64,000 bases of DNA. It comes from Kiloniellaceae bacterium. Lineage in GTDB: Bacteria > Pseudomonadota > Alphaproteobacteria > Kiloniellales > J153. This document shows positions 1 to 64,000 of this stretch, piece after piece. The notes beneath the pieces are model-generated. The model saw only the letters and a program-made list of their open reading frames with translations, was not told the origin of the DNA and ran no database searches. Location of the stretch: positions 4,642 through 68,641 of the forward strand of contig JAJFGP010000088.1 of the NCBI GenBank assembly GCA_021776055.1, written 5' to 3'. The stretch's first letter is position 1. The number at the start of each line of letters is the position of its first letter. Made by a program: the position numbers and the translations under genes.

Positions 1-459
1 GAGTATCCCGAGCATGATCTCGAAGACCTCGATATCGGCGCCGTCCAATGCGTTGCGCAAGGTCAATGCGGCTTCCGTATCCCCCTCGATGGTGAGATCG
101 CGGGAGAAGAACAGGGCATCACCGTCGGCGCGGCCTTCCAACAGATCGACGAGGGTCGCAAGAGCGCCGCTGATGACCACCGCCGCGGCCGGCGCCGGAT
201 CGTCCGTGCGCAACACGTGTAAGGTCGGCGGCTGGGCGCCGGGCCGCAATAGGGCCTTGAACGGCACGTCCAGCGGATCGATCAGGAATACGGTCTCGGC
301 CAGCGGCCACAACCGTGCGAATACGTCCGGATGGCGGGCCTGCACCCGTCGCAATGCCAGGCGCAAGACCGCTTCGACCACCGCGGACGGTAGAGGCCGC
401 GCCGCCATGCCGAGCAACAGCGCCGGCGACAACGGCGGTGTCCCCTCGAGCGATGCCAT
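1..459 (-). CDS. ubiT: SCP2 sterol-binding domain protein, UbiT/YhbT-like; start codon is in the window, 3' end runs off the window start
   Basis: Absent from the ORF track because it is open at the window edge. Minus-strand ATG at 459 gives MASLEGTPPLSPALLLGMAARPLP...DGDALFFSRDLTIEGDTEAALTLRNALDGADIEV, the C-terminal signature I associate with SCP2/UbiT proteins. Confidence 0.6.
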   Translation of the reverse strand, partial: MASLEGTPPLSPALLLGMAARPLPSAVVEAVLRLALRRVQARHPDVFARLWPLAETVFLIDPLDVPFKALLRPGAQPPTLHVLRTDDPAPAAAVVISGALATLVDLLEGRADGDALFFSRDLTIEGDTEAALTLRNALDGADIEVFEIMLGIL

Positions 460-680
460 GGGCGCCACGTATGCTCTCCGATTCACGGAAGTTGGAGATA
501 GGCTGATGGAATAGAGGCAAACCGGACTCGCCGCCTTGACCTATCTCAATACCTGCTGCCATTCGGCCTGACCTGAGAGCGAATCGGGGCGGCTTGACGC
601 TGTGCCGGGAAGGCAATACCTAGAGGGCCCTGGACGAAAAAGACACGATCGCCAAGCCGGAATCCCCCAACTGGAAGCTC

Positions 681-1223
681 ATGGCCGTATTACCCATCAT
701 CATCGCCCCCGACCCGCGCCTAAAACAGGTCTGCGTCCCAATCGACCGGGTCAACGACGAAATTCGCCGGCTCATGGACGATATGCTCGAGACCATGTAC
801 CTAGCGCCGGGTGTTGGTTTGGCGGCCCCGCAGGTGGGTATCCTCAAGCGCGTTATCGTCGTCGATGTGAGCAAGGATGAGGGCGAGCGGCAGCCTCATC
901 TTATGGCAAATCCCGAATTGGTCTGGGTCGCCGACGAGGATGCCAATGCCGAGGAGGGCTGTCTGTCGCTGCCCGACCATTTCGGCGATGTGGTGCGGCC
1001 CGCATCGATCCGCGTGCGCTATCTGGACCACGAGAACGAAATCCGCGAAAGCGCCGCCGAGGGTTTGTTGGCGACCTGCATCCAGCACGAAATGGACCAC
1101 CTCGAAGGTATCCTTTTCGTCGATCACATGAGCGCACTGAAGCGCAACATGATCCTGCGCAAGCTGATCAAGGCAAAAAAGGCGGGTGATCTGCCCGTGG
1201 TCGAATCGGCGGCCGTATCCTGA
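681..1223 (+). CDS. def: peptide deformylase
   Basis: 180 aa; motifs [15 protein letters not shown] and HEMDHLEG; followed by fmt. Confidence 0.95.
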
Positions 1224-1269
1224 TGTCGAATCCCACGGTGCCACGGTTGGCGCCGGATGCTTGCGTCCG

Positions 1270-2208
1270 ATGACCAGCTTGCGCCTGGCCTTCATGGGCA
1301 CCCCCAATTTCGCGGTTCCCGCCTTGCAGGCGCTCGCGGCGGCCGGGCACGAGATCGCCGCCGTCTACAGTCAACCGCCGCGCCCCGCCGGGCGGGGCCA
1401 GCAACCCAAGCCGTCGACCGTGCATGCCGTGGCGGCCGAACAAGGCTGGCCCGTGCGTACACCTGAAAGCCTGAAGGACCCCGCGGCTCAGCGAGACTTC
1501 GCGGCATTGGCCTTGGATGTGGCCGTGGTGGTCGCCTACGGATTGCTCTTGCCGTCGCCGATCTTGGTGGCGCCGCGGCTGGGCTGTCTCAACATCCATG
1601 CCTCCCTGCTGCCGCGCTGGCGCGGCGCGGCACCGATTCAGCGCGCTATTCTGGCCGGCGATTCCGAGACCGGGGTTACCATCATGCAGATGGACGAGGG
1701 CTTGGATACCGGACCCATCTTAGCCCAGCGGACAGTACCCATCGGCGCCACGGACACGGCGGCGACCGTGCACGATACCCTGGCGGCGTTGGGCGCCGAG
1801 ATGATCGTTGCAACTCTAAGCGATAGCGCCCTGACCGCCCGACCGCAGCCGGACGAAGGCGCCACGTACGCCGGTAAGTTATCGCGTGCCGAAGCGCGGT
1901 TAGACTGGCGGCATTCGGCTGTGGACCTTGAACGTCGGGTGCGCGCCTTTTCTCCCTGGCCGGGAGCAAACTTCACAGTAAACGGCGAGACGGTCAAAGT
2001 GCTGGCGGCCGAGGTTGGCCTGGATCACGACACTGCCGCGCCCGGCACGGTCCTGGACGACCGTCTGACGATAGCTTGCGGAGATGGCGCGCTACGTCCG
2101 ACCCGGGTCCAGCGCGGCGGTCGGGCGGCGTGCGATACGGCGGCCTTCCTGCGCGGTTTCGCCATCCCGGTGGGCACCTGCCTACCATTGCCAGAGGCTC
2201 CCGCGTGA
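1270..2208 (+). CDS. fmt: methionyl-tRNA formyltransferase
   Basis: Internal ATG at 1270 gives [22 protein letters not shown]; also has [20 protein letters not shown]; classic def-fmt pair. Confidence 0.93.
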
Positions 2209-2945
2209 GCCGCTACAAGCTGGTCTTGGAATACGATGGGTGCGGTCTGGTCGGCTGGCAACGCCAGGATAACGGCCCCAGTATCCAGGCGGCCCTGGAA
2301 GAGGCGGTGCATCGCTTCTGCGGCGAGACGGTCACCGCCACCGGCGCCGGGCGCACCGATGCCGGCGTGCATGCCTACGGCCAGGTGGCGCACGTCGATA
2401 TCGAAAAGCCGACCACCACCGATACCCTGCGCGATGCCGTAAACCATCACTTGCGGCCGGCGCCGATTGCCGTGCTCTCGGTCGAGGCCGTGACGGACGA
2501 TTTCCACGCCCGCTTCTCCGCGGTGCAGCGCCGGTATCTCTACCGTATCGTCAACCGGCGGGCGCCGCTGACCTTGGATCGCGGACGGGCTTGGTGGGTC
2601 CCGGCGCCGCTCGATGCCGCCGCCATGCACGCCGCCGCACAAAGTTTGGTTGGCCGGCACGATTTCACCAGCTTCCGGGCCAGCGAGTGTCAGGCCCGCT
2701 CGCCGGAGAAAACGCTAGATGTCCTAGATGTTGCCCGACGCGGTGAGGAGATCGAGGTCACCGCCACGGCCCGCTCGTTCCTGCATCACCAAATTCGCAA
2801 CATCGTCGGCACGCTGCGCCTGGTCGGGGCGGGCAAATGGACTAGCAGCAATGTCGCCCGCGCCCTAGCCGCCCGCGACCGCTCCGCCGCCGGCGAAACC
2901 GCCCCGGCGGATGGTCTGTACTTCCTCGGTGCGACGTACGAATAG
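2205..2945 (+). CDS. truA: tRNA pseudouridine(38-40) synthase
   Basis: GTG at 2205 overlaps the fmt TGA (GTGA). Translation [21 protein letters not shown]...[11 protein letters not shown]...FHARFSA...[12 protein letters not shown]. Confidence 0.9.
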
Positions 2946-2951
2946 GCTTGG
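2903..2951 (+). repeat. left copy of a 49-bp direct repeat (authentic truA 3' end plus stop plus 6 nt)
   Basis: cccggcggatggtctgtacttcctcggtgcgacgtacgaataggcttgg; 46/49 identical to 3483..3531. Confidence 0.9.
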
Positions 2952-3074
2952 CATAGCTCGAGCATTCGCGAGCCACCTTGTGGCCGCAGAAATAGGGGTA
3001 GCGTCCCCTTTTTTCTTTTTTGATCACTCGCGGCGCCCCCATGGAAATAGGTAATTCCGGACGCGCTTCCATGG

Positions 3075-3383
3075 TCAAGACCGACCTATGACAACTTCAA
3101 AATGCAATCCAAGCTGTTCGCGATCCTTGACAAATTTTAACGCACGCTGGGTGACATTGAAGCCGCCCTCAGTCTTAGAAGTAAAATCAATGCTGTGCTC
3201 GGAATTCGGTTGAATCCATTCGTCCGTCCGGAGGAAACCGTCAATCCCAAGAATATTGAAACCCTCTTTCTCAGCTGCTGCAATGAATTCGAGAGTAACG
3301 GCGGGGGTGAACATGAGCACACCACCCTCTTGGAAACCTTTGGTTCGGAATCGCTCCTCAAGAGAATCGGGATTGTGTTTCAT
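3075..3383 (-). CDS. hypothetical 102-aa protein carried on the low-GC islet
   Basis: ORF 3075..3467; the internal ATG at 3383 gives MKHNPDSLEERFRTKGFQEGGVLMFTPAVTLEFIAAAEKEGFNILGIDGF.... Hand count of ~40-50% GC on sampled lines versus >60% in the flanks. No family recognised. Confidence 0.45.
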   Translation of the reverse strand: MKHNPDSLEERFRTKGFQEGGVLMFTPAVTLEFIAAAEKEGFNILGIDGFLRTDEWIQPNSEHSIDFTSKTEGGFNVTQRALKFVKDREQLGLHFEVVIGRS

Positions 3384-3410
3384 GGTGTGTATGGATTCTG
3401 AATTGCTGAT

Positions 3411-3445
3411 GATAATTGGGGACAGTAAGATAATTGGGGACAGTA
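3411..3445. repeat. tandem direct repeat, 2 x gataattggggacagta (18-bp period)
   Basis: Read directly at 3411-3427 and 3429-3445. On the minus strand it lies between a ctatat -10-like hexamer and the ATG of the islet ORF, which is an operator- or iteron-like position. Confidence 0.8.
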
Positions 3446-3482
3446 TATAGTTTTCTGTAGTTTCCACCTGGATGCCGCCGCT

Positions 3483-3531
3483 CCCGGCGGATGGTCTGTA
3501 CTTCCTCGGTGCTACGTATGAGTAGGCTTGG
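3483..3531 (+). repeat. right copy of the 49-bp direct repeat (orphan copy of the truA 3' end)
   Basis: cccggcggatggtctgtacttcctcggtgctacgtatgagtaggcttgg. It would still encode [13 protein letters not shown]-stop; its 3 differences from the left copy are all synonymous third positions. Confidence 0.9.
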
Positions 3532-3533
3532 TC

Positions 3534-4112
3534 CTAGCGAATCATGCCGTCCGCCATGCCGGTGATCACGATGCTGAGCACCAGGTCCAGGGCGACGAAG
3601 CCGGCGGCGGCGATGGGGGTGATGTCCAGGGCGGTTCGTGTGACGAACCACTGATAGGCCAGGATCACGGAATACACCAGCACGTGCAGCAAAGCCGAGG
3701 CGCCCTCGGGGATCAGGCCCATGGCACCCAGGAAGATGACCGGCAGATAGACGATCATCTGGACGACCTGAGACCAGTTGAAGGCGACGATGAAGCCGAT
3801 GTAGGCGTTGTCGCGGCCAATGGCCTGGCAGATGGCCCGCGTGACGATGGGATAAACCGTCCAACCCAGCGTATAGGCGGAGGCATGGGCGATGACCAGG
3901 CGTAGCGCGCCGGCCGATATTTCCCGCTCGCTCAGGTCGATTGCCACCAGGGCGAGATACGCAGGAAAGATCAGGGCGGCGGCAAAAAAGGACTTCCAGA
4001 ATCCCTCCGTCGACCGGTCGAAATAGACCAGCCCACCGCGATCCAGCCGCGCCAGCCGCCATGCCCCGTATACGCCGTAAACGATGTCGCGTTGACTTGG
4101 TATGAGTATCAA
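3534..4112 (-). CDS. hypothetical polytopic inner-membrane protein downstream of dapE
   Basis: Hydrophobic helices (FFAAALIFPAYLALVAI, IGFIVAFNWSQVVQMIVYLPVIFLGAMGLI, AAAGFVALDLVLSIVITG). No in-frame ATG/GTG before the first helix; a TTG at 4112 overlaps the dapE TGA (TTGA), suggesting translational coupling. Confidence 0.6.
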   Translation of the reverse strand: MILIPSQRDIVYGVYGAWRLARLDRGGLVYFDRSTEGFWKSFFAAALIFPAYLALVAIDLSEREISAGALRLVIAHASAYTLGWTVYPIVTRAICQAIGRDNAYIGFIVAFNWSQVVQMIVYLPVIFLGAMGLIPEGASALLHVLVYSVILAYQWFVTRTALDITPIAAAGFVALDLVLSIVITGMADGMIR

Positions 4113-5281
4113 AGGGAAAAATAACCCTCCAGGACGGCCCGATAGACGGCGTGCAGATTTTGCAGATCGGTCGCGGGCACCTGCTCGTCCACCTTGTGTG
4201 CCGTGGCATTCAACAGACCTAACTCGGCGACCGGGCAATAGTCCTTGATGAAACGCGCATCCGAGGTGCCGCCGGTGGTGCCCAGTTCCGGCCGTCGGCC
4301 CGTCACGCGCTCGGCCGCGTCGCAAACAAGGTCGCTCAGCGGGCCTGGCGGGCAGAGGAACGATTCGCCGGAGACACGCACATTCAGTTCATAGGCGGCC
4401 CCGCGTGACGTGTCGATCGCCGCGTTCAAGCGTTGGCGCAGCCAATCTTCAAGCGAAGCGCCGCTGTGCCGGTCGTTGAAGCGTATGTTGAAGGCGGCCG
4501 TGGCGCGGGCGGGAATAACATTGCCGACACCGTTGCCCACATCGATGCTGGTCAGCTGCAGGCTGGTTGGCGAAAAATGCTCGGTCCCCTCGTCCAGCGT
4601 TTCCGAGACGATGGCATCGAGCATCGCCACTAGGTGATGCACCGGGTTATCCGCCAGTTGCGGATAGGCCGTATGCCCTTGCGTCCCCGTGACGGTCAGG
4701 GCGCCGGTCATACTGCCGCGGCGGCCGATCTTGACCATATCGCCCAACACCTCGGCGCTGGTTGGTTCGCCCACCAGGCAGGCATCGGGAATCTCGCCAT
4801 TCGCCTTGAGCCACTCGAGCATTTTGCGCGTGCCGTTCACGGCCTCCGCCTCTTCATCGCCGGTGATCAGCAAACCGATGGAGCCGTCCAGGCGGCCGCC
4901 GTGTTGCGCTAGAACATCCGCGGCGGCGGCCACGAAACAAGCAATCGCGCCTTTCATGTCAACGGCGCCGCGGCCGATGACATGGCCATCGACCAACTCG
5001 GCGGCAAAGGGATCGACGCTCCACGCCGCCGCATCGCCGACCGGCACCACGTCCGTGTGCCCGGCGAAACCAAACAAGCGGCCACCTTTACCGATGCGGG
5101 CGTACAGGTTGTCCACATCCGAGTAACCGGCTTCCGAGAACGGAAGCCGTTGGCAGGTAAATCCCAAATCGCCAAGCACCTCGGCGAGCAAGGTCAGGGC
5201 CCCGCCCTCTGCCGGCGTGACGCTAGGACAGCGAATTAGTTTCTGGGTCAGCTCGACGGGATCGAGCTTCGCAAGGGTCAT
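4109..5281 (-). CDS. dapE: succinyl-diaminopimelate desuccinylase
   Basis: M20 peptidase pattern: MTLAKLDPVELTQKLIRCPSVTPAEGGAL...GHTDVVPVGD...ITGDEE. ATG at 5281 is preferred over the TTG at 5287; adjacent to dapD. Confidence 0.9.
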   Translation of the reverse strand: MTLAKLDPVELTQKLIRCPSVTPAEGGALTLLAEVLGDLGFTCQRLPFSEAGYSDVDNLYARIGKGGRLFGFAGHTDVVPVGDAAAWSVDPFAAELVDGHVIGRGAVDMKGAIACFVAAAADVLAQHGGRLDGSIGLLITGDEEAEAVNGTRKMLEWLKANGEIPDACLVGEPTSAEVLGDMVKIGRRGSMTGALTVTGTQGHTAYPQLADNPVHHLVAMLDAIVSETLDEGTEHFSPTSLQLTSIDVGNGVGNVIPARATAAFNIRFNDRHSGASLEDWLRQRLNAAIDTSRGAAYELNVRVSGESFLCPPGPLSDLVCDAAERVTGRRPELGTTGGTSDARFIKDYCPVAELGLLNATAHKVDEQVPATDLQNLHAVYRAVLEGYFSL

Positions 5282-5379
5282 AGCCAACGCTCCATGGTTC
5301 TCATATCCGAGGTATCATAGGCATCGCCGCTGTGATGCCCAAGCGGCATGGCACCGCACATGGCGCCACGGGGGATCGA

Positions 5380-6234
5380 TTAAGCGCGCAACAGGTCGTT
5401 GATCGAGGTCTTGGCGCGGGTCTGCTCGTCGACTCGTTTGACAATCACGGCGCAATAGAGGCCGGGTCCAGGGCTGCCGTCGGGCAACGGCTTGCCCGGT
5501 AAGGTGCCGGGAACCACCACCGAATAGGCGGGCACGCGGCCGACGAACACCTCGCCGGTGGCCCGGTCGATAATCTTGGTCGAGGCGCTGATGAAAACAC
5601 CCATGGATAGGACCGAGCCGGTCTCGACCACGACCCCCTCGACCACCTCGGAGCGGGCGCCGATAAAGCAATTGTCCTCAATGATCACCGGGCCCGCCTG
5701 CAGGGGCTCCAGCACGCCGCCAATGCCGACACCGCCGGATAGATGACAGTTCTTACCAATCTGCGCACAGGAGCCGACGGCAACCCAGGTGTCGACCATG
5801 GTGCCGCTCTCCACCCGGGCGCCCACATTGACGAAGCTGGGCATGAGGATCACGTCCGGCGCGATATAGGCGGATCGGCGTACGACACACGTGGGCACGG
5901 CCCGAAAGCCGGCGGCCCGGAACTCTGCCTCGCCCCAGCCGGCGAACTTGGAGGGCACCTTGTCCCACCAGGACGCTTCGGCCCCCGGCCCGCCGGGGAC
6001 TATGGCCATGTCATTTAGCCGAAACGAGAGAAGAACGGCTTTTTTCAACCATTGGTTGGCATGCCAACGGCCCTCGATCTTTTCGGCGACACGGAAGGTG
6101 CCGCTGTCGAGGCCGGTAAACGCCTCCTCGACGGCCTCGCGCACCTCGCCCTTGGTGGCCGGCGAGATCTGATCGCGGGCCTCCCAGGCGGCATCGATGG
6201 TGCTTTGCAGGGTGTGCGTGGGTGTGCCGCTCAT
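5380..6234 (-). CDS. dapD: 2,3,4,5-tetrahydropyridine-2,6-dicarboxylate N-succinyltransferase
   Basis: 284 aa; hexapeptide-repeat region and N-terminus [25 protein letters not shown] typical of DapD. Confidence 0.93.
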
Positions 6235-6438
6235 AGGTCTACTCGCTATTCAAGGAAAGTGGCTTAGGCGTCGTGAGGGTGGGCGGGCAAGATGCGCAAC
6301 CCTTAACGCCCTGTCAACGATCACTGGGGGTCCCAGGGAGATCGGGGAGGGGCAGGGGGGTTAAGCGCATCTTAAGCCCGGATGGGGCAGATTCATGGCG
6401 GATTTTGGGGACAAATTGCCCTTCCGCCAAGGATCGAG

Positions 6439-8163
6439 ATGGCCAAAGGACCCGCCAGGAAAACCGTAGACGAGGCCTACGACCGCGCCGTGGAGGAGGC
6501 GGTTGATCTGGGCCTTTTTGCCGTCGGTGGGTCGTTCGAGCGATTCCCCGGCGCGGTGCTCGTCGCCGGCCGTAACGGCATGGTCCTGGCGGCGAACGAG
6601 TCCGCCGCGCCCATTGCCGCCTTGTTGCAGCAGGGTCGCAGCGAGGATTTGCGGGCGGCGATCCACTCGGCGCTCTCTGGCCGGGCGGCGCAAATCAACC
6701 CTCTGTTGCTCGCACGCGAGGATGGCAAGCGCACCGTCGGCCTAGCCTACGACATGGCGATCTTGCCGTGGGGCAGTGGCACGGCGGCGTTGCTTCTTGG
6801 CCGCGACATTACGCTCGAGCGCAGCCTGCGCTCGGCTCTGATCGAATCGCGCCAGCGCTATAAGGATCTGGTCGAGGCGTCCAGCGACTTTGCCTGGGAG
6901 GCCGATGCCTCGGGTCGCTTCATCTTCGTCTCGGCGCAAGGGGCGCTCGGCTACAGCGCTGCCGAGTTGGTGGGCGCCCAGGCCCTCGATCTGCTCGTCG
7001 ATACCACATCCGATCAAGAGTCGCCCTTCACCACGCGCGCCCCCGTGCAAGAGGTGGAGATGTGGGTGAAACGGTCCGACGGAGAGTCGGCCTGTTTGCT
7101 CGCCACCGCATTGCCCCTAAGCGGCCCGGACGGCGAGTGGTGCGGCGCCCGGGGCTTGTGCCGCAACATCACCGCCGAGCGGACGCACGAGGCGGCGCTC
7201 GCCGGTGACCGCAACCGCGAGCGTTTGCTCGCGTATATTCTCGGGATCGTGCGCGACGAGATGGATCCGGCGCATATGCTACACGCCGCCGCCGGTGCCC
7301 TGGTCCCGGCGTTGCCGGCGACGGGGGCCAGCATCTACCGCTTGGACGAATCCGGGGCCCTAATTTGCGTCGCCCAGGCCGGCACCCTACCGCCGGACGA
7401 CGTCCTGGAGCCGGCCTTGCAACGCATTGCCGATGGCGAGGAACAGGTAGAGCAGGCGGTACCCTCCGGCGCCCTGTTTGCCAAGGAGACTCGCTTTCAG
7501 GACGAGCGCAACGGCGTGCTGTGCTTGTGGCGCAACGGCGCCATTGGTCCCTGGCACAGCGAGGATCGTTTCTTGCTGACCGAGATCGCCGGTCAGATCG
7601 GCCTGGCCAACCATCAGTTCACCCGGCAGCAAGCGTTGGAAGAAGCGTCCTCGACCGATCCTCTGACCGGTTTGCTCAACCGGCGTTGCTTCGTCGAGGC
7701 TCTTGAGGACCGCTATATGCGAGGCGCCGAGCAACGCCGGGGCGCGGCGCTTTTCTTCATCGATTTGGACAACTTCAAGCTGGTCAACGATACCCATGGC
7801 CACCAGCGGGGCGACATGGTGCTGGCGGCCCTTGCCCGCATTCTGCATGAACAGACCCGTAGCCGGGACTTGGCGGCGCGCCTGGGCGGCGACGAGTTCG
7901 CGCTCTATGTCGAGGACATCAGCCCTGACGCCGCCGAACGGAAGGGGCGTGAGCTGATTCTCGCCGCCGAGGGTCTCAAGGAGTATTCGGGCGATCCGGG
8001 CCGGCCGTTGGGCCTCTCGATTGGTATTGCCGATTGCGACCCGGATCGGCAAGAAACCCCGGACGAGCTTGTCGAGCGCGCCGATCAGGCCATGTATGCG
8101 GTCAAACGGCACGGTAAGGGTGGTGTCTCCCTGGCGCCGCCGCCCGGTAAAGGACGGCGCTGA
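6439..8163 (+). CDS. PAS/GAF-containing diguanylate cyclase (GGDEF)
   Basis: C-terminus DPLTGLLNRRCF...FFIDLDNFKLVNDTHGHQRGD...RLGGDEFALYV. ATG at 6439 is preceded by an aagga SD. Confidence 0.85.
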   Translation: MAKGPARKTVDEAYDRAVEEAVDLGLFAVGGSFERFPGAVLVAGRNGMVLAANESAAPIAALLQQGRSEDLRAAIHSALSGRAAQINPLLLAREDGKRTVGLAYDMAILPWGSGTAALLLGRDITLERSLRSALIESRQRYKDLVEASSDFAWEADASGRFIFVSAQGALGYSAAELVGAQALDLLVDTTSDQESPFTTRAPVQEVEMWVKRSDGESACLLATALPLSGPDGEWCGARGLCRNITAERTHEAALAGDRNRERLLAYILGIVRDEMDPAHMLHAAAGALVPALPATGASIYRLDESGALICVAQAGTLPPDDVLEPALQRIADGEEQVEQAVPSGALFAKETRFQDERNGVLCLWRNGAIGPWHSEDRFLLTEIAGQIGLANHQFTRQQALEEASSTDPLTGLLNRRCFVEALEDRYMRGAEQRRGAALFFIDLDNFKLVNDTHGHQRGDMVLAALARILHEQTRSRDLAARLGGDEFALYVEDISPDAAERKGRELILAAEGLKEYSGDPGRPLGLSIGIADCDPDRQETPDELVERADQAMYAVKRHGKGGVSLAPPPGKGRR

Positions 8164-9428
8164 TGGTCCGCTCCGCAAACAAAAAGGAGGCGGCCGCCGA
8201 GTCCAACCTTAGCTATGAGGACGCGAAGCGTCTGGCGCAGAATTCTGATATGTTGGTGCGCGCCCAGCTTGCCGGGCGCGACGATATCCGGCCCGAGATT
8301 CTCTACTACCTGGCGGAAGACGTCTCGCCCGAGGTGCGTTGCCAGATTGCCGCCAACCGGCACACGCCCGGTCAGGCGGACCTGTTGCTGGCGCGCGATG
8401 CGGACGAGGCGGTTCGCCGCCAGTTGGCACACAAGATCGCGCTGCTCATGCCCGATCTCAGTCCCGACCAGCTGCGCCAGGCGCACGAACATGTGGTCGA
8501 GGTCTTGGAGGTCTTGGCGCAAGACCAGGCAACCCGCGTGCGCCAGATCCTCTCCGATACGCTCAAGGACCTGGCCTCCGCCCCGCCCGGCGTCATTCAG
8601 CGCCTGGCCCGCGATGCCGAGGAGGTGGTCGCGTGCCCAGTGCTCGAATTCTCACCGCTGCTGAGCGATGAGGACCTCATTGAAATCATCAATGGTGGCG
8701 AGCCCGCTCCTGGTAAGCTGCGGGCCGTCTCGCGTCGCCATGGCGTCGGCGAGCAGGTGGCTGACGCTATCGTTGCGACCGAAGAGCAAAGTGCTATTTC
8801 CGAGTTGCTGGCGAACAGCAGCGCGCAGATTCGCGAGGAAACGTTGAACGGCCTGGTGGATGCGGCCCTCGACGTGACGGCCTGGCACGAGCCGTTGGTC
8901 AAGCGGCCAAGCCTGCCCAAGGCGGCGATGTTAAGGCTTGCAGGATTCGTCGCCGGATCGCTCCTGGAGTTGTTGCAAGCGCGCAAGGACCTGGACAAGA
9001 AAACGGCGCGTGCTGTCGCCAAGGAAGTGGAGCGGCGCCTGAAGGATGGCGGCGGTGCCGCCGAAAAGAAAGCCGAACCGCCCGAGGCGCGGGCCAAGCG
9101 CCTGCATGACGCGGGTGGCCTGGAAGACGACGTTCTGGCCCGTGCCATGAACAGCGGCGACCGGGACCTGGTCCGTCATGGACTGGCGGTGCGCGCGGAA
9201 TTACCGGTCGGCCTGGTAGATCACATTCTGGCGGCGCGCAGCGCCAAGGGCGTAACGGCGCTAGCCTGGAAAGCCGGTTGCGCCATGCGCTTCGCCAGCC
9301 AGTTGCAGCTGCGCATGGGGGGTATCGCCCCGTCGCAGGTACTCAACGCCCGCGCCGGGACCGACTATCCCCTAACACCCGACGAAATGAACTGGCAGAT
9401 CGAATTTTTTCAAAGCCTCGCCGGCTAG
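8163..9428 (+). CDS. DUF2336-like HEAT/ARM-repeat protein
   Basis: LSYEDAKRLAQNSD..RPEILYYLAEDVSPEVRCQIAANRHTPGQADLLLARDADEAVRRQLA matches my recollection of the alphaproteobacterial DUF2336 family. Its ATG overlaps the cyclase TGA by 1 nt. Confidence 0.7.
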   Translation: MVRSANKKEAAAESNLSYEDAKRLAQNSDMLVRAQLAGRDDIRPEILYYLAEDVSPEVRCQIAANRHTPGQADLLLARDADEAVRRQLAHKIALLMPDLSPDQLRQAHEHVVEVLEVLAQDQATRVRQILSDTLKDLASAPPGVIQRLARDAEEVVACPVLEFSPLLSDEDLIEIINGGEPAPGKLRAVSRRHGVGEQVADAIVATEEQSAISELLANSSAQIREETLNGLVDAALDVTAWHEPLVKRPSLPKAAMLRLAGFVAGSLLELLQARKDLDKKTARAVAKEVERRLKDGGGAAEKKAEPPEARAKRLHDAGGLEDDVLARAMNSGDRDLVRHGLAVRAELPVGLVDHILAARSAKGVTALAWKAGCAMRFASQLQLRMGGIAPSQVLNARAGTDYPLTPDEMNWQIEFFQSLAG

Positions 9429-9448
9429 AGCAGGCTCTAGCGGGGGCG

Positions 9449-10357
9449 TCAGCCGCGTCGGACGCGGGTGCCGATGCCGCGGTCGGTAAAGATTTCCAGT
9501 AGTAGCGAATGCGGCATCCGTCCATCCAGGATGACCGCCGCCTCGACCCCGTTTTCCACCGCGCTCACGCACGTCTCCAGCTTCGGGATCATGCCGCCTG
9601 AAACGGTACCGTCCTTACGCAGGGCGTGGATCTGTTCCACGGTCAACTCCGGGACCAACTCACCCTCTTTGTCGAGGACGCCGGTTACATCGGTAAGCAG
9701 CAGCAAGCGCGCCGCGCCGAGGGCCGCGGCAACTGCTCCGGCCACCGTATCGGCGTTTATGTTGTAGGTCTCGCCCTCGGCACCGACACCGATCGGGGCG
9801 ATGACCGGTATCATGCCGGACTGTTTCAGGGCGACCAGGGGGCTCGGATCGATCGTCTCGGGCTCGCCGACGAAACCCAGGTCCAGGACCCGCTCGATGT
9901 TCGAATTCTCGTCCCGCTGCGTCCGGCTCAATCGCTTGGCGCGGATCAGGTTGCCGTCCTTGCCGGACATGCCGATGGCGGTGCCGCCGGCGGCGTTGAT
10001 GGCGCTGACGATCTGCTTGTTGATGGTGCCCGAGAGGACCATCTCGACCACCTCGACGGTGGCGGCATCGGTAACTCGCAGGCCGTCGATGAATTCGCTC
10101 TTGATCTTAAGCCGTTCCAGCATCTGGCCGATCTGCGGACCGCCGCCATGCACAACGACCGGGTGAATGCCGACCTGCTTCATCAACGCGATATCGCTGG
10201 CGAACAAGCCGGCCAACTCCGCATCGCCCATGGCGCTGCCACCGTACTTGATGACGATGGTCCGGCCGGCATAGCGGCGCATGAACGGCAGCGCCTCGGT
10301 GATCGTCCGGGCGGCGTGCAGCCATTGCTTGGTATCGGTGAAGTTCCGTTGCGTCAT
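9449..10357 (-). CDS. argB: acetylglutamate kinase
   Basis: [24 protein letters not shown]...[10 protein letters not shown]. Confidence 0.95.
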
Positions 10358-10366
10358 GGCCTAAGT

Positions 10367-11035
10367 TTAACTTTGAGTCGCCGGGGCCGCCAGCGTGGCA
10401 AGCAGGGCGCGCAAATCGGCGATGCCCGGGCCGCGCAGGGCGCTGGTCGCCACGCAGCCAGGATAGGCCGCCGGGTGCTTGGTCAGAGTCTCCGTTGTGC
10501 TTTGGACAAGTGTCGCGCACGCCTCGGGTCCGATTTTGTCGGCCTTGGTGAAGATGATCTGATAGGACGCGGCAACCTCGTCCAGTTCGGCCATGATATC
10601 GAGGTCGCTGGGTTTTAGGCCATGCCGCGCGTCTATCAAAAGGCAGATGCGCCGAAGCTGTGGCCGCCCTTTTAAGTAACGCCGGGTCAACTCGCTCCAT
10701 TGCTGCACGTCCGTCTTCGCGGCGCGGGCGTAGCCATAACCCGGCAGGTCGACGAGGATCAACCGGTTGTCCAGGCCGAAGAAATTGATTTGCCGCGTAC
10801 GGCCCGGCGTCTGCGAGGTGCGGGCGAGGGATTTGCGTCCGGTCAGCGCGTTCAGCAAGCTCGACTTGCCGACATTCGAACGACCGGCGAAGGCGACCTC
10901 GGGCAAACCAAGTTCAGGCAACTGTTCTTCCTGCGCCGCCGCCGTCAGGAACGTGCATTCGCGCGCAAACAACAATCGGCCGGCGGCCAACGCCTCCGGC
11001 GCTATTGTCTCGAGGGGGGCTGCCTGCGCGTTCAT
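10367..11035 (-). CDS. engB: ribosome biogenesis GTP-binding protein YihA/EngB
   Basis: GRSNVGKSSLLNALTGRK...LVDLPGYGYA...TKADK; conserved position next to yidC. Confidence 0.9.
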   Translation of the reverse strand: MNAQAAPLETIAPEALAAGRLLFARECTFLTAAAQEEQLPELGLPEVAFAGRSNVGKSSLLNALTGRKSLARTSQTPGRTRQINFFGLDNRLILVDLPGYGYARAAKTDVQQWSELTRRYLKGRPQLRRICLLIDARHGLKPSDLDIMAELDEVAASYQIIFTKADKIGPEACATLVQSTTETLTKHPAAYPGCVATSALRGPGIADLRALLATLAAPATQS

Positions 11036-11042
11036 GCGGGTA

Positions 11043-12803
11043 TTAGGTTTTTCCGGCCTTGCGGCCCACGGGCATGCCGACGCGCCGCATGATGAAGTAT
11101 TGCTGCGCCATCGAGAGCATGTTGTTCCAGGTCCAATAGACCACCAGACCGGCCGGGAACTGCGCCAGCAGGAAGGTGAAGATGATCGGCATGAACATGA
11201 AAATCTTGGCCTGAATGGGGTCCGGCGGCTGCGGGTTCAAGCGCTGCTGCAAGAACATGCTCAGGCCCATGGCAAGCGGCCAGACACCGATGTTGATAAT
11301 CTCCAGGGGCCCAAGGTTCGGCACCATCCAGGGCAGCAGACCGAAACCGTTGAGGATCGATGTCGGATCGGGCGCCGATAGGTCCTGAATCCAGCCAAAG
11401 AACGGCGCATGGCGCATCTCGATGGTTACGAACATGACTTTGTAGAGCGCGAAGAACACCGGAATCTGAACGACGATGGGCAGGCAGCCGGATACCGGGT
11501 TAGCGCCTTCCTTCTTATAGAGCGCGGCCATTTCTTGATTGAGCCGTTGCTTGTCCTCCTTGAAGCGCTCGCGCAACTCGACCATCTGCGGCTGCAACTT
11601 GCGCATCTTCGCCATGGACGCATAGGATTTATTGGCCAGCGGGAAGAACACCAGCTTCACGCCCACGGTCAGGATCAGAATGGCGACGCCGAAGTTGCCG
11701 ACCAGCCCGGTAATATAGTGCAGCGCATAGAACAGCGGCTTGGTGAGGAAATAAAACCAGCCGAAATCGACCGACAGGTCAAAACGGGCGATGCCGAGAC
11801 GATCGCGGTAATCGTCGAGGCCTGTGACAACTTTGGCGCCCGCGAACAGGCGGCTCGTTGTCTCGGCGGCGCCGCCCGCCGGCACTTTCAAGGCCTCGTA
11901 AAGGAAATCCGTCTGATATTTGTCGGCGCCACTCGATCCGTCATAGAGGAAGCGGGTGTCGACCGTCTTTTCCTGATCGGGAACCAGGGCAACCATCCAG
12001 TACTTGTCGGTAATGCCCAGCCAGCCGCCCGTTGTCTGCTGCGCGATCTGGCGGTCGTCCTTTAGATCGCTATAGTCGATCTCCTGGAGGGTGTCATCGA
12101 AGACGCCCAGCAGGCCCTCATGCAGAATGTAAAAGCCCAGAATCGGCGGCGTCCCCGTGCGCGAGATCAGGCCATACGGTGCCAGCGATACGGCAGTATC
12201 CGAGCTGTTCACGACCCGCTGCGCGACCGTGAACATATAGTGCTCGTCGATCTCGTAGGTGCGCTCGAAGCGCAGTCCCTGGCCGTTGTCCCACTTCAAA
12301 GTCACCGGCCGGCCCGGCGACAGCACGTTGCTGTTCGCCTGCCACACGGTATCGGCACCCGGTAAGGTTACGCCGGGGGCGATCGACGACCAGCCGAAAT
12401 CGGCAAAATACGGCTTCTCGCCTTCCGGCGGTGAAAGCAGCACGATATTCTTGCTCTCCGGCTCGATGGTTTCCCGGTACTCCAGCAGGGTCAGATCGTC
12501 GATCCTGCCGCCGGTCAGGGCGATGGAACCGGTCAGTGTCGGAGTCGAGATGCTCACGCGGGCGGATGCCGCCAGCGCTTCGGCTCGCGTCAGTGCCCCT
12601 GGCACGCCGCTGGACGCAGCGCCCGACGCGCCCGGCGGGGCCATCGCCGTGGGCGCGGTGCTGCCCGCTTGCGGAGTGGGGGTTGTCTGCTCGGCGACCT
12701 GATTGGCGGTTTCGACCCGTTGCGGCTCGACCACCAGGAACTGGAAAGTCAGCAGGATGGCGAGCGAAAGGACAATCGCCAGAATGAGGTTGCGTTGGTC
12801 CAT
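11043..12803 (-). CDS. yidC: membrane protein insertase YidC
   Basis: 586 aa; large periplasmic domain, then the GCLPIVVQIPVFFALYKV and NPQPPDPIQAKIFMFMPIIFTF motifs. Confidence 0.95.
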   Translation of the reverse strand: MDQRNLILAIVLSLAILLTFQFLVVEPQRVETANQVAEQTTPTPQAGSTAPTAMAPPGASGAASSGVPGALTRAEALAASARVSISTPTLTGSIALTGGRIDDLTLLEYRETIEPESKNIVLLSPPEGEKPYFADFGWSSIAPGVTLPGADTVWQANSNVLSPGRPVTLKWDNGQGLRFERTYEIDEHYMFTVAQRVVNSSDTAVSLAPYGLISRTGTPPILGFYILHEGLLGVFDDTLQEIDYSDLKDDRQIAQQTTGGWLGITDKYWMVALVPDQEKTVDTRFLYDGSSGADKYQTDFLYEALKVPAGGAAETTSRLFAGAKVVTGLDDYRDRLGIARFDLSVDFGWFYFLTKPLFYALHYITGLVGNFGVAILILTVGVKLVFFPLANKSYASMAKMRKLQPQMVELRERFKEDKQRLNQEMAALYKKEGANPVSGCLPIVVQIPVFFALYKVMFVTIEMRHAPFFGWIQDLSAPDPTSILNGFGLLPWMVPNLGPLEIINIGVWPLAMGLSMFLQQRLNPQPPDPIQAKIFMFMPIIFTFLLAQFPAGLVVYWTWNNMLSMAQQYFIMRRVGMPVGRKAGKT

Positions 12804-12807
12804 CGCG

Positions 12808-13083
12808 TCATCCGCTCCTGGGGCCTAGAGTTTTGCTCCGCCCGGAGAGCAGGGGATCGAGGTGTTCGGGAACCGGGTCGTAGCCGTCGCCGCCCCATGG
12901 GTGGCAGCGGGCGATACGCATTGCCGTAAGCCAACCGCCGCGCAGCGCGCCGTGCCGGTGCAAGGCTTCGCACGCATAGTGCGAACAGCTCGGCAGGTAT
13001 CTGCAACTCGTGGGCAGGATCGGCGACAGCGTCCACTGGTAGACGCGGACGACGCCGATCAAAAGATTCTTTGCCAGATTCAT
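12808..13083 (-). CDS. yidD: membrane protein insertion efficiency factor YidD
   Basis: [61 protein letters not shown]. Confidence 0.9.
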
Positions 13084-13544
13084 GCGGTCCCTTTGGTGCC
13101 CGGCCCCTGATGACTCAAATGGCGGACGCTCGATCGTTTGCTAGGGCTTCGTGTCGTCGTCACTCGCGACAGCGCGGTGCGTAGATCATCGACTAGCTTG
13201 TCGTAGGAGCGATCGAGGGTCGCCCGCCGGCCGATCAAGACGTAGTCGTAACCGGGACGGGCATATCGGGGCAAGAGCTCGGTAGCGGCCGCGCGCAGCC
13301 GGCGTTTGGCCCGATTGCGCTCGGTTGCCTGACCCACCTTGCGGCTGACCGTAAAACCGACTCGTACGCTCTGCGCGGCGGGATCCCGCCGCTCGCCGGT
13401 ACTTCCGGGAACAGGCCGATCCTGGGGGCTGCGCAGTCTAGCTTGCAGGATAAGGCCTGGCGTCACCCACTTGGTGCGCGCCGCGGCGACCTTGAGAAAA
13501 TCGGGCCGCTTTTTCAGACGCCCGACGACCGGCACCACCGCCAT
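13080..13544 (-). CDS. rnpA: ribonuclease P protein component
   Basis: [22 protein letters not shown] motif; ATGA overlap with yidD; directly downstream of rpmH. Confidence 0.85.
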
Positions 13545-13679
13545 CTACGCCGACAGGCGTTTGCGACCCTTGGCGCGCCGCCGCGCAAGTATCCTTTGAC
13601 CGCCGACCGTGGCTTTGCGGGCCCGGAACCCATGGCGGCGCTTTCGCACCAGCACACTGGGCTGATAAGTGCGCTTCAC
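13545..13679 (-). CDS. rpmH: 50S ribosomal protein L34
   Basis: GTG start at 13679 gives (M)[43 protein letters not shown]; the upstream part of the track ORF is not L34. Confidence 0.9.
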
Positions 13680-13973
13680 GGCAGTAACTCCGTTGCTTGG
13701 ATGGATTGAATTCGCCGAGGGTGTATAAGGGTAGACACCCCATCTGTCAACGACCGCCAAGGGGGGTGGCCGGGGTTCGGGCTGATAGTCGGGCTGGGGC
13801 CGGCTTCACAGGGGTTTCACGCCTTGGTGACTGGTTGCGACGGCTGGGAGATGCTAGAAAACCGGCCGAAATGGGCTTTGCCGGTATCGCCTGACGGTGA
13901 TCGGCGGCGCTCACACATAGACCGCCCACCGGCGGGCCGGTGGCCGGGCGGCGGGCACACAGAATGAAGCTGT

Positions 13974-14717
13974 ATGATGTGTGAGCCGAGCCAGGCTTCC
14001 AAGACAAAGGGACACTTGTTCCGCCGGTTCGTGCCGGTGCTGGTCCTGGCGGCCGGCCTGGTTATGTTTTTCGTCCTCGGCCTGGACCACTATGTGAGTT
14101 TCGAGGCTCTACAGGAAAACCGAGAGTGGCTGCGCGCCCAGGTGGAAGCGAACGAGGCCATGGCCGCCATGGCCCTGATTGCCGTCTATGCTCTGGTGAT
14201 CGCGTTTTCTCTGCCCGCCGGCGCTCTTCTGACCATCGCCGCCGGGTTTCTGTTTGGCACGGTGGTGGCGGCATCGTGTGTGGTCGTGGGAGCGACCGTG
14301 GGCGCCGCCGCTGTGTTCTTGGCGGCCCGCACGGCTTTTGCCGACATTCTGCGGGCCAAGGCGGGTGCGGGAATGCGCCGCATGGAGGCGGGTTTCCGCG
14401 AGAATGCCTGGAATTACCTGCTGGTGCTGCGTTTGATCCCGATCTTTCCCTTCTGGCTGGTCAATCTGGTTCCCGCGTTCCTGGGCGTGTCCTTGCGCAC
14501 CTACGTAACGGCGACATTTATCGGCATCATCCCGGGCACCGCGGTCTATGCCAGCTTGGGCAACGGCCTTGGCGCTATCTTCGCGGCGGGCGAGACACCC
14601 GATCTGCGCATCATCTTCGATCCCGAGGTGCTTCTCCCTATCCTTGCCTTAGCCGTCTTGGCGGTGGTTCCGGTTGTCTATAAGAAGGTGAAGGCGCGTA
14701 ACGCCACCTCGCGCTAG
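13974..14717 (+). CDS. TVP38/TMEM64 (DedA-related) family membrane protein
   Basis: 247 aa polytopic protein; FSLPAGALLTIAAGFLFG and LRLIPIFPFWLVNLVPAF motifs. Confidence 0.75.
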   Translation: MMCEPSQASKTKGHLFRRFVPVLVLAAGLVMFFVLGLDHYVSFEALQENREWLRAQVEANEAMAAMALIAVYALVIAFSLPAGALLTIAAGFLFGTVVAASCVVVGATVGAAAVFLAARTAFADILRAKAGAGMRRMEAGFRENAWNYLLVLRLIPIFPFWLVNLVPAFLGVSLRTYVTATFIGIIPGTAVYASLGNGLGAIFAAGETPDLRIIFDPEVLLPILALAVLAVVPVVYKKVKARNATSR

Positions 14718-14739
14718 GACACAACCCAAAGAGTTCAGG

Positions 14740-16164
14740 ATGCCCACGATCATCGAACCGGACATCTGCGTCATCGGTGCCGGCTCCGCCGGACTCTCGA
14801 TCGCCGCCGGGGCTTCGCAAATGGGCGCCGAAACGGTCTTGATCGAAAAGGGCCGGATGGGCGGCGATTGCCTTAACTATGGGTGTATCCCCTCGAAAGC
14901 CCTCTTGGTTGCGGCCAAGGCCGCGCACGCGCACACGCGGATGTCAGAGCTGGGCCTGCGCGCCAAGGCGCCGGAAGTCGACTTTGCCGCCGTTTCCGCC
15001 CACGTTCACGGGGTCATCGATACCATCGCCCCGCATGACTCCGTTGAGCGGTTCGAGGGTCTTGGTGTCCGAGTAATCCAGGCCGCCGCGACTTTTACCG
15101 GCCCGCGAGAGGTATCGGCCGGCGATCTGCGGATTCGTGCCCGGCGCTTCGTCGTCGCCACCGGCTCGCAGCCCCTGGTGCCGCCGATCCCCGGTCTAGC
15201 GTCCACGCCCTATCTGACCAACGAGACGGTCTTCGATCTAACCGAGCTGCCGGCACATCTCATCGTCATTGGCGGTGGCCCGATCGGCTGCGAGCTAGGT
15301 CAGGCGTTCCGCCTGCTTGGCGCGCAGGTAACCATCGTTGAGATGGCCAGCATCCTGCCCAAGGACGATCCCGAGCTGGTCGACGTGGTCCGCCAGCGCC
15401 TGCGCGCCGACGGCATCGCGTTGCGCGAGGGCAGCCGTGTGGTGCGTGTCGCCAAGGCGGGCACCGGCATCGAGGTGACGGTCAACAGCGGCGAGGGCGA
15501 GACGGCGCTAACCGGCAGCACCCTGTTGCTCGCGGCGGGCCGCCGGCCCGGAGTCGAGGGCCTGGGTCTCGAAGCCGCGGGCATCGCCTATGACCGCCGG
15601 GGAATCACGGTGGATGCCCGCCTGCGCACCAGCAACAAGCGGGTCTTCGCCGCCGGCGATGTGAGCGGTGGCTATCAGTTTACCCATGTTGCCGGCTATC
15701 ACGCCGGAATCGTGCTGCGCAATGCCCTGTTCCGCTTGCCGGCCAAGGCCGATACACGCGCGGTTCCGTGGGTCACCTACACCGATCCGGAATTGGCGCA
15801 CGTGGGCCTGGATGAGGCGGGCGCACGCCAGGCGCACGGCAAGATCCGCATCCTGCGCTGGCCGTTCGCCGAGGTCGATCGGGCCCTGGCCGAGCGCCGG
15901 ACGGACGGCTTCATCAAGGTTATCGCCACGCCGCGCGGCAAGATTCTCGGTGCCACCATTGTCGGGGCCCATGCCGGTGAAGGCATCTTGCCGTGGGTGC
16001 TGGCGTTAACGAAAGGGCTTAACCTCTCCCATATGGCCCAAATCATCGCGCCCTATCCGACCTTGGGCGAGATTAGCAAGCGGGTGGCCGGTAGCTTCTA
16101 TACGGATCGGCTGTTCAGTGCCGGAACCAAGCGTCTGGTCCGCTTTCTCGCTCGCTTCGGCTGA
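14740..16164 (+). CDS. FAD-dependent pyridine nucleotide-disulfide oxidoreductase (dihydrolipoyl dehydrogenase / mercuric reductase-like)
   Basis: ICVIGAGSAG dinucleotide fold; redox-active GGDCLNYGCIPSKALL; C-terminal dimerisation domain. Confidence 0.85.
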   Translation: MPTIIEPDICVIGAGSAGLSIAAGASQMGAETVLIEKGRMGGDCLNYGCIPSKALLVAAKAAHAHTRMSELGLRAKAPEVDFAAVSAHVHGVIDTIAPHDSVERFEGLGVRVIQAAATFTGPREVSAGDLRIRARRFVVATGSQPLVPPIPGLASTPYLTNETVFDLTELPAHLIVIGGGPIGCELGQAFRLLGAQVTIVEMASILPKDDPELVDVVRQRLRADGIALREGSRVVRVAKAGTGIEVTVNSGEGETALTGSTLLLAAGRRPGVEGLGLEAAGIAYDRRGITVDARLRTSNKRVFAAGDVSGGYQFTHVAGYHAGIVLRNALFRLPAKADTRAVPWVTYTDPELAHVGLDEAGARQAHGKIRILRWPFAEVDRALAERRTDGFIKVIATPRGKILGATIVGAHAGEGILPWVLALTKGLNLSHMAQIIAPYPTLGEISKRVAGSFYTDRLFSAGTKRLVRFLARFG

Positions 16165-16356
16165 GTTGGTTCCTACTCTCTCTTTCACGGAAATTTGAAC
16201 CGAATACTGGGAACGTGAGTCGAGATTGGGCAACCGAGAGGGCATTATTTCACTATAGACGGTATCCGGACCGTCTGGCCTGGGACCCGAAGGGTTCCCC
16301 GGACTCCGGAACCCCAATGGCCGCCTAGCCGGCCCATCTTTATCTTGGAGGCGTGG

Positions 16357-16653
16357 ATGTTAAAGAAAACTTTTGTGGCGCTGAGCGTTGCGACCCTGGC
16401 CACTGGCGCGGCGGTCCTGCCGACAGCTTCGGCCAAGGCGGATACGCCGGTGCAGATCGCGGCGTCGGATAAGTCGGCGTGCAACCCGTGTAATCCTTGT
16501 GCGGCGAAGAACCCGTGCAATCCGTGTAATCCTTGTGCGGCGAAGAATCCGTGCAATCCTTGTGCGGCGAAGAACCCGTGCAATCCGTGCAATCCTTGCG
16601 CGGCCAAGAATCCCTGTAACCCGTGCAACCCCTGCAAAGCCAAGAGCGACTAG
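16357..16653 (+). CDS. secreted cysteine-rich CNPC-repeat protein (98 aa, 14 Cys)
   Basis: ggagg SD 5 nt upstream of ATG 16357. Sec-type signal [29 protein letters not shown], then [12 protein letters not shown] x ~4.5. Differences between repeat units are almost all synonymous. Confidence 0.7.
16480..16635 (+). repeat. in-frame tandem coding repeat (36-nt unit, one 27-nt unit)
   Basis: tgcaayccgtgyaatccttgygcggcsaagaayccs repeated head to tail inside the CDS. Confidence 0.9.
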
Positions 16654-16680
16654 CCTGCGCACGGCTAATCTTGGTTTGCT

Positions 16681-16773
16681 GAGGTGCCGGCGCGTCCGCT
16701 GCTTGACCGAACCCTCCCTCTCCCTTGGTCGGTAGCGGCGCGCCACCTCGGCGCCTCTAGAGCTTGATCTAGA
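16681..16773 (+). ncRNA. structured 3' region after the CNPC gene: long stem enclosing a hairpin with a CCCUCCCUCUCCC loop, then a tctaga hairpin. Candidate 3'UTR-derived sRNA
   Basis: Hand-folded: 16681-16694 pairs with 16739-16749; the inner stem 16705-16710/16725-16730 closes a 14-nt C/U loop; tctaga-gcttga-tctaga at 16756-16773. No U-tract seen. Confidence 0.3.
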
Positions 16774-16868
16774 GATTTCGCGATATGTGGCAGTGGCCGC
16801 CCGTCGCGTCAGTGCCGCCCCGGCAAAGGGCGGCCCATTCTGTTGCGACCCGTGCTATAAATCCCTCT

Positions 16869-18269
16869 ATGACGAGCAAGAAACTTAGCCTGCCGCCGTT
16901 GGCCAAGAGCCTATCGGCGCGGCTTCTGTTGCTGACGATATCCTTTGTGATGCTGGCCGAGGTGCTCATCTACGCGCCCTCGATCGGCCGGTTTCGCCTG
17001 GTTTACCTACAGGAACGCCTGGCCGCCGGGCATCTGGCGGTCCTGGCCCTCGAGGCGTCGCCCGATCAGGTCATCGGCGAGGACCTGGAGCGCGAGTTGC
17101 TCAAGCACGTCGGTGCCTATTCGGTTGCCTTGACCCGGCCCAACCAGGGCAAATTGATGTTGATGACCACGACGCCGGGGCCGATCGATGCCAGCTACGA
17201 TCTGCGTGCGGAAACGTTCTTTGGCCTGATCGGCGATGCGGCCGTAACTCTGCTCGGCGATGGCGAGCGGGTGCTGCGCGTGGTCGGCCTCTCGCCGCAG
17301 GACCCGGCCATTCAGGTCGAGGTGGTTCTCGAAGAGGGCCCCATGCGGAGCGAGATGGTCGGCTATTCCGAGCGCATCCTTGCCCTGTCCCTGGTCATCT
17401 CGCTATTCACGGCGGCATTGGTGGATCTCAGCCTGCATCTGCTCACCGTGCGTCCGATGCGGCGTATTACGGACAGCATGGCCCGCTTTCGCGACGATCC
17501 CGAGGATGCCTCCGGTATCATTCGTCCGTCGTCACGCAGCGACGAGGTTGGCATCGCCCAACGCGAACTGGCAACAATGCAGGAAGGTCTGCGCCGGGCG
17601 TTCCAGCAAAAAGCCCGCTTGGCGGCGCTGGGCACGGCCGTTACCAAGATCAATCACGATTTGCGGAATATCCTGGCGACCGCACGCCTGGTCTCTGACC
17701 GGCTGACGAGCAGCGACGATCCAGAGGTTCGGCGTGTTACCCCAACATTGGTTGCCGCCATCGACCGCGCGGTCAACCTGTGCGCCCAGACCCTGAACTT
17801 CACCCGCGAAGGTGCCCCGGTTGTCGAGCAATGCCGTTTCGACCTGGGCGCGCTGGTCGCCGATGTGGGCGGTACGCTGGAAGGGCAGGTCAATGGCAAG
17901 GCCGTGCTGCAATGCGCCCTGGACGGCCACTACCAGATCGAGGCCGACCGCGAACAGCTACACCGGGTGCTGTCCAATCTGGGACAGAACGCGATCCAGG
18001 CCGGTGCTACCCGTGTCGAAGTCAATGCCCGCCACGACGGCGATCACATCGTCATCGAGGTATCCGACAACGGTCCCGGTCTAGCACCGCGCGCCCGCGA
18101 GCAGCTTTTTCAGCCCTTCACCGGATCGTCACGGCCCGGCGGTACGGGCCTCGGCCTGGCCATCGCCCGCGAGTTGATGCGGGCGCACGGCGGCGATATC
18201 CGTCTGGAACGCTCAACCGGCGAAGGCACCTGCTTCCGCCTGACGTTGCCCAGCTCGCCAGCGCACTAG
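16869..18269 (+). CDS. membrane sensor histidine kinase (HAMP-HisKA-HATPase); no response regulator adjacent
   Basis: Two TM segments, H-box KINHDLRNILA, N-box LSNLGQNAIQA, G-boxes DNGPGL and GTGLGLAI. ATG at 16869 gives MTSKKLSLPPLAK. Confidence 0.85.
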   Translation: MTSKKLSLPPLAKSLSARLLLLTISFVMLAEVLIYAPSIGRFRLVYLQERLAAGHLAVLALEASPDQVIGEDLERELLKHVGAYSVALTRPNQGKLMLMTTTPGPIDASYDLRAETFFGLIGDAAVTLLGDGERVLRVVGLSPQDPAIQVEVVLEEGPMRSEMVGYSERILALSLVISLFTAALVDLSLHLLTVRPMRRITDSMARFRDDPEDASGIIRPSSRSDEVGIAQRELATMQEGLRRAFQQKARLAALGTAVTKINHDLRNILATARLVSDRLTSSDDPEVRRVTPTLVAAIDRAVNLCAQTLNFTREGAPVVEQCRFDLGALVADVGGTLEGQVNGKAVLQCALDGHYQIEADREQLHRVLSNLGQNAIQAGATRVEVNARHDGDHIVIEVSDNGPGLAPRAREQLFQPFTGSSRPGGTGLGLAIARELMRAHGGDIRLERSTGEGTCFRLTLPSSPAH

Positions 18270-19969
18270 TCACCCAGGGCGACCCCTTCGCGCCGGGGGT
18301 CGGCGCCGCCGACCAACCCGCTCTTCGTTATCGCAATACCGTGCAGGCCGCTGTTCAGGGACCTGAGCTTCACCTCATGGCCCAACGCCGCCAATCCGGC
18401 CGCCAGCGCTTCCGACGATGTGCCTTCCTCCACGTCGGTGCCGCCATTGCGGTTGACCACATTGGGCAGATCGATCGCCGCCTGTATGTCCAGGCCCCAA
18501 TCCAACGTCGCGACCAACGATTTGATCACATAGCCGATGATCCGGCTGCCGCCGGGCGAGCCGACGACCAGCGCCAGCTTATCGCGGTCATCGAGCACGA
18601 TGGTCGGGGACATGGAACTGCGCGGCCGCTTGCCGGCCTGGACCCGGTTGGCGACGGGCCGGCCGTCCACTTCGGGGCGGAAGGAGAAGTCGGTCAGCTC
18701 GTTGTTGAGCATAAATCCGGCCGCCATGACCCGCGAGCCGAAGGCATTTTCGATGGAGGCGGTCATGGACACGCCATTACCCTCGGCATCCACGACGACC
18801 AGATGGGTTGTCGATGGCGGGTCGTGCTGTATCGGCATGGCCCCATTTTGCGTGGGCAGGCCCGGCTCCGCCTTGCCGAGGCTGGCATCGGGCGAAACCA
18901 AGGCGCCGCGGCGCGTCAGATATCCGGGATCGAGCAGATCGTCGACCGGCACCGGCACGAAATCCGCATCGGCCAAGAATCGGTTGCGGTCGGCGAAGGC
19001 CAAGCGGCTGGCCTCGGCAATCAAATGCCAGGCTGCAACCGAATCCGAGGCCAACGCCGGCAAATCGAAGCCTTGCAGAATCCCCAGAGTCTGCAACACC
19101 GCGACGCCACCCGAGGTTGGCGGCGGCATGCCGCAAATTCGCCAGGCCCGATAGGGCGCGCACAAGGGGTTCCGTTGCTTGGCTTCATAGCCGGCCATAT
19201 CGGCCAGACTGAGTTGGCCGGGACTTGTCGCTGCACCCTGCACGGCGGCGACGACGGCCTCGGCGATCGGACCGGTGTAAAACGCATCGGCACCGTCCCG
19301 GGCGATACGGTGCAATGTCTCGGCGAAGGCCGGGTTGCGCAACCGAGTGCCTACGGCAAGGGGCGCCCCGCTTGCGTCATGGAAATAAGCGGCGGCTATC
19401 GCGTCGGTCTTAAGATATTTGTCCCGGGCGATCAGCGCGTGCAGGCGGGGCGAGACCGCGAAGCCCTCCTCGGCCAAGCGGATGGCCGGCTCGAACAATG
19501 CCGCCCAGGGCAGGCGGCCATGCGCCTTGTGCGCCAGATCGAGCATGCGCACCAAGCCGGGAACGCCGACCGAGCGGCCACCGACCACCGCTTCCCAAAA
19601 TCCCATCGGTTCGCCGTCGGGGCGCAGGAACAGATCCGGGCCGACGGCGGCCGGTGCGGTCTCACGGCCGTCGTAGGCCGTGACGTCATTGCTTTTGCCG
19701 TCGTAGTGAAGCAGGAACGCGCCGCCGCCAATGCCTGCCGATTGCGGTTCGACCAGATTGAGTACCAGTGACGTGGCGATGGCGGCATCGATGGCCGACC
19801 CACCGGCGCGCAATATTTCTTGTCCTGCTTTGGCTGCCAGGGGATTGGCGGCAGCGACCATCTGTTTGTCTGCCGCCGCAACCGGGATGGTAGCGGTGAC
19901 CAGTAGGACACCCAACGACACCGCGGCGCCGGCGCGGCAAAACGAATGGAGATCATGAAAGCTCAGCAT
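18266..19969 (-). CDS. ggt: gamma-glutamyltransferase
   Basis: 567 aa with signal peptide; autoprocessing region PPSTTHLVVVDAEGNGVSMTASIENAFGS; GGSRII. Confidence 0.95.
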   Translation of the reverse strand: MLSFHDLHSFCRAGAAVSLGVLLVTATIPVAAADKQMVAAANPLAAKAGQEILRAGGSAIDAAIATSLVLNLVEPQSAGIGGGAFLLHYDGKSNDVTAYDGRETAPAAVGPDLFLRPDGEPMGFWEAVVGGRSVGVPGLVRMLDLAHKAHGRLPWAALFEPAIRLAEEGFAVSPRLHALIARDKYLKTDAIAAAYFHDASGAPLAVGTRLRNPAFAETLHRIARDGADAFYTGPIAEAVVAAVQGAATSPGQLSLADMAGYEAKQRNPLCAPYRAWRICGMPPPTSGGVAVLQTLGILQGFDLPALASDSVAAWHLIAEASRLAFADRNRFLADADFVPVPVDDLLDPGYLTRRGALVSPDASLGKAEPGLPTQNGAMPIQHDPPSTTHLVVVDAEGNGVSMTASIENAFGSRVMAAGFMLNNELTDFSFRPEVDGRPVANRVQAGKRPRSSMSPTIVLDDRDKLALVVGSPGGSRIIGYVIKSLVATLDWGLDIQAAIDLPNVVNRNGGTDVEEGTSSEALAAGLAALGHEVKLRSLNSGLHGIAITKSGLVGGADPRREGVALGD

Positions 19970-20010
19970 CGGCGCAGTTTAACCGACCGAACGCGACGAT
20001 GCAGCCTTAT

Positions 20011-20481
20011 CTAGTTTTTGGCGACGACAGTGTGTGGAAGGATTTTACACAGGCGTACCGACTCTACCCGATGGCCACGGCGGGCTAGGGCGGCCGCCGT
20101 GTCGTCCGTGCTGTTCTTCTCTAACAGGGCCGTATGAACGGCGCCGCAACAGTGCTCGCGGGCCAGCGCCTCGACCGCCTCGGCCAAGGCATGAACCACG
20201 GCACGGCGGTCGAACATGTCAATAGCGACGAAATGATCGGCCGTAAGCGAATGGCCATGCTTCAGGCTATGGTCGACCCGGTAACTGCTCAGGCCGGCAA
20301 TGTATCCTTGTTCGCTGACGATGCTGATGATTCCGGTTTCCGGCTGATCCCGATGCTGAACCAGCGCCTGGGCGAACGCCACCCACGCTTCCAGCGGCAC
20401 CTCGGGCAGGGCCGCTTGGATCAAGGGATAGGCCTGGGCAATACTCTCCGGCCTCAATGGCTGTGCCTTTAACTCTCGCAC
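20011..20481 (-). CDS. hypothetical protein, possibly GNAT-fold
   Basis: 156-aa ORF with genome-typical codon bias. Only a weak GNAT-like pattern (GYIAGLSSYRV...FVAIDMF...ALAEAVEALAREHCC); function not established. Confidence 0.5.
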   Translation of the reverse strand: MRELKAQPLRPESIAQAYPLIQAALPEVPLEAWVAFAQALVQHRDQPETGIISIVSEQGYIAGLSSYRVDHSLKHGHSLTADHFVAIDMFDRRAVVHALAEAVEALAREHCCGAVHTALLEKNSTDDTAAALARRGHRVESVRLCKILPHTVVAKN

Positions 20482-20548
20482 GATGTCTCGTTCTCCCGCG
20501 GCCCCTGTTTGCCCAACCCATGCTGGTCCGGCTGGCCTAGGTTCGTCG

Positions 20549-20562
20549 TTGATTTAAATCAA
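20549..20562. promoter_or_regulatory. perfect FNR/FixK box TTGAT-N4-ATCAA
   Basis: ttgatttaaatcaa read directly, in the divergent intergenic region between 20481 and the fnrL start. Confidence 0.65.
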
Positions 20563-20747
20563 TGGCGGGTGCACCCTTGCAGGATTGCCCGTCTAGACCT
20601 ATTTATGTTGCAATGCAGCATAAGAATCGGTGACAGAACCCGGCGACGTGCTATAGTCGGGCGGCGAACGGGGAGGCGAGTGCCGTGGCAACCTTCGATG
20701 TGAAGAACATAGGCCACCTTCGACCGGCGATATCGCGGGGCGAGACG

Positions 20748-21437
20748 ATGCCGTCTCCGTGTGCCGCCTGCTCCATCCGCCATTTGTCACTCTGTGCTGC
20801 CCTCCAGGAGAATGAAGTTCAGGAGATGGCGGCAATCGTCACGACCCTGGAGGTCGGCGCCGGCGAACCGCTTATCGACGAGGGGCAACCCGCCGTCCAC
20901 GTCTTCAATGTGACCTCGGGCGCGATCAGGGTTTACAAGCTTCTCATCGATGGCCGGCGGCAGATGACCGGCTTCCTCTTTCCCGGTGATTTTCTCGGAT
21001 TGGCCAACGAGGAGACCTACGCCTATAGCGCCGAGGCGGTCACGGCGTCGACCGTATGCCGCTTTCCCAGGCGCAAGATCGAGGCCCTGCTGATCAAGTA
21101 CCCGAGGATGGAACGGCGCTTGCTCGGCATGGCCAGCCATGAGTTGGCGGCGGCGCAGGAGCAGATGCTATTGCTCGGCCGTAAGAACGCGCGGGAGAAG
21201 ATTGCGTCCTTCCTTCTCATGCTCTCACGGCGGGCCGAGCAACGCGGGCTGCCGGCGGATCCCATCTTCGTCCCGATGAGCCGCAACGATATCGGCGACT
21301 ACCTCGGACTGACCACGGAAACGGTCAGCCGCACGTTCTCCGATCTCAAATCGAAGGGCGCAATCGAATTGTTGCCCGCGGGTAAGGTTCGTTTGGCGCA
21401 GCGCGAGCACCTAGAGGAAGTTGCCGAGGGCGCGTGA
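20748..21437 (+). CDS. fnrL: Crp/Fnr family oxygen-responsive regulator, FnrL type
   Basis: N-terminal CAACSIRHLSLC (C-x2-C-x7-C with IRH, as I recall for Rhodobacter FnrL CGDCPIRHRAVC); cNMP-binding fold; C-terminal HTH RNDIGDYLGLTTETVSRTFS. Confidence 0.85.
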   Translation: MPSPCAACSIRHLSLCAALQENEVQEMAAIVTTLEVGAGEPLIDEGQPAVHVFNVTSGAIRVYKLLIDGRRQMTGFLFPGDFLGLANEETYAYSAEAVTASTVCRFPRRKIEALLIKYPRMERRLLGMASHELAAAQEQMLLLGRKNAREKIASFLLMLSRRAEQRGLPADPIFVPMSRNDIGDYLGLTTETVSRTFSDLKSKGAIELLPAGKVRLAQREHLEEVAEGA

Positions 21438-21441
21438 GATT

Positions 21442-21930
21442 CTAGCGGCGCTGGGTGTTCTTGACGATCGGCGGCACGGACTGCAACTCGGTATCCCAAG
21501 GAAATAAAATCCAGGTGTCTTGGCTCACCTCGGTCACGAAGGTGTTGACCAGTGGCCGCCCTGCCGGCTTGGCATAGACCGTGGCGAAATGCGCGTCCGG
21601 TAAACGGTTGCGCACGACTTTCGCCGTCCGCCCGGTGTCCACGAGATCGTCGATGATCAACCAGCCGTCGCCGGTGCCCGGAACTTCCTTGAGAACTTTC
21701 GCCTCGCCCTGTTGGCGGTCGTCATAGCTGACGATGCACATCGTATCGATGAGGCGAATGTCCAACTCGCGCGCGACAATCGCGGCGGGCACCATGCCAC
21801 CGCGCGTAATGGCGACGATGCCTTGCCACGGGCCGCCCTCCACCAGGCGCCAAGCCAGCGCTTTCGAATCTCGATGCAACTGATCCCAAGAAACGGGATA
21901 GGTTCTTTGCGGCGTTGCGACGTCGTCCAC
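21442..21930 (-). CDS. gpt: xanthine-guanine phosphoribosyltransferase
   Basis: [19 protein letters not shown]...[22 protein letters not shown]...[13 protein letters not shown]...[14 protein letters not shown]...WILFPWD; GTG start. Confidence 0.9.
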
Positions 21931-22159
21931 GTGCGGGTGCCCCGGGCTTTATGATTGGGTGCGGATATTAAAGCGGATCATGAGCGTGCCGACAACGGTT
22001 GCGCTTTCTCGGGAAATAATCTGCTCAAAAAAATTCACCCTGTGGAAAACCTGTGAATGAAATGTGAGTCGATGCGTGATCCGTCCACAAGATTCTCGCG
22101 ACAAACGAGCATTCTTTGTTGAGATCAAAACCCAGAAAGACGAACATGAATTGCGCGCT

Positions 22160-22454
22160 TTTGATCCTTCGGGGTTGCGGGCACGTGGATCGGGAAGCTC
22201 GTTGGTTGCACGATCCGGTCTTTCGAGGTGCCTTCGGGTACAACGATTGTTCGGAATCCGGCGCGGCCCGGTGACACGAGATACCGAATGGCGAAACCTT
22301 CGGGTGACGTGGTTCGATAGATCGAGAAGTCGAGAGTGACATCGGTTCGAGAGGCGTCAGGAGTGTTCTTCGGAACACGTTGTGATGGGCCCCGCGTCCG
22401 CGCACCTGGCGCCTCTCCTTTTTTTTATGCCGCAGTTTCTGCGGCTATTTTTTT
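22160..22454 (+). ncRNA. candidate structured ncRNA of unknown family (5' end uncertain)
   Basis: Four C(UUCG)G-closed hairpins on the plus strand (22163-22176, 22228-22241, 22292-22309, 22363-22378) and a 6-bp helix ggatcg/cgatcc (22187-22192/22211-22216), ending in an intrinsic terminator. No convincing CDS. Confidence 0.35.
22429..22454 (+). terminator. rho-independent terminator
   Basis: gccgcag-ttt-ctgcggc stem-loop followed by tattttttt; preceded by a small hairpin (22400-22412) and a T8 run. Confidence 0.6.
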
Positions 22455-22462
22455 GCGCACGC

Positions 22463-22707
22463 CGAGGGCGGTGCCAGCATGATAGGCACCGCGCCCTCGT
22501 GGCTGTTTTCTTTCTGCACGTGTCGTTGCCGGGCTTGACCCGGCAACCCATGGTGCGGCTTCGAGATAGATGCCCGTGTCAAGCACGGGCATGACACTTG
22601 CTGGTTGGGGCGCCGGCTTGATGGCCATAATCTAGCCGCCAGAAGACCGAAGGCCCGGTGTGTCCCCAGCCCTTCTTGGGCATCTGAGACACAACCGGGC
22701 CTTGGTC
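22463..22707. repeat. cluster of four REP-like palindromic hairpins
   Basis: 22463-22499 (13-bp stem), 22525-22547 (gttgccggg-cttga-cccggcaac), 22570-22592 (atgcccgtg-tcaag-cacgggcat), 22645-22707 (~20-bp stem). The two short ones yield the spurious peptides CRVKPGND and PVLDTGI that I recall from repeat-derived ORFs in alphaproteobacterial genomes. Confidence 0.55.
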
Positions 22708-22857
22708 GTCAGGATTGTATTTGTGGACCCGCGTCCATGCACCTGTGCGCCCCTCATAACAGTCGGCGACTCGCGTCGTCAACCAAATTTTGTGGGTCGC
22801 GGGGGATTTATATCAAGATGTTGGGGGTCGGTCGCTTTGGCGCCCACCTGCGCAGGT

Positions 22858-24021
22858 TTAGCGGACGTAGACGTGGACTTCGTTGACCTGGGCGTTCTTG
22901 CTGCTGGTCGCCGATAGGGTAATTCGGTCGGCGGGTAGGCCCATGTTGGTCAGGGTTCGCAGGACCCCTTCGGCGTTGCGCCGCGACCGGCTGGTGGCCA
23001 GGGATACTTGCGCCGGCGTGCCCACGTTCGGGGCGACGGCGACTAAATCGAAGCCGGCGTTGGGTTTTCGATCCAGGGCACGGCTAACCGCCGTGAACAG
23101 CGCCTGCTCGTATTCGACCTTCGATTCATTGAAGCGGATGACCACTAGGGGCTGCCTCTGACCGACCAGGGCGGACGCGCCGCCTGCCGGTGCCGCCGCC
23201 GGAATGCCGTAGGCGCGGCTGGCCAAACTGGTGCCGATGTATTCGCCGTTGTCGATGGCAACCTGCATCGCCGTGAGATTGGATCGCTCGGCCGCGAAAT
23301 AGTTTTGCGCCCGCGCCACGTCTTCGGTCAGCTCGTTGAGCAAACGGTCGATGACGACGACGGTCTTGTTGACCTCGTCTTCCAACACCGCCAGTTGCCG
23401 ATGGTCTTCTTCCACGGCGCCGCGCAGCCCGAGGGTGGCGCGCGTCGATTCCAACAGGAACGCCGCCAAGGCCGACGTCGACGAGGCTTCGTTGGAAAGC
23501 GTATTCAAGCTCGAGATGCTTTCGCCGACTTTATTCAGTTCACCCTGCGCGCCGTTCCATTGGGCGACCAGCTCCGGGTTGCCGGGTGTCGTGCCGACCT
23601 GCAGGCGTGCGTTAACCTCGCCGACCATGTTGTGATAGGCGGTTGCGCTCTGCCGGGCGGCGGCGCGATAGCCCTGCAGTGAATCATTGTGTTCGGCCAT
23701 GCGCGTCTGAAGCCGGCTCAGATCGGTGCGCAATTCCTCGACCTTCTGGCCGACGGCGGTACCGGTCGGTTGCGCCGGCGTAACGCCGGGGGCTTCAAAG
23801 ACCGTCGTGCCGAGGCGGGGTCCCGATCCCGGCGCGCTGCTGCTTGGCGCTGTCGAGTCCGAGCTTGGCGCGGCGGCAGCGGTCTGCTTCGATTTGTTGG
23901 ACGCGCTTTCTCCGGTGAGCGACGGCAACAGAGCATCGTCGGTCAGCGCGCAGCCAGCCAGAAGAAAAGAAAGCGCAAGCACTTCGGCAGTACGACGAAG
24001 GTAGGTACCGCTCTTATGCAT
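22858..24021 (-). CDS. lipoprotein with coiled-coil region and a degenerate OmpA-C-like C-terminal domain
   Basis: ATG at 24021 gives MHKSGTYLRRTAEVLALSFLLAGC (lipobox). Ser/Ala/Pro-rich linker; heptad-like central region; C-terminus SRSRRNAEGVLRTLTNMGLPADRITL...VHVYVR. Confidence 0.7.
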   Translation of the reverse strand: MHKSGTYLRRTAEVLALSFLLAGCALTDDALLPSLTGESASNKSKQTAAAAPSSDSTAPSSSAPGSGPRLGTTVFEAPGVTPAQPTGTAVGQKVEELRTDLSRLQTRMAEHNDSLQGYRAAARQSATAYHNMVGEVNARLQVGTTPGNPELVAQWNGAQGELNKVGESISSLNTLSNEASSTSALAAFLLESTRATLGLRGAVEEDHRQLAVLEDEVNKTVVVIDRLLNELTEDVARAQNYFAAERSNLTAMQVAIDNGEYIGTSLASRAYGIPAAAPAGGASALVGQRQPLVVIRFNESKVEYEQALFTAVSRALDRKPNAGFDLVAVAPNVGTPAQVSLATSRSRRNAEGVLRTLTNMGLPADRITLSATSSKNAQVNEVHVYVR

Positions 24022-24281
24022 GGAATTGCCCGTCAAATACTGCGAGCCTAACGTTGCTTTCCGCAAAGAAAGAATTGGTTATGCTCGCCCCCCCGGAGTG
24101 TCCGCCGATAGTACTGGATGGGTTCTGGGCGTACAAGTCAGATTTCCCCGCAACACGTTGCCTGGACTCGTCGTGATTCGCAAAGGTTTTGATGATCTTG
24201 CGTACTCGCATTGCTTCGCGTAATGTCCGGCCGCCTTAATAACCACCAAGACATCCTGTCATCCTGGTGGTTCCGCGCGAT

Positions 24282-24357
24282 GCGCCCGTAGCTCAATGGA
24301 TAGAGCGCCTGACTACGGATCAGGAGGTTGGGAGTTCGAGTCTTCCCGGGCGCGCCA
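24282..24357 (+). tRNA. tRNA-Arg (anticodon ACG)
   Basis: Hand-folded cloverleaf, 76 nt with encoded CCA: gcgcccg/cgggcgc acceptor, anticodon loop cuACGga, T-loop ttcgagt. Confidence 0.93.
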
Positions 24358-24641
24358 CATACTCGTATTCCTTGGTTAAAATCGCCTTAAAGCAATGATT
24401 TGCCCCAATGGCGCGCCGGGCGGAGCTCCGGGTGGGGCGCCACAAATCTGGGCAAAACCCGCCCTTGCGTGCTTTCCGGCCCCCGAACCCACCCACGATA
24501 TTTATCCACCATTTCCGGGGCGGGACACCGGGGGCGATTCCGTGCTAATATTCTCCTAACGTGTCGGGGAAATGGGGTTGGGAACCAGAGGACGAGGGGA
24601 TCTTCGGTCCTTGCCTGCTGAGCAAAGCAGTGGAGGCATGG

Positions 24642-24776
24642 ATGTACAGGTCAGTTAAGGAGAGCAATCAGTCCGGTGACGAGGGCTGGAAAATGCTGTA
24701 CCGGGTGGAAGGTATCCTGGTCGGCCTCGTAGTTTTTGTGGGCCTTTTCTATCTACTTGGTTGGGTTAAGATCTGA
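24642..24776 (+). CDS. hypothetical 44-aa protein with a C-terminal TM helix
   Basis: ggagg SD 5 nt upstream of ATG 24642; MYRSVKESNQSGDEGWKMLYRVEGILVGLVVFVGLFYLLGWVKI. Confidence 0.3.
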   Translation: MYRSVKESNQSGDEGWKMLYRVEGILVGLVVFVGLFYLLGWVKI

Positions 24777-24960
24777 ACGGGCCGGCCCAGGTCCACTTGT
24801 TAAGATACCGGACGCACGGCGCAAAAGACCATAAACCGCCGCAAACCACCAAGGTCGCGGCGATAGATTAACGTCTTTTCAATGGCTTGGGGCCTGCGCC
24901 CTAGTGTAAGATGCTGCCAAATCGCTTGTGGGTACAAGCTGGAGCATTGGGGATAAGACC

Positions 24961-25140
24961 ATGGAAACGCATATAGAGCGGGTGATCCGCGCGGCGCTTG
25001 CCGACGCGCGGGCGGCCGGCCTCGACTATCCGGGGCAAACCAATAGAGTCATTCGCGAGTTGTTGCAGGCGCGGCCTGATTTGACCGATATCGAGGCCTA
25101 CCGGGCCGTCGATCAGGTGCGTTGGGAACGGCCGGCCTAA
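24961..25140 (+). CDS. hypothetical small protein (59 aa)
   Basis: METHIERVIRAALADARAAGLDYPGQTNRVIRELLQARPDLTDIEAYRAVDQVRWERPA; genome-like codon usage; no family recognised. Confidence 0.35.
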   Translation: METHIERVIRAALADARAAGLDYPGQTNRVIRELLQARPDLTDIEAYRAVDQVRWERPA

Positions 25141-25194
25141 GCGGCCTGGTCGGGATTTGCACGGCTGTCCGAAATTGGGGGTTTTCATACTGCC

Positions 25195-25404
25195 GTGATG
25201 CAGCGGACGACTCGAGCGAAGATACAAGTTGGCCAACGCTATTCTCAGGTCGAGATTCCGTCCGCCGTCTGGCAGGTGGTGTCGATCTACCATGATGCGT
25301 TGGGCGTCGAACACGCGGCGCTGACCAACGAATTGCGGGGCCGGGACAGGAAAACCTTGTCCGCGGCGGCACTGCAAGACCGCTCACGCTACCGTCTGGT
25401 TTGA
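25195..25404 (+). CDS. hypothetical small protein (69 aa)
   Basis: MMQRTTRAKIQVGQRYSQVEIPSAVWQVVSIYHDALGVEHAALTNEL...; 3' end overlaps the convergent transporter gene by 16 nt. Confidence 0.35.
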   Translation: MMQRTTRAKIQVGQRYSQVEIPSAVWQVVSIYHDALGVEHAALTNELRGRDRKTLSAAALQDRSRYRLV

Positions 25405-26342
25405 CGGCGCGCTTGGCATAAGGCCGGCACTACCAGAACCACCGTCAGCGCCCCACACACCAAAAGCAGGGCGGCGATTTCGCGCCAACCGACGGGCTCT
25501 CCCAACACGACCGCGCCCGAGATGACACCGACGACGGGTATCGCCAACGTTCCCGCCGCGGCCATCGCTGCCGGAAACAGGCGCACGATCGAAAACCAGG
25601 CCCAGTGGCAAAAGACCATGGGCAACGCCAACACATAGGCAAGGGCTGCCCACGCCTGGAGGCTGATCTCGGCTGGATCCGGTATCGGGTCGAAGATCAA
25701 GGCGCCAAGGACGACCGGCACGGCGCCGGCCGTCAACTGCCATCCGGCCAGGACGCCGACCGGTATCGACCAGCGAAATTTTTTCATGAAGACGGTGCCG
25801 GCGGCCCACGAGACGGCGGCGCCCAGCATGAACAAGGATCCCAAGGGTGCCGCGCCCAGGCTCGCCAGATCGGGGCCGATCAGAACCGCCAACCCCAGCA
25901 CGCCCAGCGCCAAGCCAAGCACGCCAGATCGGGTCAACCGCTCGCCGAGCACGAACCAGCCCATGACCGCTGCCCAGATCGGCATGGTGAAGGCGATAAT
26001 CGCGGCGCGGCCGGACTCGATCAGCGATATGCCGTAAGCGGAGAAAAGATGCCAGCCGACGACGTTGAAGAGGGCGCACAGCAGCAGCGGCCGAATTTCG
26101 CTCGTCGGCACGCGCAGCGAGCGGCCGCCCAGCCGGGCGATCGCTAAAAGCACGCATCCGCCAACCACCAGGCACAGACTGCGAAAGGTCCACACCGGCA
26201 TCTCGCCAAGCACGATCTTGGCCATCGGCCAGTTGAGCCCCCAAAACAGGGTCAGCGCGCTCAACAGGACATAGCCCGATGGCGGTAAGTGTTGCGCGCC
26301 GGCTGTTGCGCCGCGCTCGGCGGTGGGTGTGCTGGATGGCAT
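25389..26342 (-). CDS. DMT superfamily (EamA-like) transporter
   Basis: Ten predicted TM helices and a duplicated EamA pattern (ALTLFWGLNWPMAK...). ATG at 26342 is preferred over the track start. Confidence 0.8.
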   Translation of the reverse strand: MPSSTPTAERGATAGAQHLPPSGYVLLSALTLFWGLNWPMAKIVLGEMPVWTFRSLCLVVGGCVLLAIARLGGRSLRVPTSEIRPLLLCALFNVVGWHLFSAYGISLIESGRAAIIAFTMPIWAAVMGWFVLGERLTRSGVLGLALGVLGLAVLIGPDLASLGAAPLGSLFMLGAAVSWAAGTVFMKKFRWSIPVGVLAGWQLTAGAVPVVLGALIFDPIPDPAEISLQAWAALAYVLALPMVFCHWAWFSIVRLFPAAMAAAGTLAIPVVGVISGAVVLGEPVGWREIAALLLVCGALTVVLVVPALCQARRQTRR

Positions 26343-26481
26343 TGGTTTGACTGACTGATTTTGATCGATCGTCACTCTACGCAAGGAGCACTTGCTTCGA
26401 TAGCGATTTCCACGCGGCCGTCCGGCCCCTATCATCACATACCGAAAACGGAGTCGTTGCCGCTACCGTCGGAAGGCTTGG

Positions 26482-28155
26482 ATGATTCGCCGCCTGCACC
26501 TGGCTACCGGTCTTGTGCTTTTCACCTATCTGCTTACGCATCTGCTCAATCATGCCCTGGGCCTGATCTCCCTTGACGCGTTGGCGGTGGGCCGCGAGGT
26601 TTTTCTCGCCTTTTGGCGCAACCCGGTTGGCACGGTCGTGCTGTACGGAGCGCTTCTTCTGCATGGCGGTCTGGCTCTTGCAGCTATCTATCGCCGCCGG
26701 CGCTTAGCCATGCCCCTGTGGGAGGCAGCACAACTCATTCTCGGTCTGGCGATACCGCCGCTGTTGGCTTTGCACATCCTCGGCACACGCTTGGCGAGCG
26801 AGTTTTTCGGGGTCGACGATAGTTATATCTATATCCTGCTTATCTACTTCGTCTTCAGTCCGCTGCTCGCGCTCAAGCAGCTCTTGGTGACGCTGGTTGC
26901 CTGGCTGCATGGCTGCATCGGTATGCATTACTGGCTGCGCCTTAAGCCGTGGTACCCGCGCGCCGTGCCCTATCTATACGGCGCCGCTCTGACGTTGCCG
27001 TTGCTTGCCTTGCTTGGATTCTACGTTGCTGGCCGCGAGGTCGCCCGTCTCGCGGCTGATCCGGCCTGGATGGCGGCCGCACAGACCAGCATCCATCCTC
27101 CGGACGCGGCCACCGTGTCCCTGATCTATAATCTGGATACGGCCATCATTGTGGGGCTGGCGGGTTTGCTGGCGGCGGTTCTTTTTGCCCGCTGGCTGCG
27201 TTTGCAGCTAACCCGGCGGCGGGGCCTGCTGCGTATCACCTACCCGGATGGCCGCCAGGTGGCGGTGTTGCCGGGCACCACCATTCTGGAAGCCAGCCGG
27301 GGTGCTGGCATTCCGCATGCCTCGGTGTGTGGTGGCCGGGGCCGCTGCTCGACCTGTCGGGTGCGGATTGGGGCCGGCGCCGCGCATCTGCCGCCGCCCA
27401 GCGAGGCGGAGGCGGCGGTGCTGCTTCGCATTTCCGCCGCGCCGACGGTTCGCCTGGCCTGCCAAACCCGGCCGACGAGCGATGTCGAGGTTACGCCCTT
27501 GCTCCCCGCTACCGCGACGCCGCTGCACACTCTAGCGCGGGTGGCGCACCGCCAGGGCGAGGAGCGCGAGGTGGCCATCCTGTTCGCTGACCTGCGCGGA
27601 TTTACTACCCTGGCCGAACACAAGCTGCCCTACGACGTGGTTTTCATCCTCAACCGCTATTTCGCCACCATGGGTGCCGCGGTCGAGGACGCTGGCGGTC
27701 GTATCGATAAATTCATCGGCGATGGGGTGATGGCGCTTTTCGGCGTTGACGGCAGTATCGATGCGGGATGCCGAGGGGCTCTGGCCGCCGCCCGAAGCAT
27801 GGCCGCGCGCCTCGACGAGTTGAATCAGACATTGGCCCATGATCTGCCCGAACCGCTGCGAATCGGCATCGGCATTCACAGCGGGCCGGTGATTGTCGGC
27901 GAGTTGGGGTACAAGGCGGCGACGTCGCTGACCGCCGTCGGCGATGCGGTGAACACCGCCAGCCGCCTCGAAGCCATGAGCAAGGAACTTGGCGCGCAAT
28001 TGGTTCTATCGGAGCCGGTCGCGGCGCGCTCGGGCGCCGATCTCAGCAGCTTTCCCCGTCAGGAGATCGAGCTACGCGGCCGCACCGGCCGTCTTACCGT
28101 GGTCGCGGTCGCGCACGTCCTCGATGTGCGGATTGCGACCGAAGGGTCTGTTTAG
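26482..28155 (+). CDS. membrane-anchored class III adenylate/guanylate cyclase with an internal 2Fe-2S ferredoxin-like domain
   Basis: His-containing N-terminal TM block. ITYPDGRQVAVLPGTTILEASRGAGIPHASVCGGRGRCSTCRV...RLACQTRP. Cyclase domain VAILFADLRGFTTL...KFIGDGVMALFG...GIHSGPVIVGELG...TAVGDAVNTASRLE. Confidence 0.85.
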   Translation: MIRRLHLATGLVLFTYLLTHLLNHALGLISLDALAVGREVFLAFWRNPVGTVVLYGALLLHGGLALAAIYRRRRLAMPLWEAAQLILGLAIPPLLALHILGTRLASEFFGVDDSYIYILLIYFVFSPLLALKQLLVTLVAWLHGCIGMHYWLRLKPWYPRAVPYLYGAALTLPLLALLGFYVAGREVARLAADPAWMAAAQTSIHPPDAATVSLIYNLDTAIIVGLAGLLAAVLFARWLRLQLTRRRGLLRITYPDGRQVAVLPGTTILEASRGAGIPHASVCGGRGRCSTCRVRIGAGAAHLPPPSEAEAAVLLRISAAPTVRLACQTRPTSDVEVTPLLPATATPLHTLARVAHRQGEEREVAILFADLRGFTTLAEHKLPYDVVFILNRYFATMGAAVEDAGGRIDKFIGDGVMALFGVDGSIDAGCRGALAAARSMAARLDELNQTLAHDLPEPLRIGIGIHSGPVIVGELGYKAATSLTAVGDAVNTASRLEAMSKELGAQLVLSEPVAARSGADLSSFPRQEIELRGRTGRLTVVAVAHVLDVRIATEGSV

Positions 28156-28622
28156 CCTCCGGTCGCGGCCACGTAGGCGCTGATCGCTTTCTTGAGATCA
28201 CGGTGTTCGTCGCAGCCGAAGAAGCAGGCACTGTCGAGCACGTCGAGGCGCTCCTTCGCTTTGTCCAACTCACCCATTTCCAGGTAGAGCTCGCCAAGAT
28301 ATTCGTTGGCACCGCGATGATCGGGCTGAAGGGCAAGTGCCTTTTGATAGTTGCCCAGCGCCGCTTCCGGATTGCCGGATTTGCGTTGGCTATAGCCCAA
28401 GAGATTGTGGGCGTCGGCATCCTTGGGATCGGCCGTGACCACCTGCTCTAGCAGCGGCACGGCGCCGGCGAAGTTTTTGGCCTCGACAAGCTTCTTTGCC
28501 TCGACGTATTTCGGGTCCTGCTTGTCCGCCGGCTTGCTGTCCCAACTGGCGGCATTTACCGGGGCGGCGACAAAGCCGGCGACAACGACCAGGGCGATGA
28601 CAAGAGCAAGTGCCGATTTCAT
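28152..28622 (-). CDS. periplasmic TPR-repeat protein
   Basis: Signal peptide MKSALALVIALVVVAGFVAAPVNA, then TPR-like repeats (AHNLLGYSQRKSGNPEAALGNYQKALALQPDH). Confidence 0.75.
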   Translation of the reverse strand: MKSALALVIALVVVAGFVAAPVNAASWDSKPADKQDPKYVEAKKLVEAKNFAGAVPLLEQVVTADPKDADAHNLLGYSQRKSGNPEAALGNYQKALALQPDHRGANEYLGELYLEMGELDKAKERLDVLDSACFFGCDEHRDLKKAISAYVAATGG

Positions 28623-28722
28623 AGATTCTCCTCCAAGGTGTCCCTGTTATGCTAGTCCATGACCTAGTCAGATGGTAGCCGTCAACCCACTTTCCCAGTG
28701 CAGGCGCAGCCGGTAAAGAGAC

Positions 28723-29496
28723 ATGATGCAGATCGAATTCGGCAAAACCGTGGCGGACTACGCCTGCCACCGGGCCGGTTTCCCCAACGCCTTGTTTGAC
28801 CGTTTGGTGGCCCATGGTGTTGGCGGGCCTGGCGCGCGCCTTCTGGATTTGGGCACCGGCACCGGCAGTTTGGCCCTCGGCTTTGCCCACCGTGGCGCCA
28901 CGGTGACGGCCCTGGACGTATCGCCCGAAATGCTGGCCGAGGTTACGGCCCGCGCCGCCGCGGATGGGCTCAACGTCGAAACGGTGTGCGCTGGAGCCGA
29001 ATCAACCGGTCTTGGCGATGCCGCCTTCGATGCTGTTGTCGCCGGGCAATGCTGGCACTGGTTCGATCGCCCGCGCGCCGCGGCCGAGGTGCGCCGCTTG
29101 CTCAAACCGGGTGGCCGTCTCGCCATCTGCCATTTCGATTGGATTCCCCTGGCGGGCAACGTGGCGGCGGCGACCGAGCGGCTGATCGTGCAGCACAATC
29201 CGGCTTGGGACATGGGCGGCGGAACCGGCCTCTACCCCGATTGGCTCGCGGATGCGGCGGGCGCCGGATTCACCGATCTGGAGACATTCAGCTTCGATCT
29301 CGCCGTTCTCTATAGCCACAAAGCCTGGTGCGGTCGCATCCGCGCCAGCGCCGGTATCGGCGGCAGCTTGGATGCACCGGCCGTCGCCGCCTTCGACCAG
29401 GACCACGCCACGATGCTATCGCGCGACTTCCCCACCGATCCCCTGACCATATTGCACCGCGCCTCCGCCGTCCTCGGCACCGCGCCGAGAGGGTAG
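28723..29496 (+). CDS. class I SAM-dependent methyltransferase
   Basis: Motif I LLDLGTGTGSLALGFA and post-I ALDVSPEML. Confidence 0.8.
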   Translation: MMQIEFGKTVADYACHRAGFPNALFDRLVAHGVGGPGARLLDLGTGTGSLALGFAHRGATVTALDVSPEMLAEVTARAAADGLNVETVCAGAESTGLGDAAFDAVVAGQCWHWFDRPRAAAEVRRLLKPGGRLAICHFDWIPLAGNVAAATERLIVQHNPAWDMGGGTGLYPDWLADAAGAGFTDLETFSFDLAVLYSHKAWCGRIRASAGIGGSLDAPAVAAFDQDHATMLSRDFPTDPLTILHRASAVLGTAPRG

Positions 29497-29609
29497 TGTC
29501 ATTTTTTAGTTCGCTTCACCACTGGTTGCCTATGGTGGCGAATCCAGATATCACCGGCGACACCTAATCGATTCAGTAGTCTTCCGAGGTCGGAAACGAA
29601 GGAAAAGCC

Positions 29610-29978
29610 ATGACTGTAACGAAGACCCAGCTTGCCGACGCGTACTCAGCGGCCCTGAACAAGGCGCTCGGCGACCAGTGGGATACCACCTTTAGCCGCA
29701 GGGACGCGAGCAAGCTCCTTGATGCCCTGTGGCCGGTCGTCTCCGAGCTCGCTCTCAAGGACACCAAGAAGACGAAGCCGGGCAGCGTGCCGCTCGGCCA
29801 TCTTGGCCGCCTCAAGATGCGCTTCAAGGCGGCCACCAAGTCCCGCAAGGGGACCAACCCGTTCACCGGCGAGCCGGCCACCTTCAAGGCCAAGCCCGCG
29901 ACCTTGCAGCCACGCTTCACCGCCGGTAAGGCGCTCAAGGACGAGGCCAGCAAGCATTTCAAGAAAAAGATGAAGTAG
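29610..29978 (+). CDS. HU/IHF-like DNA-binding protein, extended and lysine-rich
   Basis: HU-arm signature KGTNPFTGEPATFKAKPA...FTAGKALKD. Confidence 0.6.
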   Translation: MTVTKTQLADAYSAALNKALGDQWDTTFSRRDASKLLDALWPVVSELALKDTKKTKPGSVPLGHLGRLKMRFKAATKSRKGTNPFTGEPATFKAKPATLQPRFTAGKALKDEASKHFKKKMK

Positions 29979-30026
29979 GGCGCCTCCAACGCCCAAACAA
30001 CCAAGCGGCGACGGTCGCTGATCTAG

Positions 30027-30050
30027 CCCCGGCTCCGGTCGGGGTTATTT
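30027..30050 (+). terminator. possible intrinsic terminator after the HU-like gene
   Basis: ccccggc-tccg-gtcgggg hairpin followed by ttatttct; the U-tract is weak. Confidence 0.35.
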
Positions 30051-30076
30051 CTGCTATGTATATCTGACGTCGGACC

Positions 30077-30637
30077 CTAGCGATCCCGCAATTCGTCTTC
30101 CAGGGACGCTACATCCTCCGTATCGATGACCCGGCAGGCTAGATTGTAGGCGAATCCCTGGCGGCCAAGCGCCGCCAGATCGCGGGTGCGATGGTCGGCG
30201 CGCGCGGCGGGCAGCCGGTAGGGACCCAGCCGCCGGCGCCGGGCGAAGGTCAGGGCCGCCGTCAGGTCCGGCTCCTCCGATTCGTCGCGCAAGGTCTCGA
30301 TGGCGGGGCCGATATGCTCCGCCGCCACGCCCTTGGCGGCCAACCGGCCGCGGATCGCCCGGCTGGAGGCGCCCCGGCGATAAAGAGCCAGCGCCCGGCC
30401 TTTCGCGTAGCGGGCGTCATCCAGTACTCCGTCGCGGACGAAGTCGGCCAATAGAGCCTCCACCGCGGCTGAGCCTTCCGCGCGGTCGGTGTCATGGGCG
30501 CGCGCCGAGCGTTCCACTTTGGCCATGAGCAGGCGGCGTAAGTTTGCCGTCGAGCTGGCGTAGCGGTCCAGGTAGTAGAGGGCGGCGTTGCGCAGATAGG
30601 TCGCGGTTGCCTTTCGCGGTCCTCTTTTTTCAGTCAT
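30077..30637 (-). CDS. recX: recombination regulator RecX
   Basis: YLRNAALYYLDRYASSTANLRRLL and three-repeat helical pattern. Confidence 0.8.
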   Translation of the reverse strand: MTEKRGPRKATATYLRNAALYYLDRYASSTANLRRLLMAKVERSARAHDTDRAEGSAAVEALLADFVRDGVLDDARYAKGRALALYRRGASSRAIRGRLAAKGVAAEHIGPAIETLRDESEEPDLTAALTFARRRRLGPYRLPAARADHRTRDLAALGRQGFAYNLACRVIDTEDVASLEDELRDR

Positions 30638-30741
30638 CGGGCTCTTCCTGACGCCACAGCTTGCACACGCGTTCCTCGGGCGCTATGTGAACGGCCATGG
30701 ATCCCATTTTTGTGCAAGGACGTGCGCCGGGGCCGCGCCTC

Positions 30742-31512
30742 ATGGGCGCCGTCAACTGGCGCGGGCTGTGGACCCTGTACCTCAAGGAGGTGCGGCGTTT
30801 CCTCAACGTTTTCACCCAGACCCTGATGGCGCCGGTCATCACCACGCTTTTGTTCCTGGCTATCTTCGCCCTCGCCCTGGGCGGGGCCGGGCGGCAGGTG
30901 GTCGGCGTTCCCTACATAGAATTCTTGGCGCCGGGCCTGATCATGATGACCATGATGCAAAATTCCTTCGCCAACACCTCGTCTTCGATCCTCATCGCCA
31001 AGGTGCAGGGCAACATCGTGGACGTGCTCATGCCACCGCTTTCCGCCGGCGAGCTGACCCTTGGTATCGCGGCCGGTGGTGTCACCCGTGGCCTGATGGT
31101 TGGCGTGGCCGCCGGGCTGGCCATGTGGATCTTCGTACCGCTGCGCCTTCATGATCCGGCCGTCCTTCTTTTTCACGCGGTCAATGCCTCGCTCATGTTG
31201 TCCCTGCTTGGCTTGATCGGCGGCATCTGGTCCGAGAAGTTCGATCATATCGCGGCGGTGACGAATTTCGTCATCACGCCGTTCTCGTTTCTCTCCGGCA
31301 CATTCTATTCCATCCAGCGGTTGCCCGAGACATGGCAAATCGTCGCTCATTTCAATCCATTCTTCTACCTGATCGACGGCATACGCTACGGCTTCATCGG
31401 TCGGGCGGACAGCGTTATCGCCTTGGGTCTGGTCGTGGTCCCGGCGGTCAATGTGCTTTTATGGCTGGTCGCGCACCGCATGTTCGCAACCGGCTACCGC
31501 CTGAAGCCGTAA
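30742..31512 (+). CDS. ABC-2 type transporter permease
   Basis: MGAVNWRGLWTLYLKEVRRFLNVFTQTLMAPVITTLLFLAIF; six TM helices; C-terminal NPFFYLIDGIRYGFIG. Confidence 0.75.
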   Translation: MGAVNWRGLWTLYLKEVRRFLNVFTQTLMAPVITTLLFLAIFALALGGAGRQVVGVPYIEFLAPGLIMMTMMQNSFANTSSSILIAKVQGNIVDVLMPPLSAGELTLGIAAGGVTRGLMVGVAAGLAMWIFVPLRLHDPAVLLFHAVNASLMLSLLGLIGGIWSEKFDHIAAVTNFVITPFSFLSGTFYSIQRLPETWQIVAHFNPFFYLIDGIRYGFIGRADSVIALGLVVVPAVNVLLWLVAHRMFATGYRLKP

Positions 31513-31522
31513 GGTAGTTCGC

Positions 31523-32329
31523 GTGCAACCGCTTGCCGCGACAACGCCGGTACCGCGCAGCTACGGGCCCGTAAATTGGCGCGGTGTCTACGCCCTCTAC
31601 CAGCGCGAAACGGTTCGCTTCTTTCGCTATGCCGCCGAGACCCTCGGCGCCCCCACGGTTTCGGCCGTAATCTTTCTCGCTGTATTCCATCTCGCCCTGA
31701 GTGGTGAGGACCCACGGCCCGGCATCAGTCTGTCCGCCTTCATCGGCCCCGGCATCGTCATGTTCATGATGGCGCACGCCGCCTTCGAGGGGGGCTCCAT
31801 CCCGATGCTTTTTCACAAAATGGAGGGGATGATCACCGATGTGATCAGCGCCCCGCTGACCCCGTTGGAAATGCTCGCCGGCTACGTCCTGCCGGCCACC
31901 ACCAGTGCCATGACCGTGGGCGCCGTCGTTTTGGGGCTGGTGGCAATCTTTGTCGATCTGCCCCTCCATTCGGTCACGGCGATAATCGGCTTTGCCTTTG
32001 CCGCCTCCCTTCTAATGGCGTTGCTCGGCTTGGTGGTCGGCATCTGGGCCGAGCGCTGGGACGGCTACAGCGCCGTGGAAACGTTTCTCGTAGCCCCGCT
32101 GGGGTTCCTCTCCGGCGCCTTTTTCCCCGTCGACAACCTGCCGGAGACCATGCGCTGGCTTTTTCACGTCAACCCAATCTTCCAGGCGGTCGAAGGGTTC
32201 CGTTACGGCTTCATCGGCCAGGCGCAGACATCTCTCGTTCTGGCCGCGTCGGTTCTGGCGGGGATGAGCCTCATCCTCGGCCTGATCGCTTGGCGCATGC
32301 TGGCCGTGGGGTATCGGATTAAGCCCTAA
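31523..32329 (+). CDS. ABC-2 type transporter permease (paralogue of the preceding gene)
   Basis: GTG start; YGPVNWRGVYALYQRETVRFFRYAAETLGAPTVSAVIFLAVF and NPIFQAVEGFRYGFIG parallel the upstream gene. Confidence 0.75.
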   Translation: MQPLAATTPVPRSYGPVNWRGVYALYQRETVRFFRYAAETLGAPTVSAVIFLAVFHLALSGEDPRPGISLSAFIGPGIVMFMMAHAAFEGGSIPMLFHKMEGMITDVISAPLTPLEMLAGYVLPATTSAMTVGAVVLGLVAIFVDLPLHSVTAIIGFAFAASLLMALLGLVVGIWAERWDGYSAVETFLVAPLGFLSGAFFPVDNLPETMRWLFHVNPIFQAVEGFRYGFIGQAQTSLVLAASVLAGMSLILGLIAWRMLAVGYRIKP

Positions 32330-32391
32330 CGTCTTGGCAAGAATTGCCGCGCTAGGCTGCCTTCTTCGCCCAACTTTAGAAGGGGTGCCGC

Positions 32392-33312
32392 ATGCGTTCG
32401 GCCGCAATGCTCCAGATCGGGATTCGCGCCACCGTCTTGGTTCTGGCGCTGCTTGTCGTCGTCGTAGGCGCCGCCAATGCCGCCAGCCGTGTGCCCTATG
32501 GCCAGGGCCTTCTGTGGAAGATAGAACATCCGGGTGTCGCGCCCAGTTATGTCTTCGGCACCATGCACGTCAATGACCCCCGCGTGCGGACCTTGCCGGC
32601 GCCCGTTCGATCAGCTTTCAACCGCGCCGAGCGAACCGTCTACGAAATTATCATTACCCCCGATGCGCGAAAGCGGCTGACGGAAGCCAGATATCTACCC
32701 GAAGGCCGTACGCTCGACGAAATCCTCGGTTCTCAGCTCTTTGACGACGTGGCGACGCGGGCCGAGAAGGCCGGCATCAGTCGCGACAGGCTACGCCGCA
32801 TAAAGCCCTGGGCCGTGGCCGGGGCCTTGCACTTTCGGCAAGGCGAAATCGTGCGCTCCTATATGGGCGAACTGCCTTTGGATCAGTGGATGCAGACGGA
32901 CTCCCTTAGTCGAGGAGCGCCGGTCCTCGAGCTAGAGACGGTCCAGGAACACATCGCTGTTTTCGACGATATGGCAGAGGCGGATCAAATCGCGCTGCTG
33001 CGCAGCATCGTCGAGAACAATCGGCAAACTGACGAAGACATCGAAGAAATGACGCAGCGCTATGTCGCGCGCGACGTCGGCGCCATCTACGCCGCGTTTC
33101 AAGAGGAAATCGAGGCCGACGAGACCGGGTTCGCGCGCAAGTTTGCGTTGCGGCTCATCGACGACCGCAACCACAATATGGTCGCGCGGATGCAGGATCT
33201 TTTGCGCCAGGGCGGCACGTTCATTGCCGTGGGCGCTCTGCATTTACCGGGCGATCAGGGCATCCTCCGCCTGTTGCAGCGCCAGGGGTACAGCATCGTG
33301 CGGGTGTACTAG
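32392..33312 (+). CDS. TraB/GumN family protein
   Basis: Signal sequence; LLWKIEHPGVAPSYVFGTMHV ... FIAVGALHLPGDQGILRLLQRQGYSI. Confidence 0.75.
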   Translation: MRSAAMLQIGIRATVLVLALLVVVVGAANAASRVPYGQGLLWKIEHPGVAPSYVFGTMHVNDPRVRTLPAPVRSAFNRAERTVYEIIITPDARKRLTEARYLPEGRTLDEILGSQLFDDVATRAEKAGISRDRLRRIKPWAVAGALHFRQGEIVRSYMGELPLDQWMQTDSLSRGAPVLELETVQEHIAVFDDMAEADQIALLRSIVENNRQTDEDIEEMTQRYVARDVGAIYAAFQEEIEADETGFARKFALRLIDDRNHNMVARMQDLLRQGGTFIAVGALHLPGDQGILRLLQRQGYSIVRVY

Positions 33313-33419
33313 GCGCGACCCACGCCCTAGCGGCTTGGTTGACAGGCCCCGTCTATCCTAGAATAGTCGCGGTTTTTCCGCCCCATGGCTTTGCCGTCGG
33401 GGCGCGGTTCCTTGGGAGA

Positions 33420-34607
33420 ATGCGGCTCGTGAACGATGCCTTGATGCCTACCTATGCCCGGTCGCCCTATGCTTTCGAGCGGGGCGAGGGGGCCTATCTG
33501 TACGACACCGATGGTCGGCGGTACCTGGATTTCGCCGCCGGCATCGCCGTCAATGCCCTGGGCCACAGCCATCCGCACCTGGTGCAGGCGCTGACCGCCC
33601 AGGCGCAGAAGCTATGGCATGTCTCCAACCTCTACCGCGCGCCCGAGGCCGAACGTCTGGCGACACGCCTGACCGAACACAGCTTTGCCGACCGGGTATT
33701 CTTCTGCAATTCCGGCGCCGAGGCGGTGGAGGGCCTGATCAAGCTGGCCCGCCGTTACCAGCACGATGCCGGGCATCCGGAGCGTAATCGCATCATCACC
33801 TGCCAGGGTGCCTTTCACGGCCGCACCCTGACCACGCTCTCGGCGGCCGGCAATCCGAAATACCTGGCAGGCTTCGGCCCGGCGACGGAAGGCTTCGATC
33901 AGGTCGCCTTCAACAACCTGAACGAGCTGCGCGCCGCCGTGAGCGGCCAGACGGCGGCGATTCTGGTGGAGCCGGTGCAGGGCGAGGGCGGCGTGCGCCC
34001 GGCCAGCCTCGATTTTCTGCGCGGCTTGCGCGCCGTGTGTGACGAGTTTGGCCTGCTGTTGCTCTTTGACGAGATACAGTGTGGTGTCGGCCGCACCGGC
34101 AAGTTCTTCGCCCACGAGTGGGCGGGGATTACCCCCGATGCCGCGGCCATCGCCAAGGGTCTGGGCGGCGGTTTTCCTGTCGGCGCCTTTATGGCGACGG
34201 AAAAGGCGGCGGCGCCCATGAGCGCCGGCTCGCACGGCAGCACCTTCGGCGGCAATCCGCTGGCCATGGCGGTGGGCAATGCGGTGCTGGACGTGATTCT
34301 CGCTGACGGATTCTTGAGCGGCGTGGATCGCCGGGCGCGGATTTTCTGGGACCGTTTGCAGGATTTGGCGGCGCGCTATCCCCATGTGATCGCCGAGGTG
34401 CGCGGCGCCGGTCTGCTGCTCGGTCTGCGCTGTGTGGCGCCGAACGGCGAGTTGGTGGCACAGTTGCGCGAGAACGGGCTGCTCACGGCCCCCGCGGCCG
34501 ACAACGTGATCCGCCTCATGCCGCCGCTGATCATCGAGGATAGCCATATCGATGAGGCCATCGGCATCCTCGAGCGCGTCTGCGGTGCCTGGGTCAAGGC
34601 GGCCTAA
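33420..34607 (+). CDS. argD: acetylornithine aminotransferase
   Basis: [31 protein letters not shown]...GHSHP...FCNSGAEA...[12 protein letters not shown]; precedes argF. Confidence 0.9.
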
Positions 34608-34608
34608 C

Positions 34609-35526
34609 ATGTCGCAGCCCAAACACTTCCTCGACCTCGACAAGCTCGAGGCGACGACCCTACGGCAGATTCTCGATACCGGCCGTGCCTTCAAGCGCGG
34701 CGAGACACCGAATGGCGTGGAGAAACCGCTGGCCGGCAAGATGCTGGCCGTGATCTTCGAGAAGCCGTCGACCCGCACGCGCGTCTCCTTCGAGGTCGGT
34801 ATCCGCGAGCTTGGCGGCGAGCCGGTGGTGCTGGAAAGCGCCGGCAGCCAGCTTGGCCGCGGCGAGACCGTGGCCGATACGGCCCGCGTGCTGTCGCGCT
34901 ATGTGGATGCGATCATGATTCGCACCACCAGCGAGTCGAAGCTTCTGGAGATGGCCGAGTACGCCAGCGTGCCGGTGATCAACGGCCTCACCGACCGCAC
35001 TCATCCGTGCCAACTCATGGCCGATATCATGACGTTCGAGGAGCATCGCGGCCCCATCGCGGGCAAAGTGGTCGTCTGGTCGGGCGACGGCAACAACATG
35101 GCGTCCTCATGGATTCACGCGGCGGTGCGCTTTGGCTTCGAGCTGCGCCTGGCCTGTCCGGAGATGCTGGTGCCGCCTGCCGACGTGCTCGACTGGGCCA
35201 AGGCCGAGGGCGGCAATATCGTCGTCATCTCGGCGGTCGAGGAGGCCGTGTCCGGCGCTGATTGCGTGGTGACGGATACCTGGGTGTCCATGGGCGATGA
35301 AACCGGTGACAGTCCCAGCCGCCACAACCTGTTGCAGCCCTATCAGGTCGACGATCGTTTGATGGGCCTGGCCAAGCCGGAAGCGATCTTCATGCACTGC
35401 TTGCCGGCACATCGGGGCCACGAAGTGACCGCATCGGTCATCGACGGGCCGCAGTCGGTGGTCTGGGACGAGGCGGAAAACCGCCTGCACGCGCAGAAAG
35501 GCATTCTCTACTGGTGCCTTAGTTGA
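34609..35526 (+). CDS. argF: ornithine carbamoyltransferase
   Basis: ATG at 34609; [28 protein letters not shown]. Confidence 0.95.
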
Positions 35527-36440
35527 TGCGGTCAGCCCCGGCGGCCGACCCGCAACCGAACGACGATCTGGTCCAGCCCTTCCTGCTCGAATCCTCCGGC
35601 ATTCGCGGCAACCTGGTGCGCCTGGGCCCGGTTGTGCATGAAATTCTAACGCGCCACGATTACCCGGCACCGGTGGCAACGCTCTTGGGCGACATGCTGA
35701 CGCTGACCGCCATACTCGCCGGCCTGATTAAACACGACGGCATTTTCTCGTTGCAAACAAAGGGTAATGGCGCGATCGGGACGATGATTGCCGATGTTAC
35801 CTCGGGTGGCGATCTGCGCGGCTACGCCGCGTTCGATGCGGATCGCCTGGCGGTGGTAGGTGGCGCCAGCAGCGTGTCAGAGTTGCTGGGCACGGGTTAC
35901 TTGGCCTTCACCGCCGACCCGGGACCGCCGGCGGATCGTTATCAGGGGATCGTCGAGCTAACCGGCGAGACCTTGGCCGAGTGCTTGCAGCATTACTTCC
36001 GCCAGTCCGAACAGGTGCAAAGCGGCTTGCTTGTCGCGACGGACCGCGTGGCTGGCGCCTGGCGCAGCGCCGGGTTGGTCTTGCAGAGTCTGCCCGACGA
36101 GGGGCCCGAACACGGCCAGCCGGTAGATGAGGATGCCTGGCGGCGGGCCATGATTTTGCAAGCAAGCTGTACCCAAGCCGAGTTGCTCGGTCCCGACGTG
36201 CCGGCCAACGATCTGCTTTACCGATTGTTCCACGAGGAGGGTGTGCGTGTTTTCCGCCGCCGCGCCGTTCAGGCCGGGTGCCGCTGTTCGCGCACGCGCC
36301 TGGAGGACACTTTGCGCGCCTTGCCTCGACAGGAGGTCGAGGATTTGCGCGTCGACGGCGAAGTAGTCGTTACTTGCGAGTTTTGCAACCGCCGCTATGG
36401 TTTCGATGCCGCCGCCCTGGCCCACCTCTACGCGCCTTGA
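35523..36440 (+). CDS. hslO: Hsp33 family redox-regulated chaperone
   Basis: C-terminal zinc centre CRCSR...[10 protein letters not shown]. Confidence 0.9.
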
Positions 36441-36494
36441 TCGCGCCCGATTCGAGGGGTAAGGAACATGCCTTGCCCCGCGAAGGAGATGCCC

Positions 36495-37091
36495 ATGTTT
36501 CGTCTGCCGCGACTCGTATTCTTGGTTCCCGTGTTGCTCGGCGTGGCGCTAGGTGCGTGCACCACGCCGTTGCCGCAGAGCCGCTTTCCTCAGATCACCT
36601 ACAAGCATCTGCCGCCGATCAGCCTCGACGTTGCTGAGATATCGGTGGAGGACGAATACAAGGCGCCCGGCATACCGCCAAATGTGGATCACCTCTTTCC
36701 GGTGCGCCCGGCCGCTGCGGCGACCGCCTGGGGCCGCGACCGGCTGGTAGCGGCCGGGACGGGGCGCCGCCTGCGTTACATCGTGCGCGAGGCGTCCGCG
36801 GTCGAGACGGCGTTGAAGACGAAAGAGGGTCTCACCGGCGTGCTCACCGTTGATCAGTCGGAACGCTACGAAATGCGTATCGTCGTTGAGCTGCAGATCA
36901 TCAATGACGACGGGCGCACGGAAGGAACCGCTAATGCCCAGGTGGAACGTTCCGTCACTGTGCCTGAGGACAGCAAGCTCAGCGAGCGAGAGAAAGTCTG
37001 GTTCAAGCTGGTCGAGGACGCCATGAAGGAACTGGACGCCCAGCTCGAAAAAACGATCAAGACGGTCTTTTTCCAGTACGTTGTGTTGTGA
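36495..37091 (+). CDS. hypothetical lipoprotein
   Basis: aaggag SD; MFRLPRLVFLVPVLLGVALGAC lipobox. Confidence 0.55.
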   Translation: MFRLPRLVFLVPVLLGVALGACTTPLPQSRFPQITYKHLPPISLDVAEISVEDEYKAPGIPPNVDHLFPVRPAAAATAWGRDRLVAAGTGRRLRYIVREASAVETALKTKEGLTGVLTVDQSERYEMRIVVELQIINDDGRTEGTANAQVERSVTVPEDSKLSEREKVWFKLVEDAMKELDAQLEKTIKTVFFQYVVL

Positions 37092-37933
37092 TCGGCGTCT
37101 TCGATTCGGGCCATGGCGGCCTAACCATTCTGCGCGCCCTGGTCGATCGCTTGCCGGAGCGGCGCTTTCTCTATCTGGGCGATCATTCGCACGCGCCCTA
37201 CGGCAACCGTACACCGGATGAAATCCATGCCCTGACCATCGAGAATGTCAGCCGGCTGTTCGCGCACGGCTGCAAGCTGGTTCTGCTGGCGTGCAATACG
37301 GCAGCGGCGGTGGCTCTACGCCGGCTGCAGCAAGATTGGCAGCCGGCCACCTTTCCCGATCACCGGGTTCTCGGGGTGCTGGTTCCCACGGTTGAGGCGG
37401 TGACCAACGTCCCCTGGCACATCAAGGAACCACCGCCCGGTGCGCCGCGCGATGCCGCGACGGTCGCCATCTTCGCTACCCCTCCGACGGTGAACAGCGG
37501 CACCTATCCACACGAGATCGGCACGCGCGCTCCGGCGATCCGGGTTGTGCAGCAGGCGTGCCCCGATCTGGTGGCGGCCATCGAAATGGCGGCGCCCGAG
37601 GCCGAGGTGCGCAAAATGGTTGCCGGCTATGTGGCACAGATGCGCGCGCAGATCGACGGCGGCGTGCCGGATTCGGCAATCCTCGGCTGTACCCACTATC
37701 CGCTGGTCGCCGGGGCCTTCACCGAGGCGCTCCCACAAGGTGTACGCATCTTGGGCCAACCAGAGATTGTCGCCGACAGCTTCGCCGTCTACCTAGACCG
37801 GCACCCGGAATTTGCGCCGCCGGCGCCGATCACACCGAATGTATTTCTAACCACCGGTGATCCCGCGCTGGCGAGCACCTTGGGCAGCCGCTTTTTCGGT
37901 CAGGAGATCGCCTTCGGCGTCGCGACCGACTAA
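37088..37933 (+). CDS. murI: glutamate racemase
   Basis: IGVFDSGHGGLT, LACNTA, GCTHYP; GTGA overlap with the upstream gene. Confidence 0.9.
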   Translation: MIGVFDSGHGGLTILRALVDRLPERRFLYLGDHSHAPYGNRTPDEIHALTIENVSRLFAHGCKLVLLACNTAAAVALRRLQQDWQPATFPDHRVLGVLVPTVEAVTNVPWHIKEPPPGAPRDAATVAIFATPPTVNSGTYPHEIGTRAPAIRVVQQACPDLVAAIEMAAPEAEVRKMVAGYVAQMRAQIDGGVPDSAILGCTHYPLVAGAFTEALPQGVRILGQPEIVADSFAVYLDRHPEFAPPAPITPNVFLTTGDPALASTLGSRFFGQEIAFGVATD

Positions 37934-39375
37934 CCCCGCCAAAACACCGGGCTAAGCAGAACCAGAACCGTAAAAAGCTCCAGCCGACCCAAGAGCATGC
38001 CGGCGCTGAGCAACCACTTGGCACCGTCGGGTAGGGAGGCGAAGGTGCCGGACGGACCGATGATGTCGCCCAGGCCGGGACCCACATTGGCGATGGCCGA
38101 TGCGGCGCCGGAGACGGCGGTGACAAAATCCAGCCCGAACATGCCAAGGCCTATCGCCAGCACGACGAAGCTGGCGACGAAGAGAAAAAAGAATCCCATC
38201 ACCGATGCCGAGACCGATTCCGGAATGGGCCGCTTGTTGTAGTAGGGAAAGAAAACCCCGTGCGGCTGCACCAGCCGCTTGAATTGCACCATCGCCGTGG
38301 CGTGCAGCACCTGGAAACGAAAGATCTTGATGCCGCAGGTGGTCGAGCCGGCACAGCCGCCGACGAACATCAGGACGAACATGATCGCCATGACGAAGCC
38401 GCCCCAGGCATCGAACGAGGCGGTTGTATAGCCGGTCCCGGTCATGATTGAGATGACGTTGAAGGCGCTGTATCGAAGCGCTGTCCCCGGCGCCATGATG
38501 CCCTGCAGCCAAAGCCAACCGGCGACCAATAGCACCGCGAACACGAGAATCGCGAACATCCAGCGCACTTGACTGTCTCGGAAGATCAAGCCGGGCTTGC
38601 CACGAATCATCCGCAGATAGAGAACAAAAGGCAGGCTTCCGAGGATCATGAAAAGACAGATCGCCCAATCGATGGCGGCGCTGTTGAACCGCGCCAGCGA
38701 CAAATCCGAGGTCGAGAACCCACCGGTGGCAATCGAGGTCATGGCGTGCGCCACCGCGTCGAATCCGGTCATGCCCAAACTCCACAGCACGATGGCGGCG
38801 ATCGCCGTCAAGGACATGTAGACGAGGCTGATACCCCCCGCGATCTGCGCCGCGCGGGGCAACACCTTGTCCGTCTCGAAGGCTTCGACACGAAAGAGCT
38901 GCATGCCGCCCACTTGCAGGATCGGCAGTACGGCAATTGCCATGACGATGATGCCGATACCGCCCAACCATTGCAGAATCGCCCGCCATAACAGGATACC
39001 CGGTGGTGCATAGTCCAGCCCGACAATCACCGTGGCACCGGTCGTGGTCACCCCCGACATAGATTCGAAAAACGCGTCGGTAACGCTGAGCTCAAGCTCG
39101 CTGAAGGCAAAGGGCAGGGCGCCGAAAATGGCTACCACAAGCCACGCCAGGTTCGTCATGATAAAGGCTTCGCGCAGCGTAAAGCTGGTCCATTTGGCCC
39201 GCGAGGTCAGCATCATGGAGACGCCGATGAACAGGGCGGTGCCGGCCGCGACACTGAAAACCTGCCAGTCCGAATGGCCGGCCAAGGCGTCGACGATAGC
39301 CGGGATGATCATCGCCACCGACAAGACGGAGACCAAGATCCCGAGGACAAAAACAACGGGCCTGAATTCGATCAC
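37930..39375 (-). CDS. trkH: TrkH family potassium uptake protein
   Basis: GTG at 39375 (ggaga SD) gives (M)IEFRPVVFVLGILVSVLSVAMIIPAIVDAL. Repeated selectivity-filter-like GGFS/TGTGY/TTCGIK segments. The track ORF start lies inside folE. Confidence 0.85.
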   Translation of the reverse strand: MIEFRPVVFVLGILVSVLSVAMIIPAIVDALAGHSDWQVFSVAAGTALFIGVSMMLTSRAKWTSFTLREAFIMTNLAWLVVAIFGALPFAFSELELSVTDAFFESMSGVTTTGATVIVGLDYAPPGILLWRAILQWLGGIGIIVMAIAVLPILQVGGMQLFRVEAFETDKVLPRAAQIAGGISLVYMSLTAIAAIVLWSLGMTGFDAVAHAMTSIATGGFSTSDLSLARFNSAAIDWAICLFMILGSLPFVLYLRMIRGKPGLIFRDSQVRWMFAILVFAVLLVAGWLWLQGIMAPGTALRYSAFNVISIMTGTGYTTASFDAWGGFVMAIMFVLMFVGGCAGSTTCGIKIFRFQVLHATAMVQFKRLVQPHGVFFPYYNKRPIPESVSASVMGFFFLFVASFVVLAIGLGMFGLDFVTAVSGAASAIANVGPGLGDIIGPSGTFASLPDGAKWLLSAGMLLGRLELFTVLVLLSPVFWRG

Positions 39376-39410
39376 CGAGCGGACATCTCCGAAGTTGGCG
39401 AGGGGTGCAA

Positions 39411-40070
39411 CTAAGCGGTTCGCGCGCCGCTGCCTGAATTGGCAATCAGGGAGAGAAACTCTCTCCGGGTTCGCGGATCGGTACGAAAGCGGCCCAGCAT
39501 GCGGCTGGTGACCATGGTGGCGCCGGCCTTGTGCACGCCGCGCGCGGTCATGCACAGGTGTGTCGCTTCGATGACGACGGCGACGCCCTGCGGCTCCAGC
39601 ACCTTATCGATGGTATTGGCAACCTGCGCGGTCATCTTCTCCTGAATCTGCAAGCGCCGGGCATAGGCGTCGACCACCCGCGCCAATTTGCTGATCCCGA
39701 CAACCCGGCGCTCCGGCAGATAGGCGACATGGGCGCGGCCGAGAATGGGCATCATGTGGTGCTCGCAGTGCGACTCGAAGCGGATGTCGCGCAGCAGCAC
39801 GATCTCGTCATAGCCCTCCACTTCTTCGAAGGTCCGCTGCAACAGGGCAACGGGATCGATGGCATAACCCTCGAAATACTGTTGGTAAGCGCGGACGACG
39901 CGCGATGGGGTCTCGGCCAGGCCCTCGCGTTGTGGGTCGTCGCCGGCCCAGCGAATCAAGGTTTCGACAGCGGCCATCGCCTGGGCCTCGCTTGGCCGCG
40001 ACTCGGTCGATGCGGCGCCGGATCGCGTCGTTTTACGGCCGCGCGTTGCGCTATTTTTCTTCGCTGTCAC
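39411..40070 (-). CDS. folE: GTP cyclohydrolase I
   Basis: [22 protein letters not shown]...[10 protein letters not shown]. Confidence 0.95.
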
Positions 40071-40097
40071 CGGATAAATCCTGTTCCTGAGCGCCGG

Positions 40098-40490
40098 TCA
40101 GTTTAAGCGCACCGGTTGGTGTGGGCTATCCAGCGAAAAGGCCGGCACCGCCACATCGAAATGTCGGCCGTCCAAACCTTTCATCTCATAAGCGCCAACC
40201 ATGATCCCCGACGGCGTCGGCAGCGGCGTCCCGCTGGTGTATTCGAAGGCCTCGCCTGGGCGCAAGGTCGGCTGTTCGCCGACCACGCCGGGGGCGCGGA
40301 CCTCCTGAACCCGGCCTAGCGAATCCGTGATTTGCCAGTACCGGTTGATGAGTTGCACCGTTTCTTCACCCTGATTCTCGATTCGCACCTGGTACGCCCA
40401 GACGAAATGGTCCTCGTCGGGGGCCGATTGATCCTCAAGATAGATCGGCTTCACCGATACGCGAATCGATTGTGTGGTCTCATTGTACAT
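40098..40490 (-). CDS. apaG: ApaG protein
   Basis: aggag SD; IRVSVKPIYLEDQSAPDEDHFVWAYQVRIENQG...RYWQITD...GVVGEQP. Confidence 0.9.
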   Translation of the reverse strand: MYNETTQSIRVSVKPIYLEDQSAPDEDHFVWAYQVRIENQGEETVQLINRYWQITDSLGRVQEVRAPGVVGEQPTLRPGEAFEYTSGTPLPTPSGIMVGAYEMKGLDGRHFDVAVPAFSLDSPHQPVRLN

Positions 40491-40602
40491 CCTGGGTCCG
40501 CTCCTCGTTCCCACGGTGCATCCTCGTCCCGCTAGGCTGCGGCATATTACGCTGCGCGGCGGCCTTGTCCAAGCTGTCTGGTGGTCATGGGCCGCCTGGT
40601 GG

Positions 40603-41280
40603 TCACGGGTTATGGCCGCCGTTGGCCTCTCCGGTCAAGCCGACCTGGATAACCGGGCCGCCGCAGGCCGGGGCGTCCGCCGGGTCATGGGTGACCAGAA
40701 CCGTCGGCAGGGAGTTGGACCGCACGTGATCGAAGACGAAGTGCCGAAACCGGGTCCGTAAGCCCACGTCAAGCTTGGCAAAGGGTTCATCCAGCAACAG
40801 CGCCCGCGGCTCCGCCAGCAGGGTCCGCAGCAACGCCACCCGGGCCCGTTGCCCGCCGGAGAGTGTCGCCGGATCGCGGTCGCCGAAGTCGTCGAGGCCG
40901 GCGTCGGCCAGCGCGGCGGCGATACGCTCCTGGCGTAGCCCCCGGTTGCGCAGCGTTGGCGGTAGGCCGAAGGCTAAATTTTCGGCGACGCTCAAGTGCG
41001 GAAACAGCAGATCGTCCTGAAATAGAATGCCGATACGCCGCCGCTCCGGCGGCAGCGCCGTCACATCCTCGCCGTCCAGCAGCACCTGCCCACCGGCTTG
41101 CAGGCCCGGATCGAGGGTGCCGCAGATATAGGCCAGCAGGCTCGATTTGCCGCAGCCGCTGGGTCCCATCACGGTGGCGACGTGGCCGGGGGCCACCGTC
41201 AGGTCGAACGGAGCAATCAGAACCCGTCCGCCGGCTTGCAGTCCAACACGGCGTAGCTCCAGCTGCCCGTCCGCGATCAT
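40603..41280 (-). CDS. ABC transporter ATP-binding protein (short, YnjD-like)
   Basis: Walker A GPSGCGKSS, signature LSGGQRARV, Walker B LLLDEPF; ATGA overlap with the permease. Confidence 0.85.
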   Translation of the reverse strand: MIADGQLELRRVGLQAGGRVLIAPFDLTVAPGHVATVMGPSGCGKSSLLAYICGTLDPGLQAGGQVLLDGEDVTALPPERRRIGILFQDDLLFPHLSVAENLAFGLPPTLRNRGLRQERIAAALADAGLDDFGDRDPATLSGGQRARVALLRTLLAEPRALLLDEPFAKLDVGLRTRFRHFVFDHVRSNSLPTVLVTHDPADAPACGGPVIQVGLTGEANGGHNP

Positions 41281-43019
41281 AAGGCCGCCCCGGCTGGCGG
41301 CGCGCTGGCACGGTGCCGGCGGCTGGGCCATGCTAAAACCGCGGCAAAGGCCAGGAGCGGCAGCAGCGCCTGCAAGAACGCATAGACACCCAGCACCCGG
41401 CGGTCGGCACCGCCGGCAAGCGCCACCGCTTCGGTCGTCAGGGTCGCAAAGCGGCCGGCCCCGGCAAAGAGCGTCGGCAGGTACTGCGCGACGCTAACGG
41501 CAAAGCCCACCGCCGCGGCGAACAGCACCGGACGTATCAGCATCGGCAGTTTGACCCGCCAGAACACCCGGTTCGGCGACGCACCGAGGCACAGCGCGGC
41601 GCGCGCATAGCGTGGGTCCAGACGGCGGTACGAATCGGCCAGCGATAGGAAGACATAGGGCAGAACGAACAACAGATGACTCCAGATCAGCGCGATCCAC
41701 GTACCGTCGAAATCGAGACGCACCAGCAAGACCTGCACCCCGAAGAGAAATCCGACCTGCGGCACCAGCAGCGGCGCATAAAGGAGCCATAACCCCCGGC
41801 CCGAGGTGGTCAAACCGCGGCGTTGCTCGTTCTCCAAACAACCAAGCGTGAGCGCCAAGGCAACGGCCGCCGCGGCAATGCCGGTAAGCAATGTGGTGCC
41901 GCCGGCCCACCACAGGCCATAGGCCTGGCGCACCCAGTTGTCTAGCGTCCAGGACACCGGCAGGGCTTCGGGGTAGGGCCAGCGCCGGGCCACGGACCAC
42001 AACGCTAAGCCCAACAGACTCGCCGCCGCGATGCCGTACAGGCCCGTCATGGCCGACCCGGCAATCCTGCACGATAGCCAGCCGGCGCCACCACGGCCGC
42101 CGGCGGTCAGCCAACGCCGGCCTTGCCAATCGGCGCCCCACTCCGCCAACCGCCAGACGCAGATCGCCGCCATCACCAGGGCAAGCTGCAAAACTGCCCC
42201 GGCGGCGCCGACAAAGCGCATGGCCAGGTCCGGATCGTTGAACCAGCGGAAGACCAGAATGGCCAGCGGCGGCGGTGTTTGCGGCGCCAGGAAGATCGCC
42301 ATGTCCACCACCGACAGGGAATAGGCGAGCACCGCATAGATCGGCAGGCGTATTTGCGGATAGATTGCCGGCAACACCGTCTTCAGCCAGGCCGTGACCG
42401 GGCCGTATCCCAGCGACCGCGCCACCGCCAGGCGATCGCCCGCTCGGGCTTGATCGAGGGCGGCAATCGTCATCAACAAAAGAAAAGGCGTCTCCTTGAC
42501 CACCAAGGCCAAGGTCAGTGCCAGGCCATAGGGGTCCTGTACCAGCGCTACGTCCGGCGGTATCTGCCAGCCGGTGGCCCAAGGCGACACCAGCCGCAAA
42601 ATCCAGCCACTGGGCGCGATCAGGAAAGATAGGCCGACGGCAATCGCCAGATGTGGCACCGCCAGCAGGGGCGCGAGAAGCCGGCGCAGCCGTGCGAACA
42701 CCGACGTGTTGTGGCAGGCGGCGACGAAACCAATCGTCAGCCCCATCGACACCGCCGTGGCCAATACACCCGAACAAAGCGAGAGCCAGACGGATGTTCC
42801 CAGACCCGGATAGTCGAACAGCGCCCGCCATGGCGCCAAGCCGATCTCCGTGCCGCCAAGTGCTGGAAAATAACCGAACGCGGGCAGCCAAGTGCCGATC
42901 AACCCGGCGCCCACCGGCGCCAGAAACAAACCGAGGGTTAGCGCCGGAACCCAGCGCAGCCAGGCCCCCGTGGGCCTTGGCGCCGCCTGGGGTCTTAGCT
43001 GCCGAAGCGCCGTTGCCAT
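41277..43019 (-). CDS. ABC transporter permease, fused two-domain (YnjC/ThiP-like)
   Basis: ~580 aa and ~12 TM helices. Start uncertain: ATG at 43019 or 43043, both overlapping the SBP gene end. Confidence 0.8.
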   Translation of the reverse strand: MATALRQLRPQAAPRPTGAWLRWVPALTLGLFLAPVGAGLIGTWLPAFGYFPALGGTEIGLAPWRALFDYPGLGTSVWLSLCSGVLATAVSMGLTIGFVAACHNTSVFARLRRLLAPLLAVPHLAIAVGLSFLIAPSGWILRLVSPWATGWQIPPDVALVQDPYGLALTLALVVKETPFLLLMTIAALDQARAGDRLAVARSLGYGPVTAWLKTVLPAIYPQIRLPIYAVLAYSLSVVDMAIFLAPQTPPPLAILVFRWFNDPDLAMRFVGAAGAVLQLALVMAAICVWRLAEWGADWQGRRWLTAGGRGGAGWLSCRIAGSAMTGLYGIAAASLLGLALWSVARRWPYPEALPVSWTLDNWVRQAYGLWWAGGTTLLTGIAAAAVALALTLGCLENEQRRGLTTSGRGLWLLYAPLLVPQVGFLFGVQVLLVRLDFDGTWIALIWSHLLFVLPYVFLSLADSYRRLDPRYARAALCLGASPNRVFWRVKLPMLIRPVLFAAAVGFAVSVAQYLPTLFAGAGRFATLTTEAVALAGGADRRVLGVYAFLQALLPLLAFAAVLAWPSRRHRASAPPAGAAL

Positions 43020-44206
43020 TCCGCCTCGATACGGGTCATCCACGACGGATGCGGCTCAAGCAGCGTGGGGCCAAGTGCCGCCGGCGATAGCAGTGCCGGC
43101 GCGTCTTTCGGCGTGTCGAACAGATGCCGTTGGTCCGCCGTCAGCTTGCCCATGTCCAGCACCGTCTGGTCGCCCCAGGCTTCCAGGGTTTGCTTGCGTG
43201 CCTGGGCTTCCGGGCTCATGAGGAAATTGGCCAGGACCATGGCGCCCTCCTTGGCCCGGGCGTTGAAGGGAATGGCGACGAAATGGGTATTGCCGATGGT
43301 CCCGCCCTTGAGCACGAAGACCCGGGCGCTTTCCGGCAGGCGGTCGTTGAGGATCATGGACGCTGCATCCGAGGGGTAGAACGAAATGGCGATATCCACC
43401 TCGCCATCGTCGAGCAGTTGAATCTGCGCCGTGCCGGTGGCCGGGTGCGCCTTGCCGCCGCGCCACAGGTGCGGGTGCAGGGTTTCCAGGTACCGCCACA
43501 ACGGGTCGGTGGCTGCGGCGAAGGCGGCTGCATCCTCGGGCGCCGGTTTTTGTAACGCCGATGGGTCGGGGGTCAGCTCGATTAGCACTTGCTTGAGAAA
43601 GGTTGAGCCGATGAAATCCGGCGGCGCCGGGTAGGTGAAGCGGCCCGGGTTCGCCCGTGCCCAGTCGAGGAATTCGGGGATGCTCGCCGGTGTCTGGGTC
43701 ACCCGCGCGCTATCGTAGACGAAGTTGATCTTGGCCATGCCCCAGGGCGCTTCCAGTCCCTCCACCGGAACCGTGAAGTCCACCCGCGTGCTCGGCTTGC
43801 CGGCGACATCGACCAGCTTGAAGTTGGGCAAATGCTCGGCGAATGGGCCGAACAACAGGCCGTTCTCCTTCATGGCGGCGAAGTTCTCGCCGTTGATCCA
43901 GATAAGATCGACCGAGCCCCCGTCGGCCCGCCCGGCGGCCTTCTCGGCCAGGACGCGGCCAACCGCATCGGCGGTATCGGCCAGCTTCACGTGGCGCACG
44001 GTCACACCGTAGTCTTCCCAGACGCGCATGCCGGCCCAGGCGATATAAGCGTTGATCCGCTCATCGCCGCCCCAAGCGTTCCAAAAGACCTCCTGATCGC
44101 GCGCCTCGGCCACGGTATCGTCCCAACTCGCGGCAGCAGCAACGGTGGGCAGGGTGGCAACCAGGGCGGCAGCTAGTACGGCCTTGGCATAAGTGAAGAA
44201 TCGCAT
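42995..44206 (-). CDS. ABC transporter periplasmic substrate-binding protein (YnjB-like)
   Basis: ATG at 44206 gives the signal peptide MRFFTYAKAVLAAALVATLPTVAAAASW; first gene of the SBP-permease-ATPase operon. Confidence 0.75.
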   Translation of the reverse strand: MRFFTYAKAVLAAALVATLPTVAAAASWDDTVAEARDQEVFWNAWGGDERINAYIAWAGMRVWEDYGVTVRHVKLADTADAVGRVLAEKAAGRADGGSVDLIWINGENFAAMKENGLLFGPFAEHLPNFKLVDVAGKPSTRVDFTVPVEGLEAPWGMAKINFVYDSARVTQTPASIPEFLDWARANPGRFTYPAPPDFIGSTFLKQVLIELTPDPSALQKPAPEDAAAFAAATDPLWRYLETLHPHLWRGGKAHPATGTAQIQLLDDGEVDIAISFYPSDAASMILNDRLPESARVFVLKGGTIGNTHFVAIPFNARAKEGAMVLANFLMSPEAQARKQTLEAWGDQTVLDMGKLTADQRHLFDTPKDAPALLSPAALGPTLLEPHPSWMTRIEAEWQRRFGS

Positions 44207-44368
44207 GAGCGGTGGGGCCTCCTCAGGGTGAACGGCGCCGCAGACTAACCCGCGCGCCGGGCCTCTGTCAGCCGCAACCACGTCCCCTCGCGCAAGCGTT
44301 ATTGGCCGTTAGCATCCGAGCCGCGCCTTGAACGCACTTGGCCGCTATCCTATAAACCGAGACGGAAC

Positions 44369-44442
44369 GCGGGTGTAGCTCAATGGTAGAGCTTTTGCTT
44401 CCCAAGCAAATGACGAGGGTTCGATTCCCTTCACCCGCTCCA
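44369..44442 (+). tRNA. tRNA-Gly (anticodon CCC)
   Basis: Hand-folded cloverleaf, 74 nt: gcgggtg/cacccgc acceptor, anticodon loop uuCCCaa, T-loop ttcgatt, encoded CCA. Confidence 0.93.
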
Positions 44443-44462
44443 AAATCCTCGGGCCAAATGGC

Positions 44463-44747
44463 ATGAGCGGGACCGCAAAGCCAAGGATCCAAGTGGACAA
44501 CGCCCGCACCAGGATCACCGAGTGACGCTTCGCTCCAGGTGCTGCGACCGGCTTTCACTGCCACGAATACGACTACGTCGTCGTGCCCCAGACCAGCGGC
44601 CGCCTCAAGATCGTCGACGCGGATGGCACCGAGACCTTCGCCGAGCTAACCGCCGGATCTTCTTATTTCCGCAACGTCGGCGTCGCCCATGACGTTATCA
44701 ATGCCAGCGACCACGAAATCGTCTTCATCGAGGTCGAATACATATAA
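44463..44747 (+). pseudogene. small cupin-domain protein interrupted by an in-frame TGA at codon 21
   Basis: MSGTAKPRIQVDNARTRITE-TGA-RFAPGAATGFHCHEYDYVVVPQTSGRLKIVDADGTETFAELTAGSSYFRNVGVAHDVINASDHEIVFIEVEYI. As I recall, homologues read ...TEWRF..., so this is TGG>TGA. Confidence 0.6.
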
Positions 44748-44756
44748 AACCCCAGC

Positions 44757-45473
44757 CTATGGCATTCTCTGCTGGATAGCCGATTTCGGCCAGCGCCGCC
44801 AGCCGGCCAGTTCGGCTTCATCGTCGCTGCAGAACAAGCGCTCGCCGCGGGCTTGGTCGACTTCGATGTCTGCGTGCTCGGGATCTGAGCGGACTAAATA
44901 CACCCGCTCACCCTTGTTACTCACAATTCCCTTGATATCGCAGGCTTGACTGGGCTCGTCGTTCTGAGTTTTCAGGCGGTGCCCCGCCTTCCATTCCCAA
45001 GGCAGGACGAAATCACCCCGCCAGATTCCAAGCCTACTTTGTTTCGAGTCGCTTTCAGCCCGGCGATAGATTGCGAGCGCGGATGGTTGCGCGACCGCGT
45101 AACCACGTCGCAACATTGCCTCGGCCAAATCGACCAAGCCGACGGAGCAGATCTGACCATCGTCTTTCGGATCGACCGGCGTGGGCTGGCAGTCAACTGG
45201 CCCGCTTCCGACAAGTTTCGTCAGCGCCAAAGCGGCTTCGTAACCGCACCGATATCGTTTGGCACCATTGAAGCAAAATTGCCCTAGTTCTGGAGCATCA
45301 ATGCCATATAGCCGCACGGTTTTGTCATTTACCTCAAGGGTGTCGCCGTCGACGACGGCAGCCGCGGACGTATGCGCCTCGGCGGCGGCGTGCTCCGCGA
45401 TGACGGAGATAACCAAAACTAGGAAGATGACAAAGAACCAGGGCAAAGACCGCCTCTCGAACCGGGTTTTCAT
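44757..45473 (-). CDS. thermonuclease (SNase-like) family protein, ExoI-like, secreted
   Basis: Signal/TM MKTRFERRSLPWFFVIFLVLVISVIA; VVDGDTLEVNDKTVRLYGIDAPE; C-terminal CDIKGIVSNKGERVYLV...GERLFCSDDEAELAGWRR. GC visibly lower than in the neighbours. Confidence 0.8.
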   Translation of the reverse strand: MKTRFERRSLPWFFVIFLVLVISVIAEHAAAEAHTSAAAVVDGDTLEVNDKTVRLYGIDAPELGQFCFNGAKRYRCGYEAALALTKLVGSGPVDCQPTPVDPKDDGQICSVGLVDLAEAMLRRGYAVAQPSALAIYRRAESDSKQSRLGIWRGDFVLPWEWKAGHRLKTQNDEPSQACDIKGIVSNKGERVYLVRSDPEHADIEVDQARGERLFCSDDEAELAGWRRWPKSAIQQRMP

Positions 45474-45562
45474 GATTGAGTAAGTGCTCCCTAAATGTGG
45501 CAAATTTGGGATTGCCGATGGCGGCTTTGTGCTGCGCGCGGAGACTCATACATGCCGGGTGC

Positions 45563-46633
45563 CTAGCGTGTCGCAACCGGCTGCAACACACGCAACGCAT
45601 AAAGGCTCAGCCCCAGCAGAACAAACGCGCCCGCTTGATGCAGCGCGCCAAGCCAGACCGGCACGACCAGCAACAAGGCAGCAACACCAAGCGCGAACTG
45701 TCCGGCCGTCATGGCGAGAACCCATGCGCAAGCCGTGCGCGCCTGCGGTGCTAAATCCAACCGGCGGGCGTGGAGCCAAATCCCGATGACGGCGCCGGCG
45801 GTGAGGATGGCAAGCGCCCGGTGATTGAATTGCACCGCGGCGACGTTCTCGAACAGGTTCGCGATCCAGGGCTGCAGGTCAGCGTAATCTGCTGGCACCA
45901 GGCGGCCGTCCATCAGCGGGAAGGTGTTGTAGATGAAACCGGCGTCCAGCCCGGCGACAAAACCGCCGGCGGCCATGGTCAAGGCCACCAGCCCGGCAAA
46001 CCCGGCCAACAGGCGGCGCAGACCCGGCGCGCGCGTATCCCGGCTTGGCGCCGGGTTTGGCACCAACAGGCCGATGGCCACCCAGAGAATGTAGGCATAA
46101 ATAGCGGTCGCCGCGGCCAGGTGCGCGACCAGGCGATATTGGCTCACGTCCGTGCGGGCGGCGAAACCGCTGGCCACCATGTACCAGCCCAGCGCCCCCT
46201 GCAGGCCGCCAAGAATGAACATGGCCACCAGGTGGGGAACGAGGTCCCGGCGCAGCCGACCGCGCAGCAGGAACCAGATAAACGGCAACGCGAAAACCAC
46301 ACCGATCAGCCGCCCCCACAAACGATGGATATATTCCCACCAGAAGATCGTCTTGAATTCGGCCAGGCTCATGCCGCGGTTGATCTCTTGGTATTCGGGG
46401 ATCTGCTGATAAAGCGCGAAGACCCGTTGCCACTCGCCCTCGCTCAACGGCGGCAAGGCCCCGGCGAGCGGCGCCCACTCCATGATCGACAGGCCCGATT
46501 CGGTCAGCCGGGTAATGGCGCCGATAACCGCCATGGCCAGGATCATGGCCGCGCAAATCAGCAGCCACAGGCCAACCGCGCGGTCGGCCCGGACCTGCAA
46601 TGCGGGCGTGGCGGTGGCCGTATTTGTTGTCAT
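45563..46633 (-). CDS. ctaA: heme A synthase (COX15/CtaA)
   Basis: GAITRLTESGLSIMEWAP...EFKTIFWWEYIHRLWGRLIG; conserved His pairs in the TM helices. Confidence 0.9.
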   Translation of the reverse strand: MTTNTATATPALQVRADRAVGLWLLICAAMILAMAVIGAITRLTESGLSIMEWAPLAGALPPLSEGEWQRVFALYQQIPEYQEINRGMSLAEFKTIFWWEYIHRLWGRLIGVVFALPFIWFLLRGRLRRDLVPHLVAMFILGGLQGALGWYMVASGFAARTDVSQYRLVAHLAAATAIYAYILWVAIGLLVPNPAPSRDTRAPGLRRLLAGFAGLVALTMAAGGFVAGLDAGFIYNTFPLMDGRLVPADYADLQPWIANLFENVAAVQFNHRALAILTAGAVIGIWLHARRLDLAPQARTACAWVLAMTAGQFALGVAALLLVVPVWLGALHQAGAFVLLGLSLYALRVLQPVATR

Positions 46634-46701
46634 TGGGGGCGGGTCTCCGGCGCTTATGTCGCGGTCCGGAAATCCTAGCAGACTTGCGCGCTAACTAAAG
46701 C

Positions 46702-46965
46702 CTACTGCAGGCACAAAAGCGCGTCGGCAAAGCGGGCTTTGGGGGCCTTGATAAGTTCCAGATTGGCGACCTTCACGGAATGCAGCTTGCCGTCCAGGTT
46801 ATGGCTCCAGAAGTCGAGGAACTTGCGCAGGGCCGGGAAATTCGGGGCCAGGTCGTATTCCTGCCAGACATAGCTCTGCAACAGGGTCGGGTGATCCGGC
46901 AAGTGATACAGGATTTCGGCGGTGGTCAGCCGGTAGTCGCGGACCTGCATTTCAAAGGCGCCCAT
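46702..46965 (-). CDS. Usg-family protein
   Basis: ATG at 46965; TTAEILYHLPDHPTLLQSYVWQEYDLAPNFPALRKFLDFWSHNLDGKLHSVKVA matches my recollection of alphaproteobacterial Usg proteins. Confidence 0.75.
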   Translation of the reverse strand: MGAFEMQVRDYRLTTAEILYHLPDHPTLLQSYVWQEYDLAPNFPALRKFLDFWSHNLDGKLHSVKVANLELIKAPKARFADALLCLQ

Positions 46966-47130
46966 GGCTCGCCTCGCTTCTTCTAGTTTCTCTCGGGTCA
47001 GCCGGCTACATGGTGCCGTGACCACCCCTAGGTTGCAACAGTATTGGTAAAGAAAACAACAACATAGCACTCATCACCCGAGACTGCTGCCAGGTCGCCG
47101 TTTCGCGCCCCTCACGGGGTGGGCGGCCCC

Positions 47131-47159
47131 TTGACACTCCTGGGTCAACGGCTTACATC
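47131..47159 (+). promoter_or_regulatory. putative sigma70-type promoter of groESL
   Basis: ttgaca-N17-tacatc, immediately upstream of CIRCE. Confidence 0.4.
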
Positions 47160-47160
47160 C

Positions 47161-47187
47161 TTGGCACTCAATGAGAGGGAGTGCTAA
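47161..47187. promoter_or_regulatory. CIRCE operator (HrcA binding site)
   Basis: ttggcactc-N9-gagtgctaa versus consensus TTAGCACTC-N9-GAGTGCTAA, upstream of groES. Confidence 0.85.
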
Positions 47188-47270
47188 CAATCGCCTGTCA
47201 GGTGAGGCACAGCCTGGGATCAGGCCTGGAATCAGGCCGGGCATCAGATAATGGACATGGAGGATTAGTC

Positions 47271-47591
47271 ATGCGTTTTCGCCCCTTGCACGACCGCGTG
47301 GTCATCAAGCGGATCGATCAGGAAGAGAAGTCGGCCGGTGGGATCATCATCCCCGACACGGCTCAGGAGAAGCCCATGGAGGGCGAGGTTATCGCGGTTG
47401 GCCCCGGCGCCCGCGGCGACGACGGCAAGCTGCACCCGCTCGATGTGAAGGTCGGCGATCGCGTCCTCTTCGGCAAGTGGTCCGGGACCGAGGTCAAGAT
47501 CGGCGCCGAGGATTTCCTGATCGTCAAAGAGTCCGACGTCATGGGCATCATCGAGGGCAGCGTTGCCAAGAAGCGCAAGAAGGCCGCCTAA
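47271..47591 (+). CDS. groES: co-chaperonin GroES
   Basis: ggagga SD; [46 protein letters not shown]. Confidence 0.95.
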
Positions 47592-47609
47592 ATCGGCGCA
47601 CTACCCTAG

Positions 47610-49289
<1,680 letters not shown>

Positions 49290-49323
49290 GCCCAACCCAA
49301 CCCACAGCAAAGCCATTACCAAT

Positions 49324-49359
49324 GGGGCCGTGCCAACCGCGCGGCCCCTTTTTCTTTTT
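49324..49359 (+). terminator. rho-independent terminator of groESL
   Basis: ggggccg...cggcccc stem followed by tttttcttttt. Confidence 0.6.
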
Positions 49360-49366
49360 CTCGCCG

Positions 49367-50275
49367 CTAGGTCGAGAGCAACAGCCAGAGAATGCCGGCA
49401 ACCGTCAGCGTAATGCCGATGGTCTCCAGCCGCGTGGTGCGCTCGCGAAAGATGAAATGCGCCGCCGCCAGGGTGAACAACAACTCGATCTGTCCCAGGG
49501 CCCGCACATAGGCGGCGTTCTGTATGGTCATGGCCGTAAACCAGCACGCCGAGGCGGCGACACCGCTTGCCCCCACCCAAATGGCGGTGCGCCAGCTTGC
49601 CAGGGTGAGGCTAATCTGCCCGGGTTCGCGCCAGCGCATGTACAGCGCCATGACGGCGGTCTGCAGGACGGTCACGCAAGCCAAGGTAAAGGCCGCTTGC
49701 ATCAGAAAACCGGGGCCTCCGAGCGATAGCGACGCCGCCCGGTAAGATACCGCCGAGATACCGAAGAATGAGCCCGAGGCGATGCCGATCAGGGCCGGCC
49801 GGCTCGTCAGCGCGCCGAGAATGGCGCCAAGCTGGGTCTCGCTCTTGGCCAGGGAAATGGCCATCACCCCGGCCAGGCTCACCATAATGCCCAGGGTCGC
49901 ACCGGTGCTCAGGTGATCGCCCAGAATAACGATGCCGAAAATTGCGGTCTGCACCGTCTCGGTCTTGGAATAGGTGGTGCCCACCGCGAAGTTGCGCTGG
50001 GCGAACAGGGAGACCAGCAGGGCCGTGGCGAGAATCTGAGCGATCCCACCGCTCGCCATGAACGCCACGAAGCGCGCATTCGGTTGCGGCAGCGGCTGAT
50101 CCAACAGCAGCATCAGGCCGATCAGATACGCAATCGCCAGGGGAAAGCCGAACGAAAAGCGGACGAAGGTAGCGCCGCTAACGCTCAGTTGCCCGCGCAG
50201 ATGTTTCTGCAACGCCGAGCGGACGTTCTGCAGGAACGCCGCGGCGATGGTAATCGGAATCCAAATTTCGATCAT
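49367..50275 (-). CDS. DMT superfamily transporter
   Basis: 302 aa, ~10 TM helices, genome-typical composition. Confidence 0.7.
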   Translation of the reverse strand: MIEIWIPITIAAAFLQNVRSALQKHLRGQLSVSGATFVRFSFGFPLAIAYLIGLMLLLDQPLPQPNARFVAFMASGGIAQILATALLVSLFAQRNFAVGTTYSKTETVQTAIFGIVILGDHLSTGATLGIMVSLAGVMAISLAKSETQLGAILGALTSRPALIGIASGSFFGISAVSYRAASLSLGGPGFLMQAAFTLACVTVLQTAVMALYMRWREPGQISLTLASWRTAIWVGASGVAASACWFTAMTIQNAAYVRALGQIELLFTLAAAHFIFRERTTRLETIGITLTVAGILWLLLST

Positions 50276-50321
50276 GCCGCGCCCTGTGCGGCCGGCGGCG
50301 CCCGACTAGAGCTTCGCGTGC

Positions 50322-50726
50322 CTAAAGCTTGGCGTAGCGGGCGCGGGCGCCACGCTCGATGGCGGCGGATTCCAGCCGGCCGACATTGAGCCGGTAGCGT
50401 ATAAGCTCCAGCACACGCAGCTCCTCCTGGCTGGCTTCGCCGTCGGCGGCGGCGACATCGCAGGAGAGTGCATAGGCGGTTTCATGCAGGTGCTTCGGTA
50501 AACTGCCGGCGATCAACTCCAGGGTTTTTTCGAGGCCATCGTCTCCGCCCAGCGATTTGGCGCAATCCTGCGCCGTCGTCGTCAGCTTGGATGCGGCAAA
50601 GTCGCTGAACACCGGAAGATGTTTAACGATGTCGCCAATGGTCTGCAGTTCGCTATCGGTCATGTCGCTGTCCGAGGCGGAGACCAGGACCATCGTATAG
50701 ATCAAGGCGGACTGGGGATCGATCAT
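50322..50726 (-). CDS. TerB-like (tellurite resistance TerB family) protein
   Basis: LIYTMVLVSASDSDMTDSELQTIGDIV...AYALSCDVAAADGEASQEELRVLELIRYRL. Confidence 0.65.
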   Translation of the reverse strand: MIDPQSALIYTMVLVSASDSDMTDSELQTIGDIVKHLPVFSDFAASKLTTTAQDCAKSLGGDDGLEKTLELIAGSLPKHLHETAYALSCDVAAADGEASQEELRVLELIRYRLNVGRLESAAIERGARARYAKL

Positions 50727-50883
50727 CGGATTTGGCTACTTTCTTGGCGAGGGGGAAGCCGCTTGGCGGCGTGGCGCTCACTATGCAGGCGCGCGCTAAA
50801 GCGTCAAGCCCCACCGACCGGTAAATCCGGCCTCGACAGGGCGCCGCTTTACCGGCAGGCTCGACGGTCAAAGTGGGGGGCAA

Positions 50884-51822
50884 ATGGGGGCCATTGTCAC
50901 CGTCATACTGCCGGTCTTCGGGATCATGCTTGTTGGGTATCTAGCGGGCCGCTTCCGGCTGCTCGGCGATGCCAGCAGCGAGGCCCTCAACGGCTTCGTC
51001 TACTACATTTCACTGCCCGCGCTCTTTTTCGTTTCTCTTGCCCAGGTTCCGGTTGGCGAGGTCTTCAATGGCCCGTTTTTGGCGGCCTTCGGTGGCGGGC
51101 TTCTGGGTACCTTCGGTGTTGCTCTGCTGGTCGGTGTCTTCATCTTTCCCAACCGACTGGCGGCGCTTGGCCTGCACGGCCTATGCGCCGTCTTTTCCAA
51201 CACCGGCTATTTGGGCATTCCACTGCTGCTCATTACCTTCGGCGAGATCGGCAAGCTGCCCGGTATCATCAGCACGGTCATCATGGGAACCGTGGTTATG
51301 GGGCTGGGCATCGTCCTGATCGAGACCGATCTGAGCCAGGGGCGCGGTCCGTTGAAGATTCTCGCCAGCGTTGGCAAGGGCGTGGCCAAGTCGCCGCTTA
51401 TCCTCTCGGCCGGCGCGGGTCTGCTCGTCTCCGCGCTCGGTGTGCCGTTGCCGGGGCCGTTGGCCACCTTCAGCGATATCCTCGGCGCCGCCGCGTCGCC
51501 CTGCGCGCTGTTTGCCATCGGCTTGTTCTTGGCCGGGCAGTCGGTGACCACGGGGCTTGTCGAGATCAGTTGGCTGGTGACGCTAAAGCTGATCCTGCAG
51601 CCGGCGATCACCTGGTGGCTGGCCTTCGGCGTCATGTCCATGGACCCAACCTGGGCGGCGGCGGCGGTGGTGCAGGCGGCGCTGCCGACCGGCGCCCTGG
51701 TCTTCGTCTTGGCTCAGCAGTACGGCATCTTCGTGCACCGAGCGACGGCGACCATCATGGTCTCGACCGTCCTATCCGTTATTACGCTCTCCCTGCTCTT
51801 TGCCTTTCTCGGTTTGGGCTAG
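50884..51822 (+). CDS. AEC (auxin efflux carrier) family transporter
   Basis: MGAIVTVILPVFGIMLVGYLAGRFRLL...NGFVYYISLPALFF; 10 TM helices. Confidence 0.8.
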   Translation: MGAIVTVILPVFGIMLVGYLAGRFRLLGDASSEALNGFVYYISLPALFFVSLAQVPVGEVFNGPFLAAFGGGLLGTFGVALLVGVFIFPNRLAALGLHGLCAVFSNTGYLGIPLLLITFGEIGKLPGIISTVIMGTVVMGLGIVLIETDLSQGRGPLKILASVGKGVAKSPLILSAGAGLLVSALGVPLPGPLATFSDILGAAASPCALFAIGLFLAGQSVTTGLVEISWLVTLKLILQPAITWWLAFGVMSMDPTWAAAAVVQAALPTGALVFVLAQQYGIFVHRATATIMVSTVLSVITLSLLFAFLGLG

Positions 51823-51862
51823 GGTGGAGTTACTTGCGAAAGCCCGAAACTAGAAAATCGCT

Positions 51863-53746
51863 CTATGCGCGTGCGGCGATGCGCGGCCGGCCGCGCACCG
51901 GTCCCGATTCAGGCTCGTCGAACAGGTCGGCAAGCTGTTCCATCACCGCGCCGCCAAGCTGCTCGGCGTCGATGATGGTCACGGCGCGGCGGTAGTAGCG
52001 GGTGACGTCGTGGCCGATGCCGATGGCCATGAGCTCGACCGGCGAGCGGGTCTCTATATGGTTGATGACCTCGCGCAGGTGACGTTCCAGGTAGTTGCCC
52101 GGGTTGACCGAGAGGGTCGAATCGTCGACCGGCGCGCCGTCGGAGATGACCATTAGAATGCGCCGCTGTTCCGGCCGGCCAAGCAGGCGGTTGTACGCCC
52201 AGAGCAGAGCCTCGCCGTCGATGTTCTCCTTGAGGATGCCCTCGCGCAGCATCAGGCCCAGCGCCTTGCGGGCGCGCCGCCACGGGGCATCCGCCGACTT
52301 GTAGATAATATGGCGTAGATCGTTGAGGCGGCCGGGATTGCCGGGCTTGCCGGTGGCGATCCAGCGCTCGCGGGCCTGGCCGCCCTTCCACATGCGGGTG
52401 GTGAAGCCGAGAATCTCGACCTTGACGCCGCACCGCTCCAGGGTGCGCGCCAGAATATCGGCGCTTAGCGCCGCGACGGTGATGGGCCGGCCACGCATGG
52501 AGCCGGAGTTGTCGATGAGCAGGCTCACCACGGTGTCGCGGAATTGCGTCTCGCGTTCGCGCTTAAAGCTCAAGGAATGCGTCGGGTTGGCGACGATGCG
52601 GGCCAGTCGCGCCGTATCGAGGATGCCTTCCTCCAGGTTGAAATCCCAGTCGCGGGTCTGCTTGGCCAACAGCCGCCGCTGCAAGCGGTTGGCCAGGCGC
52701 GCGGTGACGCCCTGTAGGTTTGTGAGCTGCTGATCGAGCATCTGACGCAGGCGGTCAAGCTCGTCGGCATCGCACAGGTCCGCGGCTTCGACCGTCTCAT
52801 CGAAATCCAGGGTGAAGGCCTGGTAAGCATCTTCGTCGCGGGCATTGCGTCGATCGGCGAAGGGCGGCCGGCCGGGGCGCCCCGGCTCGTCATCGGCGGC
52901 ACCGTGCATCATCTCGCCGTCGGACTCGGAATCTTGCTGCTCGCTGCCTTCCGCCTCGCTGGCGTCGCCTTGTTCGCCCTCCAGGCTGGACTCGGCGTCC
53001 TCGGCATCGCGTTCACCGGATTCGCCGCGGGTCTGCGAGTTGTTTTCCTCGGCGTTATCGCCCTCGTTCTGCTCTTCATCCTCGTTGGCCTCGTCCGTCT
53101 CGGGGCCAAGATCGACGTCGAGATGATCGAGCAAGCGGCGGACGGTCTCGGCGAAGCGGCCCTGGTCCGCCGCCTGTTCGCGCAGGGACGCCAGGTCCTT
53201 CAGGATTTGTGCATCCAGGCTCGGCCGCCATAGATCGAGCATTTTTCGGGCCGCTGGTGGTGGCGGCATGCCGGTGATCGCCTCGCGCGCCATGACTTTG
53301 ATAACCTCGGCCAACGGCACCTCATCCTGGCTTACGGCGCGAGCATAGCCGTGGCTGCGGCAGTGCTCCTCCAGGACGGCATCCAGATTCGTGGCCACGC
53401 CGGCCATCCGCCGAATCCCTAAGGATTCGCAGCGAGTCTGTTCGATGCCGTCGTAAATGGACCGCGCCAAATCGGACCCCGGCCGGCGGCGCCGGTGCAG
53501 GGCGCCGTCGTGATAGCGCAGGCGCAAGGCCACCGCATCGGCCTCGCCGCGCACCATCGCCGCATCTCCTGCTGGCAAATCGCGCGCCGGCAACGGCAGG
53601 CGCACATCGGAGCCCACCAACCCCTGGCCGGTGGGCGAGAAGCTGGCCGTAATGTCGTCGCGCTCGGCAATGGCCCGAATGGTGGCGCCGGTCGTGCGCT
53701 TGAATTCCTCAATAGGTGAATCGCCGTCCTGCATCACCGCAGCCAA
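51863..53746 (-). CDS. cobT: CobT (cobaltochelatase subunit CobT-like, vWA domain protein)
   Basis: Central poly-acidic tract ([18 protein letters not shown]...); C-terminal vWA with [17 protein letters not shown]. Confidence 0.88.
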
Positions 53747-53993
53747 GGTTATTGATCAGATTGAGTTTCTATCCAATGATATAGGCGGTCGGTGAAAGAA
53801 AGGCAAAATCCCCGAAAGAGGGGTGAAACGCGATCTGGGTGGGGAGGCGCCTCATGGTTAGGCCGCTTGCGAAGCGCCATGAACAGCAATATGTGGAATC
53901 CCCGGATTGCGCAACTGCCGGCCTGCGAATTGGCGGAGGGGGGGCTTGTGGCACCTCCGGGTCGAGGGCTGGCTGGAAGCTAGAGCAGTGGAT

Positions 53994-55814
53994 ATGAAGT
54001 TGCTTTTCCGCCGCTTCCGGCCCGTGTTCAAGAATGCACTGGGTATAGCCGTTGTGCTTTCTCTTGTTCTTGTGTTCGACCCTCTCTCGGTTGCAAGCAA
54101 CGCTAGTCGGGCATCCGTAGCGCTGTTCTACTGGCTTGTCGCTCCACGCTATCCGGCGCCGTTCGACGATCCGAGCTCCAGCTCTGTGTTCGATGACAAG
54201 ACTGGGATCGCGGTGATCATCATCAACGATGAAAGTCTTGCCAGCATTGCGCGCGAACCGACGACCGGCGCCGTGGCGTACGTTCCTAACGACAGAGAGT
54301 CGGACAAGCTTGCAGGCAACGGCGAAAGGGTAACGTGGCCACCCCCCTTTGCCATCCATGAGCTGGTAATCAACAAAATCTTCGAGTCGGCAGTGCCAAG
54401 GGCGTTGTTCATCGATTTCGGATTCTTCGACGACCGCGACAAGACCGCCACAGCTAAATTCGCCCAGACTTTGAAAAAATACGCAGTGCCAAGAAAGGAG
54501 TTTGACGAATTCCAGGCATGTGTGACCGCACTGCCTGAACTTTCAATGACGGATGCGGCAGCCTGCACGCGCTGGGCGGGCCGGGCGCCAATTTTTCTTC
54601 CTCACGCTGGCGCATCGGCGCCAAAGCATTTACAAGTCCTGCCGGCCTTGCGGGAGGCTGTTACCGCTCTCGTCTCCTCTGATTACATCGGGGAGAATTC
54701 TGACAGCTACAACCTCTACGATTTTTACGACTGCGCGACATATTCTCCTTCGGCGGCATCGGCCATGTATCTAGCGAGTGGTGTCTTGCCTGGGTTTTCG
54801 GCCGCTGATTGCGACGTGGGCAGAAAAGCTCCCCGAGTATCCGTTTTTTGGTCCGATTGGGGCGATGCCGAGCGTGGCCGCGGCAGCTTTGCCTGCCGAG
54901 CACTGCGCAAGACCTGGCTCGACCGGGTAGGGCAGATTGCTCGTTTCGCAATTTACGATAGGCCAAAAGAACTGGTCATTTCTGCTCTTTCCGCCATTGG
55001 CGTTATGCCTGTGGATGTAGATCCAGTGAGAGTCCAGTACCAAATCTGTCCCCCACACTTGACAGTTAGCGCACACGAATTCTTGGCCGACGATACAGGT
55101 TTGATGGGAGCCGTGCTGCACAATCGGTATGTCTTTTACGGCGGCAACTTTGTCATGGCTGACGATTTGATTCGACCGCCGACCCACAATGCTATTCCGG
55201 GCGTTTATGCGCATGCGATGGTGTTGGACAATCTGCTGCAGGGACAGACGAAAAATGTGGAGTCTCGTTGGTCCAATGTGCTGGCCCTTGTCCTGACCTT
55301 ATCGGCGATAGTGGTTGCTGCAATGTGCTCTGCTGTTACTTGGGCGGGTATTGAGCGTGTGGCATCGAAGGATGACGGCCATGCGGCACGCAGCGGCGCA
55401 CGATGGTCAGCCCTGCAACACCGCAGCGGCGCGGTCTCGCAGAACCGGCTGTGGAGACAGGGTGGGGATGAAATTTTGGAAAGACGGACAAGCGTGTGGT
55501 TGGAAGTCAAAGAGCTCGTGGTCCGCATGACGCCAGCGCGTTTGCCGTTGTTGGCCTCGCCCTACGACCGACTGTGTCTTTGGGTATCGGCTTCTTGGGT
55601 ATCGGCGTGGGGCAAGTCGGTGCGCCGCGGAATACACGTTCTGGGATTGACCCTTTTTGGTGTTGTCGTATGTCTGGTGACCGTTAGCGCGTTGGCGGCC
55701 ATTGGCTTCTTCTGGCTCGATCTGGCCCCCATCAATATTGTCGGCATATTTTCTTTTGTTGGGTTTCACGGATTGCTTCGCGGACTTTCGTCTCTGCTTG
55801 AAGTGCTAATTTGA
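53994..55814 (+). CDS. CHASE2 domain membrane protein without a recognisable output domain
   Basis: N-terminal TM helix; IAVIIINDESL, WPPPFAIHELVINKIF, ALFIDFGFFDDRD, YVFYGGNFVMADDLIRPPTHNAIPGVYAHAMVLDNLLQG, then several TM helices. No kinase, cyclase or GGDEF motifs follow. Confidence 0.7.
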   Translation: MKLLFRRFRPVFKNALGIAVVLSLVLVFDPLSVASNASRASVALFYWLVAPRYPAPFDDPSSSSVFDDKTGIAVIIINDESLASIAREPTTGAVAYVPNDRESDKLAGNGERVTWPPPFAIHELVINKIFESAVPRALFIDFGFFDDRDKTATAKFAQTLKKYAVPRKEFDEFQACVTALPELSMTDAAACTRWAGRAPIFLPHAGASAPKHLQVLPALREAVTALVSSDYIGENSDSYNLYDFYDCATYSPSAASAMYLASGVLPGFSAADCDVGRKAPRVSVFWSDWGDAERGRGSFACRALRKTWLDRVGQIARFAIYDRPKELVISALSAIGVMPVDVDPVRVQYQICPPHLTVSAHEFLADDTGLMGAVLHNRYVFYGGNFVMADDLIRPPTHNAIPGVYAHAMVLDNLLQGQTKNVESRWSNVLALVLTLSAIVVAAMCSAVTWAGIERVASKDDGHAARSGARWSALQHRSGAVSQNRLWRQGGDEILERRTSVWLEVKELVVRMTPARLPLLASPYDRLCLWVSASWVSAWGKSVRRGIHVLGLTLFGVVVCLVTVSALAAIGFFWLDLAPINIVGIFSFVGFHGLLRGLSSLLEVLI

Positions 55815-55941
55815 GCCGATTCTACCTTCGGTGCTAATAGGTTGCTTGATTGGGGCGCCTAATCTAACATACGGTAACACAAGAAAAAAATCGATATGCG
55901 GACCCAGTGTAGGGTCCGACATGCTGAGGAGGATAGCTGCA

Positions 55942-56307
55942 ATGCCGAGATGGATCATCGGCGCCGTTGCCGGGGTGGTTCTCGGTGGCTTGAGCGCAAT
56001 GATCGTGGGGCAGGCTGCGGCTGAGCCCACACAAGTCACAAAGATCAGGGGTAAAGCCCTGGTTGTTTACAAAGAAGCGACTGGCGCCCCCACCAAACGG
56101 ATACCGTCCGCAGATATCGGTACACCGTTTGCCATCAAGAGCGGCCCAACGAATGGCCGATATCAGGTGGAGATCAACGGGGCCACATGGTGGATTCCCA
56201 AGGCGCAAGCGGTCACTGACGAGAAGATTGCGGGCCCAGCCGTGAGCTGCCAGTCGCTAACAAAGAGCTACGCCTCATCGCGCGGGTTCGCGGACTGCAA
56301 GGAATGA
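55942..56307 (+). CDS. secreted small protein with an SH3b-like pattern
   Basis: gaggagg SD 9 nt upstream of ATG 55942 (alternative start 55921). Signal MPRWIIGAVAGVVLGGLSAMIVGQAAA/EP. KIRGKALVVYKEATG...GRYQVEINGATWWIPKAQAV; two C-terminal Cys. Confidence 0.5.
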   Translation: MPRWIIGAVAGVVLGGLSAMIVGQAAAEPTQVTKIRGKALVVYKEATGAPTKRIPSADIGTPFAIKSGPTNGRYQVEINGATWWIPKAQAVTDEKIAGPAVSCQSLTKSYASSRGFADCKE

Positions 56308-57965
56308 TCGGGGGGTGGCGGAGACCGGCCACCGGGTCGGTCCTGGCCCTTGCGCTGGCCGTGGCCGCGGCATCACCGGCTACGGCGGGATTTCTCGATT
56401 CCGTTAACCCGTTCGCTGATACGAAGGACGAGTTCGAAGGCAAGTTCGTCGAGACCCTCGATCCGGGTCCTTGGCCGTCGCCGGCGGAGCGTTTTGATCT
56501 GTCTGCGGGCGGCGGCGGTGTCGCGCTGAAAAGTCGGCGTGGCGAGGAAGATTACGAATCTTCCAAGGACGATGAAAAGGTCGCCGAAGAAGCCGAGGAA
56601 CCGGAGCCAATTCGTGTGCCCAATGGGCTGACCTCCCTGCGCATGGCCGAGGATAGTGTCGCCTATGTGCCGGCGCTGGCGGCGTATATCAATCGGATTG
56701 GGGCGCGTGTTCTGGCCGGGGCGCCGATAACCGGTGCCCCGGTGAAATTTTATGTGACCGCGAACGAGGACTTCGGCGCCGCCAAGGCGTTTCCCGATGG
56801 GGCGGTGGGCATACCCGTCGGCCTGTTGCGCGCGGTGGATAGCGAGGACGAGCTGGCGTTCGTGTTGGGCCACGAGGCCGGGCATGTGCTGCTGGGCCAC
56901 CACGACCTGGATTGGATCAAATCCTTCAACGGCAAACTCGTCTCGGCCGCCGAGATCACCTTGGCCATGGGTGTCACGGCCGGCCAGAAACTTGGCCGCA
57001 ACGATCTGGCCCAAGGGGCGGGCAAGGTCGCTCTCATCGCCCAGGCGTTCTGGTTCGTGTCCGACAAGGGGCTGTTCCCCTCGTTCACCCGCGAGCAAGA
57101 GGACGAGGCCGATCTTATCGGTCTCGATCTGATGATTCGCGCCGGGTACAATCCGGATGGCGGATTTAGTGCCCTCAATCAGCTTGAGGCTTGGGAAAAA
57201 GCTGTGGCCGACCGGCCGAGCCCGCTGGCGCAGAAGCGCGCGGCCCTGGAACGCGAGGCCAACGAGTCCATGCAGCAGGGCGACGTTGCGGGTGCCGTAG
57301 GGGGGTTCTTCGAGAGCCTTGCTCTGGCCGGCAAAGGCTTGGTCGACGACGTATCCGTTACGCACCGCAGCGCGACGGAACGGTACGAATCACTGCTCGA
57401 CTATTTCCTGCGCGAGTATGTCGAGCTGGAATCGGGCGATCTGCGGTACGCGGAAATCAAGGCGGCGCGGGAGCGGCCGGAAACGGTTGCCCTTTTTAAC
57501 AGCTATGAAAACGCCCGCGCGGCCATACGGAAGGCCAACTCGGGCGAGTTGGGCGAGGCGGAGGGCTTTGCCAAGAAAGCGGTGGCCGGGTCGTTCTCCA
57601 ACGATGCCTTGGCCCGGTACGCCTTTGCCGCGACGCGGATGAAACAGGGCCGCACGGACAAGGCGATGCAGAACCTGGAGATTGCGAAGACAAGTCCGCA
57701 AGCCTCGCTGATCGTCTATCAGAAGTTGGCCGAGCTACAGTGGGTTTCGGGCAAGCGGCAGGATTCGGTTGTGCTGTTGGAATCGGCGCTCGACGATTTC
57801 GATGAGCCGCCGGAGCTGTACGCGGATATCGTCTATCGCTATCACGCCCTGGGCGACCAGAAGAAGGCGGATCAGTTGGCGCTGAAATGCAAGCTTAGCA
57901 ACCGTGCCGCTGGTGAGCTTTGTCTCAAGGCCGCCAAGGGTGAGATGCCGACGATCGGCGGTTAG
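56304..57965 (+). CDS. secreted M48 family zinc metallopeptidase with C-terminal TPR-like repeats
   Basis: Signal peptide; FVLGHEAGHVLLGHH (HExxH) and REQEDEADLIGLDLMIRAGYNP; helical repeat C-terminus; ATGA overlap with the upstream gene. Confidence 0.8.
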   Translation: MIGGWRRPATGSVLALALAVAAASPATAGFLDSVNPFADTKDEFEGKFVETLDPGPWPSPAERFDLSAGGGGVALKSRRGEEDYESSKDDEKVAEEAEEPEPIRVPNGLTSLRMAEDSVAYVPALAAYINRIGARVLAGAPITGAPVKFYVTANEDFGAAKAFPDGAVGIPVGLLRAVDSEDELAFVLGHEAGHVLLGHHDLDWIKSFNGKLVSAAEITLAMGVTAGQKLGRNDLAQGAGKVALIAQAFWFVSDKGLFPSFTREQEDEADLIGLDLMIRAGYNPDGGFSALNQLEAWEKAVADRPSPLAQKRAALEREANESMQQGDVAGAVGGFFESLALAGKGLVDDVSVTHRSATERYESLLDYFLREYVELESGDLRYAEIKAARERPETVALFNSYENARAAIRKANSGELGEAEGFAKKAVAGSFSNDALARYAFAATRMKQGRTDKAMQNLEIAKTSPQASLIVYQKLAELQWVSGKRQDSVVLLESALDDFDEPPELYADIVYRYHALGDQKKADQLALKCKLSNRAAGELCLKAAKGEMPTIGG

Positions 57966-57979
57966 CCCGTCCCTCTCAA

Positions 57980-58978
57980 CTAGACCAGGGTGGCCTTGAC
58001 GCTGCTTTCAGGTAGTTCGGTACCGAAGCAGCGCTGGTAGTACTCGGCGACCACGGGGCGTTCCAACTCGTCGCACTTGTTTATGAACGTCACGCGGAAG
58101 GCGAAGCCGAGGTCGTCGAAGATTCGCGCGTTTTCCGCCCAGGTGATGACCGTCCGCGGGCTCATGACCGTGGAGATATCGCCGTTGACGAAACCGCTGC
58201 GGGTCAGATCCGCCAGGGCCACCATGGCGGCCAGCCGCTCGCGCCCTTCCTTGTTGTCGTAGTCGGGGCATTTGGCGAGAACGATCTTCTCCTCCTCCTC
58301 GTGCGGCAGATAGTTGAGGGTGGCAACGATGCTCCAACGGTCCATCTGACCCTGGTTCAACTGTTGCGTACCGTGATAGAGGCCGGTGGTATCGCCTAGG
58401 CCGATGGTGTTGGTGGTGGCGAACAGGCGGAAGGCCGGATGCGGCTGGACTACCCGGTTCTGATCGAGCAGGGTCAGCTTACCTTCGACCTCGAGAACCC
58501 GCTGGATGACGAACATCACGTCCGGCCGGCCGGCGTCGTACTCGTCGAAGACCAGGGCCATCGGGTGCTGCAACGACCAGGGCAGCAGACCTTCGCGGAA
58601 TTCGGTGACCTGCTTGCCGTCCTTGAGCACGATCGCGTCCTTGCCCACCAGATCGATACGGCTGATGTGGCTGTCCAGATTGATGCGCAGGCACGGCCAG
58701 TTGAGGCGAGCCGAAACCTGCTCGATGTGGGTCGACTTGCCGGTGCCGTGATAGCCCTGGATCATCACCCGGCGGTTGTAGGCGAAGCCGGCGAGGATGC
58801 TGAGCGTGGTGTCGCGGTCGAAGCGGTACACCTCGTCCAGGGTGGGCACGTGCTCGTTGGGCTGGCTGAAGGCGGGGACCTGCATATCGCAGTCGATGCC
58901 GAAGGTCTGGCGCACCGATACCGTGATATCGGGTCCCTCCATCGGAAAATCGCCGCCGTTGACTTGAGTTGCAGACAT
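57980..58978 (-). CDS. cobS: CobS (cobaltochelatase subunit CobS-like, AAA+ MoxR-type ATPase)
   Basis: [32 protein letters not shown] (Walker A); [13 protein letters not shown] (Walker B). Confidence 0.9.
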
Positions 58979-59057
58979 TTAACCAGTTCCGTCCTGGTAA
59001 GAGATTGTGTTTCCTAGCCTGTGATTGGCCAGATGACGGTCTAGCCGATCTGGCCGC

Positions 59058-59624
59058 TCAAGCAAAGCTCATCTTAAGCGCGGCGTACGCTTGATTGATG
59101 GTTTTGAGCCGTTCTTCCGCCTCCGGATCGCCGCCGTTGGCATCCGGGTGCAACTTCTTGACCAGGTCTTTATAGCGGGCCTTCACGTCCTGGAAGGTCA
59201 CCGGTTCCCTCAGCTCGAAGGCGGCCAGCGCCTTTTCTTCCTCGGTACGCGGCTTCTCGGGTTTGGACGTGCTGGTACTTTCGCTTTCCCAGAAAGAGCC
59301 GAAGCCATCGTGGACCCGGTGCCCCGCGTTGAAGCTGGCGTGCTCGCCGAAGTGCCCAAGCGGCCAGCTGGGCCGTTGCCAGACCGTATCGGAGCGGCGC
59401 TGGTATTCGATCTCCGCCTCGCTCAGGCCAGCGAAATAGTCCCATGCCCGGTTGTAGGCGCGCACGTGCTCCAAGCAGAACCACACGTAGTCGCTCAGCC
59501 GGTCCCGCGCCGCCGGGGCACGGAAGGCACCCTCTTCGGCGCAGCCGGCCTGTTCGCACTGGCGTGGCGCCGGTTTCGGCTGCGCAAAGGGCTTGTTGAT
59601 CGCATCTGGTGTCGGACGTCGCAT
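59058..59624 (-). CDS. J-domain protein
   Basis: C-terminal FQDVKARYKDLVKKLHPDANGGDPEAEERLKTINQAYAALK (HPD motif); N-terminal Cys-containing region. Confidence 0.8.
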   Translation of the reverse strand: MRRPTPDAINKPFAQPKPAPRQCEQAGCAEEGAFRAPAARDRLSDYVWFCLEHVRAYNRAWDYFAGLSEAEIEYQRRSDTVWQRPSWPLGHFGEHASFNAGHRVHDGFGSFWESESTSTSKPEKPRTEEEKALAAFELREPVTFQDVKARYKDLVKKLHPDANGGDPEAEERLKTINQAYAALKMSFA

Positions 59625-59760
59625 GAGTCGAAGTATGAATACCGTGGTTTCGCAAAACAAGCCGGCCCGTGCGGGAATCGCAAGTCAGGCAGCATCGGGC
59701 ACTAGCGCCCGGCCGTCGATTGTCTCGCCTGAGCGGTTATCGGATCCCTAACGGCCAGTT

Positions 59761-60084
59761 TTAAGCATTATCGTGCTTGCCGCCGCCAAGGCAGGCGGGC
59801 GAATCGAAGGTCTGGCCACCCTGCGCTGCCCATTCATCGGCGGTATGCGTGCGCAGCGAGAGGGCATGGATGCGGGATGACAGCTCGTCGCGCAGGACCT
59901 CGTTGACCGCCTGGTGGCGGCGTACCCGCGGCATGCCGGTGAAGTGCTCCGAGACCACGATGACCTTGAAGTGGGACTCCGATCCCGGTGGCACATTGTG
60001 CATGTGACTTTCATTGACGACCTGCAGGTGGCTGGGCGCCAGCGAGGTCTGTAGCTTAGCCTCGATGTCTGCTTGTACGCTCAT
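59761..60084 (-). CDS. bolA: BolA family protein
   Basis: LQVVNESHMHNVPPGSESHFKVIVVSEHFTGMPRVRRHQAVNEVL. Confidence 0.85.
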   Translation of the reverse strand: MSVQADIEAKLQTSLAPSHLQVVNESHMHNVPPGSESHFKVIVVSEHFTGMPRVRRHQAVNEVLRDELSSRIHALSLRTHTADEWAAQGGQTFDSPACLGGGKHDNA

Positions 60085-60306
60085 AGCGCTCTGGTCCCTC
60101 GATTACTATTCCGCGGCCCTCGCTGCCATAGTGTAGGCGGCCAGCGGGCAAAGGTGAATGGCCTTACGGGATACGGCACGCTAAAGAATGCACGTATTAG
60201 TAGTAAAATGTATTTATATATAACTTTCGGTTGCGAATTCGGATCATTCTGACTACCATAGCGCGTATTCAAGGATTAGAATTGCTCGTAAAAAGAGAGG
60301 TTCGAA

Positions 60307-60708
60307 ATGATATTCGGTAATCCTTCCAAGGGCGACGGGCTAGATCGGGATCAAGACGACGGGCAGGCTCCAAAGGGCGCCAGCACCCTGGTCAATCGGA
60401 ACGTCTTTGTCGGTGCCCGGCGCACCAGCCTGCGGCTGGAGCCGGCCATGTGGGATGCCCTGGCGGAGATCTGCCGGCGCGAGGATATGACATTGCATCA
60501 GGTCTGTGCCTTAATCGACGAGCGCCGCCGTGCCTCCAGCCTGACCGCGGCCATCCGGGTTTTCATCGTCAACTATTTCCGCTCCGCCGCGACCGAGGAA
60601 GGACATGCCAGCATCGGCCACGGTGCGCTCTATGGCGCCCGTATGCGCGCCCGGGACGCGGCGGCCGTGCGCCGCGCCGTGCGGGCGCAAGCCGGACCTC
60701 AGCTCTAA
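60307..60708 (+). CDS. ribbon-helix-helix domain protein (RHH_4-like)
   Basis: RRTSLRLEPAMWDALAEICRREDMTLHQVCALIDERRRASSLTAAIRVFIVNYF; AT-rich upstream region. Confidence 0.7.
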   Translation: MIFGNPSKGDGLDRDQDDGQAPKGASTLVNRNVFVGARRTSLRLEPAMWDALAEICRREDMTLHQVCALIDERRRASSLTAAIRVFIVNYFRSAATEEGHASIGHGALYGARMRARDAAAVRRAVRAQAGPQL

Positions 60709-61259
60709 CTCTTTGGGCCGGTGTAAAAATCCGGCCAGCGCTTCTGCACCACCTCGCCATCGCTGGCAAAGGCATGGCAGGTGTCGATCAAGGGTGGCTT
60801 GCCTAGGCGAGTGTCCTTTTCGTGCTTGTCCTTCAGGGCCGGATAGAGGGTTTGGAAGGCCACCGTGGCCATGGCACCCAGGGCCTCGACTAGATGGGTG
60901 CATCCCTCGACTCCGCCCATGCGCTCGCGCACGGCGCGGCGCCAGCCGGCGCCCATGCGCACACCGACCATCTTTTGAAAGTTAGGAGTGATCTGCGGGC
61001 AGACTGCAAACGGGCTGCCGTCAGTCACCGCCTCGATGCCATGCACGACAAAGTCGTCGTCCAGGGTCACCCGTAGCCACATGTCGTGCAACGGCTCGCC
61101 CGCCCCGATCTCGCCGCGATAGGCGTTGGGGAAGCTATAGGTTTTGACATCGGTTAGATGCCCCTCGATATCCCAAAGCCCATCGCCACGGCGGAAGCCA
61201 CGAAACTCAAGCTGCCGCGTATGCAAATGCTCGCGCGCGACCGGTGTGGAAAGAGGCAT
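60705..61259 (-). CDS. DUF2889-like protein
   Basis: HTRQLEFRGFRRGDGLWDIEGHLTDVK...HDMWLRVTLDDDFVVHGIEAVTDGSPF..CP...GCTHL. Confidence 0.65.
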   Translation of the reverse strand: MPLSTPVAREHLHTRQLEFRGFRRGDGLWDIEGHLTDVKTYSFPNAYRGEIGAGEPLHDMWLRVTLDDDFVVHGIEAVTDGSPFAVCPQITPNFQKMVGVRMGAGWRRAVRERMGGVEGCTHLVEALGAMATVAFQTLYPALKDKHEKDTRLGKPPLIDTCHAFASDGEVVQKRWPDFYTGPKS

Positions 61260-61345
61260 GGCATCCTATAGGGTTGTTGCAGAGAGATTTCGGCCGGCAC
61301 TATAGATGTGCAGGGCGCGCGGTCAACGGGGCGGGGGCGTGCGCT

Positions 61346-62200
61346 CTAAGAGCTCTCGGCCAAGTTTTCCCCGACTAGGTGGCATAGGGCTTGGTGCGCG
61401 TGGGACGGTTTATGATCGATGCGCCAGGTCAGGTGCGTTTCCACGCTGGCGTAGGGCGCCGGCAGCGCGGTCAGGTTCAGTGAGCCCACTCCATGATAGG
61501 TTCGAATGGCGCTTTCCGGGGCGATGGCGAAGCCCATGCCGGCCTCGACGCATCCCAGAATACCTTCGAATGTGCCCATCTCGATGATTTCGGTATCGCT
61601 CTTGCCGTCGCTGCGCAGCCACGATTCCGCTGTTGCCCGGTAGCTGCAACCTGACCGGAACGCCAGGAGCGGACCGGTTTGGTTATTCGCTGCTGAACGC
61701 GCGAGGACCAAATGTTCGCGGAAAGCCGGAACACTGTGAAACCGGTTTTCGTCGATGGGGCTCGCGACAAAGGCAGTGTCTATCTTCCTGTTCCACAGAA
61801 GCGACAACAACTCGCCGGTCGGGCCGGTGCGCAGCGATATCGGGGCCGTGGGGCATAGCTGCTTCAGTGCTTTCAGTATCGAGGGCAATCGGGCGGCGGC
61901 TGTCGTTTCCATAGCGCCGAGCCGCAAGGGTGCCGATATCCCGGCGGCGTCCAGTAGATCGCGTTCGGCGGCATCAAATCGGGGAAGAAGGTCTTCCGCG
62001 TGTTGGCGCAGCAATTGACCGAACTCGGTGATTCGCGCTCCGCCACGCCCGCGCTCGAAGACCGGCTGTCCAAGGTGAGCCTCCAGACGCCGTATCCGAG
62101 ACGTGATGTTGGATTGGACGCAGTGCATCTCTTGCGCCGAGGCGGAGAAGCTCTCGGTCTCGGCGACTGACAAGAAGGTCCTAAGGAGGAGAATATCCAT
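61346..62200 (-). CDS. LysR family transcriptional regulator
   Basis: N-terminal wHTH MDILLLRTFLSVAETESFSASAQEMHCVQSNITSRIRRLE; divergent from the NMO gene. Confidence 0.9.
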   Translation of the reverse strand: MDILLLRTFLSVAETESFSASAQEMHCVQSNITSRIRRLEAHLGQPVFERGRGGARITEFGQLLRQHAEDLLPRFDAAERDLLDAAGISAPLRLGAMETTAAARLPSILKALKQLCPTAPISLRTGPTGELLSLLWNRKIDTAFVASPIDENRFHSVPAFREHLVLARSAANNQTGPLLAFRSGCSYRATAESWLRSDGKSDTEIIEMGTFEGILGCVEAGMGFAIAPESAIRTYHGVGSLNLTALPAPYASVETHLTWRIDHKPSHAHQALCHLVGENLAESS

Positions 62201-62274
62201 ATATCAAAAATAGAGATAGAAAAACATTGTATCAATCATTTTTCTTCGCTCCTGAGATCTGTGAGAGTGATCCT

Positions 62275-63264
62275 ATGAAACAGATCATCAGAACGCGCTT
62301 CACCGAGCGCTTCGGCATTGCCCACCCTGTCGTGCTCGCCCCGATGGATAAGGTCGCTGGGGGCAGGCTTGCGGCCGCGGTGTCCGGTGCCGGCGGCTTG
62401 GGCCTGATCGGTGGCGGTTATGGCGACGCCGATTGGTTGCAGCAAGCCTTTGCGGAGGCGGGCAATCAGCGGGTCGGCGCCGGGTTCATCACCTGGAGTT
62501 TGATGCGGCAACCGGCATTGCTCGATCTCACGCTCGCGCACCAGCCGGCCGCCTTCATGGTGTCGTTCGGCGATGGCGAAGCGGCGGTCGCCGCGGCGAA
62601 GGCAGCCGGTGTGCCGACGATGTGGCAAGTGCAACGGCTGACGCATGCCGAACAAGCTCTTGCGGCCGGCGTGGATGTTGTCGTGGTTCAGGGGCAGGAA
62701 GGCGGCGGCCACGGCATGGACCGCGGCTTGAGTGCACTTCTGCCCGCCGTACGCGATCTTGCCGGTCCGGACCAGATCATTCTTGCGGCCGGCGGTATTG
62801 CGGATGGGCGCGGCTTGGCCGCGACACTGATGCTCGGCGGCGACGGCGTGATGATGGGCACGCGCTTTTGGGCAAGCGCGGAAGCTGCGGGCTCGGACAC
62901 GGCAAAGGCAGCGCTGGTGGCTACCGGGGGTGATCAAACGGCGCGCTCCAAGGTGTTTGACGTCGCCCGTGGGGTCGATTGGCCACGGCATTTCACCGGT
63001 CGCGTCGTCACCAATGATTTCGCTCGTCAGTGGCGTGATGATATCGAGGGCCTCGAGCGCGAGGCGGAGACGGAACGGGCTCGGTACAACGCGTCCGATC
63101 CGGACGATCTTTCGATCCGCGTGCTCATCGCCGGAGAATCGCTCGATCTCGTTTCGAGCATTGAACCGGCCGGCGACATTCTGCGTCGCACGGTTCGCGA
63201 CGCGGCGGGATTGCTGCACAATGCGGACAGCTATTTGGTTGAAAAACCCGAAGGGGCAGGGTGA
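62275..63264 (+). CDS. nitronate monooxygenase (NMO / 2-nitropropane dioxygenase family)
   Basis: FGIAHPVVLAPMDKVAGGRLAAAVSGAGGLGLIGGG...VVVQGQEGGGH...AAGGIADGRG. Confidence 0.85.
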   Translation: MKQIIRTRFTERFGIAHPVVLAPMDKVAGGRLAAAVSGAGGLGLIGGGYGDADWLQQAFAEAGNQRVGAGFITWSLMRQPALLDLTLAHQPAAFMVSFGDGEAAVAAAKAAGVPTMWQVQRLTHAEQALAAGVDVVVVQGQEGGGHGMDRGLSALLPAVRDLAGPDQIILAAGGIADGRGLAATLMLGGDGVMMGTRFWASAEAAGSDTAKAALVATGGDQTARSKVFDVARGVDWPRHFTGRVVTNDFARQWRDDIEGLEREAETERARYNASDPDDLSIRVLIAGESLDLVSSIEPAGDILRRTVRDAAGLLHNADSYLVEKPEGAG

Positions 63265-63866
63265 TGAAACTCTACTTCGCCAACACCTCTCCCTACGCGC
63301 GCAAAACGCGCATGGCCGTTATAGAAAAGGGGCTCTTGGATCGCGTCGAGATGATTTTCGCCAATCCCTTCGAGGAGAACCCGGAGTTGAAGGCGGCCAA
63401 TCCGCTTGGCAAGGTTCCAGCGCTCGTCACCGACGAAGGCCAAGCCATCTTCGACAGCCCCGTGATATGCGCGTATCTCGACAGCTTGTCGCCAGACCTG
63501 GCGTTGATTCCCAGCGATCACTGGCGGTGGGATGTGCTGGCCCGTGAGGCGCTGACCGATGGTATCTTGGATGCGGCGTTTGCGATCGTCATGGAGCGCC
63601 GGCGGCCGAACGAGCAACAATCACAGCATTGGTTTGAGCGGTGGACGACGGCGATCTTCCGGTCAGTCGATGCCATTGAAGCCGATATTGCCGGCTTCGA
63701 GGGTGACCTCGACATCGCTCAAATCGGCCTTGGCGCCGCCCTGGGCTATGTCGATTTCCGCCTGCCGGATATCGACTGGCGCGTGGGGCGTCCGATGGCG
63801 AAGGCATGGTTCGACGTTTTCTCACAACGAGCGTCAATGACCGAGACCGACCCCGAGAACAAATAA
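63261..63866 (+). CDS. glutathione S-transferase
   Basis: MKLYFANTSPYARKTRMAVIEKGL...NPLGKVPALV...IFDSPVICAYLD; ATGA overlap with the NMO gene. Confidence 0.85.
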   Translation: MMKLYFANTSPYARKTRMAVIEKGLLDRVEMIFANPFEENPELKAANPLGKVPALVTDEGQAIFDSPVICAYLDSLSPDLALIPSDHWRWDVLAREALTDGILDAAFAIVMERRRPNEQQSQHWFERWTTAIFRSVDAIEADIAGFEGDLDIAQIGLGAALGYVDFRLPDIDWRVGRPMAKAWFDVFSQRASMTETDPENK

Positions 63867-63908
63867 AGCGACAAGCACCGCCGGCGTCCGCATCAGCCCA
63901 GAATTCCA

Positions 63909-64000
63909 CTAGCTCACGCCTGCCACGATCACGACCGGGGGAATGCGCTTGGGCGGGGCGAAAACTACGGCAGAACCGTATTCCTGCTCAAAATCCGGCA
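63909..64000 (-). CDS. 3' end of an unidentified minus-strand CDS that continues beyond the window
   Basis: Open frame to the window edge ending ...PDFEQEYGSAVVFAPPKRIPPVVIVAGVS-TAG; too short to identify. Confidence 0.25.
   Translation of the reverse strand, partial: PDFEQEYGSAVVFAPPKRIPPVVIVAGVS

Follow-up and report, generated by a model that had tools for sequence, protein, structure and literature searches.

The stretch of 64,000 nucleotides analysed here (the window) contains, immediately behind an intact truA gene, a 580-nt islet that consists of one copy of a 49-nt repeat and 531 nt of low-GC DNA and holds a single gene. We read this islet, with moderate confidence, as a non-autonomous, att-flanked mini-island that would have entered the chromosome site-specifically at the truA 3' end, carrying a gene for an immunity protein of the ImmE5 (colicin E5 immunity protein) type. 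In many relatives truA and the convergent gene beyond the islet are nearly contiguous, and in another relative the same arrangement of repeats and arms encloses an altogether different cargo.

The repeat pair and the composition of the islet

A repeat search of the window recovered the 49-nt direct repeat that the original prediction had described at the truA end, with 46/49 matches (94% identity) and the copies 580 nt apart (Table 1); the first 30 nt of the repeat occur exactly twice in the window and in none of 100 shuffles. The left copy takes in the final 40 coding nucleotides of truA and its stop codon, and the right copy terminates 2 nt short of the stop codon of the convergent gene. The three differences between the copies (GCG/GCT, TAC/TAT, and GAA/GAG) all lie at third positions and are synonymous in the truA frame, just as had been claimed, with both copies encoding an identical 13-residue end followed by a stop. 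As synonymous changes make up 24.6% of the possible single-base changes in the 42 coding nucleotides of the repeat, three out of three would be obtained by chance with a probability of about 0.015.

Table 1. Features of the truA 3' region, in window coordinates
Feature	Position	Strand	Remarks
truA (tRNA pseudouridine 38-40 synthase), intact	2205..2945	+	TIGR00071 E 2.2e-53, PF01416 E 4e-40
Left repeat copy (attL-like)	2903..2951	+	14 truA codons including the stop, plus 6 nt
Left arm	2952..3022		2952-2977 (CATAGCTCGAGCATTCGCGAGCCACC) 21/26 conserved with L120
102-aa ORF, predicted ImmE5-like fold, putative orphan immunity protein	3383 (ATG)..3075-3077 (stop)	-	Profile, fold and neighbours of homologues
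Tandem 17-mer GATAATTGGGGACAGTA x2	3411..3445	+	Period 18; exact pair 3411-3427, 3429-3445
Right arm (GATAATTGGGGACAGTATATAGTTTTCTGTAGTTTCCACCTGGATGCCGCCGCT)	3429..3482		48/54 with L116, 44/52 with L120
Right repeat copy (attR-like)	3483..3531	+	No upstream gene that would make the copy coding
Convergent membrane-protein gene, ~188 aa, no family match	3534..4100	-	5' limit approximate; adjoins dapE in relatives

At 48.6%, the GC content of the 531 nt between the copies is below that of the whole window (62.9%), of truA (67.2%) and of the downstream gene (62.6%), in agreement with the earlier estimate of ~40-50% between flanks of >60%; likewise, the GC3 of the 102-aa ORF is 0.49 and that of truA 0.80. 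Composition thereby supports the view of the islet as foreign DNA inserted at the truA 3' end. The absence of integrases and transposases that had been noted for the islet also stands, the 102-aa ORF being the one gene it holds. As for transposons, insertion sequences and MITEs, neither terminal inverted repeats nor a transposase were found, the islet is present as a single copy in the 64 kb, and its repeat is 49 nt long and diverged.

The truA junction and the islet arms in relatives

The gene order fmt-truA, followed by the convergent membrane-protein gene and dapE, is kept across Rhodospirillales, and the membrane-protein gene marks the chromosomal side of the insertion. The empty site that the original prediction had proposed to look for in relatives, with the 49-mer present once, was found in a metagenome contig of 82% DNA identity (L087), where the truA TAG is followed by 3 nt and the stop of the membrane-protein gene, and in many other relatives: in dozens of Rhodospirillales genomes the gap between the two genes measures -1 to ~25 nt and there is a single 49-mer region. 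In relatives of at least 90% identity no empty site was found. The metagenome relatives were recovered with the fast-evolving membrane protein as the query; a scan of the metagenomes for the exact 49-mer gave no match. In a genome scan with TruA as the query, in which the matches listed are relatives of at most 75% amino-acid identity, none of these matches has a second copy of the truA end, and some of them carry inserts of ~0.7-3.2 kb after truA, with genes for an MFS transporter, a methyltransferase, a signal peptidase and others, and with no integrase among them.

Contig L120, 87% identical to the window in DNA sequence, displays the same architecture, with a 49-nt repeat pair, a left arm matching at 21/26 positions and a right arm matching at 44/52, around a cargo of 1.36 kb (a DUF4145 protein and a 72-aa ORF) that is unrelated to that of the window and oppositely oriented. 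L116 combines the right arm with a decayed right copy, which encodes 11 residues and a stop, in a hybrid structure, and L084, L085 and L088 have in common a different allele, found across relatives of 82-92% identity. With these further alleles in other close relatives, the junction between truA and the membrane-protein gene is a polymorphic hotspot.

The arm sequences of the islet are TAGYTCGAGCAYYCGCGAGCCACC and TGGGGACRGTATATAKTTTYC. After position 2977 the left arm contains small hairpins and then, according to a terminator scan, a terminator-like G+C stem (2994-3009) with a T-run, which sits between the convergent truA and the 102-aa ORF; the DNA fold of this hairpin region has an energy of -16.3 kcal/mol (z -3.4), and Rfam gave no RNA family within 2700-3700. 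The tandem repeat of 18-bp period that had been predicted ahead of the ORF does exist, the two exact copies of its 17-mer being the only ones in the window even when 3 mismatches are allowed (0.02 expected by chance), but the ctatat hexamer proposed as a -10 element next to it found no support, as a promoter scan gave no sigma-70-like site. This hexamer falls within the conserved arm motif. The tandem repeat was also considered as a two-site operator, and this was rejected, for L116 and L120 hold one copy each; the pair is a duplication, specific to the window, of the beginning of the right arm, inside the conserved arm. Strong constraint on the arms was likewise rejected, their divergence of 11-19% being close to the third-position divergence of the flanking genes (14/77, or 18%, in a small sample).

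A phage contig (L121) contains a palindromic unit with the motif TTGGGGACAGTATATAG, and the terminal repeat of this unit is the same, letter for letter, as a 23-mer of the right arm. The right-arm motif has no inverted partner in the window at up to 3 mismatches, and none at the left end of the islet, and searches of viral contigs with the 16-mer and with the GGGGACAGT...ACTGTCCCC palindrome gave matches at chance level only.

Searches for a recombinase and for a mobile form were carried out at several levels. By tblastn with XerD and lambda Int (approximate query sequences) no match was obtained in the window, in 37 metagenome loci or in L121; Pfam models detected neither an integrase nor an excisionase in the low-GC patches of the window; and L120, L116, L084 and L086 contain no integrase. 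The six allelic contigs, the viral contigs and the window yielded no integrase, attP or excised form, 2.9 million viral contigs scanned for the truA-end peptide pattern and the left arm yielded no attP-like junction and no copy of the truA end, and phage records contained no DNA similar to the islet. Among the genome and metagenome matches listed, the same arms and repeat occur only in the integrase-less islets of L120 and L116, and none of the matches listed is an autonomous ICE or IME of a related strain that shares the islet arms.

The product of the 102-aa reading frame

The 102-aa ORF was located as predicted, with its ATG at 3383, on the minus strand. The original prediction recognised no family for it, but HMMER finds 331 relatives (E<=1e-3) among 1.84 billion representative proteins, and all 10 near-invariant residues of this family are present in the window protein. 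A word-indexed protein search returned the protein itself only. The earlier suggestion that toxin-immunity folds be considered was well placed: when the family profile was compared with the PDB, the best matches were two ImmE5 entries, 2dfx_I and 2fhz_A, at a marginal E-value of 0.0018 (profile positions 21-85), and the AlphaFold2 model of the protein (pLDDT 92.8) retrieved 2fhz_A from the PDB with Foldseek as its top and only significant match (E 3e-4, probability 1.00, TM 0.67/0.65 over 96 columns), the runner-up having an E-value of 0.16. A single-sequence model agrees with this result. The putative link to ImmE5 thus comes from a marginal profile E-value and one structural match. The Pfam model of ImmE5 (PF11480) does not match the window protein, and it matches 2 of 72 aligned family members weakly, with a best E-value of 0.029.

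The product of the ORF most likely shields the cell from a tRNA-cutting toxin of the colicin E5 type made by rival bacteria, a reading drawn from profile, predicted fold and the surroundings of homologues. That this small protein instead does something else, for example as an antitoxin, a regulator or a fragment of an enzyme, and shares nothing but the alpha/beta fold with ImmE5, we consider decidedly unlikely. Such a reading would accord with the modest profile score, with a sequence identity to ImmE5 of just 23%, with the lack of any match to the protein in Pfam, NCBIfam, PADLOC or PHROGs, and with those homologues that lie in ordinary contexts with no recognised toxin gene, for example between the genes for peptidase M32 and RidA. 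It has against it that ImmE5 comes out on top of two independent tests, those of profile and fold, and is the sole significant match of the latter; that in one homologue (P0106) a Colicin_E5 tRNase domain (327-405) precedes the domain of the ORF family (422-511) within one called product; that another homologue comes directly after a PT-HINT polymorphic toxin of Leptospira, and yet another adjoins a CdiI_2 immunity gene next to type IV secretion genes; and that some family members are extended by an additional domain (e.g. PF08958). In two loci with immunity homologues (L081 and L082) no gene-end repeats flank these genes.

No toxin domain was found in the 64-kb window, and the gene is therefore regarded as an orphan immunity gene. 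Its ImmE5-like product would inhibit, by binding to it, an anticodon tRNase of the colicin E5 type that competitors deliver and, with no cognate toxin nearby, would act as an orphan 'defensive' immunity protein. Transcription of the gene would probably start in the operon of dapE and the membrane-protein gene, which lies on the same strand, reach it by read-through and end at the hairpin near 3000. The position of an anti-tRNase immunity gene beside truA, the enzyme of which modifies the tRNA anticodon arm, is treated as a coincidence.

Origin of the islet and its known counterparts

Site-specific, att-type integration would best account for these observations. The 580-nt unit would have entered the tight junction between truA and the membrane-protein gene by site-specific recombination at the truA 3' end, and as the incoming DNA would itself supply the last 14 codons of truA, the gene would stay intact and the displaced copy would come to lie on the far side, in an attL/attR arrangement. 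With no recombinase in the unit, it would either be what is left of a larger element after loss of its other parts or be a cassette that is mobilised in trans. The attL/attR-like integration of the original prediction is borne out as to the insertion, the empty sites and the architecture repeated in L120, and is presumptive as to the recombinase that would have carried it out. The repeats and arms of L120, with their different cargo, are as expected of attL and attR if such small elements form a family. Between the right copies of the window and of L120 there are six differences, all of them synonymous (P about 2e-4); these copies, now non-coding, bear the signature of recent coding ancestry. 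In addition, at two of the three variable codons the right copy of the window has the states of truA in its closest relatives (TAT and GAG; TAC and GAA in the left copy), which would be the expected behaviour of an attR.

Not upheld is the claim that the replacement copy evolved in another host, for in the window as well as in L120 both copies share lineage-specific codons and the stop: the pair of the window has GGT GCx and a TAG stop, and that of L120 has GGC GCC and a TAA stop. The left and right copies within a genome differ at 3 sites (window) or 5 sites (L120), compared with 6-8 for counterpart copies across genomes. From this co-variation by lineage it follows that the second copy would have come from a very close relative or that the two have been kept in concert by gene conversion. 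Either gene conversion or a target duplication could also account for the likeness of the copies within a genome.

These possibilities lead to other histories of the islet. One of them is a single ancient insertion in the ancestor of the window, L116 and L120 lineages, vertically inherited and now inert, in which RecA-dependent gene conversion from the selected truA copy would keep the 49-mers alike and differences in cargo and allele would result from deletions, from secondary insertions and from the replacement of alleles by way of the homologous flanks, with no dedicated recombinase acting today. The greater likeness of the copies inside one genome than between genomes fits this account, as do the failure to find an integrase, the hybrid L116 with its decayed right copy, and the allele common to L084, L085 and L088, which suggests flank-mediated exchange; the arms, too, may be inherited and unconstrained, their divergence between the window and L120 (15-19%) being near that of flanking third positions (18%). 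It nevertheless leaves the origin of the 49-nt duplication itself unexplained, and the clean swap of unrelated cargo, in opposite gene orientation, between the same arms is easier to understand with distinct elements of one family. Repeats of 49 nt are moreover near the lower limit for RecA-dependent recombination, and hence for conversion tracts, and we regard an ancient insertion as rather unlikely. The lineage-specific states found in both copies would also be explained if the repeat were a target-site duplication, left by a transposition-like or other staggered-cut insertion with cuts 49 nt apart that were filled in, and the right-arm motif does form the terminal inverted repeat of the small palindromic phage unit. 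This we hold to be very improbable, considering that the left end has no inverted partner of the motif and the islet no transposase, that the 3 and 5 differences between copies are almost all synonymous, as is not expected of non-coding drift after a duplication, and that the same site was used in two lineages; moreover, no bacterial element is known to us that leaves duplications of 49 nt. An assembly artefact is ruled out by the recurrence of repeats and arms in L120 and has practically no probability left, since L120 (both repeats and arms) and L116 (right arm and copy) are independent metagenome contigs with variants of their own, and the copies of the window themselves differ at three sites.

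If att-type integration is taken a step further, the islets of the window, L116 and L120 might constitute an active family of integrase-less, single-cargo cassettes, swapped at the truA 3' end by an unlinked recombinase, although we deem this extension unlikely. Such cassettes would comprise a left arm of ~26-60 nt, a right arm of ~54 nt and a 49-nt truA-end core; the recombinase would be encoded by a phage or by the host; the right-arm motif common with the palindromic repeat of L121 would be a protein-recognition element; and marine Rhodospirillales would have in this locus a cassette site, similar to an integron or a tycheposon satellite, for genes that serve competition and defence.

Should the att-type reading hold, truA would be added to the housekeeping genes at whose 3' ends mobile DNA inserts, and the islet, with one gene in 0.58 kb, would show how small such insertions can become. 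An unannotated family of ~100-aa proteins (331 cluster representatives, no Pfam model) would receive its first functional label, as ImmE5-like proteins of polymorphic toxin systems. The metagenome alleles range from the empty site, through two kinds of cargo enclosed by one set of arms, to a decayed hybrid and to inserts that are unrelated, and they could in turn offer a small natural model in which to follow how cargo is replaced at a hotspot.

Among known systems, prophage e14 and phage 21 of Escherichia coli integrate at the 3' end of icd, where they supply a replacement gene end with mostly synonymous differences and icd stays intact; with a length of 15-40 kb and an integrase gene of their own, they duplicate a longer segment of icd. 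The islet resembles them in its location at the 3' end of a housekeeping gene, in the intactness of that gene and in the displaced partial copy at the far junction, and differs from them in its size of 0.58 kb, its one gene, its lack of an integrase and its target, truA. Housekeeping or tRNA-modification genes are similarly targeted by other IMEs and genomic islands, such as SGI1 (3' end of trmE/thdF), MGIs (3' end of yicC) and the dusA-specific islands (5' end). Islands targeted to ssrA are found in Dehalococcoides (PMC3146451). With all of these the islet has in common the conserved-gene hotspot, the regeneration of the gene end by short direct repeats, and the variable cargo between conserved ends; unlike the islet, they carry their own tyrosine integrase beside one att site. 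The literature searched for truA as an attachment site contained no instance of it. Integrase-less, att-flanked islets that derive from ICEs or IMEs and lack the genes for recombination and transfer include the CIMEs, the definition of which requires that a known autonomous ICE or IME of related strains has the same att sites (PMC5704250). As in CIMEs, direct repeats of the attL/attR type at the 3' end of a conserved gene enclose a small cargo and a recombinase could act only in trans, but the islet is much smaller and no autonomous partner was found.

The protein, for its part, is comparable to ImmE5 (PDB 2fhz and 2dfx; PF11480) in its length of ~100 aa, in its predicted alpha/beta fold (TM 0.67) and in its profile; it departs from ImmE5 in failing the Pfam model, in its low identity, in its chromosomal location with no toxin partner, and in the conserved motifs of its own family (ILGIDGF, QP.MEHS.D.S, and FEVV). 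In gut Bacteroidales, the AID and rAID clusters are immunity arrays of many genes, located on ICEs or beside a dedicated tyrosine recombinase with repeats (bioRxiv 10.1101/471110; PMC12247911). The islet is like these and other orphan immunity loci in having, on acquired low-GC DNA, an immunity gene that is presumed protective and has no toxin within the 64 kb; unlike the AID clusters, it has one gene and no recombinase and belongs to a different phylum. It adds one more, small example to a known kind of genomic islet and represents no new mechanism, and current concepts stand unchanged unless a trans-acting recombinase turns up.

The duplicated end of truA

The gene truA, whose upstream neighbours are def and fmt, is followed by a 580-nt unit (the islet), consisting of one copy of a 49-mer and 531 nt that carry a 102-aa ORF, and then by a convergent membrane-protein gene. 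The repeat search of the window bore out every detail of the duplication described in the original prediction, returning it as a 49-nt direct repeat with 94% identity, the first 30 nt of which are found at just these two places in the window and nowhere in shuffled sequences. All three differences between the left and right copies (GCG/GCT, TAC/TAT and GAA/GAG) fall at third positions and are synonymous, and the same 13-residue peptide and stop are read from both; with synonymous changes making up 24.6% of the possible single changes in the 42 coding nt, three of three has a P of ~0.015. The right copy ends 2 nt short of the membrane-gene stop, and the 531 nt between the copies, also correctly picked out as low in GC, have 48.6% GC against 62.9% for the window and form the lowest-GC stretch of the 64 kb. 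The features of the junction and of its counterparts in related contigs are collected in the table below.

Coordinates of the islet, its surroundings and the related contigs
Feature	Location	Strand or direction	DNA identity to window	Remarks
truA	window 2205-2945	+		TIGR00071, E 2e-53
Left copy	window 2903-2951
Left arm	window 2952-3022
102-aa ORF	window, ATG 3383	-		predicted orphan immunity gene, ImmE5-like
Right arm	window 3429-3482
Right copy	window 3483-3531
Membrane-protein gene, 188 aa	window 3534-4100 (stop 3534-3536)	-		predicted; no family match; then dapE, dapD
Empty site	L087		82%	...GAG TAG + GTT + CTA (membrane-gene stop); single copy of the 49-mer region
Window-type architecture	L120		87%	other cargo
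208-aa DUF4145 protein	L120 570-1193	reverse; co-directional with truA		Pfam E 1.8e-5; N-terminal Cys-rich region
72-aa ORF	L120 320-535	reverse; co-directional with truA		no family
Right arm and right copy	L116		92%	single 17-mer; decayed right copy (11 residues and stop)
Left part as in L116	L084, L085, L088		92%, 93%, 81-85%	right arm and right copy replaced by unrelated DNA
Second, non-coding allele, ~100-235 nt	L084 2611-2817; L085 5568-5667; L088 5567-5650; L116 281-386
3.1-kb segment	L086 5568-8703		88-95%	LysR-type regulator and two methyltransferase-like genes; no repeat
Palindromic unit	L121 5489-5613 and 6118-6208			folds at -30.8 kcal/mol, z -7.7

The cargo gene

The original prediction had assigned the 102-aa ORF to no family, and this holds for Pfam, NCBIfam, PADLOC and PHROG, none of which gave a match, but not for an exhaustive HMMER search, in which 331 cluster representatives, mostly of 95-110 aa, were found at E<=1e-3. 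An alignment of 72 of these relatives displays the conserved motifs ILGIDGF, QP.MEHS.D.S and FEVV, and the window protein has 10 of the 10 near-invariant family residues. The annotated product, P0001, runs to 130 aa from GTG 3467 and translates an 18-nt tandem repeat as ILSPII LLSPII; it is probably called too long, because the family alignment places the start at ATG 3383, giving 102 aa.

The best matches of the family profile in the PDB are the colicin E5 immunity protein (ImmE5) entries 2dfx_I and 2fhz_A (E 0.0018), and the AlphaFold2 model built with the alignment (pLDDT 92.8) led Foldseek to 2fhz_A as its top and only significant PDB match (E 3e-4, TM 0.67, 23% identity), in keeping with the toxin-immunity fold that had been suggested for checking; a single-sequence model returned ImmE5 again. 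In the 574-aa homologue P0106, a colicin-E5 tRNase domain (Pfam E 5e-24; PDB 2dfx_E, E 2e-11) is directly followed by the family domain, which begins at a methionine, the classic toxin-then-immunity order, and this secreted tRNase with an immunity domain probably represents two fused gene calls. On the Leptospira weilii plasmid NZ_CP092209.1 (L229 1954-4294), the immunity homologue stands directly after a PT-HINT polymorphic toxin, another homologue adjoins a CdiI_2 immunity gene near type IV secretion genes, and some family members carry an extra domain extension. The window protein failed PF11480, the Pfam ImmE5 model, and we therefore name it ImmE5-like in fold and predicted role, not a PF11480 member. 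No colicin-E5-like domain was found in the 64-kb window, which makes the gene an orphan immunity gene.

Alleles of the truA junction

The order fmt-truA, followed by the convergent membrane gene and dapE, is conserved across Rhodospirillales, with only -1 to ~25 nt between the truA and membrane-gene stops in many of these genomes. The membrane protein, for which Pfam, NCBIfam, PADLOC and PHROG gave no match, is fast-evolving: its identity is 27-58% in the more remote relatives within Rhodospirillales and reaches 82-98% only among the nearest metagenome contigs. The synteny of its gene beside dapE is kept across the order. It served as the query of the metagenome scan by which the close relatives were recovered. 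Among them, L087 has the empty site expected from the predicted insertion into the truA end. The window-type repeats and arms recur in the metagenome relative L120, so an assembly artefact is ruled out.

In L120, the 49-nt left copy is followed by the left arm TGTAGTTCGAGCACCCGCGAGCCACC (21/26 with window 2952-2977), and the right arm (44/52 with that of the window) by the right copy, also of 49 nt, the arms enclosing a different cargo of 1.36 kb. Proteins with DUF4145 are often linked to restriction or abortive infection, and this cargo, which gave no PADLOC match, may be of a defence type. A G+C-rich palindrome of ~150 nt lies inside the L120 left arm (~1380-1490, reverse; -43 kcal/mol, z -5.8), where it parts GAGCCACC from GTGGCCGC in the otherwise homologous arm and resembles an independent small repeat element that has entered a hairpin loop.

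The second allele, common to relatives of 82-93% identity, gives TruA a different C-terminus, ...GATYDEQTYSGHPGR, and has its own hairpin. L116, in which the DNA on the left side differs in this way, is a hybrid of that allele with the window-type right arm and right copy. The alleles are distributed without regard to overall sequence identity, a pattern suggestive of exchange through the flanks, and in more distant Kiloniellales the junction holds an MFS transporter or other genes. The site is thus a polymorphic hotspot with the islet as one of its alleles, and the same repeat and arms can accommodate unrelated cargo in either orientation.

Within the left arm, small hairpins precede a G+C stem with a T-run at 2994-3022 (terminator scan, folding), which, lying between the convergent truA and ORF, can act as a predicted terminator for both. 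The -10-like hexamer proposed ahead of the ORF did not survive a promoter scan of the islet region, which found no sigma-70-like site. The exact 17-mer, paired at 3411-3445 in the window, is single in L116 and L120; the pair is therefore no paired operator but a tandem duplication of 18 nt, peculiar to the window, at the start of the conserved right arm. The right-arm 23-mer TAATTGGGGACAGTATATAGTTT (window 3431-3453) recurs without a mismatch as the terminal inverted repeat of a ~90-nt palindromic unit (91 nt by the repeat search) in L121, a phage contig encoding terminase, portal and protease, which holds 2.5 copies (two full, 98% identical, and a half); this motif could be a putative protein-binding site or a fragment of a MITE/REP-like repeat. 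One full L121 unit lies in frame within the ORF of the large terminase, where it separates the N domain from the C domain, and a related copy of the motif is intergenic in an unrelated MAG contig (L061 1548-1563). Looser versions of the motif matched viral contigs only at chance-level numbers. The hairpin pattern GGGGACAGT-N4-30-ACTGTCCCC occurs in 81 viral contigs (L122-L200), near a rough chance estimate of ~55; many measure 4.4-4.7 kb, a Microviridae-like size, and such a concentration in size may point to a hairpin conserved within one group of ssDNA phages.

Origin of the islet and known parallels

The best-supported account is a site-specific one of the att type, in which a small element with a truA-end core between two arms would have recombined with the truA 3' end, regenerating truA and leaving the original gene end at the far junction. 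Lacking a recombinase, the unit would be either a remnant or a cassette relying on a trans-acting enzyme. Its cargo may shield the cell from colicin-E5-type tRNases delivered by neighbours, being expressed, to judge by the direction of the gene and the absence of any promoter in the scan, by presumed read-through from the dapE/membrane-gene operon. Of the att-like integration originally proposed, the insertion and the repeats are borne out, but an integrase is missing from the searched contigs: none was found in the islet or elsewhere in the window (Pfam on low-GC patches; tblastn with XerD and lambda Int queries), in the allelic contigs searched or through viral and phage searches, and it is here that the att model is at its weakest. 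Elsewhere in the window, a 402-aa ORF (22858-24066, -) adjoins tRNA-Arg 24282-24357 in a stretch of slightly lowered GC (0.53-0.55); it has no Pfam match, and Pfam does not mark it as an integrase.

The principal alternative is one old insertion that is inert today, whose repeats are homogenised by gene conversion and whose alleles are swapped via homologous flanks. It fits both the lack of any integrase and the divergence of the arms (11-19%), which is near the third-position divergence of the flanking genes (14/77, 18%) and so counts against strong claims for the arms; it leaves unexplained, however, the origin of the 49-nt duplication and the clean swap of cargo between the same arms. The copies themselves differ at three positions within the window and at five within L120 (four of the five at third codon positions), as against 6-8 between counterparts across genomes, so the right copies have not been drifting as junk since the lineages split; the six differences between the right copies of the window and L120, neither of which lies within a present-day gene, are all synonymous (P ~2e-4). 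One possibility is that each islet recently arrived from the truA context of a close relative, as attP/attB exchange among related strains would give; alternatively, the left copy, which is under selection, may repeatedly overwrite the right one by conversion. The window right copy (TAT, GAG) agrees with truA of the closest relatives (L084/L116, L086) at two of the three codons that vary, the left copy having TAC and GAA, a weak hint that the 3' part of the right copy may be native and that of the left copy element-borne, as the attL/attR model predicts. That a staggered-cut target duplication made the repeat is unlikely, given the absence of a second inverted end and of a transposase, the divergence of the repeats, and the fact that we know of no precedent for a 49-nt target duplication. 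We also think it improbable that a family of active cassettes, mobilised in trans and specific for the truA end, is at work.

What is newly labelled here is the immunity-protein family, and what is well documented is the allelic series at the truA junction. The elements e14 and phage 21 integrate at icd, and the architecture of the islet works like theirs. Nothing relevant came from searching the literature for truA in the role of attachment site. The islet also resembles CIMEs without an integrase, or remnants of islands, that lie at housekeeping-gene 3' ends (PMC5704250; for ssrA islands, PMC3146451); it is not assignable as a CIME, since the contigs searched yielded no autonomous element sharing its att sites. 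Its cargo has a counterpart in the orphan immunity genes that make up AID clusters (bioRxiv 10.1101/471110), from which it differs in being a single gene without a recombinase, and the islet as a whole is an att-like mini-island of a kind already known.

Follow-up and report, generated by a model that had tools for sequence, protein, structure and literature searches.

A conserved family of exported CNPC-repeat proteins, tentatively read as free periplasmic multi-thiol arms

The gene described here lies in a 64-kb stretch of DNA (the whole stretch analysed, hereafter the window) and encodes a small, very Cys-rich protein, named the CNPC protein after its repeats. It is surrounded by genes for a TVP38-type membrane protein, a disulfide oxidoreductase and a sensor kinase (Table 1). 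A first-pass annotation of the same DNA had proposed an exported Cys-ladder protein with a Shine-Dalgarno motif, a Sec signal, an ASA/KA cleavage site and CNPC repeats, and we confirm it in its coordinates and composition. The Sec-type signal peptide (n-region MLKK, 17-residue h-region, c-region PTASA, predicted cut between ASA and KA) makes export to the periplasm very probable, and the N-terminus is conserved in the family, with P22 and A24 being nearly invariant. Removal of the signal peptide would leave a mature protein of ~72 residues. Its description as almost entirely made of repeats holds for the ladder but had to be refined, since the mature protein opens with a conserved non-repeat segment. 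This lead-in (…VQIAA…) is conserved family-wide and is found as VQIAA, IELAA, IQLAA or LMLAA both in small CNPC proteins and in the haem fusions presented below.

Table 1. Features of the CNPC gene and its surroundings (positions in the window)
Feature	Position	Strand	Basis or remark
TVP38/DedA-type (VTT domain) membrane protein	13974..14717	+	PF09335, 1.4e-22; context only
Class-I FAD pyridine-nucleotide disulfide oxidoreductase, CLNYGC, GGDCLNYGCIPSK	14740..16164	+	Context only
Upstream element TCACGGA-N5-TTGAACC-N12-AACGTGAGTCG-N20-CATTAT	16184..16248	+	Blocks invariant in 12 loci with the order reductase then CNPC gene
Short GC hairpin and T-rich run directly 5' of the Shine-Dalgarno motif	16319..16344	+	Terminator-like scan match; weak evidence
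Shine-Dalgarno motif GGAGG, 5 nt 5' of the ATG	16347..16351	+	Read from sequence
CDS of the CNPC-ladder protein, stop included	16357..16653	+	98 aa; ORF and sequence, homologues, dN/dS
Predicted Sec-type signal peptide, residues 1-26	16357..16434	+	Sequence features only
Non-repeat mature start, 15 residues	16435..16479	+	Hydrophobic-Q/E-hydrophobic-A-A motif ahead of the repeats
Cys ladder, 57 residues, 14 Cys, CNPCNPC/CNPC units with AAKNP joints	16480..16650	+	Sequence, composition
Weak terminator-like hairpin, 5-bp stem, directly 3' of the stop	16651..16677	+	Not above chance
HAMP-HisKA-HATPase sensor kinase	16785..18269	+	Context only

The ladder is built from regular 9/12-residue units, contains 25% Cys and is devoid of His and Met. 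Given a Cys frequency of 0.93% in the 10 long ORFs of the window, the probability of finding at least 14 Cys in 57 residues is 2e-16, and no real ORF of comparable Cys content occurs elsewhere in the 64 kb. At the DNA level, the 13 NPC units correspond to eight different 9-mers whose differences are all synonymous, with TRF periods of 9, 27, 36 and 63. In an AF2 model of the CNPC protein (93-sequence alignment, pLDDT 46.5), the signal helix is the sole modelled part while the ladder stays below 50; the ligand-free ladder is predicted to be intrinsically disordered.

Four of the six frames are open across this region, so that openness by itself is no evidence for a gene; what fixes the reading frame is the Shine-Dalgarno motif, the signal peptide, the homologues and dN/dS. 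Indeed, GGAG(G) stands 5-9 nt upstream of the same ATG in 17 of 17 syntenic orthologues, and comparison of the repeats with 14 orthologues gave pN values of 0.02-0.14 against pS values of 0.57-1.06 (dN/dS 0.02-0.11, synonymous sites saturated). Homologues number 888 at E ≤ 1e-3; among the 120 best, most share the signal peptide and have a length of 85-115 aa. At 50% identity, 550 protein clusters match the CNPC protein at E ≤ 1e-3, of which 181 still do so at E ≤ 1e-10, and at least 513 CNPC loci were confirmed in species-representative genomes. The gene is thus real and under strong purifying selection, as anticipated by the first-pass annotation, which had argued for selection on the peptide rather than slippage; hundreds of genomes likewise preserve the repeat in its reading frame at the protein level. 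The opposite view, a slippage-made simple repeat that is open by accident, might invoke the additional open frames and the absence of the exact 98-aa protein from a 15-billion-protein collection that does contain the reductase and kinase encoded on this contig. However, the conserved ribosome-binding and export signals, a conservation confined to the CNPC frame, amino acids left unchanged at saturated synonymous sites and the many homologues make it extremely improbable. No Pfam or NCBIfam family reaches its cut-off with the CNPC protein and no published description of the repeat family was found in the literature searched; the protein is a member of an undescribed family.

The CNPC gene also possesses its own upstream element, which is missing where the gene is missing and has no Rfam match; it is a candidate promoter or operator. 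Terminator-like matches around the gene are no more numerous than in shuffled sequences, and a hairpin resembling the one preceding the Shine-Dalgarno motif is visible in several orthologous loci.

The surrounding genes could suggest a functional unit, in which the peptide would serve the kinase as periplasmic co-sensor or be a target that TVP38 and the reductase maintain in the reduced state. All are encoded on one strand, the CNPC gene being separated from the genes before and after it by just 192 and 131 nt, and the kinase lies downstream of the CNPC gene in 18 loci (median 144 bp), always so in the window's lineage. Moreover, TVP38 and the reductase are a genuine conserved duo, as previously noted; they are fused in Burkholderia glumae plasmids and overlapping in a Legionella plasmid. 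However, the pair is conserved independently of the CNPC gene, and the 18 CNPC-kinase loci are not independent observations because all of them belong to one housekeeping synteny block (yidC-yidD-rnpA). The TVP38-reductase-kinase triad is found by yidC/rnpA without a CNPC gene in Sinorhizobium meliloti (75-bp gap) and on the 3.5-Mb metagenome contig L086 (88-bp gap), five loci keep TVP38, CNPC gene and kinase without the reductase, and the family sits in a different cluster outside the window's lineage. These observations, together with the gene's own upstream element, speak against the functional tie to the neighbours that had been envisaged and render such a unit quite improbable. In the best reading, the CNPC gene stands alone in the window, inserted into an older block whose three members are probably bystanders. 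Concerning these, the label of mercuric-reductase-like oxidoreductase stands as a similarity, but an identity with MerA was rejected: the protein scores 377.4 bits with TIGR02053 (cut-off 454) and 494.8 bits with NF004991 (cut-off 620), and its sequence has no C-terminal Cys pair. The kinase still appears to be without a partner regulator, as no receiver domain was detected in the 64 kb at E ≤ 1 by tblastn with CheY, OmpR and NtrC receivers, a search of limited sensitivity.

Outside the window, the CNPC repeats are joined to folded domains, with ladders of 200-250 residues occurring on haem domains. In 34 ORFs, two long CNPC blocks precede a P460-like domain at the C-terminus, in which FCxxCH is invariant; some fusions of this type pass the Pfam gathering score of PF16694 (28.9 and 38.0 bits vs 27), and the domain profile aligns full length, CxxCH included, to the cytochrome P460 structures 8gar and 2je2. 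In 13 other ORFs, CNPC blocks flank a mono-haem SoxA/TsdA-like domain (PF21342, up to 47 bits vs a cut-off of 27), whose invariant QFC(M/L) Cys and CxxCH His align to Cys114 and His80 of Rhodovulum SoxA (1h31_A). This alignment is weak (E 2.8e-4) and mainly covers the non-catalytic first haem domain, and His58, Met62 and Met86 are also invariant, so that one of them could be the sixth haem ligand instead of the Cys. A small free CNPC copy appears to be usually encoded beside the haem fusion. Further partners outside the window's lineage are LysM, OmpA and YceI.

A recurrent gene cluster emerged from the neighbours of 85 CNPC loci. The commonest one, a cytoplasmic His-rich DUF6969 protein (40/85, median 184 bp), is also found alone with a CNPC gene; it bears invariant H-x-H and H-x-H-x-H strands, and its confident model (pLDDT 87) has no fold match in the PDB. 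A gene of the formylglycine-generating enzyme (FGE) family is present within 10 kb in 31 of the 85 loci (median 150 bp). Its exported product starts with a hydrophobic N-terminus and carries GGSWDDKGCG(V/I)CRPAARH as an invariant motif that includes a CxxC. YeeE/YedE-type transporters (19/85), DUF302 proteins (14/85) and a weakly cupredoxin-like exported protein complete the cluster. In three loci, a TlpA/ResA-like periplasmic thiol reductase is encoded ~250 bp from the CNPC gene, consistent with thiols that must stay reduced. The haem fusions and the cluster of FGE-like enzyme, DUF6969 and YeeE/YedE-type transporter had been missed in the sequence-only first reading. They give more concrete form to its ideas of a redox relay or a modified precursor, and the fusions to haem enzymes point to a periplasmic thiol chemistry of an undescribed kind.

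On these grounds, we tentatively regard the CNPC protein as a free multi-thiol arm, disordered and periplasmic, whose task would be to carry sulfur (or some other chalcogen) or to exchange redox equivalents with haem enzymes. The ladder would be the free-standing copy of an arm that elsewhere appears covalently linked to, and often flanks, catalytic c-type haem domains, either SoxA/TsdA-like with a conserved Cys at the axial ligand position or cytochrome-P460-like. Its thiols could take up sulfur species, or a different chalcogen, in the form of S-S-linked adducts or bridges, oxidatively coupled by the haem domain by analogy with SoxAX-SoxYZ; equivalently, dithiol/disulfide equivalents might be exchanged between ladder and haem. 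The small protein would then be a diffusible carrier, and the YeeE/YedE-type transporter and DUF302 of the same clusters would bring the product into the cell. This reading is favoured because of the fusions to haem domains, the recurrent YeeE/YedE, DUF302 and TlpA/ResA-like neighbours, and the ability of SoxA-family Cys-ligated cytochromes to couple thiosulfate oxidatively to a further thiolate, for instance that of the SoxY carrier arm (PMC4423706). SoxYZ working with SoxAX in Sox thiosulfate oxidation, together with TsdA, is among the closest known systems, the shared trait being a flexible periplasmic Cys-bearing arm that would act as acceptor. In addition, DUF302 and YeeE/YedE genes lie inside Sulfitobacter sox clusters (PMC11034169), and YeeE-like SoxT proteins import sulfur (PMC11582611). 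It may be relevant to this organism: in the MAG OFTM104, the closest relative of the window, a window-type locus (L010) and a P460 fusion (L054) coexist. Nevertheless, the parallel is incomplete. The CNPC protein has no sequence similarity to SoxY, lacks its GGCGG C-terminus and a SoxZ partner, and displays dozens of Cys where SoxY has one. P460-type fusions outnumber the SoxA-like ones, and known P460 chemistry is that of nitrogen rather than sulfur. Annotation of the neighbourhoods, limited and confined to cluster representatives, revealed none of the canonical sox, sqr or dsr genes. DUF6969 and the FGE-like gene are frequently encoded with no CNPC gene in the vicinity (18 of 57 informative metagenome loci have one), and the window itself has neither of them, nor a haem fusion or the transporter. 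Furthermore, DsbA would tend to close CxxC pairs in an oxidising periplasm, and the LysM, OmpA and YceI fusions are at least as compatible with a static periplasmic sink as with a mobile carrier.

Such a sink is central to the main competing reading, a periplasmic sponge that buffers thiophilic metals and metalloids (Cu(I), Zn, Cd, Hg, As(III)) and whose ladder would fold around metal-thiolate clusters in a metallothionein-like manner. The fused haems would deliver electrons, for instance to reduce Cu(II) to Cu(I), while the peptidoglycan-binding LysM and OmpA domains would anchor the sink in the cell wall. The high Cys content, CxxC/CxxCxxC spacing and ligand-free disorder recall bacterial metallothioneins (SmtA/BmtA) and periplasmic metal buffers; the cluster contributes the cupredoxin-like protein and an FGE-like enzyme with a CxxC at the copper site of true FGE, and Entotheonella is among the metal-exposed marine lineages that harbour relatives. 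However, no metallothionein, HMA or copper-storage model matches the protein, which differs from the cytoplasmic SmtA/BmtA by its export, its lack of His, its regular repeat and the fusions of its relatives to haem, LysM and OmpA domains. The ladder also lacks His and Met, the usual periplasmic Cu(I) ligands, and no recurring cop, czc, mer, ars or P-type ATPase genes were seen in the neighbourhoods. The adjacent reductase, being no MerA and unlinked to the CNPC gene, brings no help, and the catalytic haem partners and the YeeE-type transporter are left unexplained. A metal sponge is somewhat less likely than the thiol-arm reading.

Alternatively, the protein could be a Sec-exported substrate of Cys-modifying enzymes, the exported FGE-like protein and/or cytoplasmic DUF6969 converting ladder Cys into a RiPP-like metallophore or into aldehyde-Lys cross-links of a material. 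The C-x-(P/A)-x core of the formylglycine motif is matched by CNPC as well as by its variant CGAC, the two candidate enzymes are frequent neighbours with invariant Cys pairs or His strands, and the lead-in resembles a leader peptide. Like bufferins and HvfA, the RiPP metallophores modified by MNIO enzymes, the CNPC protein combines a Sec signal with Cys-bearing repeats and, in other genomes, with putative metalloenzymes alongside. Against this, the repeats lack the Arg of CxPxR at +4 and no sulfatase accompanies them. The FGE-like protein has CxxC where FGE has CxxxxC in its catalytic loop, a loop left unaligned because the match to true FGE is limited to residues 130-237, and its best PDB match is ToxD. 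No BufA, DUF2282 or HvfA model matches the protein, and no MNIO/DUF692 or DUF2063 gene was found in the window or in any fetched locus. The first-pass statement that no modifying enzyme adjoins the gene in the window remains valid, both candidates are mostly encoded without CNPC genes, and long ladders on folded haem domains are unlike RiPP cores. A modified substrate consequently appears unlikely.

Finally, the ladder shares the CxxCxxC spacing of the eukaryotic CXXC zinc finger (PF02008), a similarity that could be counted for metal binding (the window protein reaches E 0.065, a 261-aa relative 1.8e-4). Unlike this domain, the CNPC protein is bacterial, exported and devoid of any DNA-binding context, its matches stay below the gathering score, and the resemblance is probably compositional.

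Judged by comparison with its relatives, the CDS of the 98-aa CNPC protein is a genuine gene. Its product opens with all three parts of a Sec signal peptide (MLKK, a hydrophobic core of 17 residues, and PTASA with an A-x-A site), features from which the cleavage site is inferred, and it carries 14 cysteines in its final 57 residues, a density with a chance probability of 2e-16 against the background of 0.93% Cys in ten long ORFs of the window. Its 13 NPC tripeptides are written in eight distinct 9-mers, whose differences are all synonymous. Since four of the six frames are open in the CNPC region, an open frame alone is no evidence for a gene. A search of 5.8 billion protein clusters returned 888 relatives at E<=1e-3, and the best 120 of these are mostly 85-115 aa long and share the signal peptide, a …(V/I)Q(I/L)AA… lead-in and CNPC(NPC)AA(K) repeats. 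A profile search of 1.84 billion representatives matched 550 clusters at E<=1e-3 (181 at E<=1e-10), and a scan of one genome per species gave more than 598 matching stretches, 513 of them confirmed. Comparison of the repeats with those of 14 syntenic orthologues gave pN values of 0.02-0.14 and pS values of 0.57-1.06, with a dN/dS of 0.02-0.11 where computable, the repeat alignments not being strictly positional; GGAG(G) stands ahead of the same ATG in 17 of 17 syntenic loci. The exported Cys-ladder protein described by the first-pass annotation is thus confirmed by its ORF, its signal-peptide features, its cysteine content and its homologues. Frame loss in relatives, named there as the observation that would speak against it, was looked for as well; the homologue searches, the low dN/dS and the kept GGAG(G) and ATG indicate instead that relatives are conserved as protein, and it is hardly credible that the stretch is not a gene.

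The protein has no exact entry in a collection of 15 billion proteins, in which its two neighbours from the same NCBI contig are present, and no exact entry was found for the alternative-frame ORFs of the region, for which look-ups are hampered by non-ATG starts. Public gene calls put CNPC repeats antisense or out of frame, with products such as HGLQGF… or RRTPATPV…. Gene callers often miss CNPC genes or choose the wrong strand or frame, so that annotations contain fewer family members than exist. Another Cys-rich stretch, at ~55166, was rejected as an off-frame reading within another gene.

The family is defined by a signal peptide of the MLKKT…LP.A type and by a lead-in (hydrophobic-Q/E-hydrophobic-A-A) followed by at least four NPC units joined by AA(K), both of which the 98-aa protein possesses. 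P22 and A24 are invariant or nearly so in the two family alignments, and the C, N and P columns are invariant in the smaller one (15 sequences) and invariant or nearly so in the larger (93 sequences). Some ladders are built from CGACGAKKGCGAC, with CGAC in place of CNPC, and are joined to a P460-like domain. This variant shows that the conserved features are the CxxC spacing and the AAK spacer rather than Asn-Pro. Pfam and NCBIfam gave nothing above noise for the 98-aa protein (zf-CXXC at E 0.065 and Amelogenin at E 0.11 were the only hits at E<=1), and the CNPC motif strings had no match in the searchable literature. Because AF2 with 93 homologues predicted the signal helix alone (mean pLDDT 46.5), the mature protein is probably disordered until oxidised or loaded. 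Binding of an Fe-S cluster by the ladder was rejected since the signal is of Sec type and not twin-arginine, from which we infer that the membrane is crossed unfolded.

Coordinates of the features in the window and in the loci examined around family members or neighbours (L-numbers)
Feature	Location	Strand	Basis or remark
CNPC-ladder ORF, 98 aa	16357..16653	+	ORF listing and raw sequence
Shine-Dalgarno GGAGG	16347-16351	+	ATG 5 nt downstream
Conserved ~65-nt element TCACGGA-N5-TTGAACC-N12-CGTGAGTCG-N20-CATTAT	16184-16248		Upstream of CNPC gene
TVP38/DedA-type membrane protein	13974-14717		VTT domain PF09335, 80.8 bits vs cut-off 33.9
Flavoprotein reductase, class-I FAD disulfide reductase with CLNYGC	14740-16164		Sequence and NCBIfam
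Sensor kinase	16785-18269		HAMP-HisKA-HATPase, family models
Gamma-glutamyltranspeptidase	18266-19969	-	Downstream of kinase
Relative of SNase-like exported protein	44985-45356	-	38% identity/128 aa; 28 kb from CNPC gene
Under-annotated CNPC region	16245-16746		98-aa protein absent from the collection of 15 billion proteins
Miscalled CNPC repeats	L001:4574-5257	-	Public gene calls
Miscalled CNPC repeats	L005:911-1525	+	Public gene calls
Miscalled CNPC repeats	L006:6126-6287	-	Public gene calls
Miscalled CNPC repeats	L090:7496-7909	-	Public gene calls
CGAC-variant ladders	L162:1399-2508(-), L169:3466-4737(-)		P460-like fusion, …C.(I/V)PRL… linker retained
Small exported Cys domain	L036:1982-2416	-	
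Small exported Cys domain	L020:3580-4275		C-terminal half
TlpA/ResA-like oxidoreductase	L044:6145-6807		
Locus with phytochelatin-synthase-like gene	L086:8257-8982, 10229-11425	-	Coordinates noted for the locus
CNPC-less triad, Sinorhizobium meliloti	L088, CP090106.1:492779-501339		By yidC/rpmH
Recurrent cluster	L001, L029, L033, L036, L046, L048, L062, L066, L070, L090 and others		

The first-pass annotation had also taken the TVP38 protein and the reductase for a conserved duo and had raised a possible tie of the CNPC gene to its neighbours. The duo stands: plasmids of Burkholderia glumae carry a fusion of its two genes (annotation 'bifunctional TVP38/TMEM64 family protein/FAD-dependent oxidoreductase'), and in a Legionella plasmid the two overlap, but the tie to the CNPC gene was not borne out. 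The order yidC-yidD-rnpA/TVP38-reductase-CNPC-kinase occurs in 17-18 loci, all Kiloniellales-like and sharing a single housekeeping synteny block; the triad of TVP38, reductase and kinase is found with only 75 bp at the CNPC site in Sinorhizobium meliloti and 88 bp on a 3.5-Mb metagenome contig, and five loci keep TVP38-CNPC-kinase in the absence of the reductase. Because the triad exists without the CNPC gene and CNPC loci exist without the reductase, these gene orders indicate that the CNPC gene is an insertion into an older TVP38-reductase-kinase triad. It is accordingly quite improbable that the peptide and its window neighbours make up one functional unit, their recurrent order being that of one synteny block.

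The FAD domain of the reductase has the redox-active CxxxxC (GGDCLNYGCIPSK). A mercuric reductase (MerA) as partner was rejected because the reductase, ending in …RLVRFLARFG, lacks the C-terminal Cys pair and scores 377.4 bits against the TIGR02053 (MerA) cut-off of 454.45. No receiver domain was found across the 64-kb window. In the S. meliloti locus, the TVP38, FAD oxidoreductase and HAMP kinase genes lie by yidC/rpmH, on a record labelled pSymB that nevertheless measures 3.7 Mb and holds yidC and rpmH. From Rhizobiaceae to Kiloniellales the triad by yidC/rpmH is kept, so that the TVP38-oxidoreductase duo, rather than the CNPC gene, may be what the 'orphan' kinase belongs with. In the Legionella pneumophila plasmid (NZ_CP021280.1), where the overlap of the duo is 8 nt, the surroundings are lipid-like (CDP-alcohol phosphatidyltransferase, DUF547, NlpC/P60 hydrolase), and a DUF692 gene with a small hypothetical gene lies 3 kb off. 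Downstream of the kinase, a gamma-glutamyltranspeptidase gene is present in the window and in nine related loci, and in one locus (L086) also a phytochelatin-synthase-like gene, which may point to thiol peptides as a theme near the kinase, or simply to conserved gene order.

The conserved element upstream of the CNPC gene contains the inverted repeat CTCACG…CGTGAG. Its core is invariant in 12 of 12 loci with the reductase->CNPC order and is missing where the CNPC gene is missing, and it may be a promoter or operator. Rfam gave no match at E<=1 in 13000-19000, and a scan for promoters and terminators found nothing exceeding shuffles.

Elsewhere in the family, CNPC repeats are joined to haem domains. 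An ORF scan of 85 loci recovered 56 small free CNPC proteins, 34 P460-like fusions and 13 SoxA/TsdA-like fusions. The P460-like fusions (340-470 aa) carry a pair of long CNPC blocks and a conserved linker (…C.VPRL…), and they end in a domain in which FCxxCH is invariant; some members reach the P460 Pfam gathering score of 27 (28.9 and 38.0 bits), and the domain profile can be aligned from end to end with cytochrome P460 structures. In the SoxA/TsdA-like fusions, a mono-haem domain scoring up to 47 bits (cut-off 27) is flanked by CNPC blocks on both sides. The invariant Cys of its QFC(M/L) motif and the His of its CxxCH correspond by profile alignment to Cys114 and His80 of Rhodovulum SoxA (1h31_A), which we take to be the axial ligands of haem 1. 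Other fusions involve LysM (proteins P0375 and P0391), OmpA_C (P0483), a YceI-like periplasmic domain (P0408) and an unknown small Cys domain, the LysM and OmpA_C partners being peptidoglycan-binding. The small exported domain (…VDTWCY…HHQCAVWCA.GGIP…) is CNPC-fused in one locus (L020) and free in four cluster loci; it had no match in Pfam, NCBIfam or PDB.

Unbiased clustering of neighbouring ORFs, together with tblastn using named queries, brought out a recurrent cluster in the order DUF302, YeeE/YedE-type transporter, a 163-aa exported and weakly cupredoxin-like protein, an FGE-sulfatase-family protein, CNPC-haem fusion, small CNPC, and DUF6969. DUF6969 is present in 40 of the 85 loci (median distance 184 bp), the FGE-like gene in 31 (150 bp), the transporter in 19 and DUF302 in 14. 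The cluster extends over Rhodospirillales, Hyphomicrobiales, Gammaproteobacteria and others, and as a whole appears to be undescribed. The FGE-like proteins have hydrophobic N-termini and an invariant GGSWDDKGCG(V/I)CRPAARH, whose CxxC presumably sits in the loop where true FGE has its Cys pair, PDB alignments ending before this loop. DUF6969 (6150 hits) lacks a signal peptide, and its H-x-H and H-x-H-x-H strands are invariant; AF2 modelled it with confidence (pLDDT 87), no PDB relative was found by sequence or Foldseek, and the literature searched held nothing relevant. The reciprocal test drew on the 57 DUF6969 loci from metagenomes whose upstream sequence was long enough; a CNPC gene was directly upstream in 10 and anywhere in the locus in 18, which weakens the exclusivity of the association. 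Of 80 loci with DUF6969, about 36 also have an FGE-like gene. In the metagenome loci L092-L171, DUF6969 often has as companions an FGE-like gene and a cytochrome of class-I or P460-like type, also where no CNPC gene lies nearby.

We tentatively read the ladder as a periplasmic sulfur (or chalcogen) carrier or redox arm, a proposal drawn by analogy and held at a little under even confidence. The thiol arm would react at the haem site or swap redox equivalents with it, and the 98-aa protein would be the free form of the arm that is fused to haem domains elsewhere. This reading is favoured because of the SoxAX-SoxYZ precedent, in which Cys-ligated cytochromes of the SoxA family join thiosulfate oxidatively to another thiolate and the arm of SoxY moves into the active site (PMC4423706), the DUF302 and YeeE/YedE genes of sox clusters (PMC11034169), and sulfur import by YeeE-like SoxT proteins (PMC11582611). 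It is further favoured by the TlpA/ResA-like reductases beside CNPC genes: exported thiol:disulfide oxidoreductases of this kind, ~250 bp from the CNPC gene in three loci, are consistent with thiols that need to stay reduced. A metal(loid) sponge would suit the composition of the ladder, its disorder and the LysM/OmpA fusions; with no recurring metal-resistance gene and with haem partners of this nature, we consider it somewhat less likely than the carrier. That the ladder is a substrate of the FGE-like enzyme and/or of DUF6969 is improbable: compared with the FGE substrate C-x-P/A-x-R, it has the C-N-P-C core but N or A at +4, never R. A broader formulation, somewhat doubtful in our view, places the ladder in a periplasmic system not yet described, as the arm that does its work, together with a catalytic c-type haem of SoxA-like or P460-like kind, an exported FGE-like CxxC enzyme, a cytoplasmic DUF6969 and a YeeE-type transporter. 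Sulfur or another chalcogen would then be covalently carried, stored or relayed by many protein thiols in a row, or enzymes would turn these into a new poly-modified exported peptide, with the 98-aa protein as the diffusible form.

Among known systems, the 98-aa protein would in its working most resemble a SoxY-type carrier or a metallothionein, while failing the membership tests of both. SoxY is marked by a swinging arm, with GGCGG at the C-terminus, and by its partner SoxZ, whereas the 98-aa protein ends in …CNPCKAKSD, and SoxY/SoxZ models (Pfam, NCBIfam) gave no hit; a possible SoxY-like trait, sulfur adducts carried on Cys and serviced by a SoxA-family haem, is hinted at indirectly by the relatives fused to SoxA/TsdA-like domains. 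Metallothioneins (SmtA/BmtA) are cytoplasmic with a Cys/His zinc-cluster fold, whereas the 98-aa protein has a signal peptide, no His and no family match. With bufferin-like, MNIO-modified RiPP precursors it appears to share the Sec signal peptide, but a bufferin/HvfA-type precursor was rejected for want of a family match and of an MNIO gene: the DUF2282, BufA and HvfA models gave none (0 NCBIfam families, no relevant Pfam family), and tblastn with a single query of limited sensitivity, a 238-aa Legionella DUF692 fragment, found no MNIO (DUF692) in the window or in ~170 loci. Pfam, NCBIfam and the searchable literature contain no description of the repeat, of its fusions or of its cluster, and, with function inferred from context, these fall outside the known kinds.

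If this reading holds true, marine Alphaproteobacteria and several other phyla possess a periplasmic thiol-based module covered by no current family; it is joined to catalytic haems of two different folds, and most of its cluster consists of domains of unknown function. Further relatives come from Gammaproteobacteria, SAR324, Nitrospinota and Entotheonella. DUF6969, a distinct FGE-like subfamily and the P460-like and SoxA-like mono-haem domains would thereby acquire testable roles, and a new extracytoplasmic handling of sulfur, selenium or soft metals could come to light. Since cultured carriers exist (Pelagibius marinus, Pelagibius sp. Alg239-R121 and Denitrobaculum tricleocarpae), the question is directly testable.

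The window gene itself is a stand-alone paralogue; no cluster gene (haem fusion, FGE-like, DUF6969, YeeE, DUF302) was found within the 64 kb. In MAG OFTM104, the closest relative of the window, a window-type locus and a P460 fusion are both present, on different contigs. The window also codes for a relative of the SNase-like exported protein found with CNPC-P460 genes in 13 loci.

Follow-up and report, generated by a model that had tools for sequence, protein, structure and literature searches.

A conserved operon for a CHASE2 membrane protein, a small secreted protein and an M48 metalloprotease carries a hypervariable, recombining cassette between cobS and cobT

Introduction

[quoted passage not shown] The S. 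meliloti CHASE2 cyclases respond to a protein signal via NsrA (PMC13001267), and the Burkholderia LysM-FecR/CHASE2-HK operon encodes, adjacent to the CHASE2 sensor, a periplasmic accessory protein with a fold typical of cell-wall-binding domains (PMC5192318). The locus analyzed here likewise has an adjacent gene for such a periplasmic protein. There is evidence from elsewhere that partner proteins relay protein signals to CHASE2 proteins (PMC13001267). The CHASE2 protein of our locus differs from these receptors in that it carries no cyclase, kinase, GGDEF or other cytoplasmic domain, its cytoplasmic stretch consisting only of a non-conserved loop; its candidate partner is an orphan SH3b-fold protein, unlike the LysM-FecR partner in Burkholderia, and the third gene of the operon encodes a protease rather than a response regulator.

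Two other systems are instructive for comparison. In Escherichia coli, NlpI-Prc is an example of adaptor-guided periplasmic proteolysis. In Staphylococcus aureus, the hypervariable region of agr comprises the 3' end of agrB, agrD and the 5' end of agrC, and its specificity groups are balanced. Four agr groups are recognized (PMC8768832).

Here we analyze a 64,000-nucleotide stretch of a Kiloniellaceae genome (hereafter, the window), in which a CHASE2/small-protein/M48 triad separates cobS from cobT.

Results

Between cobT and cobS lie three plus-strand genes, which encode a CHASE2 membrane protein, a small secreted protein and an M48 protease (Table 1). Both flanking genes exceed their model cut-offs: the cobT product scored 815.4 bits against an NCBIfam equivalog cut-off of 759.1, and the cobS product scored 604.6 bits against a cut-off of 558.6. 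At the nucleotide level, cobT is 87-95% identical to its counterparts in loci L082 and L085, and CobS shows 94-98% aa identity to those of L082 and L087. Almost every one of the 80 related loci listed has the bolA/J-domain/cobS/cobT neighborhood. The cobS and M48 genes are convergent and separated by 14 nt. Upstream of cobT, ~100 nt are conserved in an alignment of five loci from the module-bearing clade; this region contains a hairpin (CCCCTCTTTCGGGG, at about 53810-53823) with a T-run after it on the minus strand, as well as a CTATAT box, and it ends where the variable cassette described below has its sharp left breakpoint. Comparison of the region with ancestral cobS-cobT spacers found no similarity. 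It is plausible that the module uncouples cobT from cobS transcription.

Table 1. Features of the cobT-cobS region, in window coordinates
Feature	Coordinates	Strand	Evidence
cobT (CobT + CobT_C/VWA), left conserved flank	51863..53746	-	NCBIfam TIGR01651, Pfam CobT + CobT_C
Conserved cobT 5' region	53747..53848	-	Alignment of five loci of the module-bearing clade
Hypervariable allelic cassette (CHASE2 promoter region, whole CHASE2 gene, 5' part of small gene)	about 53849..56045		Alignments, dS, GC
Output-less CHASE2 membrane protein, 606 aa	53994..55814	+	Pfam PF05226, hydropathy, AF2 model
Small secreted protein, 121 aa	55942..56307	+	GAGGAGG ribosome-binding site, ATGA overlap, AF2 model, Foldseek
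Periplasmic M48 metalloprotease, BepA-like architecture, 553 aa	56304..57965	+	Pfam PF01435, PDB matches, alignments
cobS (AAA+), right conserved flank	57980..58978	-	NCBIfam TIGR01650
J-domain protein gene	59058-59660	-	Pfam DnaJ
BolA gene	59761-60084	-	Pfam BolA

A sequence-only reading of the locus had placed these three genes between cobS and cobT and had called a CHASE2 protein without an output domain, a signal-peptide protein with an SH3b-like pattern and an M48 protease with a TPR-like tail, the last two joined by an ATGA overlap that implied translational coupling; these calls are supported, and the open reading frames lie where that reading placed them. The Pfam CHASE2 model, whose cut-off is 26.3 bits, scored the 606-aa protein at 46.4 bits, and Pfam identified no further domain in it. 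Based on hydropathy, the first transmembrane helix (residues 15-33) is followed by a periplasmic CHASE2 domain (about 34-428), a second helix (429-447), a cytoplasmic loop (448-551) and two further helices within 552-595, such that the last 180 aa consist of transmembrane helices and a non-conserved loop. Among alleles this loop varies in length and shows 18% identity, with only 36% of columns shared, and it consists mostly of indels. The AF2 model has a pLDDT of 73. NCBI calls an earlier start at 53946, which yields 622 aa. Every CHASE2 allele is an intact open reading frame of 503-622 aa in which the CHASE2 hallmark motifs are kept and 32 positions are invariant.

For the small gene, the start at 55942, which is preceded by the GAGGAGG ribosome-binding site, is most likely; an alternative start at 55921 yields 128 aa. 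Numbered from the latter, the protein has a signal peptide, an SH3b-like beta domain at residues 38-99 and a conserved tail with C110 and C126, and the family invariants are W91, T99, C110, R121 and C126. The mature N-terminus, A-E-P-T, is moderately conserved. The protein sequence had no match in Pfam or the PDB. AF2 modeled a beta domain of seven strands at a pLDDT above 90, and the best Foldseek matches to this model were bacterial SH3b domains, albeit with weak E-values (0.006-0.1); the protein is thus predicted to adopt an SH3b-like fold, and it has a C-terminal Cys…Cys loop. Between close genomic backgrounds, the tail is 74-89% identical versus 41-64% for the SH3b domain. The family comprises 202 representatives at 50% clustering, nearly all of them stand-alone proteins of 105-150 aa. 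The stop codon of the small gene overlaps the M48 start (ATGA at 56304-56307), and this coupling is kept in all genomic contexts.

The 553-aa protein matched Pfam Peptidase_M48 at 63 bits. It begins with a signal peptide, the invariant motif FLDSxNPFADTKDEFEGKF and an acidic linker, which precede a catalytic domain (residues 124-302, with HEAGH and REQEDEAD) and a helical-repeat tail (about 414-540). Its catalytic residues are invariant across alignments; the matches of residues 414-513 to helical-repeat proteins are weak and by sequence. Matches in the PDB were 3c37 and BepA (6ait/6sar). With BepA (YfgC) of E. coli and other periplasmic M48 proteases (6AIT, 6SAR, Geobacter 3C37, LoiP), it shares a Sec signal peptide, a catalytic domain in which HExxH is followed by a Glu in ExxAD, a C-terminal alpha-helical repeat region and a predicted periplasmic location. 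However, it is not a BepA orthologue, because it scored only 69.7 bits against the NCBIfam BepA equivalog cut-off of 570. It also differs from BepA in its extra ~120-aa N-terminal region, which includes the invariant motif and acidic linker, and in that proteases of this type are always encoded after the small SH3b-fold protein and the CHASE2 protein, with translational coupling.

The module interrupts a usual adjacency, as the sequence-only reading had noted: cobT directly follows cobS (median gap 14 nt) in 78 of the 80 other alphaproteobacterial loci listed, and none of the 80 carries the module, although this sample was taken among the matches listed and the closest module-bearing genomes lie outside it. 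Unrelated small insertions occur at the same junction in other lineages. We identified the triad at the identical cobS-cobT site in loci L081-L094, L101 and L108, whose CobT sequences are 65-98% identical to that of the window, including four loci (L083, L090, L094 and L101) in which this identity is only 65-76%. The insertion, immediately downstream of the cobS stop codon, is therefore old, and the operon is now fixed between cobS and cobT in one marine alphaproteobacterial clade. No mobility genes (integrase, transposase) or bounding repeats were found around the module.

The same gene order recurs in at least four unrelated contexts besides cobS-cobT, which agrees with an expectation that the three families would co-occur elsewhere. 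The order and the start/stop overlaps are preserved adjoining thrC (L097/L098), LysR/LigB and OmpA genes (L103/L104), cyt-bd/VIT1 (L105/L106) and an ECF sigma/anti-sigma pair (L107). Because the order recurs in these unrelated contexts, the triad is a conserved, undescribed operon. Triads of the Caulobacteraceae type encode well-conserved small proteins, so the module does not inherently diversify. Their GC content is genome-typical.

GC content is 0.558 in the CHASE2 gene, 0.592 in the small gene, 0.629 in the M48 gene and 0.666 in cobT, relative to 0.629 for the window. An earlier hand count (~48-55% in the CHASE2 gene versus ~62% in cobT) had thus detected a real dip, but one that is shallower than estimated and that excludes the M48 gene, whose GC and GC3 are native. 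The dip is real because no other 2.2-kb stretch of the window has as low a GC as the cassette (0.561, with reduced GC3), which lies about 3.5 sd under the window mean (0.630, sd 0.020). It coincides exactly with the hypervariable segment swapped by recombination, and low GC is a standing property of this cassette in all clade members. The dip had been taken as consistent with acquisition; given the same-site triad across the clade, the typical GC of the M48 gene and the lack of mobility genes or repeats, recent acquisition is not supported.

The cassette spans ~2.2 kb. Its left breakpoint is sharp and common, as BLAST segments stop at 53847-53850 in three comparisons and over the 53760 to 53820 bins identity declines from 93-98% to less than 55%; its right edge is graded over 56040-56400. 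The cassette could not be aligned with L087, L082 or L085 except for a CHASE2 motif at 55068-55264 (about 75% identity). Between the window and L087, identity is 98% for CobS, 93% for M48, 58% for the small protein and 49% for CHASE2; between the window and L085, it is 98% for CobT, 45% for CHASE2 and 46% for the small protein. Among 15 CHASE2 proteins of the clade, almost all pairs are only 30-63% identical.

Synonymous divergence is saturated in the cassette and 0.18-0.35 in the flanks, and cassette dN (0.45-0.56) exceeds flank dS; omega is 0.14-0.37 in the cassette versus 0.05-0.17 in the flanks. Within one allele class (L085 versus L082), CHASE2 dS is 0.45 (omega 0.37) and cobT dS is 0.40, and since this dS matches the flanks, local hypermutation is ruled out. 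Two haplotypes from one metagenome share 99.3-99.5% identity on the cobT side, are unalignable in the cassette and match at 88-94% over the initial ~800 nt of the M48 gene, after which a single mismatch occurs over 5 kb, although this identical flank may partly represent a collapsed assembly region. Based on the divergence, the dS contrast and the coexisting haplotypes, the cassette comprises many deeply divergent, old alleles that are swapped between near-identical genomes by homologous recombination in conserved flanks, namely the cobT 5' region at the left edge and, at the right edge, the 3' end of the small gene plus the M48 gene.

Discussion

The pattern of hypervariability resembles, by analogy, that of recognition or conflict loci. 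As in agr, a sharply bounded hypervariable segment lies inside a conserved operon and spans a membrane sensor and an adjacent secreted partner, and populations contain deep allele classes side by side, which recombination exchanges. Unlike agr, the system described here has no kinase output, its partner is a folded domain of ~90 aa rather than a processed peptide, with the C-terminal loop as the conserved part, and it is Gram-negative and periplasmic, with no evidence of cell-cell signaling.

The best explanation overall, to which we assign a probability of roughly 55%, is an old, fixed and self-contained operon with a recombining cassette and a receptor/partner pair tied to a protease. We infer a co-varying periplasmic pair that is coupled to the protease and has no cytoplasmic output. 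Because it lacks a conserved cytoplasmic part, the CHASE2 protein would not signal into the cell and would instead serve as a membrane-anchored receptor or scaffold in the envelope. Its cognate binding partner would be the variable SH3b domain encoded by the small gene, and such pairing would account for their joint variation within a single cassette; however, such co-variation is also expected from physical linkage in one swapped segment and is not by itself proof of binding. The Cys-loop tail of the small protein would dock on the conserved M48/helical-repeat protease, with which it would be produced in a fixed ratio through the ATGA coupling. With no signal toward the cell and the tail docked on the protease, the output would be controlled periplasmic proteolysis. 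The likeness to NlpI-Prc is one of analogy only: there, protease specificity comes from a separate partner that has or binds helical repeats, as proposed for the small protein and CHASE2, but Prc is an S41 protease and the partners are not homologous.

Two other functional readings were considered. The variable CHASE2/SH3b pair could serve primarily as a polymorphic determinant in conflicts with phages or between bacteria (it could be a receptor or entry factor that a phage, bacteriocin or contact-dependent toxin uses, act like an immunity pair, or confer specificity in kin recognition), with M48 merely processing or turning over the pair and the function not being envelope homeostasis. We regard this as possible, though on the unlikely side: numerous, mutually divergent alleles that occur together in one population on near-identical backgrounds, the sharp boundaries and low GC of the cassette, and a small secreted partner with a disulfide loop fit it, but no PADLOC defence model matched, domain searches showed toxin, nuclease and pore domains to be absent from all three proteins, the Caulobacteraceae-type triad is well conserved with genome-typical GC rather than hypervariable, and the CHASE2 protein is in the inner membrane and therefore not directly surface-exposed. 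Small beta-barrel inhibitors are encoded beside serralysin-type metalloproteases, and the small protein could likewise be a periplasmic inhibitor or chaperone of M48, with the CHASE2 protein either sequestering it on signal or being itself a substrate. The invariable ATGA coupling and the character of the small protein (a beta protein that has a signal peptide, a single conserved Cys pair and a moderately conserved mature N-terminus) are consistent with this wiring, which we nevertheless consider unlikely; the protein matches no known protease inhibitor by sequence or fold, and its top fold matches are SH3b domains.

The remaining explanations concern how the pattern arose. Relaxed constraint, in which the CHASE2 and small genes drift nearly without function and weak selection accounts for divergence and low GC, would suit the elevated omega, the variable loop length and the reduced GC3 of the cassette, but it is improbable: every allele is intact and retains its invariant positions and motifs, the breakpoints are sharp, dS matches the flanks within an allele class with omega below 1, and neutral drift over equal time cannot yield a cassette dN above flank dS with saturated cassette dS. 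A recently acquired foreign island of 4.2 kb, with the GC dip reflecting donor composition, is very improbable and already largely refuted. The usual cobS-cobT adjacency, the lower GC of the CHASE2 gene and the small insertions at this junction in other lineages speak for it; the same-site triad in loci with distant CobT, the native composition of the M48 gene, the presence of the dip in every clade member, the equality of cassette and flank dS within an allele class and the failure to find an integrase, transposase or flanking repeat speak against it. An assembly artefact, with chimeric contigs mimicking alleles, is scarcely credible, even though the comparison loci are mostly from metagenomes or MAGs and haplotype-specific contigs stop where haplotypes converge, as independent assemblies and samples agree (L087, L088 and L089 at 100%; L085 and L086 at 99.96%), the open reading frames are intact and homologous with the same boundaries in all alleles, and the window and L083/L101 are on contigs of 69-616 kb.

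The uncharacterized CHASE2/small-protein/M48 unit of the sequence-only reading is supported, whereas a recent acquisition of the module is not. For the receptor/partner pair tied to a protease, regulated proteolysis or envelope sensing may reasonably be inferred as the function. Because many alleles coexist, the receptor/partner surface would be under frequency-dependent selection, exerted by an outside antagonist or ligand or arising from self/non-self specificity.

Gene content of the locus

Three plus-strand genes lie between minus-strand cobT and cobS in the window (see the table of features); the ORF map and HMM scans agree with this layout, which had been proposed in a sequence-only reading. 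The flanking CobS and CobT proteins both exceed their NCBIfam equivalog cut-offs. The M48 gene and cobS are convergent with a gap of 14 nt, and the M48 ATG overlaps the TGA of the small gene (aaggaATGA), an overlap that the same reading had picked out. The small gene contains two in-frame ATGs; the ATG at 55942 is likely the true start, because GAGGAGG lies 8 nt upstream of it. This start agrees with NCBI's 121-aa call and with homologue N-termini, and the 128-aa version that begins at 55921 probably overextends the protein, although residue numbers for the small protein are counted here from 55921.

Features of the locus and its surroundings (window coordinates)
Feature	Position	Strand	Product or match
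tRNAs (Rfam)	24282-24354; 44369-44439		
GroEL gene	47625-49289		GGM-repeat tail
TerB-domain protein gene	50322-50726		
AEC-family transporter gene	50884-51822		Mem_trans
cobT	51863-53746	-	TIGR01651, 815.4 bits vs cut-off 759.05
Conserved region upstream of cobT	53747-53848		~100 nt
Low-GC stretch	~53750-56250		
Hairpin and T-rich run	53794-53823	-	~50-75 nt upstream of cobT
Hypervariable cassette	~53849-56045		CHASE2 gene and 5' part of small gene
CHASE2 protein gene	53994-55814	+	606 aa, Pfam CHASE2
CHASE2 hallmark motif	55068-55264		
GAGGAGG	55928-55934		8 nt upstream of small-gene ATG
Small secreted protein gene	start 55942	+	121 aa, signal peptide
M48 protease gene	56304-57965	+	553 aa, Pfam Peptidase_M48
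FLDSxNPFADTKDEFEGKF	56390-56450		M48 residues ~30-48
cobS	57980-58978	-	TIGR01650, 604.6 bits vs cut-off 558.55
RHH_4 and DUF2889 protein genes	60307-61259		adjoining bolA

Beyond cobT, the GroEL, TerB-domain and AEC-family genes are ordinary neighbours. On the other side, the RHH_4 and DUF2889 protein genes are syntenic in all module-bearing loci (L082, L083, L087, L101, L108) and extend the conserved neighbourhood past bolA, the J-domain gene and cobS. An Rfam scan of the whole window matched two tRNAs only, both far from the locus.

The cobS-cobT junction in other genomes

A CobS scan of species-representative genomes returned at least 80 alphaproteobacterial loci with CobS identities of 74-85%; the closest among the matches listed belong to Kiloniellaceae and Rhodospirillaceae MAGs, in a set that lacks the nearest module-bearing genomes. 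Among the matches listed, cobS is followed by cobT, with both genes on one strand, in 78 of 80 loci, the contigs of the remaining two ending too early to judge the position of cobT, and the intervening gap has a median of 14 nt and is at most 200 nt in 70 loci. None of these 80 listed loci has CHASE2 or M48 relatives within 10 kb. The adjacency of cobS and cobT elsewhere, which the sequence-only reading had stated, is borne out. Because eight of the 78 loci among the matches listed hold unrelated small ORFs in gaps of 424-1060 nt, the junction seems to tolerate insertions repeatedly, as an occasional insertion site. One junction carries a 356-aa secreted protein (L048, 10951-12021) and another two ORFs of ~170 aa (L080, 10974-11970); in Bradyrhizobium (L066, L067, L073 and L075) the gaps are ~425 nt.

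A stretch of ~100 nt upstream of cobT is conserved among the loci of the wedge clade (those with the triad between cobS and cobT) and shows no similarity to ancestral cobS-cobT spacers when aligned. This region contains the hairpin CCCCTCTTTCGGGG followed by a T-rich run, with a CTATAT box nearer the cobT start than the hairpin; the element may serve as an insulating terminator, as part of the cobT promoter, or in both ways. A sigma-70 consensus promoter scan did not rise above shuffled expectation. Since co-transcription of cobS and cobT would need antisense read-through of 4.2 kb, an independent cobT promoter is likely.

A sharply bounded allelic cassette

The chief interest of the locus is a sharply bounded allelic cassette set among housekeeping genes, in which a CHASE2 protein (a putative receptor) is encoded with its putative small partner. 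In three independent comparisons, nucleotide identity is 87-95% up to 53847-53850 and then collapses; the sole alignable stretch within the collapse is the CHASE2 hallmark motif, at ~75%. On the right, identity is regained gradually, from 56045-56150 to 56400. Within the small protein, the tail (residues 94-128) is 74-89% identical in close backgrounds vs 41-64% for the SH3b part, which fits the position of the right breakpoint.

Amino acid identity (%) of three wedge-clade loci to the window
Locus	CobS	CobT	M48	Small protein	CHASE2
L087	98		93	58	49
L085		98		46	45
L082	94	91	80	50	45

Almost all of the 15 clade CHASE2 proteins are 30-63% identical to one another. A metagenome scan with the M48 alignment yielded at least 10 confirmed loci, and the allele census is small. 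Two loci from SRR32380747 (L081 and L108) look like two halves of one further haplotype, broken between the CHASE2 and small genes, with identities to the window of 89% for cobT, 54% for CHASE2, 63% for the small gene, 73% for M48 and 94% for cobS; the M48 of this background is unusually divergent relative to its cobS.

Based on Nei-Gojobori estimates for the window and L087, flank dS is 0.18-0.35, whereas CHASE2 dN is 0.45 and its dS is ~3 (saturated); between the window and L085, cobT dS is 0.20 and CHASE2 dN is 0.56. With a cassette dN higher than the dS of the flanks, and with synonymous sites of the cassette saturated, these values cannot be accounted for by relaxed constraint or by positive selection over the time in which the flanks diverged. 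The cassette alleles are far older than the genomes in which they occur. Local hypermutation is ruled out by L085 and L082, which share an allele class (one version of the cassette): their CHASE2 proteins are 73% identical, and CHASE2 dS (0.45) equals that of cobT (0.40), with an omega of 0.37. Within an allele class, the cassette is inherited vertically under purifying selection. Pseudogenisation is rejected in that all ORFs are intact. A repeat search for the signature of a DGR or an invertible segment found direct and inverted matches at chance level only, and no reverse transcriptase or recombinase ORF occurs near the cassette. The segment has the features of a balanced or recombining allelic cassette: synonymous divergence far exceeding that of its flanks, abrupt edges, and more than one allele on a given background.

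The low GC of the segment had been taken as consistent with acquisition. The dip itself is real, being the lowest-GC 2.2-kb stretch in the whole window (0.554-0.561 vs a mean of 0.630, sd 0.020), but the earlier hand counts need correcting: GC is 0.558 in the CHASE2 gene, 0.592 in the small gene and 0.666 in cobT, and the M48 gene, at 0.629 (as for the window overall), lies outside the dip. GC3 is 0.61-0.74 in the CHASE2 and small genes vs 0.75-0.90 in M48 and the flanks, and this deficit is seen in all wedge-clade loci examined, if only slightly in the most distant one, L094. Because the dip is found across the clade, whereas triads in other contexts have GC typical of their loci, it is a standing property of this clade's variable cassette and does not record the composition of a donor of the entire module. 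Plausibly, divergence between alleles stops recombination within the cassette, which would thereby miss GC-biased gene conversion. Nor does the locus resemble a recently acquired island in other respects: the window ORF map contains no integrase or transposase ORFs, and no repeats bound the module, the repeat search having given short direct or inverted matches at chance level only. We identified 17 homologues of the CHASE2 protein, all 503-622 aa long and all matching PF05226 only; every homologue with readable context lies between cobT and cobS and is followed by a ~124-aa protein and an M48 gene (L081; L082, GCA_021776215.1; L083, on a 375-kb contig of GCA_021776095.1; L085-L090; L093; L094, on a TARA scaffold; L101, on a 616-kb contig; and L108). 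CobT identity to the window across module-bearing backgrounds ranges from 98% down to 65%. As the same site is occupied throughout this range, recent acquisition of the whole module is rejected, and the insertion is old and fixed at the cobS-cobT site in one clade.

Coexistence of alleles within a population

Two alleles, that of L085/L086 and that of L087/L088/L089, occur side by side in JGI sample 3300001750 and again in ENA assembly ERZ27237539, and independent assemblies recovered each allele at 99.96-100% identity. On the cobT side the two haplotypes match at 99.3-99.5%; they are unalignable in the cassette, and 88-94% identical in the first ~800 nt of M48. The following ~5 kb (M48, cobS, the J-domain gene and bolA) are identical except for one mismatch, although this shared part may be a collapsed consensus, because haplotype-specific contigs end where the sequences converge. 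Between L087 (2443-3243) and L092, divergence falls stepwise across the 5' half of M48 (12%, 12%, 5.5%, 5.5% and 0%; window ~56340-57140), which suggests that an import ended within M48 or that recombination events occurred in succession. The overall pattern is the one that would be expected from segment replacement by homologous recombination in a near-clonal background. Whatever its function, the locus is a clean case of a recombination-swapped, low-GC allelic cassette.

Predicted proteins of the module

CHASE2 is among the commonest bacterial extracytoplasmic sensor domains, and to our knowledge its ligands are essentially unknown. The window protein matches Pfam PF05226 over residues 68-438 (46.4 bits vs a cut-off of 26.3, E 4.8e-12) and no other family. 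It has the expected CHASE2 topology, with an N-terminal transmembrane helix, an extracytoplasmic domain and three more transmembrane helices: hydropathy peaks at 15-33, 429-447, 552-570 and 577-595, and AF2 predicted helices at 2-28, 425-458, 523-575 and 582-605. In the resulting layout, TM1 (15-33) is followed by a periplasmic domain to ~428, TM2 (429-447), a loop (448-551), and TM3 and TM4 (552-595). The chain ends ~10 residues past TM4, and Pfam and NCBIfam identified no cytoplasmic output domain (cyclase, kinase or GGDEF), so that the earlier description of an output-less CHASE2 holds. The periplasmic core is the best-conserved part among alleles (62% identity in the 351-428 motif block, 36-45% elsewhere), and the cytoplasmic loop is the worst-conserved (18% identity, with 36% of columns shared). 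Because this loop is unconserved and varies in length from roughly 10 to 100 aa, the protein lacks a conserved cytoplasmic transmitter. When the CHASE2 model was compared by fold with PDB entries, no meaningful match emerged (best E 0.7), and the PDB searches made here turned up no solved CHASE2 structure.

For the small protein, AF2 predicted seven strands forming a high-confidence domain at residues 38-99 (pLDDT 90-96), followed by a tail modelled with low confidence. The best Foldseek matches in the PDB are bacterial SH3b domains (2krs, 9ovi, 4krt and 2kyb), with probabilities of 0.94-1.0, an rmsd of ~3 A and target TM-scores of 0.57-0.64, but E-values of only 0.006-0.1; the SH3b fold is a tentative prediction. 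Pfam has no family match for the window protein, a Pfam scan of 41 family members at E<=1 gave one non-significant TagH_SH3-like match (E 0.034), and a PDB sequence profile search found nothing significant. The signal peptide of the sequence-only reading stands, but its SH3b pattern does not extend to sequence-level membership of SH3_3, SH3_4 or similar Pfam families. Across 56 relatives, W91, T99, C110, R121 and C126 do not vary.

The M48 call was upheld by a PF01435 match of 63.3 bits (cut-off 20.3) and by HEAGH and REQEDEAD; H190, E191, H194 and REQEDEAD are invariant in six divergent homologues. The protein resembles PDB 3C37 and BepA over residues 124-302, the PDB BepA matches covering 124-297 only. 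It scores 69.7 bits against the BepA model NF052400, far below the equivalog cut-off of 570, and the match involves the protease domain only. Pfam found no TPR in M48 at E<=0.01; there are a weak NCBIfam PEP_TPR_lipo match at residues 414-535 (E 0.0068) and a weak helical-repeat match to designed PPR repeat proteins at 414-513, with no single stretch significant alone. Directly after the signal peptide, the motif FLDSxNPFADTKDEFEGKF is invariant in wedge-clade M48 proteins, even where overall identity is only 46%. A variable acidic linker comes after the motif, which is degenerate in L094 and absent from the L097-type protease. This motif may be a docking peptide.

The triad in other genomic contexts

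The order CHASE2, small protein and M48, with stop/start overlaps, also occurs in four other contexts: adjoining threonine synthase (L097/L098), between LysR/LigB/DoxX genes and an OmpA-family gene (L103/L104), near cytochrome bd and VIT1 (L105/L106), and after an ECF sigma/anti-sigma pair (L107). CHASE2 and M48 therefore co-occur in other genomes, as would be anticipated if they form a unit, and no fourth gene is consistently present. In L103/L104 (8547-9542) the gene 3' of the triad encodes a DUF4892-OmpA protein, and in L107 (4265-5343) genes for an ECF sigma factor and a zf-HC2 anti-sigma factor precede it; such neighbours hint that the triad is connected with the envelope or with envelope stress.

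In all four contexts the small protein combines a signal peptide and a beta-rich domain with a pair of C-terminal cysteines. When 1.84 billion representatives were searched with a profile, 202 family members were found, nearly all stand-alone and 105-150 aa long. A word-indexed search found more than 160 clusters, every one annotated as hypothetical and many of them from Caulobacteraceae MAGs. A literature search for CHASE2 with M48 or peptidase found no paper describing the triad, which appears to be undescribed.

A possible mechanism

The three-gene unit is conserved, with the small gene and M48 translationally coupled; the CHASE2 gene and the SH3b-encoding part vary jointly, and the small-protein tail and M48 stay conserved. 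The CHASE2 protein could be a membrane-anchored periplasmic receptor or scaffold with the SH3b domain as its cognate partner, while the conserved Cys-loop tail would tie this pair to the M48/helical-repeat protease, the output being envelope proteolysis. Co-variation of CHASE2 and the SH3b part could also be explained by simple linkage. There are precedents for CHASE2 acting through accessory envelope proteins: in a Burkholderia operon, a CHASE2 kinase is paired with a LysM-FecR periplasmic protein (PMC5192318), and in S. meliloti a protein signal reaches CHASE2 cyclases by way of NsrA, an outer-membrane protein (PMC13001267).

The coexistence of deep alleles on one background points to frequency-dependent selection, for which the agent could be phage, toxin, ligand or self-recognition; in PADLOC-DB, no family matched CHASE2, the small protein or M48 at E<=0.01. 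Because Caulobacteraceae-type small proteins are well conserved, diversification is a feature of this clade's ecology, not of the module itself. We consider it a tentative proposal, with a probability of roughly 0.22, that the triad is an unrecognised Gram-negative envelope system in which a CHASE2 protein without a transmitter is read out through proteolysis by a dedicated BepA-like enzyme, and in which the CHASE2/SH3b versions of this marine clade are recombining specificity groups under balancing selection. The notion of an uncharacterised envelope unit survives from the sequence-only reading, and that of a recently acquired island does not.

Sharply bounded swapped allelic loci usually mark interfaces with phages, toxins or kin. 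Such a cassette is found here in uncultured marine Alphaproteobacteria, with two alleles on near-identical backgrounds in one sample, and it cautions against a common shortcut, as the local GC dip reflects long-lived allelic diversity, not recent acquisition. The triad is a natural compact system in which an output-less CHASE2 is always accompanied by a single small periplasmic protein and a single protease; co-diversification with the small protein in one clade offers a concrete, testable CHASE2 partner, and proteolysis a possible non-transcriptional CHASE2 output. If the proposed reading is true, the locus would be a periplasmic counterpart of pherotype and kin-recognition loci, and would give the first hint of the kind of ligand that CHASE2 recognises, namely a cognate folded protein.
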